Source: a virus
Lineage: Duplodnaviria; Caudoviricetes
DNA length: 33,887 nucleotides
Strand: one strand, 5' to 3'
Virus record (IMG/VR): IMGVR_UViG_3300020453_000440
Location: 1 to 33,887 of that record
The notes beneath the pieces are model-generated. The model had not been told where the DNA came from. It saw only the letters and a program-made list of their open reading frames with translations, and ran no database searches. This document shows positions 1-33,887 of the stretch, piece after piece. The translations under genes were made by a program, and so were the position numbers. Positions within the stretch are counted from its first letter, which is position 1. Each line of letters opens with the position of its first letter.

Positions 1-4
1 AACT

Positions 5-1762
5 TTGGGCGGTTCTTATTACGAGGAACTGTCTCTAGGCGATGCGGTCAACATGGAGCGCCTCAACAATGGGGCGCCCCTACTCAACAGCCACAAGGCC
101 GCTGACCTTGCCGACATTGTCGGCGTAGTTGAGCGGGCTTGGACTGACGAAAAGGAGGGCCGCGCTGTTGTGAGGTTCTCTGATCGCGCTGAGGTCGAGC
201 CTATATGGCGCGACGTGCAGCAGGGCATCATTCGCAACATCAGCGTCGGCTATGCCGTCGATGAATTCGAGCGGATCGAGGCCAAGCGTGAGGGCGATCC
301 TCACACCCTACGGGCCACCCAGTGGACGCCTATGGAATTGTCCCTGGTGCCCGTTCCTGCTGATTTTTCAGCGACCGTAAGAGAACTGGAGACAGTCTCG
401 ATCATGGAACCAACCGAAACAAAGGAGCCCATTTCAATGGACGAAACCCGTGAAATGGAGCAGGTGGCCGTCGAGGCCGTCGCACCTGCTCCCGACACCA
501 AAGCTATTCAAGAGGCAGCAGTTAAGGCCGAACGTGCCCGCGCTGCTGACATTCGCCACTGCGTCCGCGCTGCTGGCCTCGATGACTCTGTCGCCGAGAC
601 CATGATCAGCGAAGGCACTGAAGTCGACGCTGCACGCGCTGCCGTGATCGATCAGCTGGCTGCCCGTCAGGCTGCCACCCCTACCACCCAGCACGTCTCC
701 GTTACCGAAGACGCAAGCGACAAGCGCGCCGCCTGTTTCGAGGCTGCCCTCGAAGCTCGCGTGGGCTTAGGCGAGTGGACCGACGCCGCACGCGCAGAGC
801 GTTCCTCGACGATGCTCGACATCGCCAAGGAATCCCTGGGCCGTCGCAACATCAGCACCGTGGGCCTCAGCAAGTCTGAGCTGGCCTATCGCGCCATGCA
901 CTCCACCAGCGATTTCCCGCTGCTGCTGAGCAACGTGGCTCGCAAATCTCTGATGGCCGGCTATGAAGCCGAGCAACAGACCTGGCGCCCCCTGGCTCGT
1001 CAGCGCAACCTGCCTGACTTCCGCCCCGTGTATGAGGTGCAGGTCAACGGTCAGATCGTGCCCGAAGAGCTGCTGGAAGGCGGCGAGTACAAGACCGCCA
1101 CAGTCTCCGAGGCTCAGACCAGCTGGAACCTCAAGAGCTACGCCAAGAAAATCCGCGTCACCCGCAATCTGGTGATCAACGATGATCTGGATTTCTTGGG
1201 CCGCATTCCTCAGATGATCGGCCGGGGTTATTCCCTGTTCGAGTCAAATCAGATGTGGGCCAACCTGACTTCCAACCCCACCATGGGCGAAGACAGCAAG
1301 GCACTGTTCCACGCTGATCACGACAACACCGGCACTGGCGCCATCGGCGTTGATGCCCTGTCTGATGCACGTTTTGCACTGCGCAATCAGTCCGACCTGG
1401 CTGGCAACCGCGTAAACCTGCGCGCTCGCTATCTGGTCATCCCCACCGCCCTGGAAACTGACGCAGAGCAGTTCCTGGCTCCCTTCACGCCTTCCGCTGT
1501 GGCAGACGTGAACCCCTTTAGCGGCAAGCTGCAAATCATCGCTGAGCCTCGCCTCGACGATGCAAGCTCTGCTGTTTACTACGTCACCGCCGACCCCTCC
1601 CAGGTCGACATGATGGTGTACGGCTACCTGGCCGGCGAAGCTGGCCCTCAGGTCACCACCGTTGACGAGCGCGACCCCGATGGCATCACCATCCTGAGCC
1701 GCATCGACTTCGGCTGTGCAACCCTCAACCACCGTGGCTTCTACAAGTCCACTGGCGCCTGA
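5..1762 (+). CDS. Prohead protease-scaffold-major capsid protein fusion (5' partial)
   Basis: N-terminal HK97-type protease motifs (PLLNSH, NISVGY, ELSLVPVPAD), Ala/Glu-rich helical linker, then a capsid domain beginning near MHSTSDFPLLL. The frame is open to the window start. Confidence 0.9.
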   Translation: MGGSYYEELSLGDAVNMERLNNGAPLLNSHKAADLADIVGVVERAWTDEKEGRAVVRFSDRAEVEPIWRDVQQGIIRNISVGYAVDEFERIEAKREGDPHTLRATQWTPMELSLVPVPADFSATVRELETVSIMEPTETKEPISMDETREMEQVAVEAVAPAPDTKAIQEAAVKAERARAADIRHCVRAAGLDDSVAETMISEGTEVDAARAAVIDQLAARQAATPTTQHVSVTEDASDKRAACFEAALEARVGLGEWTDAARAERSSTMLDIAKESLGRRNISTVGLSKSELAYRAMHSTSDFPLLLSNVARKSLMAGYEAEQQTWRPLARQRNLPDFRPVYEVQVNGQIVPEELLEGGEYKTATVSEAQTSWNLKSYAKKIRVTRNLVINDDLDFLGRIPQMIGRGYSLFESNQMWANLTSNPTMGEDSKALFHADHDNTGTGAIGVDALSDARFALRNQSDLAGNRVNLRARYLVIPTALETDAEQFLAPFTPSAVADVNPFSGKLQIIAEPRLDDASSAVYYVTADPSQVDMMVYGYLAGEAGPQVTTVDERDPDGITILSRIDFGCATLNHRGFYKSTGA

Positions 1763-1780
1763 TTTAAGGAGAACTAACTA

Positions 1781-2104
1781 ATGAAAAACTTCGTTCAAAA
1801 CGGCGCGAACCTGACCATCACGGCAGGCTCCGCTATTTCCAGCGGTGACTTCGTCGTCGTCGGTTCACTGGTCGGCGTTGCCGTCACAGACATTGCCAAC
1901 GGTGAGGATGGCGTCATCTCCACCGAGGGCGTGTTCCAGGGAACCAAAGCATCCGGCGCCACTCTGGCTGTCGGTGACGTTGCCTACCTGAACAGCTCAG
2001 GCAAGCTGACCAACACCGCCACCAGCAACGACGCTGTGGGCTTGGTTGTCGCTGTCACCTCCACCACCGTGGATGTGAAAGTGTTCGGCCGCAAGGTGGC
2101 CTGA
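1781..2104 (+). CDS. DUF2190-family capsid decoration/cement protein
   Basis: MKNFVQNG...SGDFVVVGSLVGVAVTDIA...TEGVF signature, directly after the capsid gene, RBS AAGGAG. Confidence 0.85.
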   Translation: MKNFVQNGANLTITAGSAISSGDFVVVGSLVGVAVTDIANGEDGVISTEGVFQGTKASGATLAVGDVAYLNSSGKLTNTATSNDAVGLVVAVTSTTVDVKVFGRKVA

Positions 2105-2433
2105 TGAGGCAGGATCTGGCAAACCGGATCCTTAAAGCGGCGACAGCGCGACTGGGGGAACCCGTCACGCTGTCCCGTGATGGCATCAGCTACACGCTGC
2201 GGGGGATCTTTAGCGAGACGCACTCAGAGGTCGACATTGACACCGGCCTCAACGTCACGTCACAGATCCCCACGCTCACCATCAATGGCGCAGATCTCTC
2301 GATCGACCCCAAGGGGAACGACCGGGTCACCATTGCAGACGGCCGCACCTTCATGGTCCGCGAGACGCGGGCAGATGGTGAGGGCGGAATTGTTTTGATG
2401 ATGTATCAAGCGCAAACGAACAATTATCTGTAA
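2104..2433 (+). CDS. Head-tail joining (head closure) protein
   Basis: 109 aa, LGEPVT...RGIF...GD/ND-x-V-T-I beta-rich pattern; position after DUF2190; TGATG overlap. Confidence 0.65.
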   Translation: MRQDLANRILKAATARLGEPVTLSRDGISYTLRGIFSETHSEVDIDTGLNVTSQIPTLTINGADLSIDPKGNDRVTIADGRTFMVRETRADGEGGIVLMMYQAQTNNYL

Positions 2434-2442
2434 GGGGAGCGC

Positions 2443-3171
2443 ATGGGCACCTTCGCGCAAAACCTTTTCCCTGAGCGGTTCTACCAAGCCACTGAGCACC
2501 CACGCAAAACGATCCGCGACGCGATCCACTCGCGGTTCATCACCAAGCTGGGCCAGGTCGATACGCAGACATATCCGAGCGGCTACAACAGCAACCTGAC
2601 GGAAGGCGATGAGGGCTATATCGCGCCGATCTTGGTTGACAAGTATTGGACGCCAGCCGGTCCGAACGTCTTTCAGCGGAAAGAGGTTGAGATCGACTTC
2701 GGCGACATGCCGTTAATCCTGCTGAGATATGAGGGCGAGCGCGTCCTAGGCCGCGCAAAAACTGGCTGGGAGGGCTACACGGAGCGGCAGATCGATTTGT
2801 CGATTGAGCCCTATGTGCTGGTGACCCCCGGCGAGTCTGCTGAGCAGCAGCTCGATGAGATGGCGTTTTACATCGAGGCCTGCATGAATGGCTTTGACCT
2901 GAACGCTTACAACTGCGAGCCGTTGCTCGCGTCGACTGAATACGAAACCGAGTTTGACAACAGCCAGCCGGTCGCAGTTGGCCGCCTTTTGTTTGAGATA
3001 AAATATCTTTGCCCGCACCTTGGCATCGACTTCGGCCTTTGGGATCGCGATGATGCCTGCATCTCAAACACTGGCCCCACGCCGCCGGTTCAGACAGTCG
3101 TGGTCCGAAACAATTTCGGCACTGAGACTTACGATTATCCCGACGACTTTCCCAACCACTACCACGATTGA
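2443..3171 (+). CDS. Putative tail terminator/completion protein
   Basis: HPRKTIRDAI...PLILLRYEGE...AEQQLDEMAFYIEACM pattern and neck-region position. Confidence 0.5.
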   Translation: MGTFAQNLFPERFYQATEHPRKTIRDAIHSRFITKLGQVDTQTYPSGYNSNLTEGDEGYIAPILVDKYWTPAGPNVFQRKEVEIDFGDMPLILLRYEGERVLGRAKTGWEGYTERQIDLSIEPYVLVTPGESAEQQLDEMAFYIEACMNGFDLNAYNCEPLLASTEYETEFDNSQPVAVGRLLFEIKYLCPHLGIDFGLWDRDDACISNTGPTPPVQTVVVRNNFGTETYDYPDDFPNHYHD

Positions 3172-3182
3172 AGGAGACCGAA

Positions 3183-3500
3183 ATGGCAGCCAAGAAAGCA
3201 GCAACCAAAGAAGCCGCCCCTAAGGGCAAAGCAGGAATCAGCGCCGAAGAGCTGGCTTTGTTCATGGGCCTAGAGAAGGGCCAAACGAAAGGCCTCAAGG
3301 TTTATTGCGACGCCGCGCAAAACGTTTGCAACTCTTTTGCGGGTGGAGAAATGCAGGAGTCACAGGTCGCCACCATGGCCCTGCTGCACTGCGCCGCCTG
3401 GCTCAAGATGACTGGCGCGAAGACCATCAAAGAGCTGAAAGAGATTCCGCTCAAAGTCCGTTACATGATCATCACGGCCATGGAGGAAGCTAAGGCCTGA
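3183..3500 (+). CDS. Divergent HK97 gp6/SPP1 gp15-like head-tail connector
   Basis: Helical pattern ISAEELALFMGL / YCDAAQNVCNSFAG / MALLHCAAWL / EIPLKVRYMI parallels the gp6 family; RBS AAGGAG before ATG 3183. Confidence 0.5.
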   Translation: MAAKKAATKEAAPKGKAGISAEELALFMGLEKGQTKGLKVYCDAAQNVCNSFAGGEMQESQVATMALLHCAAWLKMTGAKTIKELKEIPLKVRYMIITAMEEAKA

Positions 3501-5299
3501 TGAGCTTCGCAGTCCCACGGTCAAGCCGCAGGACTTCAGGAGTTGGTGATTACGAGCTAACAGACACGGCCCGGAACATCGGGACGCTCTTGAGATTCGG
3601 GCAGGTTCTAAGCGTTGACTATGCGCTCAGGACTTGCCGCGTCCAGCTGCAGGAGAACCTGCAAACCGACAACCTCCCATGGATCACCATGCGGGCGGGC
3701 GGTAATGCGTTTTGGTCTGCGCCATCGGTTGATGAGACCGTGTTGATCCTCAGCCCGTCTGGCGAGCTGAACAACGCGGTTGTGCTGCCGGCGCTGCAGA
3801 CCAATGAAAACGGCACCTGGCCATTCAACTTCAGCGACCTGGAGTTTGTCTGGGGCGGCTTAGGCAACCCGCGTGAGGCGCTTTGGCGCTGGTTGTTTGC
3901 TGATGGGGCGATCCTCGAAAACGACCCAGAAAAAAATCAGTTCAGAGTTGAGCAGCAGCAGACCCGGATCCGTGGGGCGGAGCTGGCCCACCTGCGCTCA
4001 GAAAAATTTATCTACATCGAGGCGGACTCAGAAAACGACGAGGGCGACAAGCAAGGCATCGTTCACGTCAAGGCCCCGATGATCAAGCTTGACGGTGACG
4101 TTCACATTACGGGCAAGCTGCTGCAGAGCGGCGACATTATCGGCGTTGAGTCAGACGGCGAAGGGCTCACGGCTCTCAAGTTGATTGGCGACCCAATCGA
4201 GCTGAACGGTGGCGGCGGTGTGCTCGGTTTGCTTTCCAGCTTGGTGGGCGCAGTTGCGGGAGGCGCTCTGTCGCTGGGGCAGCTGGGCACGCTTATGAAC
4301 AGCGCAGGCGGCAGCCTGCTGCAGGGCCTAGGCGGCCTGGCTGAGAACGTGCTGGGCTCCACCGGCCTTGGCCAGCTGATCACTCAAGGGCTCACAGAGT
4401 CAGGCATTGGCGCGGCCATGGCTGTTGTCGGTGATCTCCCCGTGCTGGGTGAGGTGTTCAACGCCATGGGCTTCACCGGAAACATGAACCTAGTGCAGGG
4501 CGCTGTGCAGCTTGTGTCAGGTGTGACGAGTGGCAGCGGCCTGAAACTCACAGGCATTGGTTCAGACTTCGCAGGCTTGGCCAGCTTTGCCGGTCACCTT
4601 GGGGAGTCCCTGGGAATCTCTGGGCTTTCCAACCTCACAGACAGCACGGCCCTGGGGGCCATCAGCAACGTGATCACCAACGGGTCGATCACCATCAACG
4701 ATGTGATGGGCGTGGCCGCGACGGCGGGCAGCCTGATTCCCGGCAACGTAGGCACCGCTATTAACACCGCGCTAGGTGCGGCCAATGTGATCGTCGACGA
4801 CCAAGGCAACACCGTGGCCGGCCCCCAGCTGCTGCAGAACGCAGCGGGAACGATCATGAACGGCCTGCTAGACCCACGCAGCTCTGTGACAGCTGAGGGC
4901 ATCGCGCACAAGATTTCAGAGCTGGGCCTGGCCACCAGCCTCGACGCCCTGGAGCAAGCCGGCGTCAACGGCGGCCAAGGGATCGGCGAGCTGATCAGCG
5001 CCGGAGCTATCACGCTTGAGCAAGTGCTCGACCTGCAGGGCGTATTTCAAGCCAACCCCGACGCAGTCGCGACTGCGGCGCAGGCCATGGACCTGGGCAG
5101 CGAGCAAGAGTTTTTCGCGACGTTCGAGCGGTCGGCGCCCGGTGGCTATTCAAACCGCGATATGAGCAGCTCAGTCGGTTCAGACAGCAGCCCTAAGAAA
5201 GGCACGACTTACGACGCCGGGTCAAACAGCTATGTCCCAGATGGCACGGTTACGGATGTTCCCGACGCTTACGCCGACTGGAATACAAATTACGCTTAA
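3500..5299 (+). CDS. Baseplate central spike (gpV-like) with ~380 aa Gly/Leu/Ala-rich C-terminal extension
   Basis: gpV OB-fold motifs (LLRFGQVLSVD, LPWITMRAG, WSAPSVDETVLILSPSGEL) and IKLDGDVHITG beta-helix. Confidence 0.85.
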   Translation: MSFAVPRSSRRTSGVGDYELTDTARNIGTLLRFGQVLSVDYALRTCRVQLQENLQTDNLPWITMRAGGNAFWSAPSVDETVLILSPSGELNNAVVLPALQTNENGTWPFNFSDLEFVWGGLGNPREALWRWLFADGAILENDPEKNQFRVEQQQTRIRGAELAHLRSEKFIYIEADSENDEGDKQGIVHVKAPMIKLDGDVHITGKLLQSGDIIGVESDGEGLTALKLIGDPIELNGGGGVLGLLSSLVGAVAGGALSLGQLGTLMNSAGGSLLQGLGGLAENVLGSTGLGQLITQGLTESGIGAAMAVVGDLPVLGEVFNAMGFTGNMNLVQGAVQLVSGVTSGSGLKLTGIGSDFAGLASFAGHLGESLGISGLSNLTDSTALGAISNVITNGSITINDVMGVAATAGSLIPGNVGTAINTALGAANVIVDDQGNTVAGPQLLQNAAGTIMNGLLDPRSSVTAEGIAHKISELGLATSLDALEQAGVNGGQGIGELISAGAITLEQVLDLQGVFQANPDAVATAAQAMDLGSEQEFFATFERSAPGGYSNRDMSSSVGSDSSPKKGTTYDAGSNSYVPDGTVTDVPDAYADWNTNYA

Positions 5300-5311
5300 G
5301 GAGGGAAAGCT

Positions 5312-5584
5312 ATGTCACTTGTCGCAAGGCTCGGAGATGTGACGAGCCATGGGGGCGTTTTGAAAGCCCCTGTGCGAACTGATGTGCTGACGAATGGCCG
5401 CCCAACGGCTCACATCGGCACAGCTATTTTCTGCCCTGCGGGCACTCCCAGCCACGGCCCCACGGTGGTGGTCACTGGCAAACCTTCGGTCTTAGTCGGC
5501 GGGATTCCAATCGCTACCGTGGGATCAGTGACTAGCTGCGGTGCGGTGGTTGCTACAGGTTCCGGCGATGTGAGGGCAGGCTGA
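5312..5584 (+). CDS. PAAR-repeat spike tip protein
   Basis: VARLGD..SHGG, GRPTAHIG, GIPIATVG..TSCG repeats with His/Cys metal ligands; follows gpV. Confidence 0.9.
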   Translation: MSLVARLGDVTSHGGVLKAPVRTDVLTNGRPTAHIGTAIFCPAGTPSHGPTVVVTGKPSVLVGGIPIATVGSVTSCGAVVATGSGDVRAG

Positions 5585-5925
5585 TGGCAGTGGGAATGAA
5601 CAGAGAGACGGGCAAGCCGGTCTCAGACGCTGACCACCTGCGCCAATCGATCCGCGACATTCTTTCAACGCGCATCGGCACGCGCACAATGCTGCGCGAC
5701 TATGGGAGCAACATTCCCGAGCTGGTCGATTTACCGATCAACCAAACAACCATTGCCGCCATTAAGGCGGACATGATTGACGCGCTCAACAACTGGGAAC
5801 CCCGAATGAGGGTGAACAGAGTTGTGCTCACCGAAGTTCTTTCATCTGGGTCATTGACCTTCGATGTATATCTCACCTACCTGCCGAACGGGCAGGTCAT
5901 CGAATTAAAAGGGGTGACCATCTGA
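5584..5925 (+). CDS. Baseplate wedge protein W / gp25-like
   Basis: GMNRETGK...HLRQSIRDILSTRIGTRTMLRDYGS...WEPR. Confidence 0.92.
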   Translation: MAVGMNRETGKPVSDADHLRQSIRDILSTRIGTRTMLRDYGSNIPELVDLPINQTTIAAIKADMIDALNNWEPRMRVNRVVLTEVLSSGSLTFDVYLTYLPNGQVIELKGVTI

Positions 5926-6911
5926 TGGCCTACAACCTGTCATCTTTGCCGGATCCGGCAATCGTCGAGGCGCTTTCGTTTCAAACAATTTTCAATGAAC
6001 TGCGGGCTGATTTTCAAACCCGGTTCCCAGAGTTTTCTGCCCTAGTCGAGTCAGACCCCGCGATCAAATTGCTCGAAGTCGCGGCCTATCGGGAAACGAT
6101 CCTGCGCGCCCGCGTCAACGATGCGTTTAAGGCAACGCTGCTGGCGTTTGCTGCAGGCAACGACCTGGACAACCTGGCGGCCTTCTACGGCTTGACCCGG
6201 ATCGCCCAGGAAACCGACGCCGAGCTAAAAGATCGCACCATCAACAGGATTCAGGGCAGCTCGACCGCGGGCGGTGCTGCCTGGTATCGCTACCAAGCAC
6301 TCAGCGCAAACAGTGGCGTTAGGGATGCTCGGGTGACGAGCCCCTCAGCTGGACAGGTTGAGGTGGCATTGCTGAGCAAAGAAACCGAAAACCTCACCGC
6401 CCTGGGCACTGACCCCAACGCGCTTAGCGCCGACATGGCGACGCTTGCCGCGTTCTATGGCGTGACCACAACTCCATCATCGAAAGATGAGACGGTGGCG
6501 CCATTGATCCAGGCGGTCATTGATGCAGCTGGCCCCGAGGGCACGGCAACGCCGCAGATGCTCACGGCGGTTGATGCAACGATGCAGAACGATGAGGTGC
6601 GGGTCATCACCGACACTGTGACAACCACTAGCGCCAACGTGGTTGGCGTTGACGTTGTCGCTGAGGTTTATCTCTACCCCGACAGCTCCGCCGACATTCT
6701 CAACGGGATTGACGCTCAGATCCGCGCAGCGGTTCAGACCGAGGGCGGCCTCGGCTGGGATCTCACGCTGAGCTGGCTGATCAAAAACATTCACGTTGAT
6801 GGGGTGCAGCGCGTTGACCTGATCAGCCCGACCACCAACCAAGTGGCAAACGACGGCACAGCTATCAGTGTCAACTCAGTGACGATCACCAACATGGGAT
6901 ACGACCGCTAA
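5925..6911 (+). CDS. Baseplate assembly protein J
   Basis: NLSSLPDPAIVE, ESDPAIKLLEVAAYRE, LDNLAAFYG, STAG...YRYQALSA. Confidence 0.92.
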   Translation: MAYNLSSLPDPAIVEALSFQTIFNELRADFQTRFPEFSALVESDPAIKLLEVAAYRETILRARVNDAFKATLLAFAAGNDLDNLAAFYGLTRIAQETDAELKDRTINRIQGSSTAGGAAWYRYQALSANSGVRDARVTSPSAGQVEVALLSKETENLTALGTDPNALSADMATLAAFYGVTTTPSSKDETVAPLIQAVIDAAGPEGTATPQMLTAVDATMQNDEVRVITDTVTTTSANVVGVDVVAEVYLYPDSSADILNGIDAQIRAAVQTEGGLGWDLTLSWLIKNIHVDGVQRVDLISPTTNQVANDGTAISVNSVTITNMGYDR

Positions 6912-9320
6912 ATGTCAGACACCGGCCTTTTGCTTCCAAGTTCATCGACCCCGCTAGAGCGCGATCTCTCCGCGTCGATGAATGCGCTGCCGCGCCTTAA
7001 GGACTCGGTCGAGCTGATCAGGACTGCGAAACGGGAAAACATCCCCGACTCAGTCGTTCCATTTCTCATTTATGAGTACGGCCTAGGCGAGTTGCTGCCG
7101 TATCTATCGGACCCCCGCACGGCGATTGCCACGGGTGTTTTGTGGCAGCGCCTGCGCGGCACGCCTCAGAGTTTCAGGATCGCTCTGGGCTGGATCAACA
7201 ATGACGGGACCATTGAGGAATCAGAGGGAGGAACCTCTAGGTGGTCGCAGTTTCAATTAGGGCTTGATTCTGCCCCGGTTGACCTGTCACAGACTGATTC
7301 AGTCGTGGAGATTGGCCGGCTTTCTTCCCCGGTCCGTTCTTCACTGTTTCGCATTTATGGCGGATGGTATGACGGGCGCCGGTTCAATCTTGACGATCAC
7401 AAGCTAAGCGGCCTCGACACCCTCTGCGATCACACGGGGGTTTATCTCAAGAGTGAATGGCCACAGCTTTCATTTGGTCGCGAGTTTAAGGACGAACAGG
7501 GCGACATCTCCGGCGATCTCGCTGGGCAGCTTGGCATTCACCGACAGACCGCCATCCGCGGCCTGTATGAAGACCGCACCTATTTATCCAATTCCGTTCT
7601 GGGTGAAACCAGCTGGCGGACGCTTCACATCGAGGATCTTTCCTCGGTTATCAGCCGGCTGCATTTCAGCATCTCTGGCCCGTTCTGGATGCGGGCAACC
7701 GATTGGGATGTTCAGCTGGGCTGGGGTCAGCTGCTGGATTGGGCTGGGCTGCAAAACAAATTCACCCCGGCGCTCAAGTTTGCCAAGGCCGGCATTTACC
7801 TGGGCGACGGCGAAGTTCTGGGCGACACAAATGCCTGCCTTCCTGCGCGGTTCCTCGAAGAGTTTGGCGACGGTGCCATTCAGCTTTCAGAGGGCGACCC
7901 CGCCACAGGCGAAGGCATCCTCAGCGAGCACCTCTCGCGGGTTGAACTTACTGAAATCAATGAGCGGTTTGAGCGCAACACCGACGCAGAGCAAACCCAC
8001 ATCGGAAGCGTTCACCTGCGGGGCCTTAGCAGCGCGTCACTGGTCCCGAGCCATCGCGAGCACACAGCCTTTATGGCTTATGACGACAGCTTCGAGCTGT
8101 CCCGGTCTCGCCTCTCCGAATACACACCGATCCCGAACGTCACCGGGATCAAGCGCGATCACACCACCAGCGCCGATCAGTTCGAGCATCAGTCCGATCA
8201 GTGGCAAGACACCGCCAGCACCTGGGGCACCGACGCCACCGGCACCTGGGAAACCGTCGCCAGCTACTTCGACAGCCTGGACTTCGGCAGCGCCTGGGAT
8301 CAGACCGACACCTGGGAAACAGGGGAATACTTCGAGCAAACCGACCCAGACACCTGGGGCAATACCTACAGCTGGCAGAACTTCCCGCAGTTCGAGCGGC
8401 TGCTCAGCTTCAGTCGCACCATGCTGGTTCTCTCAGAGAACGGGCACCTTTCCGATACCGACGCAATCCTGGGCGACACCCACGCGACGCTCGGCCACTT
8501 CGAGATCGAGCGTTTCGAGCGCAGCCATCAGACAACCTCGACGGCGCACAACCCCGGCGGGTTCTGGTATCACCTGCGCGAGCGGTTCGCGACGCTCGCC
8601 TATGACGATCTCTTCGAGCTGTCACGGACCCGGCTCAGCGAGCACATCCCACTCTTCAATGAGCAGGCGATCACCCGCGAGCACGGTTACACCGGAAGCC
8701 TGCAATTCTTCCAGGCCAATGGCTGGACAGACACCAGCCCGGACTGGACAGCTGGCGACTGGCAAAGCGGCGGGTATTACGACGCCGCGGCCGAGCCCAC
8801 TTGGTATGAGGCTTATGGGTGGCAAGTCTTCCCGCAGCTTGAGCACGTTCTCAACTTCAACACTTCGGGCGTTTATCTCTCAGAGACGGTCGACGGATTG
8901 TCGGAGACGCACCACGTTCTGGGCTTCCCGACTTCTGAACGCTTTGAGCGCGATTACTTCGCGCAAGCAACAGAAAACCGGCAGTCGTTCACAACACGCC
9001 AGCACACCCGCACGGTTCAAACAACTGTGCCTTTATATGTTGAGCCCACCTGGGCCAACGGCACATGGTCCGGCGACGGAACAAATGAGGCCGGCTGGGT
9101 TATCAATGGCACAGTCTGGACAGGTGACGCAACTGAAGAATGGAGCGCGACAGCATGGGGCACAGACCAGTGGGCGCAAGGTAGCCTCTCTGTATGGGAC
9201 ACCAATAATTGGCTGGCGAATGACCCAACCACATGGGCCGACCATCAGATGTGGGTCAGAATGGCTGGGTGGCAAATTGCCAGCCTTGTGGTGGAAGCGG
9301 TCCACGAGACCCATGCTTAA
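6912..9320 (+). CDS. P2 gpI-like baseplate/tail protein with long Trp-rich repeated extension
   Basis: LLPSSSTPLERDL...PFLIYEYGL...WQRLRGTP N-terminus; follows gpJ. Confidence 0.75.
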   Translation: MSDTGLLLPSSSTPLERDLSASMNALPRLKDSVELIRTAKRENIPDSVVPFLIYEYGLGELLPYLSDPRTAIATGVLWQRLRGTPQSFRIALGWINNDGTIEESEGGTSRWSQFQLGLDSAPVDLSQTDSVVEIGRLSSPVRSSLFRIYGGWYDGRRFNLDDHKLSGLDTLCDHTGVYLKSEWPQLSFGREFKDEQGDISGDLAGQLGIHRQTAIRGLYEDRTYLSNSVLGETSWRTLHIEDLSSVISRLHFSISGPFWMRATDWDVQLGWGQLLDWAGLQNKFTPALKFAKAGIYLGDGEVLGDTNACLPARFLEEFGDGAIQLSEGDPATGEGILSEHLSRVELTEINERFERNTDAEQTHIGSVHLRGLSSASLVPSHREHTAFMAYDDSFELSRSRLSEYTPIPNVTGIKRDHTTSADQFEHQSDQWQDTASTWGTDATGTWETVASYFDSLDFGSAWDQTDTWETGEYFEQTDPDTWGNTYSWQNFPQFERLLSFSRTMLVLSENGHLSDTDAILGDTHATLGHFEIERFERSHQTTSTAHNPGGFWYHLRERFATLAYDDLFELSRTRLSEHIPLFNEQAITREHGYTGSLQFFQANGWTDTSPDWTAGDWQSGGYYDAAAEPTWYEAYGWQVFPQLEHVLNFNTSGVYLSETVDGLSETHHVLGFPTSERFERDYFAQATENRQSFTTRQHTRTVQTTVPLYVEPTWANGTWSGDGTNEAGWVINGTVWTGDATEEWSATAWGTDQWAQGSLSVWDTNNWLANDPTTWADHQMWVRMAGWQIASLVVEAVHETHA

Positions 9321-9359
9321 ACCGCTGATTACAATGCAAACATCAAAGGAGGTGAGCCC

Positions 9360-9848
9360 TTGGCCACACTTGTAACCACAGGGCGGGCGGGCCTGGCCGC
9401 CTCTGTCAAAGCCCGAAACATTTTCCTGGGCATCGGAGCGGGACAGACCGCGTGGGATGCCAACGGGGTTGATCCAGAAAACATCAACTCAACCGGCCTT
9501 TATGACGCTATCGGATACCGAAAAGCGGCCCAGGTCGATTTCGTTCAATCAGCGGCACAGGGTGCAATCAGTCTCCCGAGTGGACGTTATGACGTGAGCG
9601 CAACTGATACCAATTTGCTCTACTGCAAATTCACATTGGATTTTTCGGATGCGTCCACCTCCACCATTCGTGAAACTGGCATTTTCTTAGACGTTGTGAC
9701 CGGGGCAGGGTTGCCAGCTGGTCAAATGTTTTTTGATGCAGCCACAGAGGTCACCAGCTCGGGCACTCTCTATCTGATCGAGCACGTTTCAAGCATCATT
9801 CGGACCCCGGCAACTCGGGAAACGTTTGAGTTCGTTCTCACGTTCTAA
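9360..9848 (+). CDS. Baseplate/tail-fibre attachment structural protein
   Basis: TTG start with strong RBS AAGGAGGT; LVTTGRAGLA...IRETGIF pattern; position between gpI and fibre genes. Confidence 0.6.
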   Translation: MATLVTTGRAGLAASVKARNIFLGIGAGQTAWDANGVDPENINSTGLYDAIGYRKAAQVDFVQSAAQGAISLPSGRYDVSATDTNLLYCKFTLDFSDASTSTIRETGIFLDVVTGAGLPAGQMFFDAATEVTSSGTLYLIEHVSSIIRTPATRETFEFVLTF

Positions 9849-9860
9849 AGGAAAAACACC

Positions 9861-12800
9861 ATGAGCCTTCAGGGTTACTACAACCGATTTTCAGCCGCCG
9901 ATCAGTATGACGAGCTTTTGTTTCGCGCCAGCAAGGGCCTGCAGTCCGCTGAGCTAAACGAAAGCCAGGCGATCCTTTCTGATCGGATCACCAAGATTGC
10001 CAACAGTCTTTTTCAAGACGGTGCAGTTATTTCTGGCTGTCAGCCTGCTGTCAATGTGCAGACAGGCGAAGCGACAATGCAGAGCGGCACGCTCTACGTT
10101 CTGGGCGCTGTCCGCTCTGTCGACCTGGCCACCATCACAGTTCCCACCACTGGGAGCCTGCAGATTGGTGTTCGCTTGACGACGCAGACCGTCACCGAGC
10201 TTGAGAACGCCAACCTGCGTGATCCTGCACAAGGAACACGGAACTACCAAGAGCCAGGCGCCGGCCGGACAAAACGCACCCTCACTTGGGGTTGGTCTGG
10301 AGACGGCGGCACGGGTGATTTCTACGGCGTTTATGACATCCTCAACGGTGCGCTAGTCACCATCGAGGCGCCCCCCGTTCTGGACGCTGCCAAAAAGCTG
10401 GTGGCCCAATATGACCGGGACGCCAACGGCAGCTACATCGTCAGCGGGATGCAGCTGAGCGCCCTGGGCAAAGACACCACCAACAGCAACTACACGTTCA
10501 CAGTTGGCGAAGGAACGTCGAACGTCTACGGCACCAAGCTGACCAAGCCCACCGCCACCAGCCTGGCGTTCCCGATCGACCCTGAGCTGCAGACGATCAA
10601 CAATGAGCCGAAGGTTTCGGCAGGCCCCACCAGCCAGACCCTGAACGTCAACCGCTACCCCTTGGCAGCGATCAATGACGTGGTCATCACCAAAGAGGTC
10701 ACGGTCACTCTGACCCACGGCTCTTTTAGTGGCGCGCTGGATCAGCTGCCTGACACTTCAGTTCTGAGCATTCAGAGCGTGAGCCAGTCCGGCACGACTT
10801 ACTCAGCCGGCACTGATTACAACCTCACCGCTGATCAGGTCGATTGGTCGCCATCAGGCGCCGAGCCCGCACCGGGTTCAACCTATGACGTGACCTATCG
10901 GTTCCTAACCAGCACCTCGGCCACCAACATTGACCCCGACCTGGGCGCGTTTGACATTGTCGACGCCGTCGCTTCCACCCTTGTGCTGGTGGATTACGAC
11001 TGGAAGATGCCCCGCGTGGATGTCATCAGCCTCGATCCTGATGGCCTGTTTCACCGCAATAAAGGCGTTTCCACGGCCTTCAATCCGATCGCCCCAACAG
11101 TTCCATATAACGAACTGCAGATTGCTGAGTACCTGCAAACCTGGCACTCAACCAACAACCCTGAGGTCACCAACAACGGCCACAAGGTTGTTTCTGTGCG
11201 CGAACAGCGCCAGATGAAAAACGCCATTGCTGAGCTTTACGGCATCGTCGCCGAGGAAAAGCTGCAGCGAGATCTGGCGTTCAAAGAGCCCACCGCCAAA
11301 TACGGCGTTTTTGCTGATCCCCTGCTGGACGGCGACCTGCGCGACGCCGGCATCTCTCAAGATGCTGTGATCGTCAACCAAGAGCTGCAGCTGGCCATCA
11401 ACGGCGCACCTGTGCGGGCTGCTCAAAACAACGACACCCACGAACTGCTGCCCTATCAGGACGTGACCCTGATCGGTCAGGAGATGTTCACGGGCTTCAT
11501 GAAGATCAACCCTTACGGGAACTTTGATCCAATCCCCTGTGACATCACCTTGGATCCCGCTGTGGATCTCTGGGTGGTCACCGAAGAGAACACCACGTTT
11601 AGCACCCAGTCGTTCACGATTGGCGCTGGCGACCGTTCCCGCTCTTCTACCGCCACGGTGGTTGAGCTGGCCTCTGAGGTCCAGACCAACATCGCGAACC
11701 TGCGTCAGACGGTGGTTGATTTCACTATCTCTGGCTTTGACTCTGGCGAGGCGCTGTCTGACATCGCTTTTGATGGTGTCCACCTAGGAAACAACGGGGA
11801 AGTGGCAGACCTTGATGGTCTGGTCAACGGCACCTTTACCGTGCCCGCTGACATCCCCGCCGGATCTAAAGAGGTGCAGTTCCTTGGCAACCAAGGCAGC
11901 TTCGGCTCCGCGATCTACACCGGCCAAGGCACCCTCGTTCAGCGCGAGTGGAACAGCATCACCACCACCACAACGTGGCGCTGGTGGAGCCCACCGCCCC
12001 CGCCGCCGCCGGCACCCCGTCGCTGGGGTTGGGGTGACCCCCTCGCGCAGAGCTTTGTTCTGCCCGAAGGTCGCCACGTTACCGGCATCGATCTGATGTT
12101 TGCCGAGAAGGGCTCAGACGACAACGACGTTGTGGTTGACATCGTCTTGGGTGATAACGGTTTCCCGAGCGCCGACTCTGTGACCCGGACCCGGATCAAG
12201 GGCAGCGACATTACAACCTCTGGTTACACCCGCGCCACCTTCGATTTCCCGATCTACCTGGACGCCGCTCAAGAGTATTTCGTCGTCTTGATGACGAACG
12301 ACGACACCCACGCCTGCCGCATCGCAGAGCTGGGCAAATACGACACGGTCGCTCAAGAGTTTGTGACCCAACAGCCCTACACCGTGGGCGTGCTGCTCAG
12401 CAGCTCCAACGGCACCACCTGGACTGTTCACAACGACCGGGATCTCACATTCAAGCTCTACGGCGCAGAGTTCACCGCAAATTCCGCCACCATCAACCTG
12501 GGCAGCTTGACCGTCAGCAACATGACCGACCTTCTGGTTGCGGCACCTGTTGACATCCCGGCCACCAGCTCCCGCGTTACGTTCCGCTATACCCGGAGCA
12601 ACGGTGAGCAGTTCTTGCTGGCCCCTGATCAGTCGATCAGACTTGAGGCAGCAGTGAGCGACACCATGCAGGTGCAAGCCATCCTGGAGGGCACCTCTAA
12701 GGAGTCGCCCACCCTGCACCCCGGCGTTCTGAGCATCCCTGCGACGCTCGACACCGCCGGCACTTATGTGGGCCGAGAGTTCGACATTACGAACGGCGGC

Positions 12801-13046
12801 TCCACTCTTCGGATCATCTTCGAGGCGCAGCTCGCGGGCGGCGCTGGTGTCGTGCCTCAGTACGACAACGGAGGGTTCCAATCTATGGCGCTCGGTTCGG
12901 CCACCCCTGTGGGTGATGGTTGGGTTGAGTACGTCTTCGAGGACACGGGGATTGTGGCTCTGACCGCTACCCGCGTGAAACTCAACCTCACCGGAACGGC
13001 AGCAGGCCGTCCCAAAATCCGCAACATTCGCGCCGTAATGGTTTGA
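9861..13046 (+). CDS. Large tail/baseplate protein (DUF4815-like)
   Basis: YYNRF...LFRASKGLQSAELNE.Q N-terminus, LRDPAQGTRNYQEPGA, DPLAQSF motif. Confidence 0.75.
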   Translation: MSLQGYYNRFSAADQYDELLFRASKGLQSAELNESQAILSDRITKIANSLFQDGAVISGCQPAVNVQTGEATMQSGTLYVLGAVRSVDLATITVPTTGSLQIGVRLTTQTVTELENANLRDPAQGTRNYQEPGAGRTKRTLTWGWSGDGGTGDFYGVYDILNGALVTIEAPPVLDAAKKLVAQYDRDANGSYIVSGMQLSALGKDTTNSNYTFTVGEGTSNVYGTKLTKPTATSLAFPIDPELQTINNEPKVSAGPTSQTLNVNRYPLAAINDVVITKEVTVTLTHGSFSGALDQLPDTSVLSIQSVSQSGTTYSAGTDYNLTADQVDWSPSGAEPAPGSTYDVTYRFLTSTSATNIDPDLGAFDIVDAVASTLVLVDYDWKMPRVDVISLDPDGLFHRNKGVSTAFNPIAPTVPYNELQIAEYLQTWHSTNNPEVTNNGHKVVSVREQRQMKNAIAELYGIVAEEKLQRDLAFKEPTAKYGVFADPLLDGDLRDAGISQDAVIVNQELQLAINGAPVRAAQNNDTHELLPYQDVTLIGQEMFTGFMKINPYGNFDPIPCDITLDPAVDLWVVTEENTTFSTQSFTIGAGDRSRSSTATVVELASEVQTNIANLRQTVVDFTISGFDSGEALSDIAFDGVHLGNNGEVADLDGLVNGTFTVPADIPAGSKEVQFLGNQGSFGSAIYTGQGTLVQREWNSITTTTTWRWWSPPPPPPPAPRRWGWGDPLAQSFVLPEGRHVTGIDLMFAEKGSDDNDVVVDIVLGDNGFPSADSVTRTRIKGSDITTSGYTRATFDFPIYLDAAQEYFVVLMTNDDTHACRIAELGKYDTVAQEFVTQQPYTVGVLLSSSNGTTWTVHNDRDLTFKLYGAEFTANSATINLGSLTVSNMTDLLVAAPVDIPATSSRVTFRYTRSNGEQFLLAPDQSIRLEAAVSDTMQVQAILEGTSKESPTLHPGVLSIPATLDTAGTYVGREFDITNGGSTLRIIFEAQLAGGAGVVPQYDNGGFQSMALGSATPVGDGWVEYVFEDTGIVALTATRVKLNLTGTAAGRPKIRNIRAVMV

Positions 13047-13057
13047 GGTACTAATTC

Positions 13058-13738
13058 ATGACAACCGACACCAGAACAACCAACCAAAACTACGCGCTGC
13101 CGTACCCCTCAAACCTTCTGGCCGCTGATGTGGTCAGGCTGCGCGAGGCCCTGCAGGCGATCGACACAGACATGGTGGCCCGTCCTACGGCCACCGCTGT
13201 GACGGCTGAAATTGCCACTGCCATCAGCAATCTGGTGGGGGCTAGTTCCGCCGCCTTGGACACGCTCGAAGAGCTTGGACAGGCTTTGGCGGATGACTCC
13301 AATTTCGCCTCAACAGTGACAAACAACCTGGCCCTAAAGCTGGATAAAACCGGCGGGCCAGTCTCGGGGGCGGTGACGCTCCCAGCCAACCCCACCTCAG
13401 GCACGCTTCAGGCGGCTACTGCTCTTTATGTAGAGCAAGGCGGGAAACCTTGGGCTTCTGTGGATGACACAGCCAGCCCTTATGACGCGACAGCAAACAC
13501 CCGGCTTTTAGTGGACACCACTAACGGGGCTGTGACGGTCAATCTTCCTGGCTCACCAGCGACTGGCGATTATGTCGAGTTTGTTGATGCAGCCGGTAAA
13601 TTTGATGCGAACAACCTCACGGTGGGTCGCAACTCTCTAAACATCATGGGCCTTGCTGAGGACATGACTGTTGCCAAACTCAACGCCAGCTTCCGGCTGG
13701 TTTATGCAAACGCCACTCAAGGCTGGAGGATTAACTAA
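13058..13738 (+). CDS. Tail fibre protein
   Basis: LVGASSAALDTLEELGQAL.DD.NFASTVTN.LA fibre repeat and VDTTNGAVTVNLP..PATGD.V domain. Confidence 0.8.
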   Translation: MTTDTRTTNQNYALPYPSNLLAADVVRLREALQAIDTDMVARPTATAVTAEIATAISNLVGASSAALDTLEELGQALADDSNFASTVTNNLALKLDKTGGPVSGAVTLPANPTSGTLQAATALYVEQGGKPWASVDDTASPYDATANTRLLVDTTNGAVTVNLPGSPATGDYVEFVDAAGKFDANNLTVGRNSLNIMGLAEDMTVAKLNASFRLVYANATQGWRIN

Positions 13739-14931
13739 TGAGCACCCTTTCCCAATTCATGTCAGGTGGTGGCGGCGGCGGCGAAGGCCCCCGCAACGCC
13801 TGCAAAATGTGGAACTCTGCTAGCGGCGGAGCCCACAACCAAGTCAGCAGCTACTCAATCAACACCTCCGCGTACACCTGGACAGTTCCTGCGGACTTTG
13901 ACGTGAGCGTTCCGCTCCGTGTTTATGTCTGGGGCGCTGGCGGTTGCGGCGGTGAGTACGCCGGCAGCGGCAACAGCTACGGCGGCGGCGCTGGCGGCCT
14001 GGCGATTTCTGAAATCACCACCCTGACCCCTGGCGACACTGTGACCGTGACGATCGGCGCTGGCTGCCGTTCCTACAACGGCCAAGGCGGCACAAGCTCG
14101 TTCGGCAGCTTCCTGTCTGCTACTGGCGGTAACGCTGGTTACAACAACAGCAACAACCAAGGCGTCACCACATACGGTGCTGGCGGCATGGGCGTGAACG
14201 GCAACATCAGCAACTGGCGCGGCGGCTACGGCGGCTACGGCTCTACCAACTCCAGCTCTGGCCATGGTGGCGGCGGCGGTTCTGCCCCCTCCCCAGACGG
14301 TGACAAGCACGGCTTCCAGGGTGGACATGCCACTAGCTACCAAGGCGGTGGCGGTGCATCCATCAACTTCAATGGAACCTACCCCTACACCAGTTACACA
14401 TCCGTCGGTGGCTCTGGTACGGCTGGATACGGTACTTCTAGCGTTTCCGCTTCGACCTATTACGGCTACGGCGGCGCTGGCGGCGCTGGGATCCTGGGTG
14501 CAGGCGGTCGCGGTGCAAGCGTCAACAGCTACTCAAACACCGCCCAAAACACGGGCGTTGCAGGTGATGGCCAAGGCCACTCAATCTGGACGCCAAACAT
14601 GATCCTCCTCGGCGGAGGCGGAGGCGGCGGCGGCGCTGCAACCATTCATAGCTCTGAGCAAACTGGCGGCAACGGTGGTTGCGGCGGCCCTGGTGCTGGC
14701 GGCGGTAGTGCTGCTGTTTATAGCTCCGGTGCTTCTACCAGCTACATGGTTGCCGGTAACGGTGGCATGCTCGGCGGCGGCGGCGGCGCTCCTCAGTACA
14801 GCATCGGTGGCTCTGGCGGTAACGCTGGCGGCGGCGGTGGATCAGGCTATGGCGCTTACAGCGCAGATCACTGCAACCACGGCTGGGGCGGTGATGGCCT
14901 CATCTTCATCCAATACAAAATCATCTTCTGA
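13738..14931 (+). CDS. Glycine-rich fibre/adhesin protein
   Basis: WTVPA...VYVWGAGG.GG and many GGGGG/GGxGG runs ending GGDGLIFIQY; coupled to the fibre gene. Confidence 0.7.
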   Translation: MSTLSQFMSGGGGGGEGPRNACKMWNSASGGAHNQVSSYSINTSAYTWTVPADFDVSVPLRVYVWGAGGCGGEYAGSGNSYGGGAGGLAISEITTLTPGDTVTVTIGAGCRSYNGQGGTSSFGSFLSATGGNAGYNNSNNQGVTTYGAGGMGVNGNISNWRGGYGGYGSTNSSSGHGGGGGSAPSPDGDKHGFQGGHATSYQGGGGASINFNGTYPYTSYTSVGGSGTAGYGTSSVSASTYYGYGGAGGAGILGAGGRGASVNSYSNTAQNTGVAGDGQGHSIWTPNMILLGGGGGGGGAATIHSSEQTGGNGGCGGPGAGGGSAAVYSSGASTSYMVAGNGGMLGGGGGAPQYSIGGSGGNAGGGGGSGYGAYSADHCNHGWGGDGLIFIQYKIIF

Positions 14932-14942
14932 GGAGCACTGAC

Positions 14943-15368
14943 ATGAAACTTTATGCAAGATTGTTTGAGGATGGCCGGGTTGCAGAACTGCACTCTGGCG
15001 ATCCCAAAACAGATTTCTGTGCTGCTGTCGCGGACCTTTTCGTAGAGGTTCCCGAAGGCACAGGGCTTAACGACAAAAAGACTTCTAAAGGGTTTGAAAA
15101 ATACCAACCCCCTGAAGTCCCTGCGCCCCCGACGCCTGAAAGGCACCTTTCAGAAGCTGAACTCAAAAGCTTTATGACTCGTTCAGAGCGCATCGCCTAC
15201 AAGGCGGCTGCTGATTCTGATCCGATCATTGCTGACTTTGCAGAAATGGTTGCACTGCGCCCGCAAAAAGTCAAAGACGCAGACACTGTCGAGGCCATCG
15301 ACAAAATGCAGGAACTCAAGGTGCTGAGCGCAGCACGCGCGACTGAACTGAAATCATTGGAGGTTTGA
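14943..15368 (+). CDS. Hypothetical protein, possible fibre assembly chaperone
   Basis: RBS GAGGAG; position after fibre genes. Confidence 0.5.
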   Translation: MKLYARLFEDGRVAELHSGDPKTDFCAAVADLFVEVPEGTGLNDKKTSKGFEKYQPPEVPAPPTPERHLSEAELKSFMTRSERIAYKAAADSDPIIADFAEMVALRPQKVKDADTVEAIDKMQELKVLSAARATELKSLEV

Positions 15369-15371
15369 TCG

Positions 15372-16670
15372 ATGCCGGCTAACTTTCTGCACGGCGTCGA
15401 AGTTCTGGAGCTGACGCAGGGGGTTCGCCCCCTGCAGACCGTTCGATCAGCCGTTATTGGCTTGATTGGCACAGCTCCAAACGCCGACGCAACCACTTAC
15501 CCCCTGAATGAGCCTGTGCTCATTTCAGGCAGCCGCGCCAAAGCTGATTTGCTTGGCACTGGCGGCACCCTCAAAACTGCAATGGAGGGCATCTTCGATC
15601 AGATCGGTGCCACCGTTGTTGTGGTTCGAGTGGCAGAGGGCGCTGACGAGGCGGCCACTATCACCAACCTTGAGGGCGACAGCACCGCTAAAACCGGCGT
15701 CTGGGCGTTCCTCAAATCTGAGAGCACCCTGGGCATCAGCCCAAAAATTCTGATTGCTCCCGGTTACACCCACCAATGCACTCTGACCCCTGGCTCAGAA
15801 GTCGCCAACGTGGTTGTGGCCCAGTTGGTGGCCATCTCTGCCGGCTCTAACGGCGTTGGTGATCGTCTTCGCGCAATCGTCGTGGCTGACGGCCCCAACA
15901 CCACCCAGGCCGACGCGCAGGCTTACGCAGATCTGCACGTTTCTGATCGCCTCTATGTGGTCGATCCTTGGGTGAAAGTGAACAGCACCACCGTGTTGCC
16001 CGCTTCTGCTCACGTCGCTGGCGTTATTGCTAAGAGCGACGCAGAACGCGGCTTCTGGTATTCACCCAGCAACCGCATCATTCAGGGCATCGTCGGGACA
16101 TCTCGCGCTGTTGGATTCTTCCTGGGCGACGAGAACGCTGAGGCCAACATCCTCAACGAAAACGACGTGGCCACGATCGTTCGCGAAAACGGTTTCCGTC
16201 TGTGGGGCAACCACTCCACTACAGGAGATGCTCAGTATCAATTCCTGAGCACCCGCCGGATCATCGACATGGTCAACGAAAGCGTGATGCGCGCCCACCT
16301 GTGGGCCGTGGATCGCTGCATCACTCGCACTTACCTGCAAGACGTTTCGGCGTCTGTGGCGAGCTACCTGCGCAGCCTGGAAACACGCGGCGCAATCCTG
16401 GGCAGCCGGGTTCACATTGACCCCGACGCCAACAACGAAACCGACATCAGCAACGGGCAAGTCACGATCGATTTTGAGATCACCCCGACTTACCCCGCTG
16501 AGCGTGTGCGCTTCCGGTCGATCCTCACCAACGGTTTCCTAGTCAACGTTCTGACCGATTCCAACGCTGATGATGAGTCAGTGTTGAACAACGGGAACGA
16601 GAACAACCCCGGCAATCAGCAGACCGCTGATCAGTCTGGGTCTGGCGCAACCAACGACGACGACGACTGA
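15372..16670 (+). CDS. Contractile tail sheath protein (FI-like)
   Basis: FLHGVEV...VIGLIGTAP...PKILIAPG...GFWYSPSN...GFRLWGN. Confidence 0.95.
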   Translation: MPANFLHGVEVLELTQGVRPLQTVRSAVIGLIGTAPNADATTYPLNEPVLISGSRAKADLLGTGGTLKTAMEGIFDQIGATVVVVRVAEGADEAATITNLEGDSTAKTGVWAFLKSESTLGISPKILIAPGYTHQCTLTPGSEVANVVVAQLVAISAGSNGVGDRLRAIVVADGPNTTQADAQAYADLHVSDRLYVVDPWVKVNSTTVLPASAHVAGVIAKSDAERGFWYSPSNRIIQGIVGTSRAVGFFLGDENAEANILNENDVATIVRENGFRLWGNHSTTGDAQYQFLSTRRIIDMVNESVMRAHLWAVDRCITRTYLQDVSASVASYLRSLETRGAILGSRVHIDPDANNETDISNGQVTIDFEITPTYPAERVRFRSILTNGFLVNVLTDSNADDESVLNNGNENNPGNQQTADQSGSGATNDDDD

Positions 16671-16683
16671 GGAGGTCTGAACA

Positions 16684-17190
16684 ATGCTGCCACGCACTCT
16701 TAGAAATTTCTCGCTCTTTGTCGATGGGACAGGGTACGCAGGGAAAGTCACTGAACTGACTCTGCCCACCCTTTCCATTCAGGCTGAGGAATACAGAGCC
16801 GGAGGGCTCGACGCCCCCATTGCCATCGACATGGGCATGGAGGCACTCACGGCCAGTTTCACCCTGGCTGAATATGACCCAGAGATCCTCAAGCTCTTTG
16901 GCCTTTATGACCAGAACGCGCTTGAGATGACCGCTCGCGGGGCACTCCAACGCAACGGCGACACTGACGCCGTGGCCATTGAAGTGAACCTCACTGGATC
17001 GATCACCAACTTTGACCCCGGCGCTTTCGAGGCCGGCTCAATGACTGAGGCAAGCTTCGAGGTGGCGGTGCGCTATTACAAGCTCACCATCGCCGCCGAA
17101 GTTCTGCATGAGATCGATGTGGAGAACATGAAGCGGATCATCAACGGTGAGGATCAACTCGAATCCGTCCGCACCGCCATGGGAATCTGA
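16684..17190 (+). CDS. Tail tube protein (FII-like)
   Basis: LPRTLRNFSLFVDG.GY.G...EEYRAGGLD.PI.IDMGME...YYKL...EIDVENM. Confidence 0.95.
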   Translation: MLPRTLRNFSLFVDGTGYAGKVTELTLPTLSIQAEEYRAGGLDAPIAIDMGMEALTASFTLAEYDPEILKLFGLYDQNALEMTARGALQRNGDTDAVAIEVNLTGSITNFDPGAFEAGSMTEASFEVAVRYYKLTIAAEVLHEIDVENMKRIINGEDQLESVRTAMGI

Positions 17191-17193
17191 TAG

Positions 17194-17469
17194 ATGGCAT
17201 CAAAAGCGCGCCCTACAGAAACCATCGAACTGACCTACTCGGTCGAGATTGATGGGGTGTCGGTCGACTCTCTAACGATGAGGCGGCCGACCGTTCGCGA
17301 TCAGATGATCATTGACAAAGCAAAAGGCACCGACACAGAAAAGGCGGTGAAGTTTTTCGCCAACCTGTGCGAAGTTTCACCGTCAACGATTGAGTCTCTG
17401 GACACTGTCGATTTCACAAAGCTGTCGGATGTTCTCTCGGATTTCCAGTCTCCCCAGTCGGCGACTTAA
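17194..17469 (+). CDS. Tail assembly chaperone (gpE-like)
   Basis: LTMRRPTVRD...FANLCEV...LDTVDF; sits between tube and tape measure. Confidence 0.9.
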   Translation: MASKARPTETIELTYSVEIDGVSVDSLTMRRPTVRDQMIIDKAKGTDTEKAVKFFANLCEVSPSTIESLDTVDFTKLSDVLSDFQSPQSAT

Positions 17470-17624
17470 GGCGTGGCGTTGTCATCCTTGCGAAACTGAC
17501 CGGCTGGGGGCTCGATGAGATCTTGGATCTCACCACTGACGATCTCCTAGCCTGGGTGAAAACAGCTCAGGAGGTGGAAAAGGAAATTTCAAAAACAGCT
17601 AAGGCCGCACAAAGGAGGGGCTAA
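17439..17624 (+). CDS. gpE'-like extension reached by -1 frameshift (E+E' fusion, ~143 aa)
   Basis: Slippery G GAT TTC at 17439-17445; the -1 frame reads ...LRRGVVILAKLTGWGLDEILDLTTDDLLAWVKTAQE... and stops at 17624, 3 nt before the tape measure ATG. Not in the ORF track. Confidence 0.8.
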   Translation, partial: GFPVSPVGDLRRGVVILAKLTGWGLDEILDLTTDDLLAWVKTAQEVEKEISKTAKAAQRRG

Positions 17625-17627
17625 GCC

Positions 17628-19928
17628 ATGGCAGCAGGCGGACCGGCAAAGCTAACTCTGAAGATCGGCGCCGACCTGGGCGCCAGTTTCAAGAAATCAA
17701 TTCGGCAGGCTCAGAAGCAGCTGTCGACTTTCAATCAGAACGTAAAACGAAGCATCAACGACGCCGCAACGGGAGCGTCGAGAGGCTTCAAAAACGTGAT
17801 CCGAAACGACGCTTTCCAGGCGTCAGCGGTTGCAGCTGCAGGCCTCGGCACTGTGCTGACCGGCGCCGTTCGCACGGCAATGGATTTTGAAAAATCAATG
17901 AACGCGGTGGCCGCTGTTAGCGGTGCCACGGGGCAAGACTTTAAGTCGCTCACCAACCTGGCCAAACAACTGGGCCGCACCACCCAGTTCTCAGCATCTG
18001 AGGCAGCGGGCGCCATGGAGATGCTCTCGATGGCTGGCCTCAATACTCAGCAAATGCTGGCGGCTACGGGGCCAACCTTGAACCTGGCAGCAGCTGGGGG
18101 CATCGAGCTGGCGGAGGCGGCAGACATCGCAACCAACATCATGGGCGGCATGGCCCTGAAGGTCGGCGACCTAAACACGATCAACGACGTTCTGGCCAAG
18201 ACTTCCTCAAGCGCAAACACCAACGTGACCGAAATGGCCGCAGTGTTTGAAAAGGTCGGCGGCGTGGCCCCCACCATGGGCGCATCGCTGCAGCAGGTTT
18301 CCGGCATGGCCGGCATCCTGGCCAATAACGGCATCAAAGCCGCAGAAGCTGGCACCGCCCTGCGCAACGTGATGCTGCGGATGGCCTCGGAAGACACGGC
18401 CAAAAAAGCACTCAAGAACTTAGGCGTCAGTGCTACCGATGCAGCCGGCGACATGCGGGAATTCCCCGACATCCTGGCCGACATGGAGAAGCGCATGACC
18501 GCGCTGGGCCTGTCGGAATCCGCACGGGCCGACATACAGAAAAAGGTGTTTGGCCTCAGGGCTGTTGCTGCTGGCTCGATCCTGCAGCAGGCCGCCGCAA
18601 ATGGCGAGCTTGACACCATGATTCAAAAGGTGACCGATAGCGAAGGCGCTGCGGCCAAGCAAGCCAAGACCCGTCAGAAGGGTTTGGCCGGCACCATGAA
18701 ACGGCTCAACTCAGCCTTAGAAGGCCTGGCCCTTGCCTTTGGCGGCCCCTTGCTCACGCCCATTGCGATGGCTGCCGAAGCTTTGGCGGGCCTTGCTGGG
18801 CCGATCGCTTGGTTGTTTGACAACGTGCCCGGCCTGGGCCTGGTGGTCGGCGGCCTGTCTGCTGCCTTTATCGGCATTGTCGTGGCCCTGCCAATCCTGG
18901 CTGCTCTCAAGGGCGCAATCCTGGGGCTCACGGGTGCTGCAACCGTGATGGCTGGAATCAAGGCCATCGCCCTGGGCATGGTCGCCCCGCTCAAGTTCGT
19001 GGCCTTTGGGTTCCTCAAGATGGCTGGCGCTGCGGTTGTGGCCGGCATCAAAATGGCCATTGCCTTTGCCCCGGTGATCCTTCCGATCCTTGCGGTTGCT
19101 GCTGCAATCGCTGCCGTGATTGGCATCGGCCACCTGCTGGTTAAGTTCTGGCCGCAGATCAGTGAAGCCGCCAGCACAGCATTCAACGCTGTGGTCAACT
19201 TCCTCAAAGAGCTGGGCGCCAAGATCTTTGGCGCCATCAAAGGCATTATCAAAAAACTATTTGCGATCCCCAAGGCCATCGCAAAAGTGGTGATCAAGAT
19301 GCTGGCCGCATTCATCAAAGGCTTTGCAGCCATGGGCAAGGCCGCAGCCAAGGGCGTCGCCCAGCTGGTGATGGCATATTTCCAGCTGCCGCTGACGGTG
19401 GCCAAGGTTGTCTCACAGATCATTGCCCATTTCACTGGCATTGATCTTTTCGAGGCGGGCTCGAATCTGCTCACCTCGATGTGGGAGGGCTTCAAAAACA
19501 TCTGGCCCCGTTTCAAAGATTGGCTGGTCGAGAGCTTCAAAAATGCACTAGCCGGCATCGCGGCAACCTTTGACCCCCGCAACTTGTGGCCATGGGGCAA
19601 AGATGAGGGAAATGGTGAACAGGTGACCACACCCCGGCAGAAGCGGGCCAGAGGCGGCCCAGTTTTTGCGGGCGGTTCCTATCTGGTTGGCGAGCGTGGG
19701 CCAGAACTTTTCACGCCGGGGCGCGGTGGCAACATCCTGAGCACTGGCGACACCATGGCCGCCCTGGGCGGTGGCGGGGGCAGCACTGTGAGCCTGGCGC
19801 CGACGATCAACATCACTGTGACTGAGAGCAACGCCAGCGCGGATGACATCGCTGCAGCTGTGGCCCGTGGATTGGATGATGCACTTATGGAGGCAGAGGC
19901 AGGAATGCGCGCCCTGTTGAATGACTAA
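17628..19928 (+). CDS. Tail tape measure protein (TP901-type core)
   Basis: FEKSMNAVAAVSGAT...LGRTTQFSASEAA, hydrophobic middle segment, C-terminal RARGGPV...YLVGERGPELF. Confidence 0.93.
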   Translation: MAAGGPAKLTLKIGADLGASFKKSIRQAQKQLSTFNQNVKRSINDAATGASRGFKNVIRNDAFQASAVAAAGLGTVLTGAVRTAMDFEKSMNAVAAVSGATGQDFKSLTNLAKQLGRTTQFSASEAAGAMEMLSMAGLNTQQMLAATGPTLNLAAAGGIELAEAADIATNIMGGMALKVGDLNTINDVLAKTSSSANTNVTEMAAVFEKVGGVAPTMGASLQQVSGMAGILANNGIKAAEAGTALRNVMLRMASEDTAKKALKNLGVSATDAAGDMREFPDILADMEKRMTALGLSESARADIQKKVFGLRAVAAGSILQQAAANGELDTMIQKVTDSEGAAAKQAKTRQKGLAGTMKRLNSALEGLALAFGGPLLTPIAMAAEALAGLAGPIAWLFDNVPGLGLVVGGLSAAFIGIVVALPILAALKGAILGLTGAATVMAGIKAIALGMVAPLKFVAFGFLKMAGAAVVAGIKMAIAFAPVILPILAVAAAIAAVIGIGHLLVKFWPQISEAASTAFNAVVNFLKELGAKIFGAIKGIIKKLFAIPKAIAKVVIKMLAAFIKGFAAMGKAAAKGVAQLVMAYFQLPLTVAKVVSQIIAHFTGIDLFEAGSNLLTSMWEGFKNIWPRFKDWLVESFKNALAGIAATFDPRNLWPWGKDEGNGEQVTTPRQKRARGGPVFAGGSYLVGERGPELFTPGRGGNILSTGDTMAALGGGGGSTVSLAPTINITVTESNASADDIAAAVARGLDDALMEAEAGMRALLND

Positions 19929-20389
19929 TGGCTGAAACTCTTCTCACGCTTGGTTCCTATCAGTTCTCAATGGACACAGCGGCGCATGACGCCCTGCAGC
20001 GCAGCAAAACCTACCGATGGGCGACACAGCAACGCCTAACCCGTGAGCCGGCCTCGCAGTATGTCGGGCCAGGCAAAGAAACCATCAGCATTGCTGGCAA
20101 GATTTACCCGCACTTTCGCGGTGGCCTGACTCAGATTCAGGCTCTACGGGATGAGGCCGACAGAGGCGAACCGCTGACGCTTGTGGATGGCCGCGGCAAC
20201 AACCTGGGCCAGTGGTGCATCAAAAGCATTCAAGACAAAGAAAAGGACTTTGTGCGCGAGGGCTTGCCTCGCTGCATTGAGTTTTCTGTGGCCCTTGAGT
20301 CCTATGGGCCAGACGCCAGCACCGGCAACGGCGACAACGGCGGCGACGGCGGCGGCGGATTTTTCAACTTCTTATCTTTCTTCGCTTGA
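19928..20389 (+). CDS. Tail protein gpU-like
   Basis: LLTLGSYQF...YRWATQQR...QYVGPG.ETISIAG...GEPLTLVDG.G..LGQW. Confidence 0.9.
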   Translation: MAETLLTLGSYQFSMDTAAHDALQRSKTYRWATQQRLTREPASQYVGPGKETISIAGKIYPHFRGGLTQIQALRDEADRGEPLTLVDGRGNNLGQWCIKSIQDKEKDFVREGLPRCIEFSVALESYGPDASTGNGDNGGDGGGGFFNFLSFFA

Positions 20390-20398
20390 GGTGATCTG

Positions 20399-20617
20399 AT
20401 GGCTCTCTGGTACACATGCAACGACGGCGACCAGTTGGACGCGATTTGCAAAGACATCTACGGATACAGCAGGGGCAGCACTGAGGCAGTTCTCAGCCAC
20501 GAAAGCAATCGCGAGCTGGCGCGCAAAACTCCAGACCTTGAGGCAGGTGATCAGATTTACCTGCCCGACCTGCCGCCCCAAGATTCAGGCATCACAACCC
20601 TCAACCTTTGGGATTGA
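20399..20617 (+). CDS. Tail protein gpX-like (LysM-like)
   Basis: DGDQLDAICKDIYG...AG..IYLPDL...LWD. Confidence 0.9.
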   Translation: MALWYTCNDGDQLDAICKDIYGYSRGSTEAVLSHESNRELARKTPDLEAGDQIYLPDLPPQDSGITTLNLWD

Positions 20618-20620
20618 TTT

Positions 20621-21613
20621 ATGAGACCGCGCTTCCGCTTGGACATTGCCGGATCAGATGTGACAGCTGCTGTCAGCGACCGGGTGGTGAGCATCAAGGT
20701 GAACGATCAAGCCGGGCAGAAGTCCGACACCCTCGACGTGGTGCTTGATGATCGAGACAACGCCCTAAGCATTCCAACGGCACGCGCAGAGATGGAGCTG
20801 TGGCTGGGCTACGACGACGGAGATCTGGTGAAAATGGGCCGCTACACCATCGATGAGGTGGCCCTAAAAACGAACCCTGACACTCTGACGGTGCGGGGCA
20901 AGGCGGCTGACAGCTCGCCTGAATTCAAGGCAGCTAAAACCCGCAGCTGGCATCAGCGCACCATTGGCCAGATTGTTTCCACGATTGCAACTGAGCACGG
21001 CCTAACGCCTGCGGTTCATGTCGATTACGCCGAGCGGTTGATTGAGCACATCGACCAAGAGAACGAAAGCGACGCGCATTTTCTGACGCGCCTGGGCAAG
21101 CTTTACGGGGCCGTCGCCAAGCCTGCAGATGGGCGCCTGTTGTTCATCCCTGAGGGCGCAGCAATCTCTACGAGCGGCCAAGCGTTGAGCACCGCAACGA
21201 TCCAGAAACATGAGATCACATCGATGAGCGCGACAATCAAAGAGCGCGGGCAATTTTCTGGCGTCATCACCCGCTATCGCGACAAAGAAACCAACCGTGA
21301 GGTGGAGGTCGAAACCACAGAGGCATGGCAGCTGCGCCTAGGACCGGCCCCCGTGTTTCGCGACAAAAAACTTTACACCTCGCGGGACATGGCGGAACAG
21401 GCCGGGAAAGCCCAGCTGGATCGATTAAGGGGCGGGACGGTGCAAATTGACTTCACAATGCCCGGCCGGCCCGACATATTCGCAGAAAGGCCGATAAAAC
21501 TAGAGGGGGTCAGAGATCCGCTAGACGGTGAATGGATCGTTAAAACGGTTACTCACACCTTCGGGGCAAACGGGCTTCAAACAAAAATCAGCGCCGGCTC
21601 CAAGCCTGACTGA
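20621..21613 (+). CDS. Baseplate hub / late control protein D
   Basis: SDTLDVVLDD, LWLGY, KTRSWH, HIDQENESDAHFLTRL. Confidence 0.92.
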   Translation: MRPRFRLDIAGSDVTAAVSDRVVSIKVNDQAGQKSDTLDVVLDDRDNALSIPTARAEMELWLGYDDGDLVKMGRYTIDEVALKTNPDTLTVRGKAADSSPEFKAAKTRSWHQRTIGQIVSTIATEHGLTPAVHVDYAERLIEHIDQENESDAHFLTRLGKLYGAVAKPADGRLLFIPEGAAISTSGQALSTATIQKHEITSMSATIKERGQFSGVITRYRDKETNREVEVETTEAWQLRLGPAPVFRDKKLYTSRDMAEQAGKAQLDRLRGGTVQIDFTMPGRPDIFAERPIKLEGVRDPLDGEWIVKTVTHTFGANGLQTKISAGSKPD

Positions 21614-21644
21614 TCGATAAAATGAGGCTTAAGGGGGGCCAGAG

Positions 21645-21911
21645 GTGACAGGGAAGCAAGGCTTTTGGCAGAACCTACTGAACGGCACTGGCCAGGCGCT
21701 GCCCCTTGCTGTGATCACTTCGCTGATGGCGTTCGGCACGTTGATGGTCAATGTGCAGATACAGCTGTCTGAATTGAGGCTAAAACAGGATCAAACGCTG
21801 CAGATCTTGGAACGATCTGAGCAAGCAAGAGACAAGGCGCTCGCCTGGTTAAAGGAAGAAATTGAAGACATTGAGCGACGGGTTGACCGGCTGGAAGGCC
21901 GGCGACCTTAA
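21645..21911 (+). CDS. Membrane protein with coiled-coil tail, first gene of lysis cassette
   Basis: One hydrophobic segment (ALPLAVITSLMAFGTLMV) then a heptad-like charged helix; GTG start. Confidence 0.5.
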   Translation: MTGKQGFWQNLLNGTGQALPLAVITSLMAFGTLMVNVQIQLSELRLKQDQTLQILERSEQARDKALAWLKEEIEDIERRVDRLEGRRP

Positions 21912-21928
21912 AAACAGAGGGGGAGCGC

Positions 21929-22633
21929 ATGGGATTTATTGCCCGCGCATTTGAGCATTACGAGGGCTTGCCGCATCAACGCGAAGCAATCGCCAAGCTT
22001 GAGGGGATGGTGCCCCCGCACTGCGTCGAGGCTTTCGCCAAAGTTTTCAGCCCTGACACTGAATCTGAGCGCGTCTTGCCTGTGCCATTTATGAGCCAGC
22101 TCGACAATGCACTAATGGCGCATCGGACCTGCAACCCGTCAAGCTGCGCGATGTGCCTGGAATACTTAGAGCCGGGCATGATCAACGGCGACGACGATCT
22201 GATCGTCGAAATGGAAAAGCGCGGATGGGACGTGACGAACCACACCGCGATGACCAAAATTTTGCGGCTCTACGGTCTGGAATCTGTGTTTCGCTACGAC
22301 CTGACAAAGCAGACCCTACAAAGTGAAATAGCTGCAGGCCGTCCGGTGGTTCTGGGCATCTTGCACAAAGGCCCAGCGGCTAAACCTTGGGGCGGTCACA
22401 TGATCGTTTGCGTGGGCATGGACCCAGCGGAAGACGCAGTGATTTGCCACGACCCTTATGGCTCACTTTTGGATGGCTACTCTGGAGCTGCAGAAAGTGG
22501 AAAATTTGTGAGCTATCCATGGCGCGAATTGCGCGCCCGCTGGACAGTAGAAGGCCCCGGATCTGGCTGGGGCCGCATCTTCCTAACCTCAAAAACACAG
22601 GAGACCCCAAATGACAATTTCAGAGCTGCTTAG
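21929..22633 (+). CDS. Peptidase C39-like (papain-fold) protein, putative endolysin
   Basis: LPVPFMSQ, C.PSSCAM (catalytic Cys), GRPV, GHMIVCVG (His), HDPYG (Asp). Confidence 0.8.
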   Translation: MGFIARAFEHYEGLPHQREAIAKLEGMVPPHCVEAFAKVFSPDTESERVLPVPFMSQLDNALMAHRTCNPSSCAMCLEYLEPGMINGDDDLIVEMEKRGWDVTNHTAMTKILRLYGLESVFRYDLTKQTLQSEIAAGRPVVLGILHKGPAAKPWGGHMIVCVGMDPAEDAVICHDPYGSLLDGYSGAAESGKFVSYPWRELRARWTVEGPGSGWGRIFLTSKTQETPNDNFRAA

Positions 22634-22760
22634 CAACCCTGCAACCTGGATCATCCTGGCCGCCGTGTCAGAAGTGATCGCCCTGAGCCCACTGCGCTCA
22701 AACTCGATCATTCAGCTTTTGCTGCAGGCTGCCTTCTCACTGAAGCCAAAAAAAAACTAG
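22611..22760 (+). CDS. Small holin-like membrane protein (49 aa)
   Basis: RBS CAGGAG; MTISELLSNPATWIILAAVSEVIALSPLRSNSIIQLLLQAAFSLKPKKN, hydrophobic with a basic C-terminus. Below the ORF-track cutoff. Confidence 0.7.
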   Translation: MTISELLSNPATWIILAAVSEVIALSPLRSNSIIQLLLQAAFSLKPKKN

Positions 22761-23104
22761 GAACGAACATCCCGCCAGACGGCCGTTGGCTTTTCCGCTT
22801 CAATTCCCGAAGCCCGATGGAAACGCTGCGGCGCGCTCTGGCGGCAAAAAAATTCCACGCAACGTTGGGAGGGAAACTCGATGCTGAGATTTCTAAGGTC
22901 TCTGATCTTCTGGACCGCCAAGAATCACGGAGTGACGGAGCGGCCCATGGGCTTCAAGGTGAATTCACTGAGCACCCCATCGATCCCGAAAACGTCGGCA
23001 CCCCAGCCGAAGCCCTCGGAGGCCCTCTCAGTTGGTCGCTCTCTATTAGTCGAGACGAACAGGAAACAGAGACAGGCGATGATCCGCCAGCTGGCTCTAC
23101 ATGA
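22757..23104 (+). CDS. Hypothetical soluble domain, probably expressed as a -1 frameshift extension of the 49-aa protein (or from ATG 22817)
   Basis: The -1 frame is open from the A AAA AAC site to 23104. Confidence 0.55.
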   Translation, partial: LGTNIPPDGRWLFRFNSRSPMETLRRALAAKKFHATLGGKLDAEISKVSDLLDRQESRSDGAAHGLQGEFTEHPIDPENVGTPAEALGGPLSWSLSISRDEQETETGDDPPAGST

Positions 23105-23495
23105 GGGGCTGAGGCTAAAGCCCTATAAATGCACAACAGGGGCGCTCACGATTGGGTACGGGCGAAACCTCGATGCGCGTGGCATCACTGAGGCAGAGGC
23201 CGAAATGATGCTCTCTCATGACATCGACGATTTCCAAGACCGCCTCTTGCGCGAGATCCCGTGGATGGCGGAGCTGTCACCTGTGCGCCAGAGAGTGCTG
23301 CTGGATATGGCATTTAATCTTGGCATTTCTGGCCTTCTTAAATTCCAAAGAACCCTAGCGGCCGTGCGAGGTGAGGAATACGAACGCGCCGCCGCGATGA
23401 TGCTGGACAGCCGATGGGCCACACAGGTTGGGCAGCGCGCAAAGCGCCTTAGCCGGATGATGGCCACCGGGCAGATTCCTCCAGAGCTGAAATGA
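23079..23495 (+). CDS. GH24 (T4-lysozyme-like) muramidase
   Basis: LHEGLRLKPYKCTTGALTIGYGRNL, VLLDMAFNLG, DSRWATQVGQRA; most likely start is ATG 23079. Confidence 0.9.
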   Translation: MIRQLALHEGLRLKPYKCTTGALTIGYGRNLDARGITEAEAEMMLSHDIDDFQDRLLREIPWMAELSPVRQRVLLDMAFNLGISGLLKFQRTLAAVRGEEYERAAAMMLDSRWATQVGQRAKRLSRMMATGQIPPELK

Positions 23496-23713
23496 GCGAC
23501 GCAGTCGACAGGCCGGCCCACTATGTGAAAGGGGGCGTTGAGTGCATCGACGCTGTGGACGCGGCCATTAGTGACCTGGAGGGCGTGGAGGCTCACTACA
23601 CAGCCAGCGCGATTCAGTATCTCTGGCGCTGGAAATCGAAAGGGGGCGTTGAGGATCTGCAAAAGGCCCGCTGGTATCTGAACCGGCTGATTGCGGCGGC
23701 TTCCATTGACTGA
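23492..23713 (+). CDS. DUF3310-family protein
   Basis: VDRPAHY..GGVECIDA...YLWRW..KGGVEDLQKARWYL. Confidence 0.9.
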   Translation: MSDAVDRPAHYVKGGVECIDAVDAAISDLEGVEAHYTASAIQYLWRWKSKGGVEDLQKARWYLNRLIAAASID

Positions 23714-24806
23714 GATATGCCGCGGCCTGATCGACTGCGCGCCTGCGCTCTCGTTTCATCAGGTGGCTATATCTGGCCGTTGTCGCGGTTGAGGCGTGGC
23801 CCAGCAGCTCGCCAATCACGCCCAGCGTGTGACCTGAGCTGATCAGGTAGCTCGCGAAAGTGTGGCGCAAATCATGCACCCAGAGCCCGCCCACCTGGGC
23901 GTCGGCTTTGAGGCGTGACCACGGCTTGTGATGTTCTTTGAGGTGGTTTTTTCCTCGGCCCCTTATGAGCCACTCGCCGGGCGGTTCGTGGTCCCGCAGC
24001 TCCATGACCACGCGCAGCGCGTCAGTTCCTAGCACTATCTCCCGGTGCTCGGTTCTGTCGCGTTTGTGTTTTTCCGGCCGGATCACTTGGTCGACTAAGT
24101 CGACTTCTGACCACCGGGCCGACATGATTTCGTTAAGCCTGGCGCCCGTAAGCATCAGCAGCTGGATCATGCAGGCAAACCGGAAATGGATCCCGCCTTG
24201 GGCTTTTCTTTCGCGCAGCACCGCCAGCAGGCGGTCGACTTCATCCGGCGACGCATAACGGCGACGCGCCTTTTCCCAGTGGTGTTCTATCCCCTCGCAG
24301 GGGTTGTGGTGATCGCGGGGCAGCCAGCCCCAACGCTTGGCCAGGCTCATGGCCTTGGAAAGTGTTTCAAGGCACCTGTTCGCGGTGACCTGTTGTGGAT
24401 GTGCTGCGTGCCAATCCCAGAGGGCCGCCTGGTCAATATCCTGCAGGCGCCAGCCACCGAAGGGGGCCAGCAGCAGGTGGTTGCGGAAGTATCCGCAATC
24501 ATTGAGGGCCGCCCCCGCGCTTTTCCTGGGCCGCGCCCATCGCTCCATAAAGGCAATGTGCAGGTCAGCCAACGTTTTGTCTGTTTTCCGCTCCCGCTTC
24601 ATCGCGGCTGGATCCTCCCCCGCGAGAACCGCCACACGGAGCCGTCCCGCCTTCTCCCTGGCCTTGGTGACGGACATTTGCCCCACGTCCCCCAGTTTGA
24701 GCTGACGGTCCCACCGCCCATTGAGCCCGTACCTAAAGACCCAGGATTGGCCCCGGCTGATGCACAGCCCCGGCACTTTTGAATCACTCTCCCAACGTTT
24801 CGCCAT
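23568..24806 (-). CDS. int: Tyrosine integrase with N-terminal arm-binding domain
   Basis: WESDSKVPGL...SWVFRY arm domain; catalytic TGARLNE, HDLRH, LLGH, ARY. Confidence 0.95.
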   Translation of the reverse strand: MAKRWESDSKVPGLCISRGQSWVFRYGLNGRWDRQLKLGDVGQMSVTKAREKAGRLRVAVLAGEDPAAMKRERKTDKTLADLHIAFMERWARPRKSAGAALNDCGYFRNHLLLAPFGGWRLQDIDQAALWDWHAAHPQQVTANRCLETLSKAMSLAKRWGWLPRDHHNPCEGIEHHWEKARRRYASPDEVDRLLAVLRERKAQGGIHFRFACMIQLLMLTGARLNEIMSARWSEVDLVDQVIRPEKHKRDRTEHREIVLGTDALRVVMELRDHEPPGEWLIRGRGKNHLKEHHKPWSRLKADAQVGGLWVHDLRHTFASYLISSGHTLGVIGELLGHASTATTARYSHLMKRERRRAVDQAAAYLSQWKPPQSAGSDTSGPFADPQRPLSISSARDTESRWLCSEPPRPPGH

Positions 24807-24823
24807 ATCGTTTCCCCTCGAAT

Positions 24824-25088
24824 CTCGGACCGCGCAGGGACCGCAAATTTTTCGGACCGCGCATGATCTCTGGTTATCTGCCGGGAATCATGCGCCAGGC
24901 TGTGGCGCAAGTAAATGAAAGAATTTCAACGGGTTATGACCCGGAAGGAACAACAGGGATGGCAGCCCGTAGGGGAATCGAACCCCTCTTTCCAGGTTGA
25001 AAACCTGAACGGTTTTCCACATTTCCCCAACGTTTTCAACAACTTGCGAGGTGCAGTGTGGGCCTCGGACCGCGTAGGGACCGCGTAG
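24824..25088. repeat. Integrase arm-type direct repeats flanking the att core
   Basis: CTCGGACCGCGYAGGGACCGC at 24824-24844 and 25064-25084 (1 mismatch); extra CGGACCGCGC at 24853-24862. Confidence 0.8.
24960..25007 (-). other. attP core: 3' half of tRNA-Glu(TTC)
   Basis: The minus strand reads CAGGTTTTCAACCTGGAAAGAGGGGTTCGATTCCCCTACGGGCTGCCA: anticodon arm with TTC, T-arm, acceptor 3' strand and CCA, but no 5' half. Lies upstream of int. Confidence 0.9.
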
Positions 25089-25157
25089 CAAATTCCATGG
25101 CACGGGATCAAAAACTGCGCCAGCGTGGGCCATGCACCTGTGACAACCTGCCGCACG

Positions 25158-25442
25158 ATGACTTGCAGAATTTGCCCAAAGTGTGAGGCCAAGTTTATGG
25201 ATGGCCAGCTTTTTTGGTCAACTGGGCAGAAGGGCGACCCTGAGGTTTTGGCCAATCTGGTCTGCGATCTCCCCCAGGTGCAGAGGGGCGGCGGGTGCAT
25301 CAATCAATTCAAAAGCAACCCCGCAAAAGACACATGGGAAAAGCGCCGGGCGTTTGCTGATGCAATGGCTGATGAGATGGACCTGCCAGCTGGCAGCAAA
25401 GATTTTGAGCCTCGGGATTTTCTGCCGGGGTTCGACGACTGA
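25158..25442 (+). CDS. Cys-rich hypothetical protein of a type recalled from cyanophages
   Basis: CPKC.A...GQLFWSTG..G....LANLVC...GCIN...DTWEKR; family recalled from memory. Confidence 0.65.
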   Translation: MTCRICPKCEAKFMDGQLFWSTGQKGDPEVLANLVCDLPQVQRGGGCINQFKSNPAKDTWEKRRAFADAMADEMDLPAGSKDFEPRDFLPGFDD

Positions 25443-25461
25443 ACAGCGATACCCTGAGCCT

Positions 25462-25722
25462 ATGGATGAGGGGCAACAGCTAAGCGACGCAGCCGGGGCA
25501 CCCGAGTGGATGGCCACGGGCCTGCCCCTTGAGATTGAGTTTGAGTGCGAGAGCACCGTGCGCCGGGTTGATGAGCTGAACGGAGAGCAGGCCCAGGAAC
25601 TGGCCCGAGTCGCTCTCCGCCACAATTTCCGACTGGTCAACATGCTGCGCCAGTCGATCGATCGAGTCGCCTACCTAGAGGAAGTGATTGACGACATCAT
25701 CGAGAAGCCGACTGATCAGTGA
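25462..25722 (+). CDS. nblA: NblA-like phycobilisome degradation protein
   Basis: LPLEIEFECESTVRRVDELNGEQAQEL aligns without gaps to the recalled NblA core LSLEQQFSIRSFATQVQNMSHDQAKDF. Confidence 0.65.
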   Translation: MDEGQQLSDAAGAPEWMATGLPLEIEFECESTVRRVDELNGEQAQELARVALRHNFRLVNMLRQSIDRVAYLEEVIDDIIEKPTDQ

Positions 25723-25912
25723 GGTTCGTGATCCGGTACTGATCGCCATTCACTAGGCCTAGCTCATACAGCACCATGTAGGCGCGCTCACGGGTGAGGA
25801 ATCGCCAGGCGTGGATTTTTTCGCGCCAGACAATCCCACGTTCCTCGGTAAAACAGAGGAACCCGTCTGGCCCCTCGACGGCGAAGTTTGCCTCTGGGTG
25901 TGATGAACTCAT
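25697..25912 (-). CDS. Hypothetical protein
   Basis: Start overlaps the stop of the upstream minus-strand gene (ATGA coupling). Confidence 0.55.
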   Translation of the reverse strand: MSSSHPEANFAVEGPDGFLCFTEERGIVWREKIHAWRFLTRERAYMVLYELGLVNGDQYRITNLTDQSASR

Positions 25913-26217
25913 GGCCTCAACTCGGTTCGACGTTGGATCTCCGCGCAGGCTTTCGCGTTGCTCTGGACGTGACACCCATCGATCAAGCGGGGCAGGCTCC
26001 AGTTTTCAAGCTTGCTGTCATGCCAGGCGTGAACCGCCATGCCCACACCAATGACGGTGTAGACGCCAGCGATCAGCCAGCCGAGGCGGTAGAGCCGCCG
26101 TTCGATCTTGGGTAGGCGCACGGTGATGATGTGATCGTTTGCCCGCTGCCTCGCAATGGTGGCTTGAGTGGCGGGATAGGGGAAGAGCTGAATAGCTCTG
26201 TGATTATGTTTTTTCAT
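25909..26217 (-). CDS. Hypothetical single-pass membrane protein
   Basis: LGWLIAGVYTVIGVGMAV hydrophobic segment; ATGA coupling with the upstream gene. Confidence 0.6.
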   Translation of the reverse strand: MKKHNHRAIQLFPYPATQATIARQRANDHIITVRLPKIERRLYRLGWLIAGVYTVIGVGMAVHAWHDSKLENWSLPRLIDGCHVQSNAKACAEIQRRTELRP

Positions 26218-26594
26218 GCGGCTTCTCTCAGTCGGTTGCTCATGACGGCGCCCAGCAGTCTGCCTTCCACCCAGTCCGGGCGGTTCTCTTTGCACACTTC
26301 TTCGATCGCCCAAAGCAGGGCCACCTCTGCAAAGCCTTCATGGCTGCAGGGCCACCCGTCTTTTTTCATGCCGTAATCGTCGAGGATCTGCAGCGGCCGT
26401 GAGCTGTATTGCTCCGCCTTGGCGTCAAGCATCATCCAGATATGAACGGCGTGGTCGGCATAGGTTTTGCAGACCAGCTTGCTGTTGTTGATGAGGTTCC
26501 AGGTCACGGCGCAAACGTCGAGACCGTCGCGGGCAATGATGCCCTGCTCTGTGGGATCAAGGTTGCGTGTGACCCACTGATCGATGCGTTTCAT
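26214..26594 (-). CDS. Hypothetical protein
   Basis: 126-aa ORF heading a translationally coupled minus-strand series. Confidence 0.6.
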   Translation of the reverse strand: MKRIDQWVTRNLDPTEQGIIARDGLDVCAVTWNLINNSKLVCKTYADHAVHIWMMLDAKAEQYSSRPLQILDDYGMKKDGWPCSHEGFAEVALLWAIEEVCKENRPDWVEGRLLGAVMSNRLREAA

Positions 26595-26636
26595 TAGAAG
26601 AAAGCCGGTAGAACGTAAGCGGTTTTGAGGTGGGGG

Positions 26637-26819
26637 ATGGTTTACAGGAACTGCAACGTGATCTGTTCAGACACGCCCCCTGGTGGCTGTGTTGTGGTGT
26701 GCGAGGGCTACGCAATGAGCTATTTCAAAACGCAGGCCGCAGCCCTCGCATATCTCGACATGACGGCAGAAGCCGATCAGAAAGGAATGTCAGCCGAAGG
26801 TGGCACCGGGGGCGCCTGA
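26637..26819 (+). CDS. Possible small hypothetical protein
   Basis: GAGGTG RBS-like sequence before ATG 26637; fills the gap between two minus-strand genes. Confidence 0.35.
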   Translation: MVYRNCNVICSDTPPGGCVVVCEGYAMSYFKTQAAALAYLDMTAEADQKGMSAEGGTGGA

Positions 26820-27229
26820 GCCGGTGGGGCCGCAATGGCTGCGGCGTGTGGCGTGAGAGCCTGGCTAGTCGGTGGCATCGTTGCGGCCTTTGATTCGTCT
26901 TTGGCCTTGATCAGGTCAACCGTTCCAAACTTGATCACAAGCTTTTCGCCTTGGCTGCCATCTCTGCGCGGGAAGGTTTCGCGGTGCGCTTCGCCCCGAG
27001 CGTCGATGGTGTCACCCTTGTGGAACTTATTAGCAGCGCGCTCTGCTGCCTTGCCCCACAGCTCAACCTCGACCCACCAAGTCTCAGGATCCTTCCAGGT
27101 GCCGTCCTTTTGCTTAATGCCTGGCTGCTTGACAGCCATGGCCAGCTTGCAAACGCAACTGCCTGACTCGAAATACTTCATCTCTGGATCGCGGCCCAGG
27201 TTTCCTGTGGTCTGAATCGTGGTGGTCAT
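26777..27229 (-). CDS. ssb: Single-stranded DNA-binding protein
   Basis: GNLGRDPEMKYFESG, W..VELWGK.AE, C-terminal DIPF. Confidence 0.95.
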   Translation of the reverse strand: MTTTIQTTGNLGRDPEMKYFESGSCVCKLAMAVKQPGIKQKDGTWKDPETWWVEVELWGKAAERAANKFHKGDTIDARGEAHRETFPRRDGSQGEKLVIKFGTVDLIKAKDESKAATMPPTSQALTPHAAAIAAPPAQAPPVPPSADIPF

Positions 27230-27456
27230 GGTTTGTCTGCCGGGTTGTGGTTTTTTTCGTAGGCGATCACGTCATCCACGGCGTAGATGATGCGCGCGCC
27301 CACTTTTGTGAATTTCGGCCCAATGCCTTGGTGACGCCAGTTCGCGAGCGTATGGGTGGCCATGCACCAATAGTCGGCCAGCTCCTTTGGTGTCAGGAAC
27401 ATTTTCGGCGGTTCATCGCCGAGGGCCAGGTGCTTTAACGGATGGTCATCTGTCAT
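27226..27456 (-). CDS. Excisionase-like HTH protein
   Basis: FLTPKELADYW....TLANWR..GIGPKF.KVG.RI.Y; RBS GGGAGG before ATG 27456. Confidence 0.85.
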   Translation of the reverse strand: MTDDHPLKHLALGDEPPKMFLTPKELADYWCMATHTLANWRHQGIGPKFTKVGARIIYAVDDVIAYEKNHNPADKP

Positions 27457-27599
27457 CAGAACCTCCCTTAGGCGGGGCCGTCGACGGGGACGCCCAGTTT
27501 GAAACCCGCCGGTTCCAATGCTTAGGGCTCGATTTCCGTTGGCTAGTTGGCATACAAGGCCGGCCGCATAGGTAGCGGGTCGGCGTTGCAATCCGTTGG

Positions 27600-28379
27600 C
27601 TAATTGTTGTCATTCTCTTCCTCGCTTTTCTCTACGAGGGCAGGCGCCGGGCACACCTCCCCCAGTTGGTTGCTTAGGGCAGGTCTCTCCGGTTCTCCCT
27701 GGGTGATCACTACCGGCTGAACAGCCGGCCGATCAGATTGTTTTAATAACGCATCCTGCAGGGAAACATTATTGCCGACAGACTCATTTAGTCTTTGTTT
27801 CCCTTGCGTCAAGTTTGCGTCTCCCCTAGGTGCAGAGTCGACAACATCGAAGCCCAGCAAAATCTCAGGGCAATGCAGATCGATCAGCCATTTTGCCGAG
27901 CGCCAGCGCAGCATTTGCTCGGGAATGGTTGAGTATTTTTTGTTGCGGGTCCAGCCCTCAGCGGCTGCAATTTTCCAACTGAGCGTCACTTCTGCAATGT
28001 CGCCATCGCTTAACGGCGCGTAGGCCGTCACCTCCAGATCTTCTTTTTTGTCGCCTTTGTCGATCTTCCAGCGGATTGGGCCGGCAAAGACTTTGGCGCG
28101 GTTGGCCAGTGCAACGGCAAATTTTGCTGTGTACGCTGGCCGGCCGCCGATCATAAAAACGTTCTGAACCGCCGTAAGCGGGCTGATTCCCAGCTCGACA
28201 GCGAGTTGCACGACAACAAAGCAGTCGTGGGGATTCTTTTGGAAGTTCGCCGGGACCATGCTGCTAGCAGCAAAAGCATTGGCAAGACGCCAGCAGTCAG
28301 CGAAATTGTCGTGCTGCGGGACAGGATCTGCAGGGCGATCATCGGTCTGAATGGTGATGGTTTTGGTTTCGTCAGTCAT
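27600..28379 (-). CDS. RecT-like single-strand annealing protein
   Basis: SSMVPANFQKNPHDC...ELGISPL...IGGRPA...PEQMLRWR; ATGA-coupled to the exonuclease gene. Confidence 0.75.
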   Translation of the reverse strand: MTDETKTITIQTDDRPADPVPQHDNFADCWRLANAFAASSMVPANFQKNPHDCFVVVQLAVELGISPLTAVQNVFMIGGRPAYTAKFAVALANRAKVFAGPIRWKIDKGDKKEDLEVTAYAPLSDGDIAEVTLSWKIAAAEGWTRNKKYSTIPEQMLRWRSAKWLIDLHCPEILLGFDVVDSAPRGDANLTQGKQRLNESVGNNVSLQDALLKQSDRPAVQPVVITQGEPERPALSNQLGEVCPAPALVEKSEEENDNN

Positions 28380-29233
28380 AGTGCCCACCTCGGAAGGCTT
28401 AGGGAAGAGATCTGTTTATCGAAGCCGGGCCACTCGTCTTTTTCCTGGCATTCCTTGAAACGCTCCAGGGCCTCGCGGTACTGACGACGGCCGGTCTCCA
28501 TTAGTTGTTCGTCGCATTCGTAAATGGCGACGGCGTAGGGGGGTTCCTTTTCCACCACCACAAAGAGGAAGTTTTCAACCGGCCCCCAGTCGCCCGAGGC
28601 GGTGATCAGATCGGTGTAAAACGCGGCCTGCCAGTGGTACTTGAAATTGGCCACGGACTTGCCGAAGCCGGTTTGCCCTGCGCCGCCATAACGACGGCTG
28701 CAGGTTTTCACATCGATCACATAGGTTTTGCCGGCAACGGTCGCGATCCGGTCCGCTTTGCACTTGAGCATCATCCCGGTTTCAGGGTCGACCGCCTGGC
28801 AAACCTCTTCGCTGTAGCCGCCCTGGCCCTCGACGAGAGCGGACGCTAGCGGTGATTTGCGGATCGCGGTCTGCATCTTGTCGACACAGTCCCAGATGTC
28901 AGCGGGCAGGGCCTCGCGGTCGCCGATGTTGGCGGCCCATTCTTTGTGCGCCTCTTTGCCGGCTTTCGTTCGTTTGTCGAAACTGGCCTCTTTGATGAAC
29001 CGATCGTGAAACACTTGCGGCCCTTCGAGCACATGGGTGTGCAGGGCGGTGCCCGTAATTAGCGCGGGTGACGTTGTTTCCGGTTCGCGGTCGGGGTTCA
29101 GGTATCGCTCCCAGTAGTAAAGGGGGCAGTCAGCGAACAGCTTCAAACCTGAATAATTGACCGCCTGAAGCGCCCGGTATTGGGGATCAGGCATCTGCAT
29201 AGGTAGAACTCCCAGATGTTCCCGCGAGGTCAT
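28376..29233 (-). CDS. RecE-like PD-(D/E)XK exonuclease (DUF3799/ExoVIII type)
   Basis: GTALHTHVLE, KCKAD, IDVKT, YHWQAAFY, FLFVVVEKEPPY. Confidence 0.9.
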   Translation of the reverse strand: MTSREHLGVLPMQMPDPQYRALQAVNYSGLKLFADCPLYYWERYLNPDREPETTSPALITGTALHTHVLEGPQVFHDRFIKEASFDKRTKAGKEAHKEWAANIGDREALPADIWDCVDKMQTAIRKSPLASALVEGQGGYSEEVCQAVDPETGMMLKCKADRIATVAGKTYVIDVKTCSRRYGGAGQTGFGKSVANFKYHWQAAFYTDLITASGDWGPVENFLFVVVEKEPPYAVAIYECDEQLMETGRRQYREALERFKECQEKDEWPGFDKQISSLSLPRWAL

Positions 29234-29389
29234 CGCGGCGCACGGAAAGTAACGGGCCTGCCCGGTCGGTGCAATGGCATCCCCGGTTTTCTTCCGGTTT
29301 CCGTGACGATCCTTTTTCTTTTGTTTTCAATGACTTACGCATTCCTTACGCCTAAAAGGTGAGGGGAATCAAGTCAAGGAAAAAATGCA
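29234..29389. promoter_or_regulatory. Divergent intergenic control region
   Basis: Partly AT-rich gap between divergent recE and helicase genes, with short direct and inverted repeats. Confidence 0.5.
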
Positions 29390-30814
29390 ATGAGAGTGAT
29401 CCTGCGGGATTATCAGCAGAACGCAGTGAACTGGATCAGGCACGCTTACGCCAAAGGCTGCCGCTCTGTTCTGTTCTGCCTTCCCACAGGTGGCGGCAAA
29501 ACTGTCGTCTTCTCTTATGTGGCCGAAGCGGCAGTGGCCAAAGGCCGCCGCGTGGTCATCCTTGTGCATCGCCAAGAGCTGGTCAGCCAGTCCGTGGAAA
29601 GCCTGGAGGCCCTGGGCCTTGAGGTGGGTGTGATTGCCCCCGGCGAACCGGAGCGGCCAGAACTCCCGATTCAGGTTGCTTCGGTTCAGTCCCTTGCTCG
29701 ACGGCTGCACCGCTGGGCAGATGCTTTCGATTTCATCGTTATCGATGAGGCGCATCACTGCGCGGCCGGCAGCTGGCGCAAAGTGTGCGACGCCTACCCG
29801 CAGGCCCACCGCCTGGGCGTCACCGCAACACCCGAGCGCCTAGACGGCAAGCCGCTGCGCCCATGGTTCGATGAGCTGATCTGCGGCCCCGGCACCTGGG
29901 AGCTGATGGAGGCTGGCCACCTATGCCAGACCAAAATTCTCTGCCCACCCACTGGGGTGGATTTCAAAAAGCTGCGGGTCTTGGCGGGCGACTTCCGAAA
30001 AGACGACGCAACCGAAGCAATGACAGGGGCCACCCTGATGGGGGATGTGGTGACCCACTATCAGCAACACTTGGCACCGGGGACGGCCATCGCCTTCTGT
30101 GTCACTGTTGCCCACGCCGAAGCCGTCGCAGAGAAGTTCAAGGCGGCTGGCGTGCGCGCCGCCACGATAGACGGCACCCTAAGCAGAACCGCTCGCCGTG
30201 AACTTATCGACGGGCTGAGAACTGGGGAGGTGCAAGTTTTGTGCAGCTGCGAGGTGATCAGCGAGGGAACGGACGTGCCAAGCGTGGGCGGTGCTCTGCT
30301 TTGTAGGCCAACAAACAGCCTGAGCCTTTTTCTGCAACAGGTCGGCCGATGTTTGCGCCCGGCCCCAGGCAAAGAACAGGCGGTGATCATCGATCACGCG
30401 GGCAACATCCGCCGCCACGGCTTACCCCAGGATGTGAGATTTTGGAGCCTCGACGGTGCGAAAGACCGGAAGGCAAAAGAAGAAAAGCGGGCTGCCCCCT
30501 GGGTCACTGTCTGCCAGCACTGTTTTGCTGCCATCCCTGGCGGGGGTGCTGCGTGCCCCTACTGCGGAGCGGAGCCCCCTAAGCCAAAGGCGAAACCTAA
30601 GGGCGCCTTCGGTGATGGCGAATTGCGGGAACTTCGCATCGAGGCCGCACTCATTCGCATCAGGGAAAAGGAGGAAAAGCAACGCAAGAAAAACGAACAG
30701 AGCCAGGCCAAGACTCTGAAAGAGCTGCAGGCAATAGCAAAACAGCGCGGTTATTCTCCGGGCTGGGCCTATCACATTCACCGGAGCAGGAATGAGCGCG
30801 GCCGTTTCTTATGA
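29390..30814 (+). CDS. Superfamily 2 (DEAH) helicase with C-terminal Zn ribbon
   Basis: LRDYQ, PTGGGKT, IDEAHH, TATP, QQVGRCLR, CQHC...CPYC. Confidence 0.95.
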   Translation: MRVILRDYQQNAVNWIRHAYAKGCRSVLFCLPTGGGKTVVFSYVAEAAVAKGRRVVILVHRQELVSQSVESLEALGLEVGVIAPGEPERPELPIQVASVQSLARRLHRWADAFDFIVIDEAHHCAAGSWRKVCDAYPQAHRLGVTATPERLDGKPLRPWFDELICGPGTWELMEAGHLCQTKILCPPTGVDFKKLRVLAGDFRKDDATEAMTGATLMGDVVTHYQQHLAPGTAIAFCVTVAHAEAVAEKFKAAGVRAATIDGTLSRTARRELIDGLRTGEVQVLCSCEVISEGTDVPSVGGALLCRPTNSLSLFLQQVGRCLRPAPGKEQAVIIDHAGNIRRHGLPQDVRFWSLDGAKDRKAKEEKRAAPWVTVCQHCFAAIPGGGAACPYCGAEPPKPKAKPKGAFGDGELRELRIEAALIRIREKEEKQRKKNEQSQAKTLKELQAIAKQRGYSPGWAYHIHRSRNERGRFL

Positions 30815-31157
30815 GCAGGCGATCCAAAATGAGATCCGCCTCGAACTAGGTCATGAAGATTGCCGGCTGTTTCGGAATAACACCGGCTGCCTCAGGAACG
30901 ACCGGGGCCGCATCGTTTGCTTTGGTTTGGCCAAGGGCAGCAGCGACCTGATCGGATGGAAAACCATCGAGGTCACACCCGAGATGGTGGGAACTCGCTT
31001 AGCGGTGTTCACCGCTGTGGAGGTGAAAGACAAGGGCCGGCCCACGCCGGAGCAAAAGCGATTCATCAGCTGCGTGCAGGCGGCTGGTGGGTTTGCAGGG
31101 ATAGCAAGGAGCGTCGAGGATGCGAAAAAAATCATGCAGTTGGTATCACCCACCTAG
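30792..31157 (+). CDS. VRR-NUC domain nuclease
   Basis: EQAIQ, LFRNNTG, GSSDLIG, AVEVK, PEQKRF. Confidence 0.9.
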   Translation: MSAAVSYEQAIQNEIRLELGHEDCRLFRNNTGCLRNDRGRIVCFGLAKGSSDLIGWKTIEVTPEMVGTRLAVFTAVEVKDKGRPTPEQKRFISCVQAAGGFAGIARSVEDAKKIMQLVSPT

Positions 31158-31209
31158 CACATTGGTGGCACACAGGCTAAAAGGGGCGGGCGCTCTACCT
31201 AACGCACCC

Positions 31210-31488
31210 ATGCCACCAAAACCAAAGCCACCGGAAGACCGGGTGGACATCAGAGAGCCTCGCTACGCTCTCGCCGCACTTGAGACGCTATATCGCAAAT
31301 GCAACGACCGGCCAAACCACTACCCCGTGACAGAGGTGGACGTTTGGCACTTCGCGAAATTCCCAGAGGTCTGGGCAACGCAAGCAATCAGACGAAAGGC
31401 CAGCGGCTGGAACTTCAAACGCTGCGAGCCTGTCGTTTCCCGAGTTCGACAGCTTTACATCTGGGCGGCGCCCATCCTGGAGAACTGA
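31210..31488 (+). CDS. Hypothetical protein
   Basis: ORF filling the gap between VRR-NUC and the primase. Confidence 0.5.
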   Translation: MPPKPKPPEDRVDIREPRYALAALETLYRKCNDRPNHYPVTEVDVWHFAKFPEVWATQAIRRKASGWNFKRCEPVVSRVRQLYIWAAPILEN

Positions 31489-31492
31489 GGGA

Positions 31493-33887
31493 ATGGGGAT
31501 GAGAGAAGAAATAGCGACCCTCCCGAAGGGTTGGAACTTTGTTCTGTGTCATGCGAAGAACGGCACTCAAAAGGCCGCCTATCAGGAAGCATGGCGGGAC
31601 TTGAGGCAAGACTCAGACGCGATCGCCGAATTGCTTAAGGATTCTGCGCACAAACGTAAAGCATCGATGGTGGGCGTGATCCTGGGCGAGGCGTCTGGGG
31701 GCCTGCTGGCGGTCGATCACGACGGCGAAAGCTGCGACGAGCTGCTGCGTAAGCAGTTCGGCATTGAGCGGCTGCCAACAACGCCCACGATCACCTCAGG
31801 CAAGCCCGGCCGCTTCTGCAGTTTTTTCCAGGTGCCCGGCCACTTGGTTGACAAGATCAAGCCAAAGACGATCTCAACCGGCGTCACGGGGCCTGACGGG
31901 AAGCAAGAGCAGCTAGAGCTGCGTTGGACGGGCCAGCAAATCGTGGCAGGAGTTCACCCTGAGACCCGCAACCCTTATCAGTGGTTAATTCACCCAACCC
32001 AGGCTGAGCTGGCTGAGGCGCCTGCGGTGTTGCTTAAAGCCATGCGCAAGGAAGAACGGACGGCCGCCACCTTGCCGGTGCTGAACCTGCCTACGCAGCC
32101 AGCCGGTGCTGATGAGGTGCCCCTGGAAAAGCTTTTGGCGCCGGCGCATCGCGAGCTGATCGCCAAAGGCTGCGGGGAAGGGGGCCGCAACAACGCCGGG
32201 TTCAGGCTGGCGGCTGATCTGATCGGTGTTGTGGCCTGGTGCAAAGCCGAGGGCGTGCGATACAACGGACACCCTCCGCAGCTCTTCCTGGAGTTCTGCG
32301 CACGGTGCAGCCCACCCCTAAGCGAACGAGAGGCGCGCACGATCTACGAAAGCGCAGAGCAAAAAGCACCCGGTCCCTGCCTGTCTCCTGACAAGCTGCG
32401 GGGATGCGTGCAATGGGCACAGGGCAAAAGGCAGCGAGATGATCGGAACACACCACAGGCCGCGGCCAATGAGCCAAGGAAGCAGCCCGAACCCGATTCC
32501 TCCCCTTTCCAGCTTCTCGGATTCAATAAGGGAACCTATTACTACCTGCCCAGGGGGCAAAAGCAGGTCATCAGCCTCAGCGCCTCAGGGCACATCGAGC
32601 GCCAGCTGCTCACACTCGCACCACGCGACTGGTGGCTGCAAACATTCGAGAAGCCACCAACTCGAAAAGACGGAGACCCTACCGTTGACTGGGCGAAGGC
32701 CTGCAGCTGGCTCTACGAAATGCAGCACCTACAGGGTGTTTATGACCCTTGCAGGGTCAGAGGCCGGGGATGCTGGATCGACGCCGACCGAGTAGTCATC
32801 CACCTGGGCGAGCGCGTCATCTGTGACGGCTCTGAGGTTGAGGTGGGCAAGGTCAAGTCCCGTTTCATCTATGAGCAGGGCGCGGCCCTGGCTGGCCCGC
32901 TGCTGGATCAACCCATGGGGGTGGATGAGGCGCGTGAGCTGATCAAGACCGCGGAGCTATGCCGGTGGGAGCATCCCGCATCAGCCTCTATGCTCGCCGG
33001 GTGGGTGGCTCTTGCCCCCGTGTGCGGCGCTCTTCGCTGGCGCTCGCACGCCTGGATAGTCGGTGGAGCAGGTTCGGGGAAGTCATCGGTTTTGTCGATG
33101 TACGTCAAGCCCTTACTGGGTGAGATGGAAACGAGCGTTTTAGGCGCCAGCACCGAAGCTGGGCTCCGCCAATATCTGGGCTCTGACGCCCGGCCCGTGC
33201 TTATGGATGAAGCCGAGCAAGCCCAGGCGCGTGATGAAGAACGCCTGCAGGCCATCATGGAACTGGCCAGGGCGTCAAGCTCTGAGACCGGGGCCAAGAC
33301 GCTGAAAGGTACGGCATCCGGTACGGGCCAGGAATACCTAATTCGCTCGATGTTCCTGCTCAGCTCGATCACGTCGAGCCTGAAGCAAGGCAGCGACAAA
33401 AGCCGCTTTGCACTGCTGCAGCTGCGCAACCCTGCAAACGACACCCCAGCAGAACAGGTTGAGCATTCTGAGAGGTGGGAACGCCTGCGGGACCGCTTGG
33501 CAAAGATCGACGGCAACACCGGCAAACGCCTGATTGCTCGCACGATTAAGCGGCTGCCCATGCTGCTGCGTGAGGTTGAGCTTTTCTCGGATGCGTGCGC
33601 TGAGTTCTTTGGGAGCCGCCGGGCTGGTGATCAGTTCGGGTTTCTGATGGCTGGGGCTTTCTCGCTCACTAGCGACGCTGAGGCCACGCGGGAGACCGCT
33701 GTGGCGTTCATCGCGCAACACAACTGGGATGAGTTCCTAGAGCCCGCCCGCGACGCTGCCGACCATGAGCGGTGTCTCAATCGGATCCTGGAAAGCCGGG
33801 TGAGGATGGCGGGCGTCGACACGGAGCTGCCCATGGGCGAGCTGCTGGAAATCCACCTGAACCGGGCACTTCATAACGAGATCACCA
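31493..33887 (+). CDS. Prim-Pol primase + PriCT + P-loop helicase/ATPase (3' partial)
   Basis: Not in the ORF track because no stop is reached. GLLAVDHDG, TSGKPGR, QLELRWTG..GVHPET, GGRNN...PPLSEREA, Walker A GGAGSGKS at 33062 in the same frame, and Walker B VLMDEAE. Confidence 0.88.
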   Translation, partial: MGMREEIATLPKGWNFVLCHAKNGTQKAAYQEAWRDLRQDSDAIAELLKDSAHKRKASMVGVILGEASGGLLAVDHDGESCDELLRKQFGIERLPTTPTITSGKPGRFCSFFQVPGHLVDKIKPKTISTGVTGPDGKQEQLELRWTGQQIVAGVHPETRNPYQWLIHPTQAELAEAPAVLLKAMRKEERTAATLPVLNLPTQPAGADEVPLEKLLAPAHRELIAKGCGEGGRNNAGFRLAADLIGVVAWCKAEGVRYNGHPPQLFLEFCARCSPPLSEREARTIYESAEQKAPGPCLSPDKLRGCVQWAQGKRQRDDRNTPQAAANEPRKQPEPDSSPFQLLGFNKGTYYYLPRGQKQVISLSASGHIERQLLTLAPRDWWLQTFEKPPTRKDGDPTVDWAKACSWLYEMQHLQGVYDPCRVRGRGCWIDADRVVIHLGERVICDGSEVEVGKVKSRFIYEQGAALAGPLLDQPMGVDEARELIKTAELCRWEHPASASMLAGWVALAPVCGALRWRSHAWIVGGAGSGKSSVLSMYVKPLLGEMETSVLGASTEAGLRQYLGSDARPVLMDEAEQAQARDEERLQAIMELARASSSETGAKTLKGTASGTGQEYLIRSMFLLSSITSSLKQGSDKSRFALLQLRNPANDTPAEQVEHSERWERLRDRLAKIDGNTGKRLIARTIKRLPMLLREVELFSDACAEFFGSRRAGDQFGFLMAGAFSLTSDAEATRETAVAFIAQHNWDEFLEPARDAADHERCLNRILESRVRMAGVDTELPMGELLEIHLNRALHNEIT

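Follow-up and report, generated by a model that had tools for sequence, protein, structure and literature searches.

An Integration Module at a tRNA-Glu Fragment

The DNA analyzed here (the window) comprises 33,887 nucleotides of the IMG/VR virus record IMGVR_UViG_3300020453_000440 (Caudoviricetes). A tyrosine integrase with an arm-binding domain (PF13356) is encoded on the minus strand at 23568..24806. The integrase is intact and under purifying selection: the catalytic residues R223, K248, H311, R314, H337, and Y346 are all present, and dN/dS against six relatives is ∼0.09–0.22. Synonymous sites are saturated among relatives (dS 1.0–2.9, dN 0.19–0.26). An excisionase-like HTH_17 protein (27226..27591, minus strand; phrog_66, phrog_7735) and, by profile matches, RecT and RecE (exonuclease VIII; 27600..29233, minus strand) are also encoded. 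The inferred role of RecT/RecE is likely to be as a route for exchange of the core described below with host or phage DNA.

Adjoining the integrase, positions 24960..25007 (minus strand) correspond to the 3′ 48 nucleotides of a Rhodobacterales tRNA-Glu(TTC), with an encoded CCA at 24960–24962. An earlier note on this DNA had described such a fragment, and its coordinates and CCA were both borne out. ARAGORN found no whole tRNA at 24960..25007, and the piece scored 29 bits as a tRNA in Rfam, equal to the gathering score. As read from the sequence, the 7-nucleotide anticodon loop (24997–25003) is flanked by a perfect 4-bp inverted repeat, and the match to the host tRNA begins 4 nucleotides ahead of the loop. 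The crossover probably lies within 24993..25007 (minus strand), by likeness to lambda-type tRNA-targeting integrases, which we take to act at the anticodon loop.

The core is bracketed by five arm-type direct repeats on the minus strand, three on the integrase-proximal side (24827–24833, 24838–24844, and 24854–24860; families D1 and D2) and two on the distal arm (25067–25073 and 25078–25084), all kept in relatives; repeats on two sides of a core, together with an arm-binding domain in the integrase, are the arrangement expected of an attP. IHF-box-like sites, each with one mismatch, are found on the plus strand between the core and the integrase-proximal arm (24924..24936) and on the distal side (25034..25046). 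Because the window as a whole has about as many one-mismatch matches as chance predicts (13 versus 11.1 expected), these boxes count solely by their conserved position in relatives: they are present in all seven of the tRNA-Glu-clade att regions examined, and the box at 24924..24936 has a perfect consensus in relatives L134 and L135. The IHF-like motifs that the earlier note saw around the core thus stand by position and not by frequency.

A search of 8 of the 64 parts of the GTDB collection gave 120 loci identical to the core over all 48 nucleotides, from which we estimate ∼990 such stretches in the full collection. Judged by record title, 114 loci come from genera that we take to belong to the Rhodobacterales, four are titled "Pseudomonadota bacterium," two "Alphaproteobacteria," and none is cyanobacterial, so the Rhodobacterales-type assignment of the earlier note is confirmed. 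The core is therefore an exact copy of the 3′ end of a host tRNA gene and adjoins an integrase, as expected of a tRNA-targeting attP. In the available text of PMC3861242 attP identity is the standard host signal. Taken together, the features read from the sequence make up an apparently intact lambda-type integration module aimed at Rhodobacterales tRNA-Glu, carried by a marine myovirus of ∼48 kb.

The earlier note had raised a possible misassembly across 23700–25150. Abundant tRNA genes of hosts contain the same 48 nucleotides, and some contigs break there, which would favor a chimera. However, a second assembly is 99.93% identical across the att site over 18.5 kb, single contigs cross the site in four runs, two ∼48-kb relatives are colinear with the window, and the tRNA piece is present in 18 of the 18 close-relative loci that have upstream DNA. 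Spanning contigs, second assembly, and divergent relatives refute a chimera at the tRNA piece, and an artifact of this kind, or a chance likeness, is very improbable.

Two Alleles of the Core and Its Conservation

The core is polymorphic at 24972, 24974, 24984, and 24986, giving two natural T-stem alleles that differ by four compensatory changes. The variant matches exactly the tRNA-Glu of 9 of 401 Rhodobacterales genomes. Two core alleles, each a real Rhodobacterales allele, thus co-occur in one phage population: runs X1 and X2 each contain both alleles linked to flanking phage sequence, and the variant is found on whole-span contigs in runs X3, X4, X6, and X7. On the integrase tree it occurs in three branches. 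Runs X8–X24, whose word shares were small, were left out of this evidence (the X8 contigs miss the att flanks), and runs containing the phage may be its own source samples. The T-stem of the relative L133 matched none of the 401 Rhodobacterales genomes.

Among relatives the core is identical at 40–48 of 48 positions (24 of 24 in one cut contig), compared with 28–46 of 60 in the integrase-side flank. Allele exchange stops at the tRNA block, other phages diverging within 2–5 nucleotides beyond it, and the whole tRNA-Glu clade has kept its target. The allele swap could alternatively come from recombination between phages.

Sister phages carry other tRNA pieces. G780, whose tail fiber is 73% identical to that of the window phage, has a different integrase and an att piece that matches alphaproteobacterial genomes at 100% over 45–46 nucleotides; in other sister phages the att pieces correspond to Lys and fMet tRNAs, and their best hits are alphaproteobacterial. 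A one-off cross-phylum swap of an int/att module, offered in the earlier note, is unlikely because the core has stayed 40–48/48 identical despite saturated integrase synonymous sites, because it switches between real Rhodobacterales alleles, and because the sister phages use other alphaproteobacterial tRNAs.

In a subgroup of relatives with a full tRNA, the 3′ half matched none of 301 alphaproteobacterial genomes. The tRNA of these phages has a promoter-like leader that lacks the −7 T, a trait of alphaproteobacterial promoters; a σ70 scan of this leader returned no sites. Large tRNA-array phages with a similar tRNA-Glu were considered and proved unrelated to the lineage. A baseplate homologue was observed on a 229-kb contig (P0218).

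Cyanophage-type Genes and Composition

The plus-strand gene at 25158..25442 (most likely start 25158; phrog_484) encodes a protein with a CPKC motif. All 338 matching records are cyanophages, look-alike clusters are mostly from Cyanobacteriota, and none of 251 Rhodobacteraceae genomes gave a hit; the earlier description of this protein as cyanophage-like is upheld. It is followed by an NblA-like gene (25462..25722, plus strand), for which the evidence is mixed. Its PF04485 score of 17.6 bits is below the cut-off of 25 and relatives score lower or not at all. A further match was weak (E 0.37), the Atlas gave a lead, Foldseek on the model gave nothing, and cultured phages gave matches at E 0.8 only. 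On the other hand, in a comparison with the helix-loop-helix fold of solved NblA, NblA chains rank 1, 2, and 12 of 48,161 structures against the model, with a root mean square deviation of 2.1 over 52 residues and a Z-score of 6.2 (<8). The product is likely to be a phycobilisome-degradation adaptor; the resemblance to NblA proposed earlier is thus favored by structural rank and falls short on both thresholds. Both the NblA-like and the CPKC gene have been retained throughout the lineage.

The lysis genes at 21929..22760 (plus strand) comprise a C39 peptidase, 40% identical to S-CBS1 gp24, and a 49-residue membrane protein, 57% identical to S-CBS1 gp22, for which 11 of 13 records are named Synechococcus phage or Cyanophage. 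The 49-residue and CPKC proteins are both restricted to cyanophages or cyanobacteria. A second lysin, a GH24 lysozyme (23079..23495, plus strand), is closest to phages of proteobacteria, and so the lysis genes are cyanophage-like only in part. The primase is most similar to that of Synechococcus phage S-H1 (44%) but is 40–41% identical to those of proteobacterial phages, which makes its cyanophage style weak evidence by itself. In the comparison of best-hit taxonomy that the note had proposed, the integrase (best 36% to cultured phages) was uninformative and the capsid (best 38%) matched phages of mixed hosts. DUF4278 was considered as a cyanobacterial marker and is weakened by its presence in 3 of 201 Rhodobacterales genomes.

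Window proteins have almost no matches in three roseophages and several in Synechococcus phages. Tetranucleotide correlations are low and lean to cyanophages (0.56 with S-CBS1 versus 0.38–0.47 with roseobacter regions). The observed/expected ratio of GANTC is 0.72–0.82 in the window and the full-length relatives G001 and G002, versus 0.89–0.97 in three cyanophages; in a small control panel it is 0–0.47 in three roseophages and 0–0.16 in three roseobacter prophage tail regions. Unlike these controls, the window phage is not depleted in GANTC, and nor are two distant relatives, one of them a provirus.

Other signals are proteobacterial. The P2-like tail genes are 27–55% identical to roseobacter prophages. 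The tail module has proviral relatives. One provirus related to both the tail module and the GH24 lysozyme carries a repressor but none of the cyanophage genes. Shine-Dalgarno-like motifs precede 19 of 30 window genes, compared with 12 of 33 and 9 of 35 in two cyanophages (hand-picked gene sets). A Rhodobacterales-type core therefore lies near cyanophage-type genes, and the paradox put forward in the earlier note is real, both of its sides having held up.

Search for an Integrated Form

Neither the 30 core matches in IMG/VR nor the close-relative and metagenome loci yielded an attL/attR junction, and no integrated copy was found among relatives; Logan contigs cannot resolve a junction across the shared 48-nucleotide block. 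The search for prophage junctions that the note had called for was thus negative. No phage of this lineage turned up in 401 Rhodobacteraceae genomes, where the integrase was at best 39% identical over part of its length and 36% over all of it, nor in 151 relatives of a variant-allele host, where the best sheath identity was 58%; each set is a sample of a larger group. All of the 85 integrase clusters nearest to that of the window (E < 1e-58) are on contigs <60 kb. An HTH_3 match indicative of a CI-type repressor was absent from G001 and G002, which may still encode a repressor of a different fold, and present in the provirus G778.

Discussion

Lambda-type heterobivalent tyrosine integrases target the tRNA anticodon loop in alphaproteobacterial islands and prophages. 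Those at loci L227–L241 resemble the window module in their arm-binding and catalytic domains, two-sided arm repeats, IHF-like boxes, 3′ tRNA half with CCA, and HTH excisionase. Roseobacter island integrases are 33–37% identical to that of the window, and some lie beside fMet or Lys tRNA pieces. The window tRNA piece reads toward the integrase, opposite to the orientation in the sister clade and the islands, and unlike the islands its carrier has cyanophage-type genes and no integrated copy was found in our searches.

Several known phages share parts of this arrangement. The Synechococcus siphoviruses S-CBS1, S-H1, and KBS-S-2A share with the window the C39 lysin, 49-residue protein, RecE, SSB, helicase, VRR-NUC, and primase (32–59% identity); they have no contractile tail, and the window integrase is unmatched in those three records. 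According to the available text of Shitrit et al. (PMC8776855), the T7-like cyanophages P-SSP7 and S-TIP37 likewise carry an integrase and a tRNA-derived attP, integrate rarely, and form no stable lysogens, and no classical repressor was found in the window lineage either. All 11 attP sites described there, however, match the cyanobacterial tRNA-Leu of the lytic host, whereas the window attP matches another phylum; the window phage also differs in being a P2-like myovirus with IHF-like boxes in attP. The uncultured marine BAC21E04-like cyanophages (Flores-Uribe et al., 10.1101/325100) combine nblA with an integrase, as here, but are a different lineage (∼86 kb, with psbA, talC, and DNA polymerase, and tied to a Synechococcus island), and the text covered reports no cross-phylum att. 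Cyanophage-like myoviruses were reported in the Roseobacter single cells AAA076-E06 and AAA160-J18 (Labonte et al., PMC4611503); the available portion of that report suggests cyanophage-like DNA inside roseobacter cells, attachment being possible. Those phages are large, T4-like, and lytic, without att evidence, whereas the window is linked through an attP that is inherited across a lineage and tracks alleles. A search of the literature, which did not extend to most subscription journals or supplements, found no description of this lineage or of any phage that is cyanophage-like and whose attP is alphaproteobacterial.

We give about an even chance to a two-phylum life cycle, in which the phage would grow lytically mainly in picocyanobacteria and would also enter and integrate in roseobacters. 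Of the options in the earlier note, lysogeny in a heterotroph is the best supported, although no junction or prophage was found. Slightly more tentatively, the lineage may represent a widespread marine and freshwater family of ∼48-kb myoviruses that lyse picocyanobacteria, sabotaging their phycobilisomes, and integrate site-specifically into the tRNA genes of neighboring alphaproteobacteria, the heterotrophs serving as a repressor-free refuge and DNA being shuttled between phyla. In such a cycle the integrase, aided by host IHF at both boxes, would make its crossover within the 7-nucleotide anticodon loop, and the 3′ half supplied by the phage would restore a functional tRNA-Glu upon integration. 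Before or during excision the duplicated halves could recombine, through RecET or host functions, so that the host allele replaces the phage T-arm; we propose that exchange is confined to the tRNA block because recombination between duplicated halves swaps this arm. Without a CI-type repressor, the integrated state might be transient, or quiet by default in a foreign host, from which the second, proteobacterial-type lysozyme would permit release. In picocyanobacteria the phage would follow a lytic cycle and use its NblA-like and CPKC genes to take over the host.

Two other explanations have to be weighed against this two-phylum cycle. The phage may infect cyanobacteria only, having taken its int/att from alphaproteobacterial phages or islands, with renewal by recombination between co-infecting phages, and having retained it either for some other function or for occasional integration that leads nowhere. 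Every host-takeover and composition signal is cyanobacterial, the junction, prophage, and CI-repressor searches were negative, the repressor-bearing provirus related to the tail module and GH24 lysozyme fits an old host switch, and T7-like cyanophages retain integrases without stable lysogeny in the available text of PMC8776855; in that of PMC4611503 a pool of 374 cyanophage lysates formed no plaques on 34 Roseobacter strains, which counts against the two-phylum reading. A relic core should drift, yet this one is near-invariant, and four compensatory substitutions convert it into a second genuine Rhodobacterales allele. The sharp end of exchange at the tRNA block, the lack of retargeting in the tRNA-Glu clade, and the retention of IHF-like boxes, although cyanobacteria are without IHF, also argue against it, and we regard a purely cyanobacterial phage as rather unlikely.

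Less probable again is that the host has been misjudged and that this is a temperate phage of unsequenced or poorly assembled pelagic Rhodobacterales that drew its cyanophage-type genes from a shared marine phage pool. The attP identity, IHF-like boxes, GH24 lysozyme, P2-like tail genes, Shine-Dalgarno-like motifs, and −7 T-less leader all agree with a roseobacter host. However, the CPKC and NblA-like genes are lineage-wide with no known target in a heterotroph, CPKC is missing from the Rhodobacteraceae genomes searched, protein matches favor Synechococcus phages over roseophages, GANTC is not depleted, and no prophage was found.

With host target, junction sequences, and two diagnostic alleles now defined, the two-phylum life cycle is directly testable. 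Even under the rival explanations, the locus serves as a clear caution in predicting hosts. If the two-phylum cycle is true, host prediction from attP–tRNA matching and from gene content would both be right and yet at odds, and the lytic host and the integration host of one phage would belong to different phyla, at which single-cell data only hint. Such a cycle would offer an explanation of why intact prophages are missing in marine picocyanobacteria despite reported induction in natural populations, and it would open a path for genes to move between Synechococcus and roseobacters.

Phage Genome and Relatives

The window, a linear virus record with a completeness of 73%, carries genes for a fused protease-capsid, a P2-like contractile tail and lysis. 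Its other products include a tyrosine integrase (23568-24806, minus strand), an excisionase-like protein, RecE/RecT, a helicase and a Prim-Pol primase. The window is colinear with two full-length relatives, G001 (48,061 bp) and G002 (47,975 bp), in which 40 of 42 window proteins have matches, mostly at 55-94% identity. The runs with phage DNA are marine metagenomes, except for one run with a coded label, and may be the window's own source.

The tail-fibre cassette is variable (window 13738-15368; G001 22816-25931; G002 26039-29123). The window's glycine-rich fibre of 397 aa is 73% identical to that of the distant sister phage G780, yet G780 has another integrase; G001 and G002 carry a 527-535-aa fibre and two ORFs that by eye resemble 2OG-Fe(II) oxygenases. 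The last ~48 integrase codons (23568-23713) overlap a convergent DUF3310 gene on the opposite strand, an extension present in close relatives. A 229-kb contig encoding a baseplate protein (P0218) with 69% identity to window 9360-9848 may represent an integrated relative within the wider family. Of 201 Rhodobacterales genomes, 3 have DUF4278-like ORFs (L357-L359), in non-phage surroundings.

The attP Site

Positions 24960-25007 (minus strand) are the 48-nt 3' part of a tRNA-Glu(TTC), including CCA. Its Rhodobacterales type, proposed in the earlier note, was borne out by exact matches at at least 120 loci in 8 of 64 parts of the GTDB genomes (~990 estimated), which by name were 114 Rhodobacterales, 6 unclassified Alphaproteobacteria/Pseudomonadota and 0 cyanobacterial. 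Plasmid and chromid matches (94-96%) were likewise to Rhodobacterales. Identity between phage and host tRNA starts 4 nt ahead of the anticodon loop, which is flanked in the core by a perfect 4-bp inverted repeat. Five 7-bp direct repeats, three integrase-side and two distal, frame the core and are conserved among relatives. The IHF-like boxes that the note had described do flank the core on both sides; their window-wide count (13 versus 11.1 expected) is at chance level, but at least one is found in each of seven tRNA-Glu-clade att regions (two are perfect). The integrase retains all six catalytic residues, with dN of 0.19-0.26 versus dS of 1.0-2.9 in six comparisons. The site is a complete-looking attP, and the module has the core, arm-repeat and catalytic features of a lambda-type tRNA-targeting system and probably works like one.

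The chimeric assembly considered in the note was ruled out: single contigs span the att site in four sequencing runs (with 6 kb aligned in X4 and X7 and 1.4 kb in X3 and X6), a second assembly is 99.93% identical across it (18.5 kb), and the tRNA-Glu piece is present in 18/18 loci with upstream DNA and an integrase of at least 64% identity (L133-L140 and L244-L253, in which some records appear twice; another four loci end before the site). That the core is an assembly artefact is hardly credible. No host DNA adjoins the core among the tRNA-Glu-carrying relatives; two records, which begin in or just before it, are uninformative.

Core Alleles

Among relatives the core is identical at 40-48 of 48 positions, versus 28-46 of 60 in the adjacent 60 nt. 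In G001 and several others the T-stem differs by four compensatory changes, and this form is an exact match to the tRNA-Glu of 9 among 401 Rhodobacterales genomes. The same changes (24972, 24974, 24984 and 24986) occur inside the window's own population, in contigs aligned to the window; contigs of the two alleles have no further difference listed across 6 kb. In runs X1 (depth 11.7 versus 5.6-14.1) and X2 (21.1 versus 10.9) phage flank is continuous with each of the two alleles, and the spanning contigs of X3, X4, X6 and X7 carry the variant. The variant is spread over three branches of the integrase tree, interspersed with the common allele. This variation is most simply read as repeated swapping with tRNA genes of the host, a process that requires phage DNA to be inside roseobacter cells; alternatively, co-infecting phages exchanged the alleles among themselves. 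In one subgroup of relatives (L133, L136-L138, L249 and L251) the tRNA-Glu is a complete hybrid that has a 5' half of host type and a promoter-like leader. The 3' half of this hybrid had 0 matches in 301 alphaproteobacterial genomes, which counts against a simple pairing of each allele with a matching host.

The hybrid tRNA-Glu (L136 9730-9849; also L133, L249 and L251) has two stem mismatches, and the leader is conserved; it could give a perfect tRNA from either junction, according to host isoform. Unrelated low-GC large tRNA-array phages (L324, L328, L333, L330 and L331) have a tRNA-Glu whose 3' half is (nearly) that of this subgroup.

Gene Affinities

The CPKC protein (25158..25442, plus strand) is cyanophage-like, as the note had held: all 338 cultured-phage matches were Synechococcus, Prochlorococcus or 'Cyanophage', its look-alike clusters are mostly Cyanobacteriota, and it was found in 0 of 251 Rhodobacteraceae genomes in a search run without a positive control. 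The primase, also thought cyanophage-like, matches Synechococcus phage S-H1 together with the helicase and VRR-NUC (44-59% identity); three roseophages gave one weak match in total to window proteins. The same description suits the lysis genes in part: the C39 peptidase shares 40% identity with S-CBS1 gp24, and of the 13 matches of a 49-aa protein from the lysis region 11 are in cyanophages, but no cyanophage is named among the 29 matches of the GH24 lysozyme. The two lysins, of cyanophage type and proteobacterial-phage type, respectively, are adjacent (21929-23495), and most sister phages retain the pair.

For the NblA-like ORF (25462..25722, plus strand) the Pfam score falls short of the cut-off, but among 48,161 structures compared with its model, solved NblA chains took places 1, 2 and 12. 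The ORF's nearest Atlas cluster is 39% NblA. Similar ORFs adjoin att in relatives. Two tandem NblA-like ORFs lie beside att in a low-GC relative (L184 3978-4629), neither with a Pfam NblA match.

Three roseophages (0, 0.44 and 0.47) and three tail regions of roseobacter prophages (0-0.16) show depletion of GANTC, the CcrM site of alphaproteobacteria according to the available text of 10.1101/2021.03.08.434416. The motif is not depleted in the window (0.82), G001 (0.82) or G002 (0.72), which resemble three cyanophages (0.89-0.97). The cyanobacterial side of the window stands up as well. Provirus G778 has a related tail module (~27-53%) and a repressor, and is without cyanophage-type genes; this relative and the GH24 matches count against a purely cyanobacterial make-up.

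Sister Phages

Relatives with ~40%-identity integrases share tail, C39 peptidase and lysozyme with the window and carry tRNA-fMet, -Lys or -Arg pieces. The Lys and fMet pieces have their best plasmid matches in alphaproteobacteria, the G780 att piece is identical over 45-46 nt to 4 of 251 alphaproteobacterial genomes, and one sister integrase takes its name from a Cyanobium record. The tRNA-targeting pattern extends to these phages. Four fMet sister phages (L143 526-602, L146 8827-8903, L148 9648-9724 and L187 3204-3280) have an att core shrunk to the anticodon arm; immediately beyond the arm repeats they also carry a second, complete tRNA-fMet that is of a different type (best plasmid matches 92%).

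Search for Integrated Copies

No integrated copy was found in 401 Rhodobacteraceae genomes (best full-length integrase identity 36%) or in 151 relatives of a variant-allele host (best sheath 58%). No att junction occurred among 30 IMG/VR core matches, and neither G001 nor G002 has an HTH_3 repressor. IHF is present in Rhodobacterales, and the phages encode no IHF genes. Cyanobacteria are without IHF in the available text of PMC5683647, in agreement with the note.

Discussion

The analysis shows the identity of the target, the anatomy of attP, selection, polymorphic core alleles and a mixture of gene affinities in this phage. The host paradox posed in the earlier note is confirmed as an observation, with an allele-tracking target beside cyanophage genes, and its interpretation is supported in part and made more precise; no lysogen was found in the genomes searched. 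The phage departs in two respects from what a temperate phage of roseobacters would be expected to show, and it has the gene content of a cyanophage. We suggest that crossover occurs in the anticodon loop, aided by host IHF, that the phage 3' half repairs the host tRNA, and that recombination of the duplicated tRNA halves would exchange core alleles. Picocyanobacteria would be the main site of lytic growth, and residence in roseobacters may be rare or transient, with the second lysozyme serving exit. We give roseobacter integration with mainly picocyanobacterial lytic growth, as one model, an even chance.

A cyanophage with an imported int/att module would suit the CPKC protein and the GANTC frequencies; the near-invariant core, with its change to a second real Rhodobacterales allele, sits less easily with it, and we consider it rather unlikely. 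A phage of roseobacters only would suit the attP target, attP-tRNA identity being the standard host signal (available texts of PMC3861242 and PMC4490671); with the cyanophage matches on the other side, this reading is improbable. The available text of PMC4611503 describes two Roseobacter single cells containing cyanophage-like myoviruses and a negative plaque test of 374 lysates on 34 strains.

Returning to the two-host model, T7-like cyanophages integrate without stable lysogeny, always at cyanobacterial tRNA-Leu in the available text of PMC8776855, whereas the window's attP corresponds to Rhodobacterales tRNA-Glu. Their nblA is treated in the accessible part of PMC12695635; the NblA-plus-integrase lineage in that of 10.1101/325100 is an 86-kb group, different from the window's. 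No description of this lineage turned up in the literature searches, which covered main texts. If proven, a two-phylum cycle would be categorically new.
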